Assembly: GCF_006345805.1 (NCBI RefSeq)
Contig: NC_043006.1
Span: 5,022,001-5,086,000, forward strand
Direction of reading: 5' to 3'
DNA length: 64,000 nucleotides
Source of the DNA: Octopus sinensis
Taxonomy: Eukaryota
Part shown: in pieces, positions 1 to 64,000 of the stretch
How the letters are laid out: every line of letters begins with the position of its first letter
How positions within the stretch are numbered: the stretch's first letter is position 1
Position numbers and translations under genes: made by a program
Notes under the pieces: generated by a model
Seen by the model: only the letters and a program-made list of their open reading frames with translations
The model's database searches: none
Told to the model about the DNA's origin: nothing

Positions 1-426
1 CATCTTACTGAGTTGCAGACACTGGAAGACTTTCAACACTCGGTGGCCGAGCGTGCGTTTCGGAAAGCTTGACAAAGCGCTGAATTATGCCGATCATGAG
101 AATTCTGGACTCAGCGAAGCAAATATCACTATAGTCTTAGTGTATTGGCCTGATGAGAAAATAATGTTTTATACAGTATTTGCAGAAGAGAAACAAGGAA
201 CGTATTTTAAAATAAAGGAAGGAAAGAAAAATAACCTGAGAACAATTTACAGAAATACAAACCCCTAGTTTATATAGCTCAGTACTTGATATAATTTCTC
301 CAATATCGTTAAGGCTGCTTTTGAAGAATATGTTACAGTAATTTGTGATTAAGTCCTGTGCCTGAATCTGTATTGCCTTCTCTTTTAAATTCGAAATTGA
401 TGAATCATTTTTTTTTTTTCTGAACA

Positions 427-585
427 GGAGTGGCTGTGTGGTAAGTAGCTTGTTTACCAACCACATGGTTCCGGGTTCTGTCCTACTGCGTGGCACCTTG
501 GGCAAGTGTCTTCTACTATAGCCTCGGGCCGACCAAAGCCTTGTGAGTGGATTTGGTAGACGGAAACTGAAAGAAGCCCATCGTA

Positions 586-629
<44 letters not shown>

Positions 630-848
630 TGTGTGGGTTTGTGTGTCTGTGTTTGTCCCCCTAGCATTGCTTGACGACCGATGGTGGTGTGTTTATGTCC
701 CCGTTACTTAGCGGTTCGACAAAAGAGACCGATAGAATAAGTACTGGGCTTACAAAAGAATAAGTCCCGGGGTCGAGTTGCTCGATTAAAGGCGGTGCTC
801 CAGCATGGCCGCAGTCAAATGACTGAAACAAGTAAAAGAGAGAGTAAA
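427..848 (+). mobile_element. tRNA-derived SINE family A (octopus OR-like), with internal (TA)n
   Basis: A box TGGCTGTGTGGTAAG, B-box-like GGTTC(T/A)GTCC, CORE-like GGCACCTTGGGCAAGTG. Tail ends GACTGAAACAAGTAAAAGAG. About 10 copies in the window. Confidence 0.9.
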
Positions 849-2048
849 GAGAGAATTTGTTAAAACCAACCTAATTGCGATGTTAAAGTTATTAAACCTC
901 TCATAACATATTTAGTGTATTTGGCTGGTCCACTTGATTAAAAAGATGTCAACTTATTCTAATTGCACCAAGAAAGTTTTTTAATCCTGTTTGCTCTCTC
1001 ACGTTTAACTTTAACCCTTATGACCCCCGTTGTCACATAAAGAGATGAAATATATATGCATTGCTTTAATAATTAACGGTTTGAGATTTTTGGCTTAATT
1101 ACTCTTCTAACCATGACGCCTCAAACGTGAAATAGACACGAGTGGAGTTGGGCAAATCTTAAATGTACACACACACACAAACACATACACACACAACTTT
1201 CTATGTATATTTGTATATGTGAAAACCAAACACGCATATATAAGTTGACAATAAACTCGCTATGAATAAATGTATATACATGACACCACAAAGACACATA
1301 CATTTTTATAAACACATGTGTGTGTACATAACGCACACACACACACACAAGTATACATATATGTATACATACATATATATAGATAGATATATATGCCGAA
1401 ATACATACACACACACTCGCACACACACATGAAATTGCTTTCTTGATGTTTCCGAAATAAGTTAGCGTGGCTACTTAATTTGAAATCGCGGTAGTGACTG
1501 AGAGTTGAATACTTTAATGTAGCGTATCAAAATCATAATATAAAGTCTTTTGGCTTCCAAATCAACTCGCCAGTTGCAATAAAGGCTGTTATAGGAAAAC
1601 GTTTTAACCTTTGTGAAGGACTATTTTAGAATGTTGTAATCTTAAGAAGTTACTAAAGACTGCCACCCACTTAAGATGGAGTCAAACTGATTTTCCAAGC
1701 AGACATACAGTCGCCATTTTAATTCCAGTATGACTTCCCAATTTTTTCATACACTTAATACTAAATACAACCATACATACACACATGCATATAAACACAC
1801 ACATAAACTCTTCTCTCTCACTCTCTCACAAAGACAGACAGACAGACACTCACACACGCTTAAACACACCATACATACATGTACAAACACCAACTCTTTT
1901 TGACTTATATTTAAGAAGGCAATAGTTAAAGTTGCACGCGAATTAATCAAAGATATTTAAAAAGTGTGATTTTCTTTTTTACACATTTAATTCAATCACA
2001 CAAAGCCGGATGTATTTCTGCATTTCTGATTGTTCGTTAGCTCATCCA

Positions 2049-2109
2049 CCTACCTACCTACCTACCTACCCACCTACCTACCTACCTACTTACATACATA
2101 CATACATAC

Positions 2110-2184
<75 letters not shown>

Positions 2185-2185
2185 C

Positions 2186-2224
<39 letters not shown>

Positions 2225-2248
2225 CCTATCTATCTATCTATCTGTCTG

Positions 2249-2299
<51 letters not shown>

Positions 2300-2308
2300 C
2301 TCTGTCTG

Positions 2309-2368
<60 letters not shown>

Positions 2369-2390
2369 CCTACCTACCCTCCTACCTACC
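2049..2390. repeat. Compound tetranucleotide microsatellite (CTAC)n(CATA)n(TATC)n
   Basis: Direct reading. Confidence 0.97.
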
Positions 2391-2538
2391 TAATTCATAT
2401 ATACTGTCATATATTTACGTGTATCTACTCATGACTGTATTCATCTAAAATTAGTGCACACGATTAAAAAAATTATGCATGATAGTATATAATATATAAT
2501 ATGATATATAATATATATGTGTGCATGCTTCAGGTGCA

Positions 2539-2687
2539 TGAGTGGCTGTGTGGTAAGTAGCTTGCTTACCAGCCACATGGTTCCGGGTTCAGTCCCACTG
2601 CAGTGGCACCTTGGGAAACTGTCTTCTACTATAGCTTCGGGCCGATCAAAGCCTTGTGGGTGGGTTTGGTAGATGGAAACTGAAAGA

Positions 2688-2718
<31 letters not shown>

Positions 2719-3092
2719 TGTATGTGTTTGTCTGTGTTTGTCCCCCACTCCAACATCGCTTGACAACCGATGCTCGAGTGTAACTTAGCAAAAGAAGCCG
2801 AAAGAATACGATAGAAGCACGTCGTATATATGAATACACAAACATACACACACTCACACATATATATTTGTATGTATGTGTATGTGTGTATGTTTCTGTC
2901 TGTGTTTGTGTTCCCAACATCGCTTGGCAACTGATGCTGGTGTGTTTACATCCCCGTAACTTAGCGGTTCGGCAAAGGAGACCGATAGAATAAATACTAG
3001 GCTTACAAAGAATAAGTCCTGGGGTCGATTTGCTCAACTAAAGGCGGTGCTCCAGCATGGCCACAGTCACATGACTGAAACAAGTAAAAGAG
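2539..3092 (+). mobile_element. SINE family A with partly duplicated 3' half
   Basis: Same head and tail as 427-848. The block TGTGTTTGT..CATCGCTTG.CAAC occurs twice (~2730 and ~2900). Confidence 0.9.
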
Positions 3093-3189
3093 TATATGAA
3101 TACAAAAAAATAATAATACATATAATAAATGTATATAAAAATGTTTCATACAAGCGAAAATAAAAACAAGCTTAAACAACCACGCGATT

Positions 3190-4333
3190 TATTCTATCAG
3201 TGATATGATTACTGCTTTGTTCACGTATCGTCTGCAATTTTGTTGGTAGACCCATTATTTTCTACTCAAAGAATTTTCTGTTTTATACTGGCGAAAATCT
3301 CTTCCAGGTTAATTTTTATATCCTTTTCAGTGTTCAATTAATGGATTTTGAAGAGATCCGAACAGGTAGAAATCTAAAGGCGTAAGATCGGGTTTGCGTG
3401 CAAGGTACGAAGATACTTTTCAGTCAAGCTCGAATAGCTTCTGACAAGTCTGCAAAGAAGTGTACGGTGTGGCATTGTCGTGATGAAAGACAATGCCTTT
3501 ACGATTAGCTAGTACTGGACACTTCTAGTGGATCGCTGCTTTTAATTTGTCTGGCTGATCACAGTACACATCTGTATTGATGGTCCTGTCTATGGGAAGC
3601 AGCTCGTAAAAGGCAACACCCTTCCAATCCTATCACACTAAAAGCATAACCTTCTTTGAATGAAGGCTTATTTTGGAGTTGTTTCTCCCACCATGATTGT
3701 TTGCGCTTTACATTGTTATAGACGCCCCACTTTTTGTTCCTAGTCAACATCCTCTTCAGGAAAGGATCGTTTTCTTCACTCTTATTCAGCGAATCGTAGA
3801 TGGAAGACTGTTGGGCGAGATTAGCCTCATTCCATTGATGTTGGACCCAAACATCGAGCCTACTGAACTAACCGAATTGAATCAAATGGTTTTCTACACT
3901 CCATTGAGAATACCTGCGAACACCCTGGTCGTGTAACAGGGGTTTGGTGACGACTAACTCCTTCTCAGTTGGCCGACCAGTGCGAGAACCGAAAAATTTC
4001 CTGATCGACATCTTGAAAACCACTTTTAGCACAAAAGTGATATAAAATCTTCTTCTCCTTACAGAGTGCATACCTTGCAGGTTTACGCCACTTTCTTGCG
4101 CTTTTTTTAAACAAAAGATCATGAGGTGTTGATAGAATTCGCTTTGATTCACCATTTCGGGATCATCCCAAGTACACAAGACACATCCAGTCCCGTCGTT
4201 ATTTCGCATCGAACTATGTTGAAATGCTAAATATCTAACGAGTGCGCATGCGCAGGGGCAGGCTGAAATTAGCTACCTGTTAGAATACTTGAAGAATAGT
4301 ATCCACAAAAAGCGATCCACCTTTAGTCCAACA

Positions 4334-4340
<7 letters not shown>
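3190..4340 (-). mobile_element. Degenerate mariner (DD34D-type) transposon
   Basis: Minus-strand remnants include HTH-linker RTGRP and HDNATPH. Many stops and frameshifts. Confidence 0.75.
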
Positions 4341-4375
<35 letters not shown>

Positions 4376-4399
4376 GAACGAAAATGCACAGTGTTCTTT

Positions 4400-5880
4400 A
4401 TGCGTTCATTAATTCAAATATTGCATAACCAAAATTGGTTATGCATTCGTATTCAGGCAACATTTGTATTTTTCAATAAATATATTTTCCTTATTAATCG
4501 TTCTTGTATAGAAATAGTTTGCTTGCTCTGGTAGATAGGGAAAACCCTGAAGTTTGATTGGAGATTCCCTGCACATCTCTCATTGGTATTTCTCTACACC
4601 ATTGGAAACGAATCTATCCCTTATGAAGTGTAGTTCTCCGTCTAAGTGACATCATTGGTTGACCAATATAATTGTGTCTGCAACCTGAAGAAGTTATCAC
4701 ATTAGATTTTCGGATGCACACGTGAAATTGGTCTTGTGAATCACTGTCCTTGTTTGAAATGGAATTCTGAGCCTTTCAGTAGGTTGGGGTGTGTTCCACA
4801 ATTTGGATGTCCACATTTTTTAACTATTGGTTTCATTGTCGTTGGGTATAACTTCGCATTTGTCTGTTGTCTTTTTAGTGATTTGGGTTGTGTTTTTACA
4901 TTTGAGGAATTAGGATCCCTAGTGAGCATTAGCAGATTTTGAGTAAATGTGCTGTATGCCTCATTATTTCTGGGGTTGTGTGTCGATATATAGAGCAGTA
5001 TTTTTAGATGAGGTGTGTGATTTCGTTTTGTTTCCCTTAGTGTTTTGATGCCTACTTTTTTTGGCACGTTTAATTCCATTATCTGCAAGTGAGGGTAGAC
5101 AGTGTCTCACGACTAGTGTTGTTCTGAGGTCTTGCAATCAAAAGACTACAGCTTACTTGGAGATTTCAGAGGTATTGAAGTCGAAAATCCTGAGTATTTG
5201 CATCAGACGCTTTTGCTCAAATCTTTTTCGCTAAATAAAACGAATATTTCTTTTGGTGTGTGTTGGGTAGCATGAACTAAACAGAAGATACTGCTTTGAG
5301 TCCGTTGACATTGTGTTACCTTATGTGGATCGTTTGATAATCCTGTATTTCGAGAGAAAATCCCTTTTTCAAATATAAGACAGTAGAAAAACAAAGGGGT
5401 CAAGTAAAATGCTATTATCGATGTGTTTCGAATAACAACATATTTCTTCGGAATCTTTATTGCTTTGTATTGAAAATGGATTGATCCCAGAATATTATAG
5501 GGTCATTAACTAACCAATGTTACAATATCTTTATCGCTGACATTACCTTACATGTTTTGGTTAAAATCCTCGCCTGCATTGGTCAAATGTTTATTTCATT
5601 TACATGTACTAATACATATTAGGTATACACAGTTGTAGGGTAGAGTTAATTTGTTTTGATATTGGTCCTTGAGTGTCTTTGGTGCTGTTAACTCTGTTGT
5701 AAACATTCGGACCTAATCCTTGTTTGAGGATAACTGGTTTGACAAACAGGCCCGACGAAATAGGCTGGAATAGGCCCAATGGCCGACCAGTTGACGTTCC
5801 TTTTGGACAATTACAAGTCGGTAGCTATCTGGAGGGAATTACTGATTCCCTTTCAAAAGTTCTGTATTGGAAGGACTAGT
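4400..5880 (-). mobile_element. Degenerate Penelope-like retroelement (RT thumb + GIY-YIG endonuclease)
   Basis: TDSKQYLLFSSCYPTHTKRNI (PLE RT C-terminus), KKCGHPNCGTHP, then FTCASENL..GCRHNYIGQ..SLRRR (GIY-YIG) across frameshifts. Confidence 0.75.
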
Positions 5881-6468
5881 TGTAGTGATTAGTATGAGTT
5901 GGAGGCATGGAAGTAGCATTGATTATGAGAGGGTGAGAGACAGCGAATATGGAATGCTTCGATGAGGGTGGCACGAGATCAACCTGCTCTGGATGAGCAG
6001 AGATCACTGTAGCAGAAGAGGACACAAAAGAAGGGAAAGAGAGAGTGTGTGTGTGAGTTAAATAAAGAGAGAGATAAGAAAAATCAGAGAGGGAAAAATA
6101 GCACATTTGTGGATCCCAGTTTGTGAAAAATAAATAGTTAAGTAGGAGAGCAATGAGTATGACTATGTGGGAGTTTCTGTCGGTTTGGGAATGTGATTTG
6201 GACACATTATGCATTCACATTTTGCATTTCTTATCATTTCATCGTGTAAATGATTATGAATCGTGGGCGGGATTGTGGGAATGTTCTAGTACAGGTGGAT
6301 CTTATATGAATATATGTGTGCGTATCCGTAGGGGTACATTGATTTATTTGAATGTATATGTGTGTGTGTGCGTATATGTGTATGAGTGTGTATATTAGAT
6401 AAAACTACAGATTTTTCTATATGTTTGTATGTCAGAATATTGATATACACCTAATTTATAAGTAGTAC

Positions 6469-6523
<55 letters not shown>

Positions 6524-7079
6524 CTGCATGCTTGTATAGCCGAAAAGTCTCTTAGATATGTTTACTTATCGTGGCATGCTTCTTTGCCGAGAATTTCTCT
6601 CTATCTTCGAGCTCAGATTTCGTTTTCATTTCTAAACATTTCCGTCGTGAGTATTATTCATTGTTTATTGGTATTCGTAATTCTATTTGTTATTGTTCAG
6701 TCCACCGAGTGAGTTCTGCTCCTCTCATTCTCTAAACACACTACTTTGTTTATTATGACGGCAACGTCCAATAAGGCCGCATAGTGCAGCTGGGTTTTGC
6801 TTCGTCCTATACGTTCTTGGACCGAAAACCTTTTCTCATGCTGGGTGTTCATATCGGAGAAATATTCTCTTTCCCCCTCCTCCTCCTAAGACTCTTTACA
6901 GAATAAAGTAGACAATTAGTTAATGACAGAACATAAACCACCACTAGTACACATGCACAAACTGAGAGAATAAGAAATGAAGGGTGTTCATGATTGGGGG
7001 TGGTCTGTATTTACGTCTGCATAATTACTAACATTATATAATACGAATGACATTCTCTCTCTCTCCCTCTCTCTTTTTC

Positions 7080-7223
7080 TATATATATACGTGTATATAT
7101 ATATATATGTGTGTGTGTATATGTATGTGTATTTATATATGCGTATATATATGTGCATGTATGTATGTATACATGTATATATGTATACATGTATATACAC
7201 ACACACACACACATATATATATA

Positions 7224-7270
<47 letters not shown>

Positions 7271-7905
7271 GTATATGTGTATATATATGCATGTGTATAT
7301 ATATATATATGTGTATATATATGCATGTGTATATATATGTAATTATATATACTTATATGTATATATATATGCATGTGTATATATATATATGTATATATAT
7401 GTATGTGTATATATATATATTTATATATATGTATGTGTATATATATATATATATGTATATATATCTATATATATATATGTGTGTGTGTATATACATATAT
7501 ATATGTATATGTGTATATATGTGTATGTATTTGTATATGTATACATAATATATATATATATATATATGTGTATATATATATATATGTATATGTGTATATA
7601 CATATATGCATGTGCATATATATATATATATGTGTATATATATATGTATATGTGTATATATATATATTATATATATGTATATGTGTATATATATATGTAT
7701 ATGTGTATATATATATGTATATATATGTATGTGTATATATATATATTTATATATATGTATGTGTATATATATATATATATGTATATATATCTATATATAT
7801 ATGTGTGTGTGTATATACATATATATATGTATATGTGTATATATGTGTATGTATTTGTATATGTATACATAATATATATATATATATATAATGTATATAT
7901 ATATA
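7080..7905. repeat. Degenerate (TA)/(TG) minisatellite array
   Basis: Direct reading. Source of the spurious Y/I/V/C-rich ORFs. Confidence 0.95.
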
Positions 7906-8265
7906 TTATTGTTCCTTCTTACGAAATATATAGAACTGATTAAGAAGTGCTCGGATCGAACCCGAGACAAACGATAAAAAAAAGAAACTTGTCAGTCCTT
8001 TTTCCCACACTTCTTTCCATGTATCCCACATGGGTTTTATTTGCATGTATTTTTTATGTATATTATATATATATATTATATATATATATATTATTGTTCC
8101 TTCTTACGAAATATATAGAACTGATTAAGAAGTGCTCGGATCGAACCCGAGACAAACGATAAAAAAAAGAAACTTGTCAGTCCTTTTTCCCACACTTCTT
8201 TCCATGTATCCCACATGGGTTTTATTTGCATGTATTTTTTATGTATATTTATATATATATATATT
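7906..8265. repeat. Tandem duplication, 185-bp period
   Basis: TTATTGTTCCTTCTTACG... starts at 7906 and 8091. The non-microsatellite part is identical. Confidence 0.95.
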
Positions 8266-8431
8266 TATATTTTTAAACTATTTAAAAAATATTCCTATAT
8301 ATCGATATGTATTAATATACATATATATATATACGTATCTTAAGTCGAATTTATAACTGTATGAGTATGCATAAAATGTTGATTGCCTAATTTGAGTATA
8401 TATCTTAATTCTTATATATATATTATTGCCA

Positions 8432-8590
8432 TCCAGGTGTGGGGTCCTATATGGGACAGTGCTACGGATGTTTATAGCCTCAGGAAAACGTCACGTCTCT
8501 TCCAGTTGGCTAACGACACATTCTGCGTCCGATTAGTATTTGCGAGGAGAGGTAATCGCTCCATCCTTAGCCTTACGTGATACACACGGA
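8432..8590. mobile_element. Partial copy (left arm + loop) of the foldback element at 11235-11799
   Basis: Shares GGGACAGTGCTAC..TTTATAGCC..TCTCTTCCAG.TGGCTAACGACAC..TCCGATTAGTATTTGCG..CTTACGTGAT. Confidence 0.85.
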
Positions 8591-8634
8591 CTCGAGTTTC
8601 TGGGTGGTTACCCGTCCTCAGCGAGTGTTAATCA

Positions 8635-11160
8635 TTGATTTATTTATTAGAAGGACAATACATGGTGTTACAAACATATAAATGTGCTAAGTGAGCTTAT
8701 ATTTAAAAATTCGATAAATCATATATATATATATATATAAATTTAAAATTTTCCCTTTTTTTTCACAAAATATGACCGGAATGCCAGCTACTACACCTTG
8801 CTTTTACCATGGGTGGAATAAAGTAGGAGCAGTCACTCCCAACTTCCTCACGACATCCTTCCATCTTTTCTCATATATACTTCGCGACAGGTGTCTCCTC
8901 ACCAGCCCTATCTTGCTCTTCAGGTGGTAGCTGAAGTAGTATAGCAAACCAGGGCCGGAGATGAAGGATCCTGTCACGATTCCTTGCATTCTTGTTCTCC
9001 ATGCACACTCTTTCGTTACTGCGACCGTACACAGAAAGCATGCTTCACCTTCCTTTGATAGACCGGTTGGCTGTACAATCTTTATCACAGACTCAGCTGA
9101 TAGCTGTACTCTTCCCAGGTGTTGTACAAGAGTGTGCAAGACAGTTTCCTTGTCCTTCCTGCACCTTGGGCATGCCGGTCGCACTGATATTCCGTGCCTG
9201 GACAATTTATCGCGGACAGGTAACGCATCCCTGTAACACTGCCAGGTCATGGATCTTTGGTAATTTTCCAAATACCCGACCTGTGGTTTTTTGAAACAGG
9301 TTGGCTAGCTGGTACTCATCGAACCCCAGGGCCTCTCCTAGGACATCAAATACAGAGGTGGCGTTTCTGCTGCCGGCCTTGCCCGCCCTGTGGATTAGCG
9401 TGAGTGCCTTTCGGCATGCCCTTTGCCATTCAGTTGTATTCTGTCGGGTGTAAATTCCTCCAAGGAGGTCGGTCGTGGAAAGAATTCCTCTGCAAGCGAA
9501 TTCCACATCTGGCCACCATCCTGGTAGAGCCAGAGGTGCTTTAGCCTCTGTGCATGCCTGCACATCAATAGCCGCGGCATCCCTAACCCACCCTTTAGCG
9601 GTTCTTGACAGTACACGGAGCGCCTCACAAGCGGTTTTCCCCTCCACAAAAAGCAGAAGAGAAGTTGCACCAACTTGCATAGCCCCGAATCAGGGCAAAG
9701 GACAACGGTCAGACAGTAGGTGATAACAGACGCAATATACACCTGCACCACCTCCGCCCTCCCTTTTAGGGACAGCGCCCTCCAGACCAGGTCCGGACTA
9801 GGGTCTCCATCCTGCCTGCCACCTCACTCCAGTTCTTCGTCTGGGAGTCTGGACCGAACCAAACAACTTAACAGGACCATTCGTCCAGTGACCCATGACA
9901 CCGGACGTTATCGGCTTGCCGCTCCAGGTGCCTAGTCGCAAACCGATGGACCTGTCCTTGTTAACTTTTGCTCCTGCCACCGCCTCGTATCCTTTGATTG
10001 TATTTTCTACACAAGGTAGCTGAGCTACATTGGACACGGTGATGGTGACGTCATCCGCATATGCAGAAACAGACATAACACATCCGATTTCATTGGGCAT
10101 CCCTCCAAACTCTCCAACCTCCACAGCAATGGCTCAAGAGTCAGTACATACAGAAGCGGAGACAGGGGGCACCCTTGCCGAACCGGATCTGGCCGCGATT
10201 CGAGTATTTCATTTGAGGCTTGAACTACCATCTCGAGAGTTTGACCATGCCAATTTAGAGTCTCTCTCTTTTTCATTTGGAGTATTGTTATTTCTTCTTC
10301 TGCGTCGTAAATTACGGCTCTTGCACTCCATGTTGCATCATAACCAGCTGGTATCTCCTCTATTGTTATTTTTGCAGTTCTCCGGCCTAGGTAGGTCGGG
10401 ACAAACATTATTTCATCACTTTTTAAAGTTTGTGTCAATATTTCTTTTGTTGTTTCAGCATTCTCGAATTGCACCTCAACAGTGGGGCTTCTTGGCCCTC
10501 GACCGATATAGGTAATTTTTCCCCATATAGGGGCGAGACACTTTTCTACCACCTCGTTCTTCACTGACATAATTCTTTTTTCTTTACGGTTGTATATTCT
10601 GTATACTACCGTTCTAGCAGTTAAATGTTGTATCATATCCTGTGGTAGCAGAACTTTTGTTTCGTTGCTACTTTTCTTTATATGGTTCCAAAATTTAAAT
10701 AATTGTTCCTTCGACACCTCCAATTCACAAAAATTACCACCAACGGCAGCAGAGAAACTTGGCTTTTCCTTTCCTTCCTGGTACCCAACTTGGTTACTTT
10801 CTTTCATTGCCGGGAAATCCTTCCATTGAGAACAGAAGGTCGACATTTGACAACAAATTCAACTCCATTTTTACAAACGGCCTCCGAAATTCAAAAAGAA
10901 GCGTAAATATTTTTGTCAAAAAATGACAATAATTAATTTTTTACCCTGAAACGGGTAAAAAAATTAAGAAACAGTTCAACAAGTTATGAATAAAACAATA
11001 TTCTGCCCCGTAGGGCGAAACTTTTCGTCAAAACGACGACAACGGTTCAATTTCAACAAGATCTCAAACGTAAAAATTTCAACAGATAATCAACAACAAC
11101 AAAAAATATTAACCAAATAAACTCACTAAGCAGCAGCAGCGGCAGTCGAACGCAGAAGAG
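8635..11160 (-). mobile_element. Tx1/L1-clade LINE copy 1, internally deleted (ORF1 fused to 3' half of RT)
   Basis: ORF 10025-10846 is ORF1-like and jumps into VRQGCPLSPLLY. SAYADDV at ~10050-10061. C-terminal CPRC zinc motif and TAATAAATAAA tail. Confidence 0.9.
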
Positions 11161-11234
11161 TGACAATCACCAGCTTGTGATGAAAGTTCACTTCACTCGC
11201 AAAATACTAGATGCTTTTTCCAGCGGCAGACCAT

Positions 11235-11799
11235 CGCTGATCTCGAAGAAGAAGAAATAAGCTATATTAAATCTGAGCGATATGTAAACAGTAGCAACAG
11301 AGAATCGTAACATTTAATCGCCAGCCAAGTGTGGCGTCCTTTACGGGACAGTGCTACTGACATTTATAGCCCCAGGAAGCCATCTCTTCCAGCTGGCTAA
11401 CGACACACATTCTGTGTCCGATTAGTATTTGCGAAGAAAGGACATCGCTCCCATCCCTAGTCTTACGTGATCACAGAATGTGTGTCGTGAGCCAACTGGG
11501 AGAGATGTCTTCCTGGAGCTATAAATGTCAGTAGCACTGTCCCGTATAGGACGCCCTGATGTAATCTCCAGGGATACAGGCATCCAGCAACAGGACCTCC
11601 GTAATGCCATGATGAACCGTGAAGTCTGGCGTAGCATGGTAAATTCCATTGTCTCGACCACGGTCGAACAATGATGAATGATGATGATGATAGGACGCCA
11701 CACTTGGTCGGCAATTATATGGTACGATTCCGTATTGCTACTGTTTTCATCTCGCTCAGAGATTTAATATAGCTTATTTCTCCTTTTCCGAGATCAGCG
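11235..11799. mobile_element. Foldback / long-TIR non-autonomous element
   Basis: ~180-bp imperfect inverted arms (11235-11416 vs 11472-11799, minus an insert) around a 55-bp loop. Confidence 0.85.
11556..11690 (+). mobile_element. 5'-truncated RTE LINE 3' end with (ATG)n tail
   Basis: Near-identical to 38746-38868. 9-bp TSD TAGGACGCC at 11547-11555 and 11691-11699. Confidence 0.9.
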
Positions 11800-13229
11800 G
11801 CAAAAATTTTAGAAAATTAAAAAAGAAATAAGTGGAAATTTTACCGGTGAGTGTTTTAAATTATAAGGTACTAAAAGACAATGACTCTCCCCAGACACAA
11901 CAGAATATGCTTCAACACACGAACTCACATAAAGAATCTTACAAACCAAATCCAAAAACGATTATAAAGTACTTCACTGTAAATCCTGAGTTCCTTTCAT
12001 TGGATTTCCTGCAGCATACAGAATATTATAATCAAACTATCATAAAGAAGAATTTAGTATTATACATCTTCAAAATTTATATTTTAAAGCATTATTCTCC
12101 GAAACATGTTGCTACTGGTTAAGTGTCCTTATTTCCTTTGACGTAGCAATTATCTGCATTTAGTTGATTTAAATTCAAGTGTGTTACAGTACATATTCAT
12201 CCAGCGTAGACATTCCCTATGCAGCTTTGTTCAAGGTTTTACCTATGCGGATGGGTGAAGCGAACTGAGGATGCAAGTATAAGATAGGCCTTCTTGTGAG
12301 ACCATTATATCTGAGAGTACAAGAGTGTTGAAATACGCTATGACTAGAGTTCTATTATCACTTAAAATTAGAATGGCATTTTTTTTTAGATATTAAGGGA
12401 ACACATCATTTTATACTTTTACTTGTATAAAGAACCTTAAATAGGTCAAGATGTATTCACACCACTGACCACTCATAATGAAGATAGATGATATATTTAA
12501 AAAGATTCGAAAGAAAGAGGAAATATAAATATGTCATGTGGGTAATCTGTCCAGTCTATAGGAAGAAAGCATTAATCGAGAAGAATGAAGTAAATCGGAA
12601 AAGAAAAGCCAACAACAAAATATAATTGTGAAGTTTAGAGCAACTAACATATGTACCTTTGCGATTATTTGCCCAGGTCAACTTGTGTGCCCTTTTATCC
12701 AAGGCATCATAAAGAAGAATCGAGAATTGCACATCTCTAAAATTTATTTATTGCAACAAATTTGACAGTTTTTTACGTGCTCATAGATGACTAAAATATC
12801 TTTCTTGCACGATGTAATTCTCTCTCTCTCTCTCTGTCACTCTCACTCTCTCTCACACACATACATATGTGCATGTATGCATGTATGTATGTATGTATGT
12901 GTGTGTGTTTGTATGTATGTATGTATGTATGTATGTATGTATGTACGTATATACATATATTTTTAATAATATATTATTATTAGTAGTATCAGGAAATTAA
13001 TAATAATAATATATTATTAAAAAATATATGTATATATCGCTCGTATTAAATATATAAATACTTTAATAGTATTAACATTTTTATACAATGGAGCACTCAA
13101 TATAAAGTCAGTATATAATATTCTTATTGAATATATTTACCTCAAGATTTATGTATGTACGTATATAGAAAAATCATTACTAATTCAAGCAAATGGTAGT
13201 ATAAAAGAAATAAATGAAGTTGAAAATAT

Positions 13230-14750
13230 ATGAAAATTTGTATACGTGTGTATAAAATTATACACGAAGGGAAAAACCACCACGTGGTCTTCCTACATGC
13301 TGAAAAGAGATGTCATATTCCCAAACTACGAAAAAACATTCTTACTTACGCACGTTAAATATAGGCGGACAGGACAATTTGAAAGAACTAAAAAGACCCG
13401 TTATTTCTATTCTCCGAAGTTCCACCATTAATGATTAAATATTTATTTTTAATAATATTTACCTTTTATATTTATATTTAAATATTTTAGTTCTTGTGTC
13501 ACATAATTCACTGCTTCTTTATTCGGGCTTGGCATGTTGCTTGAGGACATTTGAATTGAATTCACGATGCGTAACGATAACATTCGATATGCATGTGTCC
13601 CCTTTGTGATACAGTATGTATTCGAGTTTTACAATTATATGTCCCCAACAGTTTCTACTGACGATCCACAGATGATTGAAACGAAAAATTATAAAACTCG
13701 AATACATACCGTATCACAAAGGAGATACGTGCATATCGAATGTTATCGTTAGACATAGTGAATTCAATTCAAATTTCCTCAAGCAACGTGCCAAGCCAGA
13801 ATAAAACAGCAGTGAATGAAAATTCAGCAGTGAATATAATTCTGACCCAAGAATTAAAATATTTAAATATAAATATAAGGGGTAAAAATTATTAAAAATA
13901 ATAATTTTGACCAGTGGCCAGTATATGTAAAAAAAAATACCCATAGACCATGAATATCTTTTATAATATATATGTGTGTATAAAATTATACACGAAGTGA
14001 AGAACCACTAAATGGTCTTCCTACATGCTGAAAAGAGATGTCAAATCTGCAAACCACAAAAATATATTTGTTTTATGCACGTTGAATGTAGGCAGGACAA
14101 TTTGAAACAATTAAAAGGAGCAGTTATTTCTATACTTCAAAGTTTCACCATTAACGATTAAATAAATAAATTAATTAGCTAATTAATCAATGAATCAATC
14201 ATCTATGGATCTTCAATAGAAACTGCTGCGGACCGAATACATACCGTATCACAATGGAGACGTATAAATATCGAATGTTGTCGTTATACATCGTGAATTC
14301 AATTCAAATGTTCTCAAGCCAGAATAAAGCAGCAGTGAATTACCTGACCCAAGAATTAAAATATTCAAATATAAATACAAAGGGTAAAAATAATTTAAAA
14401 TAATAATTTTGACCAGCGGCCAGCATATGTAACGTCCATAGACCATAAATATTTAATCATTAATGGTGAAACTTCGGAAAATAGAAATAACTGGTCTTTT
14501 TTATTCTTTCAAATTCAACGTGCATAAATAAAAATGTTTTTTCGTGGTTTGGGGATCTCTTTTCAGCATGTAAGAAGACCGATAGGTCACTCTTCGTTTC
14601 GTGTATAATTTTATACACACGTATATATTATAAAAATATTTATGGTCTACGGACATTTTTGTAACACATGCTGCCACTGGTATAAATTATTATTTTTTTA
14701 CTAATTTTCATCCTTTATATTTATAGGAAAATTTGCATTTATATTTGTAA
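13230..14750. repeat. Nested tandem + inverted repeat complex of two ~200-bp modules (A, B)
   Basis: A+ 13230-13440, B- 13440-13637, B+ 13690-13960, A+ 13960-14165, B+ 14235-14450, A- 14455-14640, partial B- to ~14750. Confidence 0.85.
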
Positions 14751-15169
14751 CTATGTATGTATACATATGACCAGTTAATTTTCAAAAGTGTACGTTATGA
14801 GGAATATGGAATTATATTGCAACCTGTGTCTTTTCTGCCTGTGGTTCTAAAAATATCTGTTATTATAAAAAGATTGTGTCTCAGATCACTATCAGTTAAC
14901 GTTCTGATTGATTGGTTGAAGATGGCCAGGTTAAATTTATCTCTCTGTCTACCCAACTATTTAACTAAAGTAACTTTCTTTCATTCAAATACTTCCATCA
15001 AATATTAGTTAGGGACACCGATCGATTTCTACTTCTCTCTCTTAGCAAAATATTCTCTAATGTAATTATTGCAATTAACAGACCGTTAACTCCTTGGCAG
15101 TGAGGAGATTTAACTAAATTCAAAATAGCAAATTCTGCCTACTAATATTATGGACATTATTCAGGCGAT

Positions 15170-15370
15170 GTGCTGGCAGGGTCGTTAGCACGCCGGGCTA
15201 AATCCTTAGCGACATTTCGTATTCATGTTGAGCACACATTCCGTCGAGGTCGACTGTCTTTCAGCTTTTCAGGGTCGTTAAAGTAAGAACCAGTTAAGCG
15301 TTGGGGGTCAAGGCAATCGACTTAACCCTCTCACGAGATTGCTGGCTTTGTGCCAGAATTGGAAACCAAT
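15170..15370 (+). mobile_element. Degenerate SINE family B
   Basis: CTGGCAG..CGTTAGCACGCCGGGC...GAGGTCGACT matches the 57585 copy. Confidence 0.75.
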
Positions 15371-15545
15371 ATCATTGACATTATAGTCAAAATCCAGTTA
15401 AATATATATCATAATGATTATATGATGTACTTCATCGCATTTCACCAACGAGAAAGATTCCAACGAAAAAGATATTTCTTTCTGTTGCATTCACTCGTTT
15501 ATAATCCATTTCCTACATGAAAAGATACATCATTACAAATATTTC

Positions 15546-15950
15546 GGATCTTTTCGGTTTGATCGGCAGTTTTTAACATAATTTCTAGGTAACGAAAACA
15601 TTTTAAACTTCGTATCCTGGTAGAATGTGTTTATAAAACATCTTTTTTCTCTTGGCTTTATTGAGAAAATTCTATAGTTTGTAAGATATTTGCTTTTTTT
15701 TCTTCAATTTATGCAATTTCAACCAATCACTGACGTCTATTGAGGTAAAGAAACATTCTGTGCCGTATGAATATGTCCCTCGTTTAAGAAATAGATTGGG
15801 CTTATTTACATTTGTGAAGAAAAAAAGCTACCCTTCCTCCCACCCCTAACCCAAATTGAAATGCAATAGATCGATACTAGGGTCATAATTACAGGTGACA
15901 ATTTCATATGACATCGCTAGAAAAAACTGCCGTTCAAACCGAAAAGATCC
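15546..15950. mobile_element. MITE with 29-bp TIRs and 8-bp TSD (Merlin- or hAT-type)
   Basis: TIR GGATCTTTTCGGTTTGA(T/A)CGGCAGTTTTT. TSD AATATTTC at 15538-15545 and 15951-15958. Confidence 0.9.
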
Positions 15951-17749
15951 AATATTTCCTACAATATACAATGAAGTACCCCTCACCTATAAATGAATTA
16001 AGAGCTAAATTTCTTGAAATTTTAACCACAAAATATATATCATTATTGAAATGCAATATTAACTTATTCTTTACATAATTCAACTTATTCATATACTAAA
16101 CACCAATAGATAAATACGGCAAATCTTATTAACGAATAGAAAAGAAATATACAAACGAAGGCGATTTTTGGAAGAGATCAATATTCAATCACAAACACAC
16201 TTCAGCTACAATCTTTCTTTTCTTCGACAGTAATTGTAACGGCTGACTTTGAAGGGGTTCGTTTCATACTTTATTCATCTCGGCTCAACTGGCCTGTACA
16301 GATAACGTAGGAACATCACAAATAGGTTACAACTGAGGAGTTATTGAACCCATTATAAGAGCTGCATTTGATTAGACCTATGTACACTCATTAAACTATG
16401 TGTTCGGTTGGATGATTTTTTTTTAATGAATAAATATGATTGCATTACACACACACACTCACACACACATACGCACACATTGAAATTGTCATCACTATAC
16501 GAGTGGATGTATGTTTGTGTACGCGTGTGTATCGGTTGGATGTGTGTTTTCTTTTAATAAATAAATGTGATTGCACGCACGGACTCATGCACGCGCTCAC
16601 ACACACACCTAACACACCTACACACATTAGAATTGTCGTCACTATACGGGTGGATAAATGCGTGTGTTGCATCTCTTTCAATATTTGCCAGGTGTCAGGT
16701 ATGAACTCGTTAAAGCAAGTACACTTTAATCGCCACCTAGATCCACTTCTCCAACCTTTATGGGATGAGTCCCACCTGGCTCTCCGCATAGCCTTTACCA
16801 ATAGAAGCAGCTGTAAAAAAAATGTGCTATACCATGGAATGTATATATGTAAATATAAGAAGCTTGTCTTCTATTTATTTTGCTTCACTTTGTGTTTGTA
16901 AAACTGTGCGGTAGCATTTGCACTCCGCACCGCTCTACTCTACACAGCAGCGTAGTGGGTGGTCTTTGCAAAACAAACTATATAGATAGGGCGGACAAGC
17001 AGACAAGCAGGCAGACAACACACACACACACACAAACTCACGCACTCACGCACAGTGCGTGCTTGGCTTCTCCAGTAATCTTGCGACCTTGTAAAATCTT
17101 TTGTCTTTTTGTATATTGTTGACTCCTTTCCGCGTTACGTGTTTGTGGGGGGCTACGGTAATCATCAGGGAGAGGAGTTGCCGAGGGATTCGTATTGTTG
17201 AAATTATTTGACAAGAGGCGCTACTGCAACGTGTGTCTACGAGGGTGTTTGTTTACGATTTGTAGCTGCGGTATCTAGTTTAGCTCCCTAACTGACAGCG
17301 TAGCCATGGGGGTTCTAAGAAAAGAGGAAGAACGCTTTTTTGTCAGTTTTTATCAGTTGGTCTATATTATTCGAGGTATAAACTGATGCCATCAGCCCCA
17401 TTTCCATAAATTTCGAGATATGTGTGCTCCACTATTTTCTATTTTGCCGCACATATGTTACATCTTCAGAACAATTCTTTCCTTATTCTGAAAGTATGCC
17501 TTGATTTTATCACACCACTTTTATTCTACAGCATCGTTTAAGCAAAAAAAAAAAAAAAAAAAAAAAAGTTTAAGCGTACCTTACATCCTCTTAGATATTT
17601 ATTTTAAAAGGAGGGTAAACTTCAAGATACATGCAATATACTATTAGAGAACACAGCTCACTTCCTTCATCACCACAAAATATAGTTTAAAAAAAAAGAC
17701 ATGCCGTCTTAGTTCACAACATACTGATTTGCTGAAACATTTTAATAAA

Positions 17750-19720
17750 TTAACCCTTGGTCTACCAGAGAGAATGTCTGTCATTAATTACCAACTGGAT
17801 CCAATGGATTCAATATTTTTCTTTTTATTAAATTTTATTGAAACTACCATTACATTTTAGCTACATTATATATGCTATCAGGTGAATGAAGAATTACTTT
17901 TTCTCACTAATTTTAATAAAAGAAATATATGACCATTCCTAAATACAACAAAAGAAATATAGCTGACAGAATATATTATAAATTTCAAAATTACAAAAAT
18001 ACAGAATTACAGCTCTTCAAGGTAGTGAATGCAGACAACATTGGAATGTTCTTGGCAAACATGGATATTACAATTCTTACATGTAGTACGAGTTTTCCTT
18101 GTCTTTTTTGGGGCCACCAAAAAAACATCTTCCTTTTTTCTTTGGTTGTGAAATCTCAAAAGAGGTTGAAGATCGTCTTCTTTTCTTGTTTGGTTGAAGA
18201 ATGTTAGCGGAACTAGAAGATTGTTTGTCATGTTCTTGTCTAGCATTAACTCCAACAAGTTCCTTTCCTAACTGAATTAGGCATTGTCTTCTTTTATCCT
18301 TGAAACTTTGCAAGTGAAGCTGTTTAGAGAAAATGAAAGCATTCACTGCACTTATAACAATCATCTAGAATATAACCATAGGCCATCTTCGAGTCATTCT
18401 TCAGCAAGTGTATGTCCTTACCATCTTATCTGGGGTATCTATTCCTCCTTTTGTTTTGCTGTAACATATAATAACTTTAGGTTTCTTTTCAGCATTTTTT
18501 GAATCAATTGAAGGCTGAGAGTGCATTGTACTCATAAGTGTGAATACATAATTTTTCTTGGAACAATAAGATAGGATCATAGAATCCTCTGGAAATCCAA
18601 ATATTGTGCTGTTGATTTCTCTTTCTTTTCCATTTGCGAAAGTACTTGGAAGTTCAACACTGTTCCTTCTCATTCTTCCAACTAAAACAGTTTTCTTGCT
18701 AAGCATCTTTCAAGCCAATCCTAGACTTGTAAAATATTGTCACAAGTTATATTGCAATCAGTATTTTTAAGTTCTTTTCCTAGGTCTTCAACAACTTTTG
18801 AACCTTGATTTGTCTCTCTCCCTTTACTGGGTGTTTTCCAGTGTAGATTTGCATTTTCCAGGCATAAGATGTTTCACTGTCGCATATTGCTCAAATTTTA
18901 ATTCCATATTTCCCTGGTTTTGAAGGAATATATACCCGGAATGGGCAGCGCCCTCTGAATGAAACAAACTGCTCATCAACTGTCATGCATGAACTTGGAG
19001 CATATCCATCTTTCAAATTCTGATTCTACATTTCAAATACTTCTCTTATAGGCTCCAACGTATCATCACTTCTCTTTTTTCTTCTTGCACTAGCATCCTC
19101 AAAACGCAATACGCATAAAATATGTTGAAATCTTTCCCGGCTCATAATTTTGTTGAATATTGGGCGGCCATCTTCTTGACTCCATAACTGTGTGACATTT
19201 TCATGTTTAGATTTATAAACACCTATAAGAATAATCAGTCCAATAAATTTCTTTACTTCAGAATGATCAATTTCCTTCCATTTATATTAGCAAACAACCT
19301 GACCTTCAGCATTTGTCAATTTACGAATTACTTCAAGAAGATTCTGGTACATAAAGATAGTAAAACAGGTTTCAATGCTATCGCAAGACCTTTTAGCGAA
19401 ACAGGATGGTCCACATTCTTGGCGCACAATATTGCCAAATGAAGTTCTTACTGCTGCTTGAGTAAGAGGATTAGGATGCCAAACTTCTAGTCTGTCTCTA
19501 GAAACATATTGCTCATTCATAACTGAGTGGCTTGCAGATAATTGTTTTTGAGTATTTTCATCCTCTGATGACGCAGAACCTAAACTGTCCAGCACAAACC
19601 ACTTTCACCATCATCTTCAGAGCAATAGAAGGAATCACTTCTATCTTCTTCCCATTCTTCATCTAATTCGAATAACCTTTTCGATATTTGGTCTTCACGC
19701 AAATTTTTACGTCTAGGCAT
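17750..19720 (-). mobile_element. Degenerate piggyBac transposon (PGBD4-like transposase pseudogene)
   Basis: TTAA-CCCTT terminus at 17750-17758. ATG at 19720. Motifs VLVGRMRRNSVELP, TLMSTMH, YSKTKGGIDTPD and C-terminal CKNC..VCQEH. Multiple frameshifts. Other TIR not found. Confidence 0.88.
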
Positions 19721-20378
19721 ATTCACGAAAATATTTGGCAGAATGTCACCTGATGAAATTAAGTAGTTATGTAATAATGCGAATTATGCAATGCAATCCT
19801 ATACAGACTTCGTATTTGGGAATAAACCACGCTATTAAAACGCATGTTGTGTTGTCTTAAACTATCCATCCGTATTTGTTTACTTAAAGATACGCCGTAT
19901 CATATATACATTTGATATATATACATATTTCTAAGATATCTGAAACCAATATATAACTGGAATCATCTGGAATACTTTATTTCAGAGTAATCTGTATAGC
20001 CAAAGATATGCAGAAGTGCTTCTTAGTCAATTTATGAAGAACTATTTGATCCCATCTCAGAGTGAATCATATACACGGCACCGATGAACTGAAGTAATGG
20101 CAAAATATCGATATCTGTCGTTCCTGTTTCCCTTCGAGGAGTTTCGATTTCCTTGGCTTTGAAGTAATGGTAATGTGTGTTTTTAACACTATCTCTTCAA
20201 AGGGACTTACCCTAAACGAAATACCACAGCCAAAAACCGTTTAAGCATACAAACAATAAGGATGTACCATCGATAATGTTTAGACTATAGAGTTGCTCCT
20301 AACTAAAAATGTGTTTTCTTTTACTTGCGGGGCGTTGTTGCACAGCAACACATAGACTTTACGTTACCGGTATTACTT

Positions 20379-20589
20379 GAGCTGGCAGAAACGTTAGCAC
20401 GCCGGGCGAAATGCGTAGCCGTATTTCGTCTGCCGTTACGTTCTGAGTTCAAATTCCGCCGAGGTCGACTTTCGGGGTCGATTAAATAAGTACCAGTTAC
20501 GCATTGGGGTCGATATAATCGACTTAATCCGTTTGTCTGTCCTTGTTTGTCCTCTCTGTGTATAACCCCTTGTGGGTAGTAAAGAAATA
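20379..20589 (+). mobile_element. SINE family B with 10-bp TSD
   Basis: Full head-to-tail match. TSD GGTATTACTT at 20369-20378 and 20590-20599. Confidence 0.92.
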
Positions 20590-20726
20590 GGTATTACTTC
20601 GGACCGTCAAGCTTTGAGCTATACAGTCTAGTTTTTTTCTTCCTTTTTTTTTTAGCACTCTACGTCTTTAAAAGGACTTCTCTTGATGATATACTGCAGT
20701 CAAAAAGTATGTAATATTGGTAATAT

Positions 20727-20764
<38 letters not shown>

Positions 20765-20929
20765 GCTTTCATTCAGCCATCTGCCTATTTCGTAATGTTG
20801 ATCCGTTAGTTAATCCCTACAAAAAATCTTTTCTCTCTCCGTTTATTTTTCAATCTCCTTCCTTTCTTTTTCCTCTTAATCCTTTTTGTCGAAAGGCGTA
20901 GAATCGAATCGTAAAAGACTTTTCCATCA

Positions 20930-21010
20930 TCCCCGAACGTTAAACTAATACACCTGCTTGTTGTTCCAACACCTGTCTTCGTCTTTTGTTTTCTGTACAT
21001 TTGAACACTA
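20930..21010 (+). repeat. Dispersed repeat shared with 55228-55310 (class unknown)
   Basis: CGTTAAACTAATA..CCTG.TTG.TGTT...ACACC.GTCTTCGTCTTTTGTT in both places. Confidence 0.7.
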
Positions 21011-21254
21011 TACATACATAAACACATGTGTCCATGTGTATGTTTACGCGCGCGCACGTATGAATGTACATGTATGTATTGACTAACTGAGGTTTGAACT
21101 CACGTCTGACTAAATAAAACGTAACACTTCACACGTAAGCTACTCTTATAATCAGTATTTTTACGGGGCAATGGAATGGGGAAGTAATTAAGTTGATTAC
21201 GTGCCAAGTGTGAAGTAAAGGTACAGGTGAAGATTTCTGGTAAAATGTCTTCTT

Positions 21255-21640
21255 CCCAACCCCATGGTTTGGAGTTCTGTCCCATTGCGTGGCATCTTGG
21301 TTAAGTGTCTTTTACTTTAGCCCCGGGCGGATCACAGCCTTGCTAGTATATCTGGTAGACAGATACCGAAAGAAGCCCGTCGTATATATGTGTGCATAAA
21401 TGTATATGTGTGTATAAATGTATATGTGTGTATGTGTGTCTTTATGTTTTTCTCTGTATCCCGTCCCCGCTTGGCAATCGGTATCGGTTTCTTTACACCC
21501 CAGTAACCTAGCGGTTCGGGCTAAGAAACCGACAGAATAAGCACTAGGCTTTAAAAAGTAAATACTAGGGTCGATTTGATATACTGTCAAGTGGTACCCC
21601 AGTATGACCGCATGCCAATGACCAAAAAGTAAAAGATAAA
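21255..21640 (+). mobile_element. Degenerate SINE family A
   Basis: Diverged match along the whole consensus. Confidence 0.75.
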
Positions 21641-21924
21641 GTACATTGCGCTTTTCCTGCTAGATTGTGAGTTAAACTTTTTGGTCTAATCAAAGAATGT
21701 GTATTCCGGTTCAAGCGGGGCGAGCAAATGACATCCGCATGTAGTAAATTAACTAATAGAACAACGAAATGAGAAAATCTCTCCTCGATTCTTCAAAAAT
21801 TTTCGGTTCCAAATTCCAAGAATGTTAGCAAAATCTGCAGACACTTGAAGGCTGAACAGAGTACAGCAGCTGAAATATTGTTTTAGAGTATACTTGTTCG
21901 AATACATTGGTATGTATTGGCTTC

Positions 21925-22275
21925 AAGGCCAGCAATTTCGGAGGTGGCGGGAATAAGTCGATTACATTGATCCAAGTGCTCAACTGGTACTAATTTTATC
22001 GACCCTGAAAGGATGAAAGGCAAAGTCAACCCCCCGGCGGCATTTGAGCAATAGATTATTATTGGTTTCAAATTTTAGCACCAGGCCTGTGATTTCCAGG
22101 GAGGGGTTAAGTCGATTACTTTGATGCTAGTGCTCAACTGGTATTAATTTCATCGACCCTGAAAGAATGAAAGGCAAAGTCGAAATCGGCGGAATTTGAA
22201 CTCAGAATGGGAAGACGGACGAAATGTTGCTAAGCATTTTGCCCGGCGTGCTAACGATTCTGCCAGCTCGCTGCC
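21925..22275 (-). mobile_element. Two adjacent SINE family B pieces
   Basis: TCGACCCTGAAAG.ATGAAAGGCAAAGTC occurs twice. Head CGGCGTGCTAACG..CTGCCAGCTCG at ~22245-22270. Confidence 0.8.
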
Positions 22276-23787
22276 TTTATATCAGTATACATTCATTCTT
22301 TCTAACAAGAGACGAGGCTAGAAATTTGAGGTGTGTGGGTAGGGGGGGTTTAATTCTTTAAATCGAACCCAAATAGCACATACTACTTTTTATAGAGACT
22401 GGAAAGATGACAGGCAATGTGGATCTTGGCGGGAATTGAACTCAAAACGTAAAGAGTCGGAATAAATACAGTGAAGTACTTCATCCGACTCTCTAACACT
22501 TCTGCTATTAAATTACTCTTATATTATAATTATTATTTCTTCTCTCAGAAATTCAGACCAAAATTAACGAACCTCTTTTCGAAATACGTCCGAGAATCAT
22601 GATTTTATGTTGTCTCGTGAAGTATAAATCCCACCTAACATTCCATTCTTTTTATTAATATTATTTTATTTTATTTACTTTTTTTTCGGCTTTGTTTATA
22701 TTTCAAAGTTGACTTGGAATTAAATGACTTTGGACTTTGTTTAATACTTCTGTAACTTGAAGTCACTCATAGCCATTTACTTTTTCCATCCATTGAAAGA
22801 AAGAAAAAAAAATTTAATCAGTAGATTTTAATGTCTTTTCGTTTCTTATACTGACTTTTGGTTTTAATATAATTTTATGCTCATTGTTTTGTTATGTTTT
22901 AGCTTTTCTTGCTATAAATTTTTCTCGACGATCCACTTCCCTCCCCAAAGCAGATTTTTCTTTTACAAACTGATCTAGTAGTAAAGCTTAAAATGCAAAT
23001 TCTAATTATGTTGGAACTAAAGAATTCTTAATTTCCTAGATTAGACCTTAACCTCTAATGATTAGATTTCTTTGGATTTTCTTCTCATTTTCTTTTTTTT
23101 ACCTAACACCTGCGTTGTTGAAGTATCAAGTGTACGTTCTACGCTTCATACAGTCCCATCCCTATCTCTCAGGTCTATGGTGTAGCAAGCTTCGACTCAT
23201 GAGAGAACTAACACTGTTGTATGTGATGATATGCACAGCACAACTGTCCCGTAAAAATGAGGTCAACTAGACGATGCTAGATACTTGTGCTGACGCCTAC
23301 TTCTTTTCATTTAACTTTCATGTATAATATTGCTCCAAAACTCTTGCAGAACTTGAAAGGGAATTCGAAACGTCTGATCTCTTGAGGTTTAACGTCACCC
23401 AGACTAAGCAGGAGGTCACCAACTTCTTTTGTTTCGCTTCTTCATAGCTTCAAACGTTAACTTGCACAAGTTAGGTTAGCATGACGTAACAACAGATCAG
23501 TCTAGAAATAAAAAAGAACAAAAGGGATGTTTTGTGGAGTTAAAGGAAAACTATATCACATACGATTCTAGACATCTTTCTTCTCTAAGTCTGAATCTGT
23601 TATTAAGAGAATATAGTATCGCTGTAAAGATTTTTCTAATTTGGAAAGCGAAAATATGCCCCAAATGGCCACAATATTAAGAATTTAAAACAATTATTTT
23701 TGCATTTTTATAACGCGAATCGATATGGTTTAACGTTTATCGCACATTTTTCAAATTCGTCTGATTTTTTTGCCCGATATAAATATT

Positions 23788-23845
<58 letters not shown>

Positions 23846-23985
23846 CATTTATGAATTTGTGCTGCAAGATTCCTGATGCGAAACTGTGTATTGAAACATG
23901 TTATATTTTGGGACGGTCATTTTTTTTTTATTTAAACACGCGTATTATATACTCGTTCTTCACTCGTTTATTACTGTTCTTATCG

Positions 23986-24126
23986 TAACTGATGTCCATT
24001 GTCCGGAAATCTTTCATCACACATCTGTCACCATCTCAGTGACACTTTCCATTGGACTAAGCGAGACAGGAGTATACATGACGACAGGTGTGTGACAAAA
24101 GATTTTCGGACAACGGACATCAGTTA
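23986..24126. mobile_element. 141-bp MITE with ~45-bp imperfect TIRs
   Basis: TAACTGATGTCC(A/G)TTGTCCG.AAATCTTT..TCACAC and its reverse complement. Confidence 0.8.
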
Positions 24127-24226
24127 AGTACAGTAATAAACGATTGAAGCATGGATATATAGTGCGTGTGTTTATTTGGTAAAAAAGAAAAAGACCATCC
24201 TGAAATATAACAATATATATATATAA

Positions 24227-24647
24227 AACTTATAAAATAAGGGCAAAAGAAAAATTCTAATGCCAAATATGCCGCAAAAAAGACAAAATTGTCAATAACC
24301 ATTATAGTTTATGCGTCTCAAAACAAGCCGATAGAAATTCCTAAAAAATCCGTTATTACCGTATTGGTCCCAATTTCGGGGTTAATTCATAAGAAGCAAG
24401 CACTAAGCTTGCTTTTTCCATGGGTATGAGTAAGTATTTCATTTATGTCTTACGTATTTATCGCTAACGAGGGGAAAATTCTTATGAATTAACCCCGAAA
24501 TTGGGACCAATACGGTAATAACGGATTTTTTAGAAATTTCTATCGGCTTGTTTCGAGACGCATAAATTATAATGGTTATTGACAATTTTGTCTTTTTTTC
24601 GGCATATTTGGCATTAGAATTTTTCTTTTGCCCTTATTTTATAAGTT
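24227..24647. mobile_element. Foldback element with 169-bp near-perfect inverted arms and 83-bp spacer
   Basis: Arms 24227-24395 and 24479-24647, only a handful of mismatches. Confidence 0.92.
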
Positions 24648-25224
24648 ATTTATAAATTTAACCTTTGAAAGTATTTTTTGATATGCTGGCCATTGATAAA
24701 AAATTTTTTCGTTATATATATATATATATATATATATACCCAAAAATTAATTTGTGAAGGTGTCATTAATTCTATTATTATCTAATGTAACTATTTTAAA
24801 GATAATAACAGAATCAATGACACAGGCGATAGCAGGTCAAAAAATAGCATTAAATAGCCGAGGGATTAAAATTAATCAAAGGACATACTAAGTATGTCTA
24901 CCTGCTTGAAATTACAGCCAAAACTCTTATTAAATCGCCAAAAATACACTGATGAAAACTACAGAAATCAAACGAAGGCAAAATCAGGTTAAGACAATCT
25001 ACTAACATACATTTAAGTATTTGGACTCACGTGGACCGGTTTCTGCAATGGTAAAATAAAACCTTAGCTTCTTCAGCAAGCGCTACCATGATTAGAGATT
25101 CCCAACCCATCGTCTTGAAGTCTGTGCTGCAACTAATTCGTTTCACGTCGAAATCACAACAGCCACCAGTGTAAAATAATCTCGATACAATTTACGAGAA
25201 TAATAATAAATCATATTTTTGCAA

Positions 25225-25590
25225 ATAATACTAAAATAATTTCAGAAAGCGCAAACCTCCGCCAAGGCAACATCAGCGTCCTCTCAACGATTAGCCAGAG
25301 ATGATTTTTAAAATGAAAATATCTGAAATAAGTTCGACTGTTCTCACAATCGAGAATACCAAACATTAAAAAGAAAAACGGAAAAATAGACCAGAACTCT
25401 TGTCCGGTATCGGATCGATACCAAAATATAATCAGTCCGTGCCAGTCACGAGGCCAAACATTCTCGAAAGTTTCATCCGAATCCATCCAGCAGTTCTTCG
25501 AGATATCTTGTCCAGAGACAAACAAGCAAACAAACAAACAAACACAACTGGAAACAATACTACCGCTAAGGCGGAGGTAATAATAATAAT
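25225..25590 (-). mobile_element. Helentron-associated non-autonomous element (HINE/DINE-1-like)
   Basis: Starts TTATTACCTCCGCC, has an internal (GTTT)n tract and the inverted subterminal CTTGGCGGAGG near the 3' end. Confidence 0.7.
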
Positions 25591-25654
25591 ATTAATTAAG
25601 GATATAAACTTGGGGCGTCCTGAGGGACGACCTAGATAGATAGATAGATATATA

Positions 25655-25951
25655 GATAAGTTTCTTTATTGGCCTCACAGGGCTGCACACAGATGGGACA
25701 AGTTACAAGGTAGAACTTTTCTTTTGGGGGATGAAAAAAAACAAAAGAATAACAAAAAAGGGTGGCGTAGGTTTTCGATCAAAAGGGATCGTAAAAGAGA
25801 AAAAAGAACAAAAAGAAAAAAGGGAAAAGGAACAAAGGAAAAGAAAAATGAAAAAAGAACAAAAAGAGGAAAAAAAGGGGAAGAGAAAAAGAAAACGATC
25901 AATAAGGATCATGTATCACAGTGTCATGATGTATGGTGTAAAGGGGAAAGC

Positions 25952-25955
<4 letters not shown>
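25655..25955 (-). mobile_element. Probable Tx1-like LINE 3' UTR fragment between (GATA)n arrays
   Basis: Pyrimidine-rich tract ending GTCCCATCTGTGTGCAGCCCTGTGAGGCCAATAAAGAAA, similar to the Tx1 copy 3 and SINE B ends. Confidence 0.55.
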
Positions 25956-25995
<40 letters not shown>

Positions 25996-26668
25996 CAAGT
26001 GAATTACCTTTGAATAAATAATGTACTCCATACAGCAAAATGTAAACAAATCAATTGTAATTGATTGTAATATGAACGAACATTTTATAAACTGTAATAC
26101 TAGCAGAGGTGATTATAAGACCAAAATTTGGTTTGATTTAAAAAGTAACGCCATAACCTTCAACTGAATACCAACGTAGGAAGCTTGTTTGAATTAGTTC
26201 ACTTTGAAAATTGCAGCAACCAGGATACATAATTGATTACGGAGCAATATGTAGTTGCTGCAGTTGGAACCATATGTTCGTCATTGCCATATATGCTGTA
26301 GAAAGCGTTATCAATAAAAAGTTTTAGATGTGAATAAATCTCCACCCTCCTCTTCGTTCTCTATATACATCCATATCTGTTAACAGTTATTTTTAATACT
26401 TTTCTTGCATCTGTGATTTTATTTTTGATCTTCTATAATATCATAAATGAAGATATTTCCTTCGTTTTGCTGCTTTTCTTACTACGAAATGAGAAGATAC
26501 ATTGCGGAACTGCTAATTTAACGAGTTGTATCCTACAAGATGCATCTGCACCGCTGGATGCTCCTGAACCAGTTGTTAAGTGTCCCACCCATGAGGGATC
26601 GATGCTACATGTGTCTAAACAGTTGTCGTGATTAATAATAAAAATTCATGTAATTTCCGTCTTTTATT

Positions 26669-26719
<51 letters not shown>

Positions 26720-26732
26720 GTATGTATGTATG

Positions 26733-26744
<12 letters not shown>

Positions 26745-26764
<20 letters not shown>

Positions 26765-26978
26765 CGTGTCTTTGTATCTGTGTTTGTCCCCATCATTGTT
26801 TGACAACCGGTGTTGGTGTGTTTATGTCCCCGTAACCTAGCGATTCGGCAAAAGAGACCGATAGAATAAGTGCTTGGGTTTTAAATAATAAGTCCTGGGG
26901 TCAGTTTGTTTGATTAAAAATCCTTCAAGCCAGTGTTCCAGCATGGCCGTAGTCAAATGGTTGAGACAAGTAAAAGAA
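26745..26978 (+). mobile_element. SINE family A 3' half
   Basis: Tail match ending GAGACAAGTAAAAGA. Confidence 0.85.
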
Positions 26979-28522
26979 CACACACATTTACACATACAGA
27001 CATACACAGACTCTCACACATACACACACACACGAATACACATATATGTTAGTAATAATGGACAAATGAAAAAGTTCTTGATACTGTAATGTATGAATAA
27101 TGATGCTGTAGTGTATTCAGTTGAAGGTTATAGCGTTACTATTCAAATCAAACTGAATTTTGGTCTTATAATCACCTCTACTGGTTTTACAGTTCGAATT
27201 GTGGTTTATAAAATGTTCCTTCATATTTCATAAACGTGGCAAGGCGTCGGATGGAAGCTTTATCTCTCATTAGCTCACTAAGGTAATGCAAGTTTTGTTG
27301 TGATCTCGCATTATCATAAACGCTAAATAGCATTAAATTGTGAGTTTCATATGACTGAGAACAAAAAAACCCGTCCCTCTCTGTATTAGATTTAGAAGGT
27401 AAGTGATTGCAAAAATCTGTCTACAAGAAGTAAGAAAAAAGCAAAAGGGACTAAGTGGAATAATGTGAACGGAGGTCCAAGGAAAAGCTGATACTAATTT
27501 AATACAATTATACTTGATGAGGGAATACTACGCTGGGTGGGGGAAAAGTAAGGCACTATTACTGCTAGAGGCAGTCTCCTTGGCTTATTGTTTCCTTATT
27601 TGTATTCTAAATAGATACCTTATGATTTTGGAAACTGTGTTGGAGTATTAAATAAAGGCACTGTGTGTTAATATAAAGAGATTCTTTCAATGGATGGTTC
27701 TGTGGGTATATTATACACGCCAGTTAAATTTCATGAAGGGTCGTGCTAATCTCGTATTCTTTTAATCCAATAAGAGAGTTATAACAGTTTACATTTGCAT
27801 CCAGCCTCGAATGCACATGTATCGGCAGGTAGCGACATCTTAGGTGGGATCAGTTTCCTGTTAGCAGATCCTGGGTGATATGAAATTCTCAATTTAATTA
27901 AGTTTTGTGATAACGCTGAAGAAATCGAGATATAATAATTAACAGGAAGCAGGCACTCATTCGTTACCTTGTGCTGGCTAATGACAAGGAGACTTTCATC
28001 AATTTCTGTGTAATATTTTTTGTTTCTCCTAATAACTGTATTTCAACGTGGCGGGCTGACACAATTATACGATTTTAGTTAGAGGAAACCTGGAAAAGTG
28101 GCCAAACATTGGTTTCAGTCGGTAAGATTGGAAAAGAAATAAAATGGTTGGTCAGAGCCTTTTCACTGGTCAAAAGAAATAAACAACCCTCAATGAAACA
28201 TCCATTAATGTTACGTCGCCTGAAGAACTGAATCCACGAAGATGATCTACCCGATGCCCACGGATACTACGCACTACACTGTTATCATCTCAGGAGTGCA
28301 GACTGTGATCTTAAGAGACATGTGATCTGTGGAAACGCGCGTAGCAATGCATTAAAATATTTATAAATTCCATCCCAGGATTATTGTTATTATTGCTATA
28401 TTTATCCTCGATACAACCCCCCAAAAACTGGTTCACCAGTCAGCATCATGAAACTGTGGCCGGCATAATCGAATAGGAGCTTTATTTGCATATTCAAAAC
28501 GTTTCCCATAAACAAATTTAAG

Positions 28523-28585
<63 letters not shown>

Positions 28586-28586
28586 A

Positions 28587-28672
28587 GTGGAAGACTATAG
28601 TGGCACGCAGTGGGACTGAACCCGGGACCATGTGGTTGAGAAGCAAGCTTCTTACTACACAGCCACGCCTTT
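28587..28672 (-). mobile_element. SINE family A head fragment
   Basis: Reverse complement of the tRNA-like head. Confidence 0.8.
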
Positions 28673-28869
28673 GCTTACTTTTAAAACACACATCTTCAGG
28701 TTTCGGACCGAGTATATAAATGCCGACATCATGACTACTGACCAATGGTCTGTGAACACTCTAGAAACTGCTAGACGTGATATGGACACCTGCAATGGAG
28801 ACCACGAATGGTCAGCAGGAAGACAAGCAGCGGGCATTCTGACTGTATTAGCCTGCCGGAGTTCATCCT

Positions 28870-29280
28870 GACATGTCTGGAGAGAGTCTTAGGCTCAATG
28901 CAGACGGTTATATGAAGCTACTGGAGATTGTAGTCAATCCATGACTGGAAATAGTTGCTGCTGGAAGGCCATGTGTGTGGCGGCAGGATTCCGTTACATG
29001 CCATACCTCCGGAAAGAGTCAACAGTGGTTGTCGGAGAATTTCAACGACTTCACCAACCCCAATTTCTGGCCTCCTAATTCTCCCGATTGTAATCTCATG
29101 AATTAGTATATGCGGGGCAGGGTTGTGAAGGATATCAACCGCTCTGCCTGCAACCTGAAGGCCGAGCCAGTGGCCAACATCAAGGAGGTGTTTGAATATC
29201 TTCCGAGGGATACAGTAAAGAACGCAGGCACCAGGTTCCGTAACTGTGGTGGAAACTGAGCGCGGCTACTTTAAGTTAAT
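28870..29280 (+). mobile_element. maT (DD37D) Tc1/mariner transposase fragment
   Basis: RQDSVTCH...FWPPNSPDCNLMN, with 37 residues between the second D and the position of the third D. Confidence 0.75.
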
Positions 29281-29329
29281 TATCATCTTCCAGCCATGAT
29301 CTAGTTGATACTTCTTGATATTTTTAAAT

Positions 29330-29826
29330 ACTTATCTCCTCAAAGACATACATCATCTCGAAAGAGTCCAGAAGCTGGCTACCCGCATGGTTCATGGTCT
29401 CAAAAATTTGTCCTACGAAGAAAGGCTGAGGACGCTCGACCTTTATTCTCTTGAAAAACGCCGCCGCCGTGGTGATCTCATTCTCGCCCACAACATCATA
29501 AGCGGAAAGTGTAACCTCTCGAAAGAGCTGTTCTTCACTCCTGCTCCAGAGCGTCGGCTGCGGGGTCATTCCGAAAAGCTCTACCTGCGACGATTTCATC
29601 TCAATCGAAGGAGAGGAGCTTTCTCCGTCCGGGTTGCGGATCCGTGGAACAAGCTGCCAGACGAGATGGTGAAGATGCCGACGACTGCTTTGTTCAAAGC
29701 CTCCCTTGACCTCAAGTGGCCTAAACTCTTTACTTGAACACCACCCTGTACTTAACTCCATGTCCCCCTACATGGCCTTGCTATTTGCTTTTGAGCCAAA
29801 TTAACTAACTAACTAACTAACTAACT
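29330..29826 (+). mobile_element. 5'-truncated CR1-type LINE 3' end with (CTAA)n tail
   Basis: LERVQKLATRMV..LSYEERL..LDLYSLEKRRRRGDLI..LRGHSEKL..FSVRVADPWNKLP. ORF open to the stop at 29737. Confidence 0.92.
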
Positions 29827-30768
29827 TTTATTTTTAGATGAGATATCGTTTTCTTTGCCTTTTATGCAAATTACCAAATTTATTCCAAACACCTTGTAAA
29901 CGCATCTTTTCCAAAGTCATCAAGCAAGTCTTATTCTAGAGTGACATTTTTTTTACATTTATAGGCAGCAGAACCCTAAAGTATATGCAAAAAAAACTGG
30001 AAAATGTCATGATGGATATTTGAGACGGAAAAATCCTCCCTCTTTAGTATCCTGTCAATGGAAATGATAAGGGAGAAAAAACCTCTGCATCAACTCATTG
30101 CTGGATTAGATCTTCTGTGCCAAAAGACTATTGCATTACAGCCATAGCGATTGCGGCGTAGTCAATATGGAGGCTGGTAGCTGTTTTGGGTACAAAATCG
30201 TAGAGATCATCTATGATGTAGCATTACAAATTGAAAAGAAAGATAATTATATCTTATACCCCATGAAAGAAAAAAAAAACAAATAAGCAAAAAAGAGAAA
30301 GAAAGTATTCTTCCGATTTTTAAGCAATCATGGCTTGGAAATAAAAAATCATGGAAGTGTGAGAAGTGAAACAAAAATAATCATTAGTGCATCTTCTTTC
30401 AAGATCTAACAGACAAAAATCACTTGAGATGTCTGAGAAAAGATTTCAAAGACTTCTTCACATACAAAGCGGATATTCATAAGCACAGCATACATCCTCT
30501 GAAGGTTGTTGACTATTCAGTAAATATTCTAAGATGAAGCCTCGTGTAAGCAAAAACCTCACAAAATACTTTAAATGAAATCCTACAAAAATACCGTAGT
30601 ATCATGAAACAAGAAAAACGTAACTGAAAACCTCACACACCCAAATCATACAATGTTGAAGCTCGGTGGTACACGGAAAGCCTACACAAGTTTTATAATG
30701 CTAAAGATAACATAACATGTATATGTGCCGATACGACCACTTTAAACTTTGCCTTGTATTCATATATT

Positions 30769-30810
<42 letters not shown>

Positions 30811-30834
30811 CACACACACACACACACATACATA

Positions 30835-31234
30835 TACTCTTTTACTGTTTTCCTTTATTCAGTTATTTGACTGTGGCCATGCTGGAGCACCACCTTTAGT
30901 CGAGCAAATCAACCCCAGGACTTATTCTTTGGAAGCGTAGTACTTATTCTATCTGTCTCTTGCCGAACCGCTAAGTTACGGAAACGCAAACACACCACCA
31001 TCGGTTGTCAAGCGATGCTGGGGGACAAACACAGACACACAAACATATACACACATGTACATACATATATATACGACGGGCTTCTTTTAGTTCCCGTCTA
31101 CCAAATCCACTCACAAGGCTTTGATCGGCCCGAGGCTATAGTAGAAGACACTTGCCCAAGGTGCCACGCAGTGGGAATGAACCCAGAACCATGTGGTTGG
31201 TAAGCAAGCTACTTACCACATAGCCACTCCTACG

Positions 31235-31235
<1 letters not shown>
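30835..31235 (-). mobile_element. SINE family A, full length
   Basis: Head-to-tail match. Confidence 0.9.
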
Positions 31236-31289
<54 letters not shown>

Positions 31290-31292
<3 letters not shown>

Positions 31293-31600
31293 AGCCTGGT
31301 AGTATTCTATCAACGTCTTCAAGCAGCTAAGTTATGGGGTGCGCAAACAAACCAACATTGGTTAGGGTGGCAAGCACAACATAAAAACATACACACACAC
31401 ACACACATGCGCACACATGCACATGCACACACACACGCGCGCATACACGCACACGCACACACATATATACATACAGTCAAGCAAAACGGTCTTCTTTCAG
31501 CTTTCGTCTGTAAACCCGCTCTTAAAGATTTCGTCGGTCAAGGCCTACAGTAACTGATACACTCTGAAGTGCTGCTATGCAGTGGCACTTCGAGCAAGTA
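31290..31600 (-). mobile_element. Degenerate SINE family A
   Basis: Diverged match. Confidence 0.6.
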
Positions 31601-31633
31601 TTTTCTATTACATATATGTTTTCATACATAATA

Positions 31634-31664
<31 letters not shown>

Positions 31665-32183
31665 CATACGTACACTCTTCGGAGACGTCTGTCTTCTCTC
31701 GCATGTGATTTGATCTGAGTCCGTGTGTTGAAACTAAAACCAGTACAGTGTGGAATTAACATAGAAATTCAAACACACAAAGACTGCTAACTTCACTTCA
31801 ACATTTATTATTTAGTGTCAAACCTTACCTCTTTTGCTCATTGATAAGATTCTAATGTTCTCAATACCCTTTAGGAATGCATCTTTAAGCAGGAAATTTA
31901 TGCGAGTGCTTCATAAACCGGATCTCTAGGTGTGTTTGTGTCTGTCTGTTTGTATATACTAAACTAAGATGTCATACTGGAACACAGATGCGCTTCTGCA
32001 AATGTGTTTTCTTCGTACAACCCAAAGCATTGTGGCAGAGCAGTCGAATTACTTCGCCCCAGCGTAGCAGCGCACAAATGCTGCATTCTTCCTCTCTTTA
32101 AAAGCTAGCAGCGGGGGAATACACATGACGACTTCCGCCCAGCCGAAGGGCGCGAAAACTTACAATACTACCAGTTGCTGCTG

Positions 32184-32560
32184 TTTGCTGTTGAGCGAAC
32201 GGTCGTCGTCCCAGAGCTCGCAAGATGGGAGAAGTCCAAAACGTGGTCCTTTGCTATTCGTAAGACCCGCAGAAGAGAAAGCAGGTCAACGCCCGACACC
32301 GAGAGCATCGATGGATGGACGAATGCGCATCCAGACTCAGCGGTTGCGTAGGAATTCGGGGACAAGAAACAGGAAGAAAGAGTGAGAGAAAGTTGGGGCG
32401 AAAGAGTACAACAGGGGTCGCCACCACCCCCTGCCGGAGCCACGCGGGGCTTTAGGTGTTTTCGCTCAATAAACACACACAACGCCCGGTCTGGGAATCG
32501 AAACCGCGATCCTCCGACCGCGAGTCCGCTGCCCTAACCACTGGGCCATTGCGCCTCCAC
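32184..32560 (-). mobile_element. tRNA-derived SINE family C, tail type X, with TSD
   Basis: Head GTGGAGGCGCAATGGCCCAGTGGTTAGG..GGTTTCGATTCCC. Direct repeat ACTACCAGTTGCTGCTG at 32167-32183 and 32559-32575. Confidence 0.9.
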
Positions 32561-33464
32561 TACCAGTTGCTGCTGAGCTGTTGAGTGGCAAACAACGTAT
32601 TTGGTCAGTCAGTTGAAGACCTCGACGCAACGACCGTCAGCGAACAAAACTCTGTTCCAGTCAGTCAGCCAGCAGTTAGCAGAATACTTCATCGGGCGTA
32701 CAGCTATTTTCAGTGAAACTTCGGAAGGACGCTACACTTGACGGCATTATTCGAACAAGTGTGTTATTTCAGCGACTTAACGCTGTAAATTTCGTGATTA
32801 CATTAAGCTCGCACGGCGAATGCCGTTATTCTCTATGGATGGAACCTGCCTGTTAAACTTCTTACTACCCTTTACGCGGTATGCTTTTACCCATTTATGT
32901 AATAGTAGGTCCAATGGCCTTCCTTGACTCCTACATACAACAATTGTCTACTCTCATTGCAACCGAAATAAATTATGATGCTTGTTATAATATAACCCTT
33001 TGTGTGACATAACCGAAACTGCGTAATTATAAACATTTATACTTACCATACGAACACACGTATCAACAGCGCATATACAAATGTTCACACTTATATACGA
33101 GTTAAATCTATTTCGTCCATCTCAGCCACGAGTGGATAACCAAAATAATTCAGCAGCGAATAAATTTGGTTTAAGTGAACTCATATTTATCAATTATAGT
33201 CAAGGATAAAATATATAGGATTTTTACAGGTAGCTAGCATGTAAAAACCAATTTAGGTGAAAATTAAAACAAAGACGAAAGGAACTAGATTTACCTTGTA
33301 TATAAGTGTAAATATTTGTATGTGCACCGTGGATGCGCTGTGATCGTATGGTATGTGTAAATGTTCCTAATTATGTACTTTATGTCGTACTAAGGACTGT
33401 AAAGTGGTATTACATCGCTAAACCAGAAAGCGATCTGTCGGTAAACTTTCAAAAGTCCTTTTCG

Positions 33465-33772
33465 TCCATTCCCTCGGACATTGCCCCATCTGATTATCAT
33501 TTATTCCGCAATCTTCAAAATCATTTGGACGGAAAAAAATAATGAATTCTGTAGACGAGATCAAAGCAGTAGGAGAGGAGTATTTTTTGTCACGGACAAG
33601 CGAATTTTATAAGAGGAGCCTCGCAAGTCTACCAGATAGATGGAAGAGCATTGTAGAAAGTGAATGAGAGTATATTTTACATTAAAAAAAAACTTTGTTT
33701 TCCTTGATTTTTCAAAATGAAAAAAGGATAAAAAACCGTATTATTTATAGGATGACCCAATATAAATATATA
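33465..33772 (+). mobile_element. Mariner 3' fragment with right TIR
   Basis: SDIAPSDYHLFRNLQNHL. End TTTATAGGATGACCCAATA resembles the end at 48660-48680. Confidence 0.8.
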
Positions 33773-33781
33773 TATATATAT

Positions 33782-34085
33782 ATCACGTGATCACGTGACC
33801 GACCAGTCCATCAGATGTAGTTACACGTCGCTGGTCACAATGCGTTCGCATTGTTTTAGCCTTCGAATGACGCCACCCCACTGGCTAAGCGAGCAGGCCA
33901 ACAGAAGAAAGAGTGGGAGAAAGAGTGGTGAAAGAGTACAGCAGGGATCACCACCCCCTGCCGGAGCCTCGTGGAGCTTTTAGGTGCTTTCGCTCAATAA
34001 ACACTCACAATGCCCGGTCTGGGAATCGAAACCATGATCCTACGACCGCGAGTCTGCTGCCCTAACCACTGGGCCATTGCGCCTC

Positions 34086-34088
<3 letters not shown>
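33782..34088 (-). mobile_element. SINE family C, tail type Y
   Basis: Same head/core as 32184-32560, unrelated tail. Confidence 0.88.
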
Positions 34089-34116
<28 letters not shown>

Positions 34117-34339
34117 ACATATATATATATATATTTAGAAATAGCAGTTTAATACTATTCTACTACCATAAGATATCTCCCAGATAGCAATACTCTCAAC
34201 TCACACAGGCAAAGAGGAAAAAATAACGAATCCACCCGGCTTTGATTAACTATATACGCGTTTCTGGATTAAAGATATGTAAAATAACTCATACCTTATT
34301 TCCGTCAAAGTTGAACGGTGAACTTTTATGCTCCTTTTT

Positions 34340-34378
<39 letters not shown>

Positions 34379-34591
34379 TCCTCATTCCTTTACTCCTGTC
34401 CTCTTTGTCATCATTTTATTAATCTGTACCCTTCTCCTTTTCCCTATTTTTACCCGGTGACGGGTACTCTGGGATATCCCAGAAACAGATGCAAGACTTT
34501 GAATCTTTTCTTTTCCAATAATAATATTGTATATGACTTGAGATGTCTGCCTTACATTTACGTTTGTTGTCCTCTTTAACAATTATATGTA

Positions 34592-34677
<86 letters not shown>

Positions 34678-34971
34678 TGTATGTATGTATGTATGTATGT
34701 ATGTATGTTTTGTACAAGACATTGTAGATCTTCAGCTGGGCTAAAAAGTCACATTCGATCACAGCACCAGTAACAGTTAAGCTTCGTGCAATGGCCATAC
34801 TCGATAACGAGGGGGCAGCCATAATGTATGTATGCATATATATATATATATATTATATATACTTATATATATATATACATACACACACATAAATATATAT
34901 ATAATTTTATATACTTATTGCAGGCACATATGCATCCAAACATGCACACAATCTCATGCTTGCGCACACGC

Positions 34972-35016
<45 letters not shown>

Positions 35017-35241
35017 ACATATATATATATATATATTTAGAAATAGCAGTTTAATACTATTCTACTACCATAAGATATCTCCCAGATAGCAATACTCTCA
35101 ACTCACACAGGCAAAGAGGAAAAAATAACGAATCCACCCGGCTTTGATTAACTATATACGCGTTTCTGGATTAAAGATATGTAAAATAACTCATACCTTA
35201 TTTCCGTCAAAGTTGAACGGTGAACTTTTATGCTCCTTTTT

Positions 35242-35284
<43 letters not shown>

Positions 35285-35512
35285 TCCTCATTCCTTTACT
35301 CCTGTCCTCTTTGTCATCATTTTATTAATCTGTACCCTTCTCCTTTTCCCTATTTGTACCCGATGACGGGTACTCTGGGATATCCCAGAAACAGATGCAA
35401 GACTTTGAATCTTTTCTTTTCCAATAATAATATTGTATATGACTTGAGATGTCTGCCTTACATTTACGTTTGTTGTCCTCTTTAACAATTATATGTATGT
35501 GTGTGTGTATAT

Positions 35513-35560
<48 letters not shown>

Positions 35561-35900
35561 TGTATGTATGTATGTATGTATGTATGTATGTTTTGTACAA
35601 GACATTGTAGATCTTCAGCTGGGCTAAAAAGTCACATTCGATCACAGCACCAGTAACAGTTAAGCTTCGTGCAATGGCCATACTCGATAACGAGGGGGCA
35701 GCCATAATGTATGTATGCATATATATATATATATATTATATATACTTATATATATATATACATACACACACATAAATATATATATAATTTTATATACTTA
35801 TTGCAGGCACATATGCATCCAAACATGCACACAATCTCACGCTTGCGCACACGCATAACACACACACACACACACACACACACATACGACACACACACAC
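34085..35900. repeat. ~900-bp tandem duplication bounded by (CA)n
   Basis: TTAGAAATAGCAG.. at 34135 and 35037. Only a few SNPs plus microsatellite length differences. Confidence 0.95.
34702..34825 (+). mobile_element. Probable RTE-type LINE extreme 3' end (C2H2-like motif + 3' UTR). Duplicate at 35585-35708.
   Basis: CMFCTRHCRSSAGLKSHIRSQHQ* followed by ATGGCCATACTCGATAACGAG. Embedded in (TGTA)n. Confidence 0.55.
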
Positions 35901-37362
35901 ACCTTACACTATTCATCTAAAATTGTCGACCATAGAAAAACTCCTGTCAAACCTTTGACATAAATACCTAGAAAATGCGCAACGACGACATCTTGCTCTA
36001 CAATCCCACCCGACACAGTGAATCATATTTGCACCCTTATATTATCTATACTTTTCCAAACTACTGACTAATGATGAAAGGAAGTTCAGCAGCAACTATT
36101 GCCAGTCATCTCAATTCCTCTGCTTTTCTCAACGGATTCTTTTACAGTTTTATCTCTCGTCTGTTTACAAATATTTCACTTTCTTTTTTCGTGACTCCCT
36201 TTAGTAACGTTTGCAGTCTTAACATTCAAAGTGTCAAATTATCGTATTTTCAAAGATTGTCAGCGTTGCATTTTTAAAGTCACATTTTGCTTTCTTTCCA
36301 CACCCTTAAACACTAGAATATTTTTGTAATATATCTAAAACAAGATTTTTACAAACGCAGATTAATATAATTTTTTCTTGGTGAATTTTTACATTCTTCA
36401 ACGAACTCTTGTCTGCGTTAATAGTTAACAAAAAGGAAAACAAGTAAAACAAAGAAAAAAATGTATTTTCAAGGAGTGTTTGGAATATTTTCTATTAGCA
36501 GTAACTTGCTGCTTAAAATCTAGTATCACCGATTATACTTGTGGTACATGGAACATTTCAATCATCAATTTCGAAAAGAACAGAAGTTACCTATTTTGAA
36601 ACCATGTTCTGCCTAAATGTGTTTTCCCTTATTTTAGAATCAACTGCAAGGAAGCAGTTTTCAAATAAAATTAACTGATTCGTTATCGAGATGGATGTTG
36701 TATCTATAGCCTTTACGTGCTTAGAGAACCACTTCCAAAGAAGAATCACTCCACATTCTCTCGAAAGTTTATATATTCTTATGACGTCAACAACATATAA
36801 TTCTCGCTGGTAAGAATTAAGTTTCTAAAATGGATAGATAAATTCGCAAGATTGCTTTGGTGCAACGGAAGAATTTTTGTCACGTCAACAGGAGACGTAG
36901 CTTCGTGTCTCACCGACACCCTTCAGCTTTTTTCTATCTAAAAGACGCTTTCAACACAATATTTAAATGCTATTATTTATAGCATTCTAATTCCAAAAAG
37001 GAAATTTTTTTGTTGCTTTTCACATCAAAATTATTTGACTTGTAAACACTATTTTCCTCTGTTTTACAAATGCCTTTGATTTCATTAATTTCTCGAACAA
37101 GTGTCAATGAAGAAATTTCAGTTGAAATTTCTACATATTTATTTAAAAAGTACGCCTAGTTTCATACGTTAACTCATATATACTAAAGTACTATGATATT
37201 GATCGACAGATATTACCATTCACATAACAATAATCTTAATTTGACTTAGAAATAATCAGACACTGTCAATTCCGCTGCCTAATTGCGTGATCTGCACGAG
37301 TGAATATTAGAATATGCAGTCAACAGAATTTGCAGAATGGGCAATAAGTTAGTAGTAAGATA

Positions 37363-37559
37363 TACTCTTTTACTTGTTTCAGTCATTTGACTGCGGCCAT
37401 GCTGGAACACCGCTTTTAGTTGAGCAAATCGACCCCAGGACTTATTCTTTGTAAGGCTAGTTCTTATTCTACCAGTCTCTTTTGCTGAACCACTAAGTTA
37501 CGGGGATGTAAACACACCACCATGGGTTGTCAAGCGATGTTAGGGGGACAAACACAGAA

Positions 37560-37594
<35 letters not shown>

Positions 37595-37770
37595 CATACA
37601 TACATATACACGACGGGCTTCTTTCAGTTTCCATCTACCTAATCCACTCATAAGGCTTTAGTCGGCCCGAGGTTATAGTAGAAGACACTTGCCCAAGGTG
37701 CCACGCAGTGGGACTGAACCCGGAACCATGTGGTTGGTAAGGAAGCTACTTACCACACAGCCACTCCTAC
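37363..37770 (-). mobile_element. SINE family A, full length
   Basis: Head-to-tail match. Confidence 0.9.
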
Positions 37771-37959
37771 TGATAGTAGATATTAGTAGCAAGATTCTTT
37801 AGCAGTTAGATATGTTACACATATATACGCTACCTAATCAATGTTACCTTATCTATGTTACCCATAGGCAACTGCACCACGCGGGTTTTACATTCAGACA
37901 AGAATTTTATTTATGCCTACGTTATGTTTTGTATTATTTTATTATTTAAATCCAACGTA

Positions 37960-38200
37960 TATGTTTAATGTGGAGCACTTCACAGACAAGAGTGCCCTTA
38001 ACATAGTTCTCATTGAGGTTCAGCGTGGCACAATGTGTGACAAGGCTGACCATCTGAAATACAGGTGCAACCCATTTTTGCCAAGTGAGTGAACTGGAAC
38101 AACGGGGAATGGTGCGCTTTGCTGAAGGACACAATACCCCGCCTCCTATCGAACAACATTACAATTGCGAGACGAATACCTGTGACCACTACGCCACTCG
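37960..38200 (-). mobile_element. tRNA-derived SINE family D with tail type Z
   Basis: Head GAGTGGCGTAGTGGTCA, core TTGTGTCCTTCAGCAAAG. Tail shared with 57050-57325 and 60500-60866. Confidence 0.7.
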
Positions 38201-38251
38201 TGTTTAATTTATGAGATTTTCATCCCAGATCAACTTCTCCCCCCACCCATT

Positions 38252-38456
38252 AATAAACATTAACAACTGTGTGACGTGAGGGCTAAAGAGAAATGAATGT
38301 TGGAGTGGGCGGGGGGAAACATTAATTGCTGGAAAGATGCCGAAAAGTGTAACTTCGTCTGGCGAAGAGTCGTCAACCAACAGGGAAGCAAAAATGATTG
38401 GAAGTTTAATATTTAGCGATATTTCGGATTCTTCTGAAAAGGAATTTCCCCAATAT
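38252..38456 (+). mobile_element. Orphan 5' fragment (5' UTR / ORF1 start) of the Tx1 copy-2 family
   Basis: Reverse complement of ~43120-43326 (ACATTAACAACTGTGTGACGTGAGGGCTAAAGAG...GAATTTCCCCAATAT). Confidence 0.85.
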
Positions 38457-38589
38457 CATCGTTTATGAGCCAGGAAAGAAGAAATTTTCATTGTTTTGGT
38501 TTCCAACAATTTCCTTTGGTGGAAACTAATCAGAAGATAATTAATTTGTTCTAATGTTTTCTAGAGAAGAATGTTTGAATGTGTCCGTT

Positions 38590-38868
38590 GCAAATATATG
38601 GGAAACTACCACCTGTGTCATCTCTTGTGAAAGGTAGAAGAGTCCAGTTTGCTGGACATTGTTGTAGAGCTGAAAAAGAAGTAATTTCTACTCTTCTCCT
38701 CTGGAAGCCATCTACTCGCAATACCAGAGGGTGCACACTCTCCTACCCTGATGTAATCTCCAGGGATACAGGCATCCAGCAACAGGACCTCCGTAATGCT
38801 ATGATGGACCGTGAAGTCTGGCGTAGCATGGTAAATTCCATTGTCTCGACCACGGTCGAACAATGATG
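38590..38868 (+). mobile_element. 5'-truncated RTE LINE 3' end
   Basis: RRVQFAGHCCRA..DREVWRSMV, (ATG)n tail. 11-bp TSD ATGTGTCCGTT at 38579-38589 and 38869-38879. Confidence 0.92.
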
Positions 38869-39454
38869 ATGTGTCCGTTTGCTCACACCTATTCCCGGAA
38901 CTCAGTTCAGCAATTAATATATTAGAAACGACAGATTTGTAGTTTAAATGCAAAAGTATGAAATCCGAAACGTCGCCATGACATTTGGTAAATTGTGTAT
39001 TTTTCACTGTCTACCATTTTTAATTGCTGCTTTTTATAAAAACAAATCTCTGTTGACAGAAAGAGTATAATGTCTGTTGATGAGGCAGTTAATAGTTACA
39101 TCTCCGCCATCGTCATCATAATTGTTATGATTGGCTGTTCCGGCATCATCGTTCATGAGCCAGGAAAGAAGAAATTTTCATTTATTCATTTCATTACATC
39201 AAAATACCAACTTGACTCACATACTATTCAAAATGTTCTTCTATCCTCATTGCTGTAAAATCAGCCCCATTAATCTTTAAGTAACGTCCCTTGCTACACA
39301 ATATGTATCTCATCATATGGCCTTTTTAAATTCGAACCATAGCACATGCACACGCCTTCACATATGTGCGCACGCACGCACGAACACACATACATATAAG
39401 ATATGCATACTGTATAAGCGTGTATATGAGTTTGTACATTTGTATATATGTTTG

Positions 39455-39885
39455 TATATCCTTAGTCATTGCACGGTGATCGCCATAAGCTTTAATCCTA
39501 TGTAAAATACCATTATCATTATTTACAGGATTGTAAAACCGCGCCGCATAAAAAAACCCCATTTGCACTGAAAGCAAATAGAAAGCTTGTTTACATATAA
39601 AAAACACAAACACGAACTATTATAGTTCTTAAATTTGACAGGTAAAGGGAGAATCGCTGGTGTGAAGGTAATTGCGTTAACTAAGGGGCGTGGGTTCGAC
39701 TCCCACGCGGTTAGGAAATACTTTTTTTCTGTCGGGGGCTTATAGGCCCCATTTATTAAACTATTTTCCTTAGTCATTGCACGGTGATCGCCATAAGATT
39801 TAAGCTTATATAAAATACCATTATTATTGTTTACAGGATTGTAAAAACGGCGGTGTATAAAAACCATTCGCACTGAAAGCATATA
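39455..39885. repeat. ~120-bp direct repeats (39455-39590, 39765-39885) flanking a tRNA-like B-box segment
   Basis: CTTAGTCATTGCACGGTGATCGCCATAAG... twice. GGTTCGACTCCC at ~39692 followed by a T7 run. Confidence 0.75.
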
Positions 39886-39887
39886 TA

Positions 39888-40290
39888 TATCTCTATATAT
39901 ATAAAATTGAGAATGTGTGTCTGTCTGTCTGGCTGTGTGTTTCCCTAAAACTTGAGAACTACACAACCAATTTCATTCAAATTTTACACATGCCTTACTT
40001 AAGGTCCGGGGAGTGTCATCAGCAAAAATATTTTAACTTTTTCCCTAGGGCGACCCCACAGCAATATCATATCTTCTCCACTATTTCAGTATTACGTGTT
40101 AAAAGTGAAACAAAAACACCTCTCTTGTAATGCAGACATTCACTTTAATACTGAAACTATTAAAGTGAAAGTATTATATAACAGGGATGAACCATTAACA
40201 GTGGTCATCCATTTTGCTAGAAGGAGATCCGCTATGGTCTTATATGCAACACCACTGGTTTTCAATTCATATAAATCAAATTAATATTAA
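39888..40290 (+). mobile_element. Probable non-autonomous Helitron-like element (5' part)
   Basis: TCTATATATATAAAA start, (TGTC)n, then AACTACACAACCAATTTCATTCAAATTTTAC, a layout typical of Lep1/DINE-like Helitrons. Recognised by pattern only. Confidence 0.5.
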
Positions 40291-40699
40291 ATTTTTCACC
40301 CTTATTATGTGTGTATGTGTGCGTGTATTAGCAATTCGTATAAAATTGCATCAATGACTTGAACAAGTGGTTTCACATAAATGGGAATAAATTTAAAATG
40401 TTTGTTATTATTATTACTGTTTAACTATTGTAATCACATTTGTAGATGTATTTCTATAGATGTACATGTAAACATGTATGTCTAGATGTATATATAGATG
40501 TACATGTAATATGTACACATATATATATACAAATATATACATGCATACATATATACACCCATACACACATAACGATACACCCCCCACCCCCACACACAGG
40601 TGCAGGTGTGGCTGTGTGGTAATTTGGCATGTGTCTTCTGCTATAGCATCATACCAGCCAGATCTCGCTCTGGGCGACATTGGGGCAACTGTACACAGC

Positions 40700-43600
40700 T
40701 ACCAGCACACAGTCGACGCTATGGCGACCAGAGGAAACCGTTCACCCGAACTATCGAGTAATTCTTGTGATACAGAGCGATGAACAACCTGAGGAAGCCA
40801 TGGTCCAGGCCAAATATCGCACGCACAGTTGCCAGGTATCGAAGTTCGACCCTATCAAAAGCTTTAGATTGGTATAAATGCACCAATGCCCTACCTTTGC
40901 CAGAGTTATCATCAACCATCTCTATGGTATAGCGAATAAGGTGGAGATTATCCTGAATGGTTCTGCCTGGGATGGCACATGTCTGTGCCTCCCCGACAAT
41001 ACCATCCGCAGCACGTGCCAACATTTTTGCTAAGACCTTGGCCAAAATCTTCACTTCTGCGTTTCACAGAGTGATGGGCCTGAAGTTATCTAAAATGTCC
41101 CCTTGTCCGGATCCTTTCTGACTAACATCACTACTCCCTGCGTGTCGCGAATGGTATTGTCGAGGAGGCACAGACATGTGCATCCCAAGCAGAACCATTC
41201 AGGATAATCTCCACCGTATTCGCTATACCATAGAGAGGGTTGGTAAATAATCTGGCTTAGGTGGGGAATTGGTACATCTGGACCAGTCTAAATCTTTTGA
41301 TAGGGTTGACCATCGATACTTGGCGACTGTGCTTGTGCGATTCAGCCTAGTCCTTGGCTTCCTCAAGTGGTTTATCGCTTTGTATCACAACATTGACTCG
41401 ATAGTTCGGGTGAACGGTTTCCTTTCGAAGCCATTCTGTTGCCAGTTCGCGTACATGTCAGCCACTAGGTGCCCGAACAAGTCTGGCATACATTTATACA
41501 GCTCGTACGGAAGACCATCATGTCCCAGCGACTTACCCGCTTTACAGTCGGCCATAGCCTCCATTATATCCACAGGCGTGATCAGGACGTGGTCAAGAAC
41601 TTGCCCAGGTCACGAAAATATTCACTTTGCGGGCCTATAACCTTGGGTGCATAAATTGCAACCAGCCTGATTATCTTGCCACAACTGAATAGCAGGTCAA
41701 GAACGATTAACCTGCCTTCTGGATCAGAAAAAAAGAACAACTTTTTCTCGGCTACCCGGTTTCTTTTTAGTAGGACCAACACCCCGCCCCCACCTCCCGC
41801 ACGATTCGGAGGAGCAGATCTCTTGGCCTCTTCACCCGGGTTTCCGTTGCAACAATCATATCCCATTTTCTTGATCTGATGTCATTTAGGAAGCGCCCTT
41901 ACTTCCAGCTTGACATCAGACCACGAACATTTACACAACCAATGCGAATAGACATTATTTACATATTTAATCCGGGTTGTCCTCTAGAGAGGGACTCTCC
42001 ACCTTTTCTTCATATAGGGTCGGAGGTGGCAAGTCTTGAAAAATGGATTGATTAAAATCCAATCTCATCATCGACACCGGCTTTCTATACGCGTTAAGTA
42101 ATACATTACGAGTCTTTTTATCCATTTCGTTGAACTCGTAGTTCTTATATTTATCAGAAAGTTCTGCAATCCTCGTGGTGATCTTTTCGCTTTTATTTCT
42201 CTCATTAAATTCATTTTTGGTTTGTCTCTTTTCGCAGTGTTTTTTTTTTTTTTTTTGGTCTTAGTTCGCCCTGTTTTTGTTGATTTGAGCTCTCCATTTT
42301 TCTCTTGTTATTAGTTGCTTTCTTTTCTTCTGTTTCTCTCTCTCTTCCCTCCTCCTCCTCTTCCTCATCGGATTCTTTCTCACCGTCTCTACAGTGTTTT
42401 TTTATATGGCCCAGCTGGCTACACTGGAAACATCGGGGCTTACAGCCCTCGACGAATACGTTAAGGAATCCCTCCCCAATTTCTATTTTCTCCTGTAACT
42501 GTTCTAAAATTGACGGTTCTGCTTGTATTAGGAGGTGAACCGTTTGACCGGTCCAATAAGCATTTTCTGTGATGGTAGCCTGAAAGAGTGTTATATTATC
42601 TTCTTTTTCGCCAGGACTGCCTCCATCAATCACATAGGGTTGACTTGAGGTGTGGCTCTTGGTATACGTATCTTTGACGTCTGCATTTCCATGTATATTG
42701 GAATTAAGACAACGACCTCCGTTTGTAAAGATTTAACTGAGGGCATTTGTGCAGTTTCTATATCTTTTAGTCGTACTTCGATAGTACCAAACTTCTTCCC
42801 TCTGGCTAGGTATGTGATATCCTGCCAGATGGGTTTCAAGCACTTCTCTCTTCGCTCACCTGATCAATTTTTTTCCTTTTAGACAGTAAGATTTAAAATT
42901 AATTGTTTTTCTTTTTTCTAACATTAATAGTTCTTCCGGGGATTGAACTTTCACAACACCGTCTTCAATTGTTATCACATCTTTGTACTTGAACAGGTCA
43001 TTTTTGTTTGTCGACAGCTGGCGGGTTCCACCTCCAGCCGCTGACGCAAAAATTTTTTGTTTAATTTCTTCTGTTTGAAGGCTTTTCACGTCAATATTCC
43101 TCTTTTCAAAAGAACATATTGGGGAAATTCATTTTCAGAAGAATCCGAAATTTCGCTAAATATTAAACTTCCAATCAAATTTGCCTCCCTGTTGGTTGAC
43201 GACTCTTCGCCAGACGAAGTTATACTTTTCGGCATCTTGCCAGCAATTAATGTCCCCCCCCCACACACACACACTCCAACATTCATTTCTCTTTAGCCCT
43301 CACGTCACACAGTTGTTAATGTTTATTGACCCAAAGCGAGCTCTGGTCGCCATAGCATATTCCAAAATTCCAGTCTTATTGAACCTGTTAAAAAGATTTT
43401 GCTCCTGAAAAATGAAGGTCATGGAGCTCTAAAATGTGAGAGTATAGGCCCCTGTTGGGTGTGGGCATCTTAATGTCAACTAGAGAAGTTGAATTGTTGA
43501 GAATCTTTTTTACTTGGGTCTTATATCTTTTGTTTGAAATTCTTTGAAATAGGAAATATATGTTCACTGGGTTTGTAAAAGAGAGCAAAGCTACAGGAAA

Positions 43601-43760
43601 CCAAAAGACGTGCACGATACCGAGAACTCTTGAAAGTAAAATCGCCGCTTCGTGCCTCGTCGATAACACACGGACACACACACTCGTGGTCTTCGTCGTA
43701 CTCAGCTCTGCTTTCGCTAGACAGTAGGTAGGGACAGTGGGAATCTGCTCGCCTTTGATT
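40700..43760 (-). mobile_element. Tx1/L1-clade LINE copy 2, rearranged and 3'-truncated
   Basis: Frameshifted ORF1 with CCHC knuckle RCFQCSQLGHIKKHC. APE start GCVNVRGL at ~41955. RT fragments in both orientations. Confidence 0.9.
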
Positions 43761-43860
43761 CGTTCACTTTCTTGAGATTTCCCTTTATTTTGAGTGGACG
43801 GTCCCACTGTTATCACAGCCAGTACCCTTCTCCCCCGTTTAAAAAAGAATAGTGACGAAA

Positions 43861-45622
43861 TTCTTTATTAGTAAAGAGAAAATAAAATACACTATTTTGC
43901 CTCACGAGGCAGGGCTTTGAGTCATGTCCGGTGTTATTTTTATTGATAATAAGATTTTCTCAATAGGACTCAACCCCACCGAAGCTAGGCCTTAAAGCCT
44001 TGCTACCCCTCGCAGTAAAAATAAAATAAAGTAATTAAAAAAAAATAATAAAAAACACTGCAGGGTCACCAACAAACCAGCCTCAGTCAAAAAAAAAACA
44101 AAAAAACTTGAGGACTTCACTGAGGGGGTGTTATGTTGGGGTCGGTGAGGAAATAGGCTTATATGTGAGGGCTAATCCCTCAACATATTATAAGTACCCG
44201 ACACTGTCTCGTCAAAGCCTATTGAGCCACTAGATCTTACTTGCACCGGAGATGACTCGTTGTCCCATGCAAGGGAGGGCCGTAATTCGGCCGACCGCAT
44301 TTGGGTATTGCAGTCAGCCTGACGTGTGGGCCTCATTCCGGACCCACAGGCCACCAGTTTGTCGGCGCCTGGCTGCCATATGTTTCTTAACTTGTTATCT
44401 ATGAAAAACATGTCACTATTCTTTGCGGCATTTAACTAGGGATCGTGACCGAAACGATAAAGTAGAACTTAAAGGAGGCGCATTACCAGCCCCACCGAGA
44501 GAGGCAAGCTAAGCTACTAAACCTAATCTCAAGGACCTCACGGCCACCCACTCAAGTCCGGGGACAAACAGCAAGCAGCCCCACCCGGGAACTATTTCCC
44601 CCAGGAACTTCCTGGGGGACTCGTCTAGGCTAAGCAGGGCCTGTGAGTGTATCCACCCCAGACCTGAAGCGGTGCTCAAGAACGAGCCACCCTAAGATAA
44701 AAGTCTAACTAAGGAAACCTCAACCGGCGTGTGAGGCGATAAAACAACACAAAGGGCAAATAAAGAGGATACGGCTAAATTCCCCAGTCACAACAACCGG
44801 CTAGACCATTAACATCAAAGGGCGCCCATCCCTATAGTAATCACCCCCAAAATGGAGGCAAGAGAAAAGGGCCTTCACTCTATACTGCTACCAGGCAGCT
44901 GCCCGACTATAAAAGCCGGACAGTCTCTCATCTACAGCCCGTGAAGGGCTCTATTCTATAACACCGTCGCCCGGGTACTTAGCTCACAGGCCCCTCCACG
45001 CTGGCACAGGAGGATCCGGCGACCCCTCACACAGGAATCAACCAGAACCCCAGGCCTCACCCAAGCCAACTCACTGGCTCTATAAAAGAGTCACAAACTT
45101 CACCTTAATGTCCCCAGACAGAACCGCCCACTATCCATCATCAGCAAACAAGAGAACTAACCGGGCCAGTCATTAATGACCAACACGGACCTTAAGGGGT
45201 CGGCCAGCGGCCGCCTACCTAACCTAGCAGGGAGGCATGCACCCCCCTATCTGAATCGCCCACAATCCACTAGGTCCCCACCAAACTATATTGGAACCGC
45301 TTTGGAGAAGGAAGGAACGTTTAGTTTGTCCAGTGCGAGGTCTTTATTCGGCATTGCGCAATGCATATCCGGCATCGATCCCACACGGACGTAAGCTCTC
45401 TTACCACGCCAAGGTAGTGTCCAAAAGGTGAAGCCTAGCAGTGCATCCACCTGCCGAGTAAAAGACAGTGAACAAAGTCCACTGAATCCCGACAGGTCAT
45501 AACATACCAGACCTATCTGTTAATGCATCTACCTGTTAATGTATCCACCTGTTAATGCATCCACCTCAAAGAGGTCATAAGAAACAGGTCCTAAGAAACA
45601 GGTTATAAGAAACAGGCCCCAC
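43861..45622 (-). other. Unclassified ORF-less structured element joined to 28S at the R2 site (candidate non-autonomous rDNA insertion element)
   Basis: Begins immediately after 28S CTCTCTT. Terminal 14- and 16-bp tandem repeats, many hairpins, T-rich 3' region ending TAATAAAGAA. No long ORF. Confidence 0.5.
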
Positions 45623-46061
45623 AAGAGAGTCATAGTTACTCCCGCTGTTTACCCGCGCTTGGTTGAATTTCTTCACTTTGACATTCATAGCACTGGGCAG
45701 AAATCACATCGCGTCTGTGCGGCTCGGCCGGCTACGCGATGCTCTGTTTTAATTAGACAGTCGGATTCCCCCGGTCCGTACCAGTTCCGAGTCGACCGTT
45801 CGCCGTCGGCCGAACGCCTGCCGCGCGTCGCGGTGCGCGACGACGACCGACCCCTGACGGAGCCGAGCCGCGCGCGCACCGACGCGACGGCGAGCCCGAA
45901 GCCGTGTCGCTCCACGGCGTCCCGGGTGTGGCGCCGTTTTGTTCGCGCCCACTACGCCCCGGATGACGGTCTGGCATTACGGGAGACGGACGATCGAGCG
46001 GCGGCGGCTCGCGCGCGAGATGATGAGGGCCTCTCAGCGAGCGCCGCCCTGTCGGGTCGGG
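45623..46061 (-). rRNA. 28S rRNA: 28S rRNA gene fragment (GC-rich D8 expansion through helix 69), non-functional ectopic copy
   Basis: Minus strand GGGGAATCCGACTGTCTAATTAAAAC...GACGCGATGTGATTTCTGCCCAGTGC...GCGCGGGTAAAC.GCGGGAGTAACTATGACTCTCTT matches the universal LSU core. Confidence 0.97.
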
Positions 46062-46255
46062 TTATAAACTTGAAACCTACTAGAATATCATAGATTATAT
46101 ATAGTAAGTCATCCAATCAGTTCTGTCCAATTTTACCCTTTTTTTTAGATTTGAATGAAATTTAATAGTATTTTCAAATGTCTAATTCAATTAAAAATTA
46201 TTTTTATGCATTTGTGTACGTTTAAACTAATTCAATATTGTTTTACAAAATAATA

Positions 46256-47578
46256 GAGGGTGTCCACTAAGTCTGCGTACATGGGGATTAACATAGTTTT
46301 AGAACAAACCAATTTTATTTAATTATAATGTTAATAAATAATATTTTCAAAGTGATTTCCATCCTTTTTCAATGCATAACTTGATGCGCCTTGCAAAATT
46401 CAGGTGAACTTGATTAAATAAGTCTACATTGCCATCAATTTCAGCACACCGACTGGTAATGCGTTCTCTCATGTGTTTTAAATCTGTAATCTTTATTGTA
46501 ATCTTTCTCTTTCAACATACCCCAGAAAAAGAAATCAAGGGGAGAAAGGTCTGGTAAACGAGGGGACCTTTCCATATGAGCCCTTCTTCCAATCCAGCGA
46601 AGAAAAGTGTCATTAAGCCAATCTCTAACAGTTGTGGCAAAATGGGTAGGGGTCCCATCCTGCTGAAACCAATTCGGAAGGCCCTCGCCTAGGCGCTCAA
46701 TTTGAGATATTAATTTGTCTCAATATGTTTACATAAGTCTCATCCGTTACATGTTCAATGAAGAAGGGTCCTAGAACATGAGCTTTCCACAAACCACACC
46801 ACACATCACCTTTTTGCTGCCTTGCTGTTAGGATTGATCCATCTAATGTGGATTACCTCGAGACCAGTATAGAAGATTCTGTCTGTTGACCTCACCATTT
46901 ACATAAAACGTAGCTTTGTCACTGAACAACAAAGTTTTTCGTAAAATTGATATTTTCATCGACTTTATCAGAAAACCATTCGCACGTCTACATTCGTCTA
47001 TCAGGGTCGTCTTCATTTAAGTGATGCAATATCTATAGGTTGTATCGATGAAACTTTTCCTCAACCAGCATTTTGTGGATGGTTGGTTTTGGAACACCTA
47101 ACACCGTGGATGTCCGACGAAGTGATTTCTTTGGGCTAGCAGAAACTTTAGCCATGACAGCCTCTTTCGTTTCATCCGAAGTCTTTGGTCGCCCGGAACG
47201 GGGTTTATCCAAAACACTGCCCGTTTCTTTAAATTTCTTGATCAATTTCCCGACGGCAGTAAAAAAAAAAATTGGTTACCTATAAGAGTGTCGAACATTA
47301 AATTCTTCCGCAATTTTGCGATAAGACCATCCTTCTCGTCCACTTAATAATACTAACTCGATTCTTTCTTCTTTAGACACATACATCATTCGATCTGGGA
47401 TTCTTTCTTCTTTAGACAGAGCCATCATTCGATCATCTGTAGAAAAAATAACAAATAAATTTAGAAAAGTAAAGTATTTTTTAAATTTAATTTAAACAAA
47501 AGTAAAAAAGGAAAATTATTTCTTATATTTGTTTATGTTATGATTTTATTCCATGTACCCAGACTTCGTGGACACCCT
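46256..47578 (-). mobile_element. Tc1/mariner DD41D (rosa/VS-like) transposon with both TIRs, transposase pseudogene
   Basis: TIRs AGGGTGTCCAC(T/G)AAGTCTG(C/G)GTACATGG. Motifs GSVLDKPRSGRP and FQQDGTPTH..WIGR..PDLSPLDFFFWG (40 residues between the Ds in this copy). Confidence 0.9.
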
Positions 47579-47579
47579 A

Positions 47580-48680
47580 AAATTGCTTTGATTAAAACCC
47601 TTTCAACATGGAAATATCCAAGGAGCATTTAAGGCACATATAATTCTTTATGAGTACAATAAAGGTAACTCTGCAGCCGAAGTGACTCGAAAAATACACT
47701 CAATTTATGGGAAAGTGCTTGAATGAAAGAACTTGCAGGAGATCGTTTGCAAAATTGAAGATGAATATCGAATAGGATGTCCAGTTGAGTTTGATAAGCT
47801 CCTTGAGGAATTACTTGAAGAAAATCCGTCATTATCAGTTGAAGAATTGGCAATAAAGCTTACTTCAAACCATACAACAATTCATCGTCATCTTCAACAA
47901 CGTGGAAAGATGCCTAAACTTGGAAAATAGGTGCCTCATGTATTGCCCGAAAGCAACCGCAAATCCCGAGTTGACATCTGCTCTTCTCTCCATTCTCATA
48001 AACTCATTTCACCCTTTTTCGATAGACTTGTGACGAAAAATGGATTTTCTATCGAAATGTTAAACGTTGTAAACAGTGGCTTAGTAAAAGGGAAAATGCT
48101 CAACCACAACCAAGAAGGGAACTTCATGGAGAAAAGGTTCTACTCTATCTGGTGCGATTGCAAAGGCATAATTCACTTTATATTGTTACCACCTAATGCA
48201 ACAATCAATGCTCAAGTCTACTGTCAGCAATTAGAGCGTTTGAACCAAGCTTTAAAGGAAAAAAGAGCCGCTTTAGTGAGTCGAAAACTAGTGATGTCTC
48301 ATCAGGACAATGCGCAACCCCACACTGCAAAGATCACATCATAGAAGATCGAAGAGGTCGGTTTGGAAAAATTTCTTCATCCAACTTATTCTCCCGACCT
48401 TACTCCTTCAGGATAGCATTTGCTTCATAGTTTACAGAATTATTAGCGGGACACAGCTTTCGCAAGCCAAGAGGAGGTCGAACCTGACATTTCAGAGTTC
48501 TTCGCTTTGAAACCAAAAGAGTTTTACATTGATGGGATTAAAAAGCTTGTAAATAGATGGCAGTAAGTCATAGATAATCAGGGAAAGTACATAGATGATA
48601 AACTTTCAATTAAATATAACATTTGATCACTTGGATTCTTTATCCAAAATTCGGACAGAATTTATGGGATGACCCGAGAT
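47580..48680 (+). mobile_element. Mariner (DD34D) transposase pseudogene with right TIR
   Basis: VPHVL, YCQQLERL, HQDNAQPH, PTYSPDLTPS, GIKKLVNRW. End TTTATGGGATGACCCGAGATA. Confidence 0.92.
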
Positions 48681-48845
48681 ATATACACCGGCGATAAAAT
48701 TTCTATTTCTTACAAAATAGTTTGTTACTAACACCATACAAATTATTTATATCTTTTACACCTTATGCAAAATGTATTTCTCTTTCGAATGATGCAAACA
48801 ATTTTTATACAACTTGAAGAATTCTAATGCTAAATTAATATATAT

Positions 48846-49010
48846 TTCTTTACTGCCCACAAGGGGCTAAACACAGAGGGGACAAACAAGGACAGACAAA
48901 GGGATTAAGTCGATTACATCGACCCCAGTGCGTAACTGGTACTTAATTTATCGAACCCGAAAGGATGAAAGGCAAAGTCGAACTCGGCGGAATTTGAACT
49001 CAGAACGTAA
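48846..49010 (-). mobile_element. SINE family B (5'-truncated)
   Basis: Tail and body match. Confidence 0.9.
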
Positions 49011-49188
49011 TATAAACGTTTCAAATTTACCGGCAAAAAGACCATGTAATATGTACGCAATTTTTTTGGCCAAAATGGGTGGTCACACAACGAGCCTAAA
49101 TGCACCATATAAAGTTATAATTTAATGTTATTATACAATTTATTAATAATATTTATGTTAAGAGTTTCATGATAAAAATATAGAAATA

Positions 49189-49737
49189 TTGTGTTGTCCG
49201 GAAAGTTCGTGCCGATTTATAGTAGCTTATCTTTCGACTTATTTTAGAACATGTTGAGTCCATAAAATAGGATTTTACTACAACTCCATTTAGAGCACAA
49301 TTTAAGCTATCTTTTCGTGGAAGAAGGTTTTTGTTCCTATAACCTGTGTTAATTCTGTACCTCTTTAAAAGTTCATTTTCGGCACTTGATGCTTTGGGAC
49401 CCAGACAAAAATTGCTGCAGCTCGTCTGGGATGTGGCACCCCTCCCTCCCTATTCCCCAGATATTGCTCCTTCGGATATCCACCTATTCAGGTTTCAACA
49501 GAATAGTCTTAATGGTAAAAATTACAATTCCTTGGATGACGTAAAAAGATACCTTGATGAATTCTTTGCCATGAAACCACCCCGATTCTGGCAAGAGGGT
49601 ATTTTCAAGGTAAAGGAAAGATGGAGACGTATTGTGCAACGAAATGGTTCAGATTTAGTTCATTAAAAATGTAATGGCAAGTATTTAGTGACCTTACTTT
49701 CCTTTAAAAATCGGAACCAACTTTCCGGACAACCCAA
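49189..49737 (+). mobile_element. Internally deleted mariner retaining the C-terminal transposase part
   Basis: TIR TTG(T/G)GTTGTCCGGAAAGTT, TA flanks, PPYSPDIAPSDIHLF. Confidence 0.93.
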
Positions 49738-50222
49738 TATAAATATAACAATGAAATACGAATATAAACATGAAACATAAAAACCTAAATTGAAAGAGGC
49801 GATTAACATTTTTTTCCTAACCTGCAGCCGTTTAAGAAAAGTGGTTGTACGAGGTATTCGAAATTCAGCCCTCCTTCCTCAGGGTTCCTTTCTCGAGGTG
49901 AAATCCAGCAAAAAGCATTAAGGCACTACATGTTGAGTATTCAGTTGGTGAAAGTCCAGTTTTTGAATATCGAAGATTGTTTTATTATTACCCACTAGGG
50001 GCGAACATAGAGGGAACAACACAACCTGATGTGGGGTCAGATACACGAATGGGTTTTACAAAAAAGCGAAATTTAAAAATTTACAGAAAATTACAAAAAT
50101 AGACAGAAATCGAATGTTGGAACAGACCGGAAGACATTACGGGTGGAGTGGGGGTGGGTTTAGCTCGGACCCCACGAGCCCCACCTCCCCACTGATACTT
50201 GTGATTTCGTTTGGTTTTACAT

Positions 50223-53200
50223 TTATGTTGTATCATTCACTCGCAACTTTCGTGCTACATCTTTCCATCGTTCTTCATACACTCTCTTAGTCAGGCATAT
50301 TCTCTCCATCTCTATCTTCCTTTTCAGGTGAAAGATGAAATAATTCATCAAACCAGGGCCGGAGATGAACTTGCCTGACTGTAAACCTTTCATTCTCGTC
50401 TTCCATATCACCTCTTTCGCAATTGCTACTACAACGAGAAAACGAAACTTACCTTCATTCGCGAGGAAATCCGGTGGGTCAATTTTTGTAATCGACTCAG
50501 TCGACAGCTGTACTCTTCGTGTACTTGACAACAGCTGTTCGGCATAAACCCACACCTCAGACACGTCCGGACAATGAACAATAGCGTGCGGGACGGTTTC
50601 CCTATCCCGCCCGCATCTTGGACATATCGGACTGTCTTGGCCACCGTGCCTTGCGAGTTTATCCCGAACAGGTAGAGCTCCTCTGTAGCATTGCCATGCC
50701 AGAGACTTCTGGAAGTTGTCCAGTGTCTTCGGCTTGAACGTACGTCGGAACAAACTGGCCAGCTGATTATCGTCGAGACCTAGGGTTTTCCCCAAGGTAT
50801 CTTCACATTCCGCCTCTACCAACCCTCTATAGAAGAATGTGGTGGAAACCCCACCGCAGGCGTTGCCCGAGCGACGGAATAGCAGGAGAGCCTTGCGACA
50901 CTCCGTGTACCAAGTGCCAAGTTTCGATCTACGATTCAGCCAGGTTTCCCATCCACCGAAACTAGTGAACTTGGGAAACATCAGTTTTGCTAGCGGAGAC
51001 CACACCCGTTCACCATCCAGGTAGAGCCACAGATGTCCTAACCTCAGCGCATGTCTGCGCATCATCAGCCAAGGCATCCCTAGCCCACCCTTTAACGGTT
51101 GTTGACAGCAAGTAGAGCGTTTCACAAGTGGTTTCCTGCCCTTCCACAAGAAGTAGAAGAGCTGTCTTTCCAACTTGGTCAACCACGAATCAGGGCAAGG
51201 AACGACGGAAAGGCGGTAGGTGATAACCGATGCGATAAACACATTGGCCACCTCCGCCCTCCCTTTCAGGGATAGCCACCGCCAAGACCAGGTCTTGGTT
51301 ACTGCAGCCACCCTGCTCGATACCTCGCCCCAATTCTTCTCTATTTGGAGGTCTGGACCGAACCAGACCCCTAGCAATTTAATCGGACCCTCCGTCCAAC
51401 GTCCCACGACGCTGTCAGGAGGCATCGACCTGAGGAAGCCAAGGCTCAGCCCGAACTGTGCCAGGGCAGATACCAGGTAACGATGGTCGACCCTATCAAA
51501 TGCTTTAGATTGGTCTAAATGGACCAGTGCCCCACCCTTGCCAGAATCGCTATTAAACCCCTCTATAGTGTACCGCATAAGATGGAGATTATCCTGAATG
51601 GTTCTGCCAGGAACGGCACATGTCTGTGCTTCCCCGATCAGACCATCCGCGACACGCGCCAATCTTTTCGATAACACTTTGGCCAAAATCTTCAACTCTG
51701 TGTTTAGCAGAGTGATGGGCCTGAAATTATCAATGCACTCCCCCTTGCTCGGGTCCTTTCTGACGAGTGTCACTACTCCCCGGCGCACAGATCTGGGTAT
51801 AAGCCCGTTCTGCTGCCAGTTCGCATAGACCTCCGCCAGTAGGTGCCCGAACAAGTCTGGCATACTCTTATATAACTCATAGGGTAGACCATCCAAACCC
51901 GGCGCCTTGCCCGCGCCGCAGTCCGCCATTGCCTCAACCACCTCCACAGGCGTGATTGGCCCTTCACAGCCCTCCGCATCTCGCCCCGATAAGCGCGGTA
52001 GCCCGTCGAGTAGGTCCGTAAAGGCCCTCCTCCTATCCAGTCTGCCGCACTCACCGAAAAGCTGAGCGAAGTGCTCCTGAAAGGCCTCACACATCTCCTC
52101 GGGCTCGTTTATCAACTCACCTTGTTGGTTCGTCATAGATCGAATCGTGGCATCGTTACCACGCTTGGCTTCCACCACTCGGGCCCATCTCACGGCGTTG
52201 ATTCCTTCACATCCTATTGCGCGGATCCTAGCCCTGACAATGCAGCCCATGTGTTTGGCCTCGAGGTGCTGGTTTAACACCAGTCTCTTGGACGCCACCT
52301 GAGCCGCAGAGCCAGTTTTCAAGGCTTCCTCTAATTCCTTAACTAGAGTAGTTTCCCTCCTAGCCTCTCTAGCCACTACTCCTATGCTATATCTAATCGA
52401 CTCGAACTTGATGGCTCGTTTGAGGGCGTACCACCATTTGTTATTAATGATGGTACCAGATAGTGCCCTCTGAATTATAGTCCTAATCCGGTCTTTGTAC
52501 TCCTTAATCGCCAAATGGGACGTATTAAGTTTCCAGTAACCGGATCCTCTATTTTTAACCTTATCTATGTCAAGCTTACAGGTGACCATTTTATGATCAC
52601 TGTAGCTGACCAGGTAAAACTGTGGACACTTAGCTATTTTTCTGTCTACTTTTCTAATTAGTATTCTATCTATATATGACCTGGAAGATCCGTCGCTGTT
52701 TGACCATGTCCACAATGGAGCGTTCGGAAATTCCAGCCTATAAGGATCTGCTAGCTCAAAGCGGCTTAGCAGTTCCATGAAGCCACTGTTACCTTTTCTA
52801 TCTGAACGCGAGCCAACACAATCTACATCCGCTTTGTAAATTGTGTTAAAGTCACCTAGCACAACTAATGAATGCGAAGTACCAAGAAAGTTTTCTAGTT
52901 CACGAAAATAATCACTTTGCCCTGTATGGTTGGGTGCGTAAATTGCAACCAGTCTGATAACTTTACCGTTACTGAACGTCAAATCCATGACGACCAGCCT
53001 ACATTCTGGATCTGCAAAAATTAACTTTTTCTCAGAAACCCGGTTTCTTTTTAATAGGACCAACACCCCACTCCCGCCTGTAGGACTGCCAGGAGAGAAA
53101 AAACTCTCGTAGCCGTCAAACAGCGGGAGTAGACCTCTTGGCCCCTCTAACCGGGTTTCTGTAGCAACAATAACATCTAAATTACGCGACCTGAAATCAT

Positions 53201-53273
53201 TAAGGAAGCGACCTTGCTTCCAGTTTGATCCCAGGCCGCGCACATTCAAACAACCAACATAAATGTAATCCAT
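50223..53273 (-). CDS. Tx1 ORF2 (APE endonuclease + internally deleted RT + C-terminal Cys motif), 1016 aa
   Basis: GCLNVRGL, ATET, VLGDFN, SYSDH (APE). KAPGLDG, FRPITLL, LDQSKAFDRVDH (RT). No QGCPLS or YADD. CPRC..ET..H..C near the C-terminus. Confidence 0.9.
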   Translation of the reverse strand: MDYIYVGCLNVRGLGSNWKQGRFLNDFRSRNLDVIVATETRLEGPRGLLPLFDGYESFFSPGSPTGGSGVLVLLKRNRVSEKKLIFADPECRLVVMDLTFSNGKVIRLVAIYAPNHTGQSDYFRELENFLGTSHSLVVLGDFNTIYKADVDCVGSRSDRKGNSGFMELLSRFELADPYRLEFPNAPLWTWSNSDGSSRSYIDRILIRKVDRKIAKCPQFYLVSYSDHKMVTCKLDIDKVKNRGSGYWKLNTSHLAIKEYKDRIRTIIQRALSGTIINNKWWYALKRAIKFESIRYSIGVVAREARRETTLVKELEEALKTGSAAQVASKRLVLNQHLEAKHMGCIVRARIRAIGCEGINAVRWARVVEAKRGNDATIRSMTNQQGELINEPEEMCEAFQEHFAQLFGECGRLDRRRAFTDLLDGLPRLSGRDAEGCEGPITPVEVVEAMADCGAGKAPGLDGLPYELYKSMPDLFGHLLAEVYANWQQNGLIPRSVRRGVVTLVRKDPSKGECIDNFRPITLLNTELKILAKVLSKRLARVADGLIGEAQTCAVPGRTIQDNLHLMRYTIEGFNSDSGKGGALVHLDQSKAFDRVDHRYLVSALAQFGLSLGFLRSMPPDSVVGRWTEGPIKLLGVWFGPDLQIEKNWGEVSSRVAAVTKTWSWRWLSLKGRAEVANVFIASVITYRLSVVPCPDSWLTKLERQLFYFLWKGRKPLVKRSTCCQQPLKGGLGMPWLMMRRHALRLGHLWLYLDGERVWSPLAKLMFPKFTSFGGWETWLNRRSKLGTWYTECRKALLLFRRSGNACGGVSTTFFYRGLVEAECEDTLGKTLGLDDNQLASLFRRTFKPKTLDNFQKSLAWQCYRGALPVRDKLARHGGQDSPICPRCGRDRETVPHAIVHCPDVSEVWVYAEQLLSSTRRVQLSTESITKIDPPDFLANEGKFRFLVVVAIAKEVIWKTRMKGLQSGKFISGPGLMNYFIFHLKRKIEMERICLTKRVYEERWKDVARKLRVNDTT

Positions 53274-53282
53274 TACTTACCT

Positions 53283-54627
53283 TTATATCAGTGGTTCGGT
53301 TTTTTCCTTTTCTTCTTTGTTTATCTCTTTTTCTGGGCCTCGTGGGGGAGTCTGACGTAGGCCCTCTAATATATATGGAGATGTTAAATCCATTCTGAGC
53401 GGGCCTACGTCGTGAAAGAATTCGGACTTTATCCGCCCGTAATCCTTCCGGCCTATTCTGTAAACTATATAGTCATTCTTTTTTCCTATTTTTTCCACTT
53501 TGGCCATAGCTGCCAATACGTTCCCGAGTCTGTTGTTTGATGCCTTAATGGCCATATATGAGTTCATCGACTCTCTTTTCTTCTTTTGGATCACTCTGGG
53601 AGGGGTGGTTTCCGTTTTTCTTTTTTTTCTGGTGATTTTTGACCACCCCTCCTCATTGCTCTTTTTTTCCTCTGCCGCTGGTTCTGCTGCCTTTGTCACC
53701 TCCATACCTTCAGTCGTCCATTCTGGGCTGTCTGGCGCTGCTTCTGGTGACACTTCATCTTCCTTTCCACCTGGCTGAGGTGCTTCCTGCGGTTTGGGTT
53801 GGGGTTGGCATTCCGCCCTTACATGACCCTTCTTGCCGCAGCCGAAGCACCTCGGCTTTCTGCCCTCTACGAAAACTGTTACTCTATCTTCTTCACTTAT
53901 TTTTAGCGTTTCTGGAATCTCCTCCAGTGTTTGAATTTCTGCCTGAATGGCTATTACTATCCGCTGTCCTTTCCAGAATTCCTCCTCCTCTACTGTGACC
54001 TGGAGGATGTTTATTTTTTCCTCCAGGCCTACCATGACTGCTGCCACCAGACATTCGGCATCTGCCTCTGGCGGAATGTTATTCATCGTGATTTTCGATG
54101 TTCTTTTTCCTCTATACAAGGGGAGGAGAACAATGTTCTCCGCTTTTATTGGCTCCATCGACAGTTTTTTTGCTATCTCCTCTGTTGTGAAACGCACCTC
54201 TACTGTGCCGTATCTCTTTCCTCTGTTGATGTATGTGATCTTGTCCATTAATGGTTTTAAACAATTCTCGATTTTTTTCCTCAATTTTTTGTATCATTTT
54301 GCTTGTCGTATTAAAGGTCTTATAGATTATTCTTCTTTTTTCGATTTCTTCATGTTTTTGGGCGTTTGTGACCACTGTCACTTCCGTGCCCTCTTTTGTA
54401 ACACAGTCCGCATATTTCTTTAAGTCTTCGACGTTTATTTTTTTGATTTTCTTACCCGCTACTTCTGAGAATTTTTTCGCTGGTGCTGGTGCTGGTGCAG
54501 GGGTTTCCATTTTCTTTGGCGCCACTGCCTCTTTTTTCTTTGGCGACACCGCCTCTTTTTTCTTTGGCGACACCGCCGGAAATTCTTCTTCACTAGTCAC
54601 GGGAGAATATGAGATGGGGGATTCCAT
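53283..54627 (-). pseudogene. Tx1 ORF1 (gag-like, CCHC knuckle) split by a +1 frameshift
   Basis: ATG at 54627. Frame change at the A7 run (54272-54278). RCFGCGKKGHVRAEC. Homologous to ORF1 of copies 1 and 2. Confidence 0.85.
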
Positions 54628-55309
54628 CTCGAACAACTGGCTTAACAAGCCCTTGGTAAATCCAAGATAAATGGTATTTTTCCCCCATGGAGGGGGGAAC
54701 ACCACCACGAAGTCCTCGCACGAAGGCTGACTTCAACAGTTGTACAGCAATAAACAAAGACAAGTAGACACACAGTAGATTATAACGGAGAGAATAAATA
54801 CGACGGCAAGATATAATAAATTACTATACACGTTCGTTTTTGAGTATCGAAGATTTTCTGAAGTACTTTCAAGAGGATTACCACGTTTAAATAAGAAATG
54901 AAATTCATTGAAAGGTTAATAATGCAAATAATAGCCAATGAGAATATTCCACTCTCTACTATAAAAAAAACAATTTAAGATTACAGGTTTGTGCATAAGT
55001 GTTCATTGGATCTAATCACCTAATTTGACCGTATTTTTAAAAAGCTTTTATATTCTAAAAAATTATATTTTAAAGTTTAAGAAAATTATAAGGCGCTAAA
55101 TATTTATGCTTACAACATACTAAAATGTCTGTAATTTTTTATATAGGGGTGAATAAATGAATTCTTGTGTCCCCTATATCTAATTTTAAAATTAGTAGTA
55201 CTCCCTATATAAATTTTCCTAAGTCCGGAGCGTTTAAACTAATAAGCCTGTTTGCTGTTTACACACCCGTCTTCGTCTTTTGTTCGTTTCTTTTGTAAAT
55301 TCCAAATAT

Positions 55310-56962
55310 ATATATGTATCCAAGATCTCACCACTGGCATCAGCTGGATCTCATCATTACACGAAGACCCTTTCTGAATTCTGTTCAACTGACTCGTAGT
55401 TACCACAGCGCGGATTGTGACACACATCATTCACTAATAAGAAGCAGGGTGAGGATTCTGCCTAAAAAGTCCATCACTCCAAGAAAATGGGCCGATTACG
55501 CATTAACACTGCCAGAACCTCCGACACTACACTGCGACAATGTTTTGCTGTTTCTATCAAAGTTGCCCTCAGTAGCTGCCCAACCTCCTCTGCTGAAAGT
55601 AGGTGAAATTATATCAGAGAAGCTTTGTATACCACATCAATAGATCCTTTCGGTATGAGAGAAAGGCAAAACCCAGATTTTGTTCAGTGCTGGGCTCTCA
55701 GAGCTGGAAACAGTTATCGAAACAAAGCGTGCAGCTCTGATGTAATACAAGAGTGATTCTTCTATAAAGTCATTTGAAGAACTCAGAAAGGCAAGAAATA
55801 AAACCCAACTGAATGCCAAATGCTGTGCAAATAGGTATTGGCAGGAAATCTGTCAGAGTATCCAGTCAGCTGCTGACAGTGGCGACGCCGTGGGATGTAT
55901 GCCGGTTTGAAGAAGGCCCTCGGTCCATCCGCAACCAAATCAGCCCCTCTGAAATTAACTACTGGGGATCTCATCAAGGACCAAAGCAAGCAAATGGATA
56001 GATAAGTGGAGTACTACCAGGATCTGTATTCACGAGAAACCACGGTAGCTGAGGCTGCAATCGAGGGTGTCAAGATGTTGCCAGTCATGTGTGAACTTGA
56101 CAGTCTGCCATCTATAGCAGAGCTCACCAAGGCTATTGACTCCCTAGCAAGTAACAAGGCTCCGGGAAAAGACGGCATTCCCTTAGAGATCATCAAAACC
56201 GGCAAAAACACCATCCTCCTTCGGCACCTTCATGAGCTTCTGTGTCAGTGCTGGGAAGAGGGTACAGTCCCTCAGGATATGTGGGATGCTAACATCATTA
56301 CACTTTACAAAAACAAAGGTGAACGTGGTGATTGTAACAATTACCGTGGAATATCTCTTCTAAGCACTGTTGGAAAGGCCTCTGCTCGCATTACCCTGTC
56401 CAGACTGCAACTGCTTGCTTCTAGAATTCGTCCATAATCGCAGTGTGGCTTTAGAAGAAGCAGATCAACTATTAACATGATATTCTCCATACGCCAACTT
56501 CAGAAGTCCAGAGAGCAGAAAATGCCATTATATACGGCCTTCATTGATCGGACAAAGGCCTTTGACTTAGTAAGTAGAAAAGGCCTCTTCATCCTGCTCC
56601 AAAAAATCGGATGTCCACCAAAGCTGCTGAGGATCATCACATCTTTCCATGATGATATGCAAGGCACCATACAGCACAATGGTTCAACATCAGCCGCCTT
56701 CCAAATGATAAAATGGGGTAAAGCAAGGTTGTGTCCTTGCTCCTTCATTATTTGGCATCTTCTTCTCGCTGATGCTGTCACATGCATTTGTGACATCAGA
56801 TGATGGAGTGTTTCTGCACATTATAAGTGATGGGAAACTGTTCAATATCTCGCGTCTGCGTGCCAAGACCAAAATCAGAAGCGTCCTGATCAAGGAGGTG
56901 CTATTTGCTGATGATGCCGCTCTGGTATCACACACAGAAGAAACCCTACAAAGGCTCATCAA
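55310..56962 (+). mobile_element. Degenerate RTE (BovB-like) LINE: APE C-terminus + RT
   Basis: HWHQLDLIITR..SADCDT.HSL, KAPGKDGIP, NYRGISLLS, QCGFR, FID.TKAFD, LFADDAAL. Frameshifts present. Cut by a SINE at 56963. Confidence 0.93.
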
Positions 56963-57047
56963 ACACTTGCCCAAGGTGCCACGCAGTGGGCCTGAACCTG
57001 GAACCATGTGGTTGGTAAGCAAGCTACTTACCACACAGCCACTCCTG
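56963..57047 (-). mobile_element. SINE family A head fragment
   Basis: Near-perfect head + CORE start. Confidence 0.88.
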
Positions 57048-57049
57048 CG

Positions 57050-57325
57050 CATAACTGGCTGAGCATTCCACAGGCACATGTGCCTTTAACGTAATTCTCA
57101 AACAGAATTAGCGTAGCACAGTATGTGACACGGCTGCACATTTTGAATTTGAGGTGCAATTCACTCCATGAGCTTTTCTGTAGATTTTCTATCTGTCTAA
57201 TTTCCCTTACAACGTATGAGTTGACCCGAGGCGAGAGAAACTGGCATTTCTCCAAAATTTCACGCAAAGGATTGACCCTGTAGCCTCGAAGTTGGGGAGC
57301 GAAGTTCTTAACCATTCAGCCATAC
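57050..57325 (-). mobile_element. Degenerate SINE with A-like head and tail type Z
   Basis: TGGCTGAATGGTTAAG..GCCTCGGGTCAAC head. Tail AATTACGTTAAAGGCACATGTGCCTGTGGAATGCTCAGCCA matches tail Z. Confidence 0.6.
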
Positions 57326-57584
57326 TGTACCTAGAAATAACTATATCTTCACAACAGAGCGAGAAATATGTAGGGAAGCGTCGAAGAGAACTATACTGCG
57401 TCCATTATTATAGTTCTCGTTAATATTTATTCTGAAATTCATAGTCACCCTAATCAACTCTGCCAGCGACAGAAAACATTTCCTAATCGATAAATGGTCT
57501 CAAAAATAATGAATACTTTCAAATTGACATGAACACAGTTCAGGAGAGAAAGGAAGGAAGTACTAAACAGGTTTGGGATTTCAC

Positions 57585-57810
57585 GGCGAGCTGGCAGAAA
57601 CGTTAGCACGCCGGGCGAAATGCTTAGCGGTATTTCGTCTGCGTTACGTTGTGAGTTCAAATTCCGCCGAGGTCGACTTTGCTTTTCATCCTTTCGGGGT
57701 CGATAAATTAAGTACCAGTTACGCACTGGGATCGATGTAATCGACTTAATACTTATGTCTGTCCTTGTTTGTCCCCTCTGTGTTTAGCCCCTTGTGGGTA
57801 ATAAAGAAAT
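57585..57810 (+). mobile_element. SINE family B, full length with 16-bp TSD
   Basis: TSD AGGTTTGGGATTTCAC at 57569-57584 and 57811-57826. Confidence 0.95.
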
Positions 57811-58367
57811 AGGTTTGGGATTTCACAATATTTAAATTAAAACTGGATCGGTTGTCGTCAACGTCTGTTGATGTGGCTGACTGAACCGCTGTTGTTTTAA
57901 TTGTTTCACTTTCTATTACTGTCCATTCTTGTTGGATTCATATTTTAGCTGTTCGCTGCGTTTTTTTACTTTTATCTTTCATGTTTCCATTTTTGTTTTT
58001 GTTTTTGTTTTTTAATCTATCGGCGGTGGATGTAGTTGTTGCTGTTTTTAATGTTGTTGTTGTTTGGCGAATTGATGCTGTTTTGGGTGTTTTAGGTGTT
58101 ATTATTGTTGTTACTGCTGCTATTGTTGCGGTCGATTTTGTTTTTGTTGTTTTTAGACAGTTTTATAAGCTAGATACATGAAAGAAGACGAATCGATATG
58201 CTAACTCATTCCAATATTCCAGTTTTCCTTAAAAACCTGATAGGGAAAAGGATACCATCTACTAAATCCTTTCATTTGGCACCGTGTGGAGGCGGACCTT
58301 GCTGGAACGTAGTTTGCAATGTCACTAATCGAAGTAGGAGAATTTCTCTCATCGTTCTCATTTTACA

Positions 58368-58925
58368 TTGGGTTGTCCGGAAAGTTCCTGCCGATTTTTA
58401 AAGGAAAGAAAAAGGTACCCATGATTTACCCGGTGATCATGAACGACGGATTTTGATAGGTTGAGGCTTTCTTCCAATTCTCGGGTTGTCCAATGTGGGT
58501 TATTCTCAATTAATGACTTGATTTGGTCATCATATGTTGTGGATGGTCTGCCCGATCGCTGTTTATCAATAAGGCTACAATCTCCAGCTCGGAACCTTGT
58601 GAACCACTTCCGTACGGTTCTTTCGGATAAAGAAACATCACCATAAACTGCGCATCTTTCTTTGGTTGCTTGTGAGGCATTTTTCCCTTTACGGAAAAAG
58701 AAAAGCATCAAGTGTTTAAAATGAACTTTCTTATTATCTTCCATTTTAAAGGGTTACAGAATTAACACAGGTTATAGGCACATAAACCTTCTTCCATGAA
58801 AGATAGCTTAAACTGTGCTCTAAATGGAGATGTAGTCAAATCCTATTTTATGGACTCAACCATGTTCTAAAATAAGTCGAAAGGTAAGCTACTATAAATC
58901 GGCACGAGCTTTCCGGACAACCCAA
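58368..58925 (-). mobile_element. Internally deleted mariner retaining the N-terminal HTH part (same family as 49189-49737)
   Basis: Same TIRs. ORF MEDNKKVHFKHLML..WFTRFRAGD..RSGRP. Confidence 0.93.
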
Positions 58926-59504
58926 TAGCTGTGGTGGAGACGGTTTTGTTGTTGTTTTTCTTTAGAACCAGCTGAAGCCTAATCGAGCTGATATATGATT
59001 AAATGCATTCCAACCGTGACCAGCTCGTCTTTTTGCGGATATTTAGGACTATATTTCTAATATGTTTTTCCTATTTTTAAGATGATAAAATGCCCAGTGA
59101 GTGATACTCAGCTATTTCTAACACGCAATGCGACTATTTTAAGACACCCTCGTTGGTTGGAGAAGCTGCTTTTAGTTTGATCTGTGTTGATGGTCGAATT
59201 GCTCATGCTGCTGTTGTTGTTGTTGGTGGTGGTGTTGTTGTGTTAGTTAATGTTGTTATTGTTGTTGCTGCTGCTGCTGCTGTTGTAGCTGTTTAATCTC
59301 AAGACAACGCTGACGAAGCAGAGCTACAATCAAAATTATTCCAACTATGGCCACCCTATCTTCTGTTCACCCAGTACGATGCACCCAAACTACATTACAC
59401 GGTGATCACTTCCATTTCTAGGGCTTCAGAATGTCATATGAGGAGAGATCTTGGTTGCTATTTCTAATTTGTCGTGTTTGCATAGGGTCTTCCTCATGCT
59501 GCAG

Positions 59505-60040
59505 TCTTCTTCTTCTTCTTCTTCTTCTTCTTCTTCTTCTTCTTCTTCTTCTTCTTCTTCTTCTTCTTCTTCTTCTTCTTCTTCTTCTTCTTCTTCTTCT
59601 TCTTCTTCTTCTTCTTCCAATCAGGACTCACGCCATTAGCCACAAAGAATAATCTCTAATTCGAGCCTACTCTAAGCTACTAAGAATGCGCGTGGCAACT
59701 TGAAGATCCACCCACCCCACGCCATAGACTGACAGTTGCACGGGTGCGAAAGCTACGTTGTTATCCTCATTCCGTAAACGGTGAGTTTTTTAACGGGTGG
59801 AGAGCTGAACCATCCTGGGGTACAGAGGATTCGCAATCTAGACTAGGGTCTGAAAGTTTTACCACATCATAGTGGGTTACACCATGGTTCCTCTGCTTTG
59901 TGGCAGAAGTAGGAAGAAAGAATGAAAGATAGCTGTAGTGAAAGAGTACAGCGGGGTTCAACCCCCCCCCGCCGGAGCCTCGTGGAGCTTAGGTATTTTT
60001 GCTCAATAAACACCCACAATGCCCGATCTGGGAATCTGCT
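59505..60040 (-). mobile_element. SINE family C (head truncated), tail type W ending in a long (GAA)n
   Basis: Core AAGCTCCACGAGGCTCCGGC..CTGTACTCTTTC. (CTT)n at ~59505-59617 on the plus strand. Confidence 0.7.
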
Positions 60041-60499
60041 GCTGTTTACTCCTAGATAGTCCCTAATTGAACAAATTTATGACGGAAATCATTCAACCAT
60101 GACTTTCCCATCTGTTTCCATTATGCAAAGAATTCAGGAACATATTTTCAAACGTATGCTTTCCTAAGGCTGTAGGATGTGATTTCAAAGAATTTGGCTG
60201 CTATATCTAGCAAAACAAATGAATACCCAATGGTGCCGTCATTGTCTCGTGATATCACGTGATGCAGTGAGGGATAGTCACAGTATTGTTACGCATGGAT
60301 TATTATCACTGCAAACACGGTACTTTTCACTCTTTATATTTGTCTTTTGATTTCACTTGTTGTTGCTGTTTTTCCAATGTTAGACTCATTGTTTTTGTGG
60401 TTGTTGTCGGGAGATCGATATATAATATGATTATGAAAGCGAGAAAGAAATCAGTAGAACTTAAGAATATGTTTTCTATGGATGGAAGCACTCCGTCGG

Positions 60500-60866
60500 T
60501 TACGACGACGAGGGTTCCGGTTGATCCGAATCAACGGAACAGCCTGCTCGTGAAATTAACGTGTAAGTGGCTGAGCACTCCACAGACACGTGTACCCTTA
60601 ACGTAGTTCTCGGGGATATTCAGCGTGACACAGAGAGTGTCAAGGCCGGCCCTTTGAAATACAGGTACAACAGAAACAGGAAGTAAGAGTGAGAGAAAGT
60701 TGTGGTGAAAGAGTACAGCAGGGATCACCACCATCCCCTGCCGGAGCCTCGTGGAGCTTTAGGTGTTTTCACTCAATAAACACTCACAACGCCCGGTCTG
60801 GGAATCGAAACCGCGATCCTATGACCGCGAGTCCGCTGCCCTAACCTCTGGGCCATTGCGCCTCCA
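60500..60866 (-). mobile_element. SINE family C, tail type Z
   Basis: Intact head and core. Tail homologous to the SINE D tail. Confidence 0.88.
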
Positions 60867-60877
60867 CACACACACAC

Positions 60878-60921
<44 letters not shown>

Positions 60922-61149
60922 GAGAGAGAGAGAGAGGAGAGAGAGAGATATGTATATATATATATATATATACAAGATCCAATTGATCGAAATTGCAAGA
61001 CACGGGCCTACAATTCCAGTCTGTTATATATTTTGAGTATTGTCATCACTAGCGATATCAGGATATAACTTTGTATTTTGTATTTTATGTGTAGATGTAT
61101 ATATATAGATGTACATGTAATATGTACACATATATATACACATATATGC

Positions 61150-61213
61150 ATGCACTAGCACTATGACCCGGCAACGACGGGTCTTTAATGCTGGTATATA
61201 TATATGTATATAT

Positions 61214-61256
<43 letters not shown>

Positions 61257-61290
61257 TAGCAGAGATACCCGGCGTTGCCCGTGTTACATA
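61150..61290 (-). mobile_element. Two Helitron-like 3' termini (GC hairpin + CTAGT)
   Basis: Minus strand GACCCGTCGTTGCCGGGTC-ATAGTG-CTAGT and CGGGCAACGCCGGGTATCTCTG-CTAGT, separated by (TA)n. Confidence 0.65.
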
Positions 61291-61449
61291 CAATTGAAGA
61301 ATTAGATTTTTCTGTTATATTTTCTCTAATTAACTGGAATATCTATGTTTCGAATTTCATCAAAATTGCAGATGAGGGTTATTTCCTTCTTTACACACCC
61401 CAAAAATTGTAATCGTGCCACATATATCCCATACTACTAATTTTTATGC

Positions 61450-61705
61450 GCATATTCCAAAATTCCAGTCTTATTGAACCTGTTAAAAAGATTTTGCTCC
61501 TGAAAAATGAAGGTCATGGAGCTCTAAAATGTGAGAGTTAAGGCCCCCGTTGGGGGTGGGCATCTTAATGTCAACCAGGGAAGTTGAATTGTTGAGAATC
61601 TTTTTTACTTGGGTCTTATATCTATTGTTTGAACTTCTTTGAAATAGGAAATATATGTTCACTGGGTTTGTAAAAGAGAGCAAAGCTACAGGAAACCAAA
61701 AGACG
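61450..61705 (-). mobile_element. Orphan Tx1 copy-2-family 5' UTR fragment (further piece inverted at ~61853-61900)
   Basis: Near-identical to ~43357-43610. Confidence 0.9.
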
Positions 61706-63311
61706 AATGATCACAATAAGCAGTCAGTTACCCTACCCTAGTCGTTACCATTCCCAATGTAGGATTCCTCACCATGCAGGTGACAGGCACAGCCGTAAGA
61801 TGCATTACGAATCTATATCAATTGGAAGGGCGTGACCCAACTGAAATCAACATTAACAACTGTGTGACGTGAGGGCTAAGGAGAAATGAAAGTTGGAGTT
61901 TGCAAATGACCACTATAGTGATACGTAACTGGACAGAATAAATATACAATCTATAAATGTCTTTGAATAACCAGTCACTCGTCTGGGAAGGCCTTAAAAT
62001 CAATGTTACCATGTGTGACCCAGTGATAATAAAAAGATTGAAAGTAGATCTGCAATCAAATAACTTTACTCAACACTTTACAACTGAATCAGTGGAGGCA
62101 AAGATGCCTCTCATTTACTTGACAATTTATGCAGCACATTGCAGAAATCACAATCTAAGTGTATGTCAAAGCAAACTCTTACACTGTTGTACCATTTAAT
62201 TACAAATAATGCGCATCTTCTATGCTCAGATGACCCCACAGCTTCCAAGAGCACAACTGTATTCGTCTTTGTTTAGACAAATAGTTGGCCTCATCTTAAA
62301 ACTAAGTGTTACTTCTCTACCAATGGCAGTTTTCAAATCAGCGTCTCAAAACGTATTTCAGATCTATCCAAAAATTATTTCAGGTGCAAATTCCTTGTCG
62401 ACAAATACTGTTTGACTACGACTTTATTAAATTAAACTAACTATTTACGTCTAACTTCATAATACATCATCTTAAAACGAGCCACATATACATTACTCGA
62501 GCTTGTTCCTATCGAGTACATAACATATTTCATCAACAACAATATGGCACGTTACCCTACTTTATCTCTCTTTCATAAAGAACGAAATGTTTCCACTCCA
62601 GACGCACAAAGTAGGAGTTATGTGATATCCTGCCTGTCTTTTCATAAGAAGATACTATAAAAAGCATTCTGTTTTATAAATCAATTTATGATATAATGCT
62701 TAACTGTATAAAGTAGGACATCGTTGACCTGCTTGTTCCCTATTTATACGTATTTTATGAAATCCAAGACTGTGTGAAGGAATTATATTTTTCGCGTCTC
62801 CTTAAAGTGGATAAAATTAGTTGTTAGTTACCGGCGTAAATGAAGTTTGGTGTAGCAAACATATTTTATTGGAAGACTGAATACAAGGCTAGAGTGTCAT
62901 TAATTAATTACTAATATATAAGGCTGACAATTAAATTTGATATTTGATCTTAATGGATTGGTATAGATTGTAAATCTGAAAGTGACACTTGACATTGAAG
63001 AATAGGAGTTAAATATTGGATGAACTCTAAAAAAAATGTATAACAGCCAAGTAAATGCTGACATGCAGGGTTTTCGATTTCTGATCCGGCGTTGACACTT
63101 TCTTAATTTATCCTTCACTCAAATTTAATACTGAAATATTTAACAAGAAGAGAGATACCACAGTCTGAAATATCGTTCAAAATATAAACACCATTTTCCC
63201 TTAACTATACTATAGTGCGTGTAGCATTAGGATTTTTGTTCCCATTCACTAGCCAACCTACGCTTTTATTATCAGGAAAGTAACAGCACTGAACAATGTA
63301 CTTTCGATATA

Positions 63312-63522
63312 TACAGGGTATCCCAGAAGTCGCGTACCACCCTAGTTTTTTAAAAGAATACATCCTTATTGATTTTGAAAAACACTGTATTAAAATTAAT
63401 TGTAACAAATGCCCAAATTGAGTACCCTCTACAATAAAACATGCAGAAAAAATATAATAAAATGCTTTAATTATCTTAAATGAAAACCAGAATGGTGCGC
63501 AACTTCTGGGACACTTTGTGTA
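63312..63522. mobile_element. Tc1-type MITE (~210 bp)
   Basis: TA-CAGGGTATCCCAGAAGTCGCGTACCA ... TGGTGCGCAACTTCTGGGACACTTTG-TGTA. Confidence 0.75.
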
Positions 63523-63539
63523 AAACTCTTGAAGTACTC

Positions 63540-64000
63540 AGTACTCAGCTGGTACTTATTTTATCGACTCCGACAGGAAAAGAAAAGGGGGCACTTGTAG
63601 AATTTGAATACAGAACGTAAAGACGGACAAAATATCGCTAAATATTTTGTCCGGGATGCTAACGATTCTGCCACCTCACCGCCTTAACATTAACTTGAAT
63701 GCTGGTTTCAAATTTTGGCAGAGGGCCAAGTTCGGGGGAGGGATTATGTGGGTTATATCGACACTAGTGTTCAACTGGTACTTATTCTATCGACCTCGTA
63801 AGAATGAAAGGAAAAGTCGTTCTCAGCAGAATTTGAACTCAGAACGTAAAGACGAACGAAATACCAGTAAGCATTTTACCCGAAGTCTTAACGATCCTGC
63901 CAGCTCGCTGCTTTAATATTAACATGAATATTAGTTTCGAATTTTGGCACAAGGCCAGCAATCTCAGTAGAAAGGGTTAAGTAGATCACATCGATCCCAA
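63540..64000 (-). mobile_element. Cluster of degenerate SINE family B pieces
   Basis: GAATTTGAA..CAGAACGTAAAGACG and AACGAT.CTGCCA each occur twice. Confidence 0.75.

What the first reader, a model, noticed from the sequence alone, without database searches (positions are those of the whole stretch)
43861..46061. 28S rDNA fragment ends at the R2/L1926 hotspot and continues into an unknown 1.76-kb non-coding element
Seen: on the minus strand the 28S match stops at ...AACTATGACTCTCTT (45623), followed by GTGGGGCC.. instead of AAGGTAGCC. Then come 1.76 kb with no long ORF, ending in a T-rich tract and TAATAAAGAA (43861-43870). I could not find the downstream 28S flank. Known: R2 retrotransposons nick at TTAAGG|TAGC, 4 nt away. 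L1926 group I introns, I-PpoI and Pokey also use this site, and non-autonomous R2 parasites (SIDEs) exist in Drosophila. Inference: this is an ectopic copy of an rDNA unit carrying a site-specific, protein-free insertion, perhaps retrocopied from a Pol I read-through transcript. That would be a possibly undescribed rDNA parasite in a cephalopod.
Basis: partly seen in the sequence, partly recalled or inferred. Interest (0 to 1): 0.82.

Follow-up and report, generated by a model that had tools for sequence, protein, structure and literature searches.

The report
Stray 28S fragment broken at R2 site
A stray, dead piece of a large-subunit ribosomal RNA gene is interrupted at the spot where R2 jumping genes insert, by about 1.9 kb of non-coding DNA of unknown origin. 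This fits a well-known kind of rDNA debris, and nothing I could reach shows that the insert is a new mobile parasite.

Summary
The core observation holds. On the minus strand, a 439-nt 28S fragment (46061->45623) ends at ...AACTATGACTCTCTT. That is 4 nt short of the R2 junction TTAAGG|TAGCC, and non-coding sequence follows.

Genuine R2 elements in six fetched loci lose similarity to the window at this same coordinate. A uniform 4-bp 28S deletion at R2 5' junctions is already documented.

Two details of the finding are wrong:
- A short, diverged 28S-like island (43767->43709, 28S +37..+91) does lie downstream.
- The proposed end at 43861 has no support.

The insert has no R2 protein remnant and no significant similarity to any fetched R2. 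Rfam finds no HDV-like ribozyme or group I intron in it. It lacks the canonical R2 3' junction. I found no second copy in the window or in any searchable collection.

My best reading is a dead, ectopic fragment of a 28S gene hit at the R2 site by an R2-type insertion that is now ORF-less and rearranged at its 3' side. An active non-autonomous (SIDE-like) family remains possible but unproven, at about 0.2. The host taxon could not be verified. Interest is modest.

The parts
45767..46061 (-). GC-rich 28S expansion-segment part of the truncated 28S fragment; the fragment begins abruptly at 46061
   Evidence: GC 0.74 and CpG o/e 1.49 against 0.39 and 0.83 for the whole window. It is contiguous with the Rfam-matched core. 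It partly aligns to L002 (down to 45944, 81%) and L001 (77%).
45623..45766 (-). Conserved 28S core (Rfam model positions 2132-2277) ending at ...GACTCTCTT, 4 nt before the R2 nick
   Evidence: Only 2 substitutions at positions invariant in five reference loci (GCTATGAATG, AAACAGCGG). The variable helix differs from the relatives mainly by paired (compensatory) changes.
45517..45622 (-). 5' end of the insert: GTGGGGCC, then 3.5 copies of a 14-nt unit (CCTGTTTCTTAKRA) and 3 copies of a 16-nt unit (GGTGGATGCATTAACA)
   Evidence: Tandem Repeats Finder and repeat families D2/D3. Related GGTGGATRCA motifs recur at 45434-45451 and 44640-44657 (family D1).
44425..45516 (-). GC ~0.5 non-coding body of the insert, thermodynamically structured only on the 28S-sense strand
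   Evidence: No ORF, Pfam hit or R2 tblastn hit. For 44440-45180, z = -3.6 on the minus strand (0 of 80 shuffles fold as well) against -0.9 on the plus strand. A perfect 11-bp hairpin lies at 44597-44619.
43844..44424 (.). AT/T-rich 581-bp segment bounded by a perfect 13-nt inverted repeat; either a nested element or a closed 3' domain
   Evidence: Inverted repeat I6. Fold z is about -4.5 on both strands, which points to DNA-level symmetry. No target-site duplication was seen.
43768..43843 (-). Spacer between the inverted repeat and the 28S-like island; not significantly 28S-like or R2-3'UTR-like
   Evidence: p = 1.0 against 28S +1..+40. (p 0.09-0.47 against R2 3' ends).
43709..43767 (-). Isolated, diverged 28S-like island corresponding to 28S +37..+91 downstream of the R2 site, spanning the R1 site (placed from memory, 74 bp downstream of R2)
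   Evidence: BLAST and nhmmer hits to L001, L003, L009 and L010. Local-alignment score 56 against a shuffle maximum of 22.
43611..43708 (-). CpG-rich (o/e 1.74) stretch of unknown origin between the island and the next repeat
   Evidence: Not significantly similar to 28S +88..+333.
43355..43610 (.). Dispersed repeat that bounds the locus on the downstream side
   Evidence: 97% identical copy at 61450-61705.
46257..47578 (.). Mariner-like DNA transposon that bounds the locus upstream, after the 195-nt AT-rich spacer 46062-46256
   Evidence: 28-nt terminal inverted repeats 46257-46284 / 47551-47578. A transposase-like reading frame is visible.

Best explanation
This is a dead, ectopic fragment of a 28S rRNA gene that was interrupted at the R2 target site by an R2-type, target-primed reverse-transcription insertion.

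Inferred sequence of events:
1. An R2-class endonuclease nicked the gene at TTAAGG|TAGCC.
2. An RNA was copied into the nick.
3. The 5' end of the insertion was joined to upstream 28S with loss of AAGG.
4. The inserted sequence carries no protein. It is either an internally deleted R2 or a non-autonomous derivative.
5. The unit ended up outside the rDNA array, either as a DNA fragment or as a retrocopy of a 28S-insert co-transcript.
6. Its 3' side has been rearranged, so the canonical 3' junction is gone.

Shown: the 28S fragment, the junction position, the absence of coding capacity and the non-rDNA context. Inferred: that R2 machinery made the junction, and how the unit left the array.
For: - Junction position. 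28S identity ends at 45623, the same coordinate at which six loci with bona fide R2 elements diverge from the window. Their R2 has a zinc-finger/RT ORF, CTCTTAAGG|R2 5' junctions and, where the 3' end was read (L003), an R2|TAGCCAAATGCC 3' junction.
- Known junction type. A fixed 4-bp deletion of 28S at R2 5' junctions, and duplications of downstream 28S inside R2 ends, are documented (PMC3774820). Diverged 28S-like sequence inside R2 UTRs is documented in seven families (PMC5035012).
- Orientation. The downstream 28S-like island is in the same orientation and order, so the 1.86 kb sits inside a 28S frame rather than at a random fragment end.
- Precedents in other organisms. L001 is an isolated 28S fragment with a 1.06-kb ORF-less insert, a 5-bp 5' deletion and a precise R2 3' junction. 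L009 and L010 hold R2 copies with only ~150 nt of 28S flank.
- Ectopic context. No other rRNA match in the window, and transposons flank the locus.
Against: - No R2-specific feature lies inside the insert. There is no RT, RLE or zinc-finger remnant and no nucleotide similarity to the fetched R2s or to the L001 insert.
- Rfam finds no HDV-like ribozyme at E<=10, although the same search weakly detects the ribozyme of a real R2 (19.4 bits).
- The canonical, normally invariant R2 3' junction is absent.
- The downstream island is much more diverged than the upstream 28S: 4 substitutions and 2 indels in 59 nt, against 2 substitutions in ~150 nt. It is flanked by non-28S sequence, so the unit is not a simple 28S-insert-28S structure.
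- Only one copy is known.
Confidence: 0.45

Rival explanations
1. One reading: the insert belongs to an active, multi-copy, protein-free rDNA parasite (SIDE-like). It would live in the 28S R2 site and be mobilised in trans by an autonomous R2 (or other RLE LINE). This copy would be an escaped or retrocopied one.
For: - The junction is of R2 type.
- The insert is ORF-free although the adjoining 28S core has only ~1.3% damage, so loss of coding capacity is not simple decay.
- The insert body folds well only on the 28S-sense strand: z -3.6 against -0.9, with flank controls at -0.2 and -0.6.
- SIDEs exist in Drosophila (PMC3414825).
- L001 shows a second ORF-less R2-site insert in another organism.
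Against: - There is no second copy anywhere I could search.
- No ribozyme was detected. My own HDV-like descriptor fires about once per 70 nt in this window, so its hits at 45226 and 45399 mean nothing.
- No R2 3' junction and no significant 3'-UTR similarity.
- No autonomous partner is known for the host. Its R2 could not be retrieved, and the RT remnants in the window are ordinary LINEs.
- A genuine R2 5' UTR shows no such fold z-score, so the structure signal is not an R2 hallmark.
Confidence: 0.2
2. There is no mobile element. An rDNA fragment broke at, or was cut by R2 endonuclease at, the R2 site. It was then joined by repair to unrelated DNA, with a scrap of 28S captured as filler.
For: - The insert has no recognisable transposon feature.
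- The 3' junction is absent, and the 28S-like island is a short isolated scrap.
- The insert's composition is heterogeneous, with a GC-rich body and an AT-rich segment bounded by an inverted repeat.
Against: - The island keeps the orientation and order of 28S.
- The 4-bp deletion junction matches known R2 5' junctions (PMC3774820).
- The strand-specific fold of the body argues for a transcribed, structured RNA in the 28S sense.
Confidence: 0.2
3. A different site-specific agent is responsible: an R4/Dong-clade LINE at the site midway between R2 and R1, a group I intron at L1923-L1926, or a Pokey-type piggyBac element.
For: - 28S similarity resumes near +37, roughly midway between the R2 and R1 sites, where I recall R4 inserting (from memory).
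- R4 is listed for a mollusc, Biomphalaria (PMC10946416).
- The last exon base before the insert is U, as group I introns require (established knowledge).
Against: - R4 makes a 13-bp target duplication (PMC6895275), whereas here ~40 nt of target are missing. No RT is present.
- There is no Intron_gpI match at E<=10, and no AAGGTAGCC exon resumes after the insert.
- There is no TTAA duplication and no terminal inverted repeats at the insert ends.
Confidence: 0.05
4. Assembly artefact: a collapsed or chimeric join between an rDNA read and unrelated repeats.
For: rDNA and repeats are classic sites of misassembly. The unit is single-copy in the window and has odd, asymmetric flanks.
Against: - The join falls exactly at a biologically meaningful site.
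- A colinear 28S island lies downstream.
- The 28S core carries pseudogene-type substitutions at invariant positions, as expected for a real, old genomic copy.
Confidence: 0.07

Closest known systems
R2 non-LTR retrotransposon insertions in 28S rDNA
   Same: Same target. 28S identity ends within 4 nt of TTAAGG|TAGCC, as at real R2 5' junctions in L002-L008. A uniform 4-bp deletion junction is described for sow bug R2 (PMC3774820).
   Different: No ZF/Myb-RT-RLE ORF or remnant, no detectable HDV-like ribozyme, no precise 3' junction, and no sequence similarity to any R2 fetched.
R2 SIDEs (short internally deleted elements) of Drosophila (PMC3414825)
   Same: A protein-free insertion at the R2 site with an R2-type 5' junction.
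   Different: SIDEs are ~0.5 kb and have a proven ribozyme. Their ends are homologous to the resident R2, and they occur in many copies with junction variation. Here the insert is ~1.9 kb and none of these features could be shown.
R2 families carrying diverged 28S-derived sequence in their UTRs (fish R2Gs/R2Bs etc., PMC5035012) and the earwig R2 5' duplication of downstream 28S (PMC3774820)
   Same: A 28S-like stretch of lower identity than the true flank, associated with an R2-site insertion and with replacement of target sequence.
   Different: In the fish families the 28S-like part lies in the 3' UTR and true 28S flank follows the canonical 3' junction. Here the island corresponds to +37..+91 and no true flank follows it.
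Ectopic rDNA fragments ('orphons') carrying R-element insertions
   Same: A short 28S fragment plus an insertion, surrounded by non-rDNA. It parallels L001 and L010. From my own memory, similar type I/II insertion units outside the nucleolus organiser are described in Drosophila.
   Different: In L001 and L010 the canonical R2 3' junction is intact. In the window it is not.
Group I introns and the I-PpoI site at L1923-L1926; Pokey piggyBac elements
   Same: The same handful of 28S nucleotides is used.
   Different: No group I fold (Rfam), no exon continuity, no TTAA duplication and no terminal inverted repeats.

Membership tests
R2 retrotransposon | 5' junction in 28S at, or a few nt upstream of, TTAAGG|TAGCC | tested here: met
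   28S ends at CTCTCTT (45623), 4 nt upstream. Six R2-bearing loci diverge from the window at the same coordinate.
R2 retrotransposon | Uniform 3' junction: element end followed by TAGCCAAATGCCTCG | tested here: not met
   No such sequence is present. 43843-43768 against 28S +1..+40 is no better than shuffles. 28S-like sequence resumes only at about +37.
R2 retrotransposon | Single ORF with zinc finger/Myb, reverse transcriptase and restriction-like endonuclease | tested here: not met
   No stop-free stretch over 88 aa, no Pfam hit at or below E 0.1 (best E 0.11), and no tblastn hit with 8 diverse R2 proteins.
R2 retrotransposon | HDV-like self-cleaving ribozyme at the 5' end, with P1 often built with upstream 28S | tested here: inconclusive
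   There is no Rfam HDV-family hit at E<=10 in 43000-47000 or 45100-45700. The control R2 in L003 gives 19.4 bits, with GAGAGUC pairing to 28S GACUCUC. My descriptor hits are at background rate. R2 ribozymes vary too much for a firm negative.
R2 SIDE (non-autonomous R2) | 5' and 3' ends homologous to the autonomous R2 of the same genome | not testable with these tools
   No R2 of the host could be retrieved, and there is none in the window. No similarity to R2s of other organisms.
R2 SIDE (non-autonomous R2) | Many copies in the R2 site with variable 5' junctions | not testable with these tools
   The host assembly and reads were not available. No second copy in the window or in the protein and metagenome collections.
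Group I intron (L1923-L1926) | Group I catalytic core fold | tested here: not met
   No Intron_gpI match at E<=10.
Group I intron (L1923-L1926) | 3' exon resumes immediately (AAGGTAGCC...) after the intron | tested here: not met
   Absent.
Pokey / piggyBac | TTAA target duplication and terminal inverted repeats | tested here: not met
   The junction is CTCTCTT|GTGGGG without TTAA. No inverted repeat involves the insert's 5' end.
R4 / Dong-clade rDNA LINE | 13-bp target-site duplication at a site between R2 and R1; RT-encoding ORF | tested here: not met
   About 40 nt of target are missing rather than duplicated. No RT. The TSD figure is from PMC6895275.

The most novel reading that the evidence does not exclude
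The 1.9-kb insert is the first seen copy of an undescribed, protein-free, structured-RNA element that parasitises the 28S R2 site in a lophotrochozoan (reportedly a cephalopod). It would carry a diverged 28S(+37..+91)-like module near its 3' end, perhaps to pair with the target, and depend on an R2-clade enzyme in trans. The ORF-less R2-site insert in L001 hints that such elements may be widespread outside Drosophila.
Probability: 0.2. Interest if true: 0.6.

Novelty: new member of a known kind. Interest (0 to 1): 0.35.

Why it matters
If the insert proved to be a multi-copy, 28S-linked family, it would extend non-autonomous R2-site parasites (SIDEs) beyond Drosophila. In the literature I read they are described only from there (PMC3414825). 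It would also point to an R2-clade element in cephalopods. The library I searched reports R2 in only one mollusc, an oyster (PMC5035012).

R2 machinery is being developed for site-specific transgene insertion, so natural minimal templates are of practical interest.

As it stands, the locus is one more example of rDNA debris marked by the R2 hotspot. Its use is mainly as an annotation note and as a probe sequence for the check described in the next steps.

Tried and rejected
- Other copies in the window: self-BLAST and nhmmer found none.
- Other copies through proteins. A 79-aa ORF word search found none. A 77-aa piece run with HMMER against 1.84 billion representatives gave one irrelevant marginal hit. 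Exact look-ups of 10 ORFs, tried twice, found none in the collection.
- Exact DNA scans of JGI metagenomes with an internal hairpin and with the junction found nothing.
- Degraded R2 coding sequence: rejected.
- HDV-like ribozyme. Rfam is negative. My own descriptor found tempting cores at 45226 and near 45399, but it fires ~800-1000 times per strand of the window, so they are uninformative.
- Apparent nhmmer similarity of 43860-43795 to the R2 3' UTR ends of L009/L010. It is not significant once the 28S part is removed (p 0.09-0.47), so I rejected it.
- The idea that the whole downstream region is a long decayed 28S flank. Only the 59-nt island is significant, so I rejected it.
- Nested MITE for 43844-44424. 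The inverted repeat is real, but I found no target duplication, so this stays unresolved.
- Taxon check. An exact look-up of the window's LINE ORF2 failed. The 18S of the closest relative, L002, lacks the decapodiform Ceph18S primer sites (primers from PMC8074623), so the relatives' taxon stays unknown.
- CpG depletion as a clock: the genome-wide o/e is 0.83, so it is uninformative.
- Candidate TSD TTTCAAG (near 46062 and 43630): a 7-mer match at chance level (my estimate 0.15 expected), so not used.
Full report
**1. What is there**

On the minus strand, the only rRNA match in the 64-kb window is a piece of eukaryotic LSU rRNA (RF02543, 136.5 bits, model positions 2132-2333). Its alignment is essentially perfect from 45766 to 45623 and ends with GGGAGUAACUAUGACUCUCUU. 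Upstream lie 295 nt of very GC-rich sequence (GC 0.74, CpG o/e 1.49). This behaves like a species-specific expansion segment and starts abruptly at 46061, after an AT-rich spacer. After CTCTCTT the sequence continues GTGGGGCC... instead of AAGGTAGCC.

**2. Is the break at the R2 site, and is that more than chance?**

I used the antisense ORF that 28S encodes here to pull related rDNA from public assemblies, and then R2 proteins.

- L002 is an rDNA unit (18S, 5.8S, 28S). Its 28S is interrupted at ...GACTCTCTTAAGG|GTTGAG... by an element with a 1.17-kb leader and an ORF of more than 1015 aa with a zinc finger and RT.
- L003 is the same element complete (1220 aa, RVT_1). Its 3' junction is ...CCAGAAATA|TAGCCAAATGCCTCG.
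- L004-L008 carry a second subfamily.

In six of these loci (L002-L006 and L008), similarity to the window stops at window coordinate 45623. The window's 28S therefore ends 4 nt upstream of the R2 junction. A random break landing within +/-5 nt of that point in a ~4-kb gene has a prior of roughly 0.3% (my estimate). The 4-nt offset is not a new site. R2 5' junctions with a fixed 4-bp (sow bug) or 7-bp (springtail) deletion of 28S are published, as is a 22-bp duplication of downstream 28S at the earwig junction (PMC3774820).

**3.

A 28S-like piece does lie downstream, at 43767->43709. It corresponds to 28S +37..+91 after the R2 site and includes AGATTCCCACTGTCCCTACCTACT exactly. It is in the same orientation and order as a real flank. 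It is nonetheless only an island.

- Its local-alignment score is 56 against a shuffle maximum of 22.
- The 76 nt before it are no better than shuffles against 28S +1..+40.
- The 98 nt after it are no better than shuffles against 28S +88..+333.
- It carries 4 substitutions and two 3-nt insertions in 59 nt. The upstream conserved core has 2 substitutions in ~150 nt at positions invariant in five references.

So the unit is not a simple 28S-insert-28S structure that has decayed evenly. Either the island belongs to the inserted sequence, as diverged 28S-like stretches do in the UTRs of seven R2 families (PMC5035012), or the 3' side has been rearranged. A perfect 13-nt inverted repeat (43844-43856 / 44412-44424) straddles it.

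**4. Anatomy of the insert (45622 -> about 43768, ~1.86 kb)**

- It opens with GTGGGGCC, then 3.5 copies of a 14-nt unit and 3 copies of a 16-nt unit.
- A ~1.1-kb body follows, with GC ~0.5.
- Then comes a 581-bp AT/T-rich segment bounded by the 13-nt inverted repeat, and a 76-nt spacer before the island.
- No stop-free stretch exceeds 88 aa, and ten translated pieces gave no Pfam hit at or below E 0.1 (best E 0.11).
- tblastn with eight diverse R2 proteins, including a full-length one, finds nothing in it.
- BLASTN and nhmmer find no similarity to the leaders or 3' UTRs of the fetched R2s.

The body (44440-45180) folds much better than dinucleotide shuffles on the 28S-sense strand only: z -3.6, with 0 of 80 shuffles as good, against -0.9 on the other strand. 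The flanking controls give -0.2 and -0.6. The AT-rich segment scores about -4.5 on both strands, which points to DNA-level inverted repeats. A genuine R2 leader (L003) and the L001 insert show no such signal. The structure is therefore a property of this sequence and not an R2 hallmark.

**5. Ribozyme test**

R2 and its non-autonomous derivatives carry an HDV-like ribozyme. In the control R2s the core is conserved between subfamilies. Its P1 3' strand GAGAGUC pairs with 28S GACUCUC, which predicts cleavage 13 nt upstream of the junction. Rfam detects this core weakly (19.4 bits). In the window, no HDV-family or group I intron model reaches E<=10. A descriptor I wrote recovers the control but also fires about once per 70 nt across the window, so its hits in the insert carry no weight. 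The result is inconclusive and leans negative.

**6. Context**

The locus is ectopic.

- Upstream lie a 195-nt AT-rich spacer and a mariner-like element with 28-nt terminal repeats (46257-47578).
- Downstream lies a dispersed repeat with a 97% copy at 61450-61705.
- The window otherwise holds ordinary LINEs, including an apparently intact one at 50223-54284, and no R2.

**7. Copies elsewhere**

None were found by any of these searches:
- self-comparison;
- ORF-based searches;
- exact look-ups;
- two exact scans of JGI metagenomes.

None of these collections is known to contain the host genome, so the key prediction of the parasite hypothesis, many 28S-linked copies, remains untested. The host taxon could not be verified. 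The closest rDNA relatives come from marine metagenomes of unknown organisms.

**8. Parallels**

- L001 is an isolated 28S fragment in non-rDNA surroundings. It carries a 1.06-kb insert with a 5-bp 5' deletion and a precise R2 3' junction, but no R2 protein similarity and no Rfam ribozyme hit.
- L009 and L010 hold R2 copies flanked by only ~150 nt of 28S, arranged in tandem. L010 has 8x coverage against 126x for L009.

Ectopic 28S scraps marked by R2-site insertions are therefore a recurring by-product of rDNA/R2 biology.

**9. Verdict**

The most economical account is a dead, ectopic fragment of a 28S gene interrupted at the R2 site by an R2-type insertion that is now ORF-less and disturbed at its 3' end (confidence about 0.45).

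| Alternative | Confidence |
|---|---|
| A repair junction at the R2 cleavage site with unrelated DNA | ~0.2 |
| Another site-specific agent (R4-like, intron, Pokey); their defining features were tested and not met | ~0.05 |
| Misassembly | ~0.07 |

The finding is real but modest. It becomes interesting only if the genome-wide copy test listed under next steps comes out positive.

Noticed in passing
L001:5832-6900 (minus strand): An unknown marine organism has an isolated 28S fragment carrying a 1.06-kb ORF-less insert. The junctions are textbook R2: CTCTCT| with a 5-bp deletion, and |TAGCCAAATGCC. It has no similarity to that lineage's own R2 (L002/L003). It may be a SIDE-like element outside Drosophila.
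   Followed up: partly
L010:770-2150, 13000-13150, 18550-18770; L009:6331-18210: R2 copies are flanked by only ~150 nt of 28S and arranged in tandem, in a contig at 8x coverage against 126x for the rDNA-like contig of the same sample. At about L010 13003-13100 a ~32-nt unit made of 28S +1..+24 plus AACCACC is tandemly repeated at the R2 3' junction.
   Followed up: partly
L002-L008, first ~170 nt of R2 (e.g. L003:2277-2358): The HDV-like ribozyme core is conserved between two R2 subfamilies. Its P1 3' strand GAGAGUC pairs with 28S GACUCUC, which predicts self-cleavage 13 nt upstream of the junction.
   Followed up: partly
window 43844-43856 and 44412-44424: A perfect 13-nt inverted repeat encloses a 581-bp AT/T-rich segment inside the insert. 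The fold z-score is about -4.5 on both strands. It may be a nested MITE-like insertion or a closed RNA domain, but I saw no target duplication.
   Followed up: partly
window 44597-44619: A perfect 11-bp hairpin with a 1-nt gap (TCCCCCAGGAA/TTCCTGGGGGA) in the insert body. An exact scan of JGI metagenomes for it found nothing.
   Followed up: partly
window 45434-45451, 45517-45566, 44640-44657: The motif GGTGGATRCAYT..AGG recurs five times in the insert (three copies in tandem, two dispersed). cmscan loosely aligned one copy to 28S CAUGAAUGGAUUAACGAG. I did not test its significance.
   Followed up: no
window 46257-47578: A mariner-like DNA transposon with 28-nt terminal inverted repeats and a stop-interrupted transposase frame.
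   Followed up: no
window 50223-54284 (minus strand): An apparently intact LINE. ORF2 is 1016 aa, with a weak tblastn match to the R2 RT region (E 1e-8 to 1e-10; Pfam not run; the N-terminal endonuclease is my reading of the translation). An upstream 333-aa ORF1 is present. Diverged copies lie at 40787-41942.
   Followed up: no
window 43355-43610 and 61450-61705: A 256-bp dispersed repeat, 97% identical between the two copies. Its edge at 43610 bounds the rDNA-derived locus.
   Followed up: no
window 43611-43708: A 98-nt stretch with CpG o/e 1.74 (11 CpGs) between the 28S-like island and the dispersed repeat. It is not significantly 28S-like and its origin is unknown.
   Followed up: partly
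window 34086-35902: A ~0.9-kb tandem duplication (96% identical). Extensive TG/CA-type microsatellite-like arrays lie at 7047-7943 and elsewhere.
   Followed up: no
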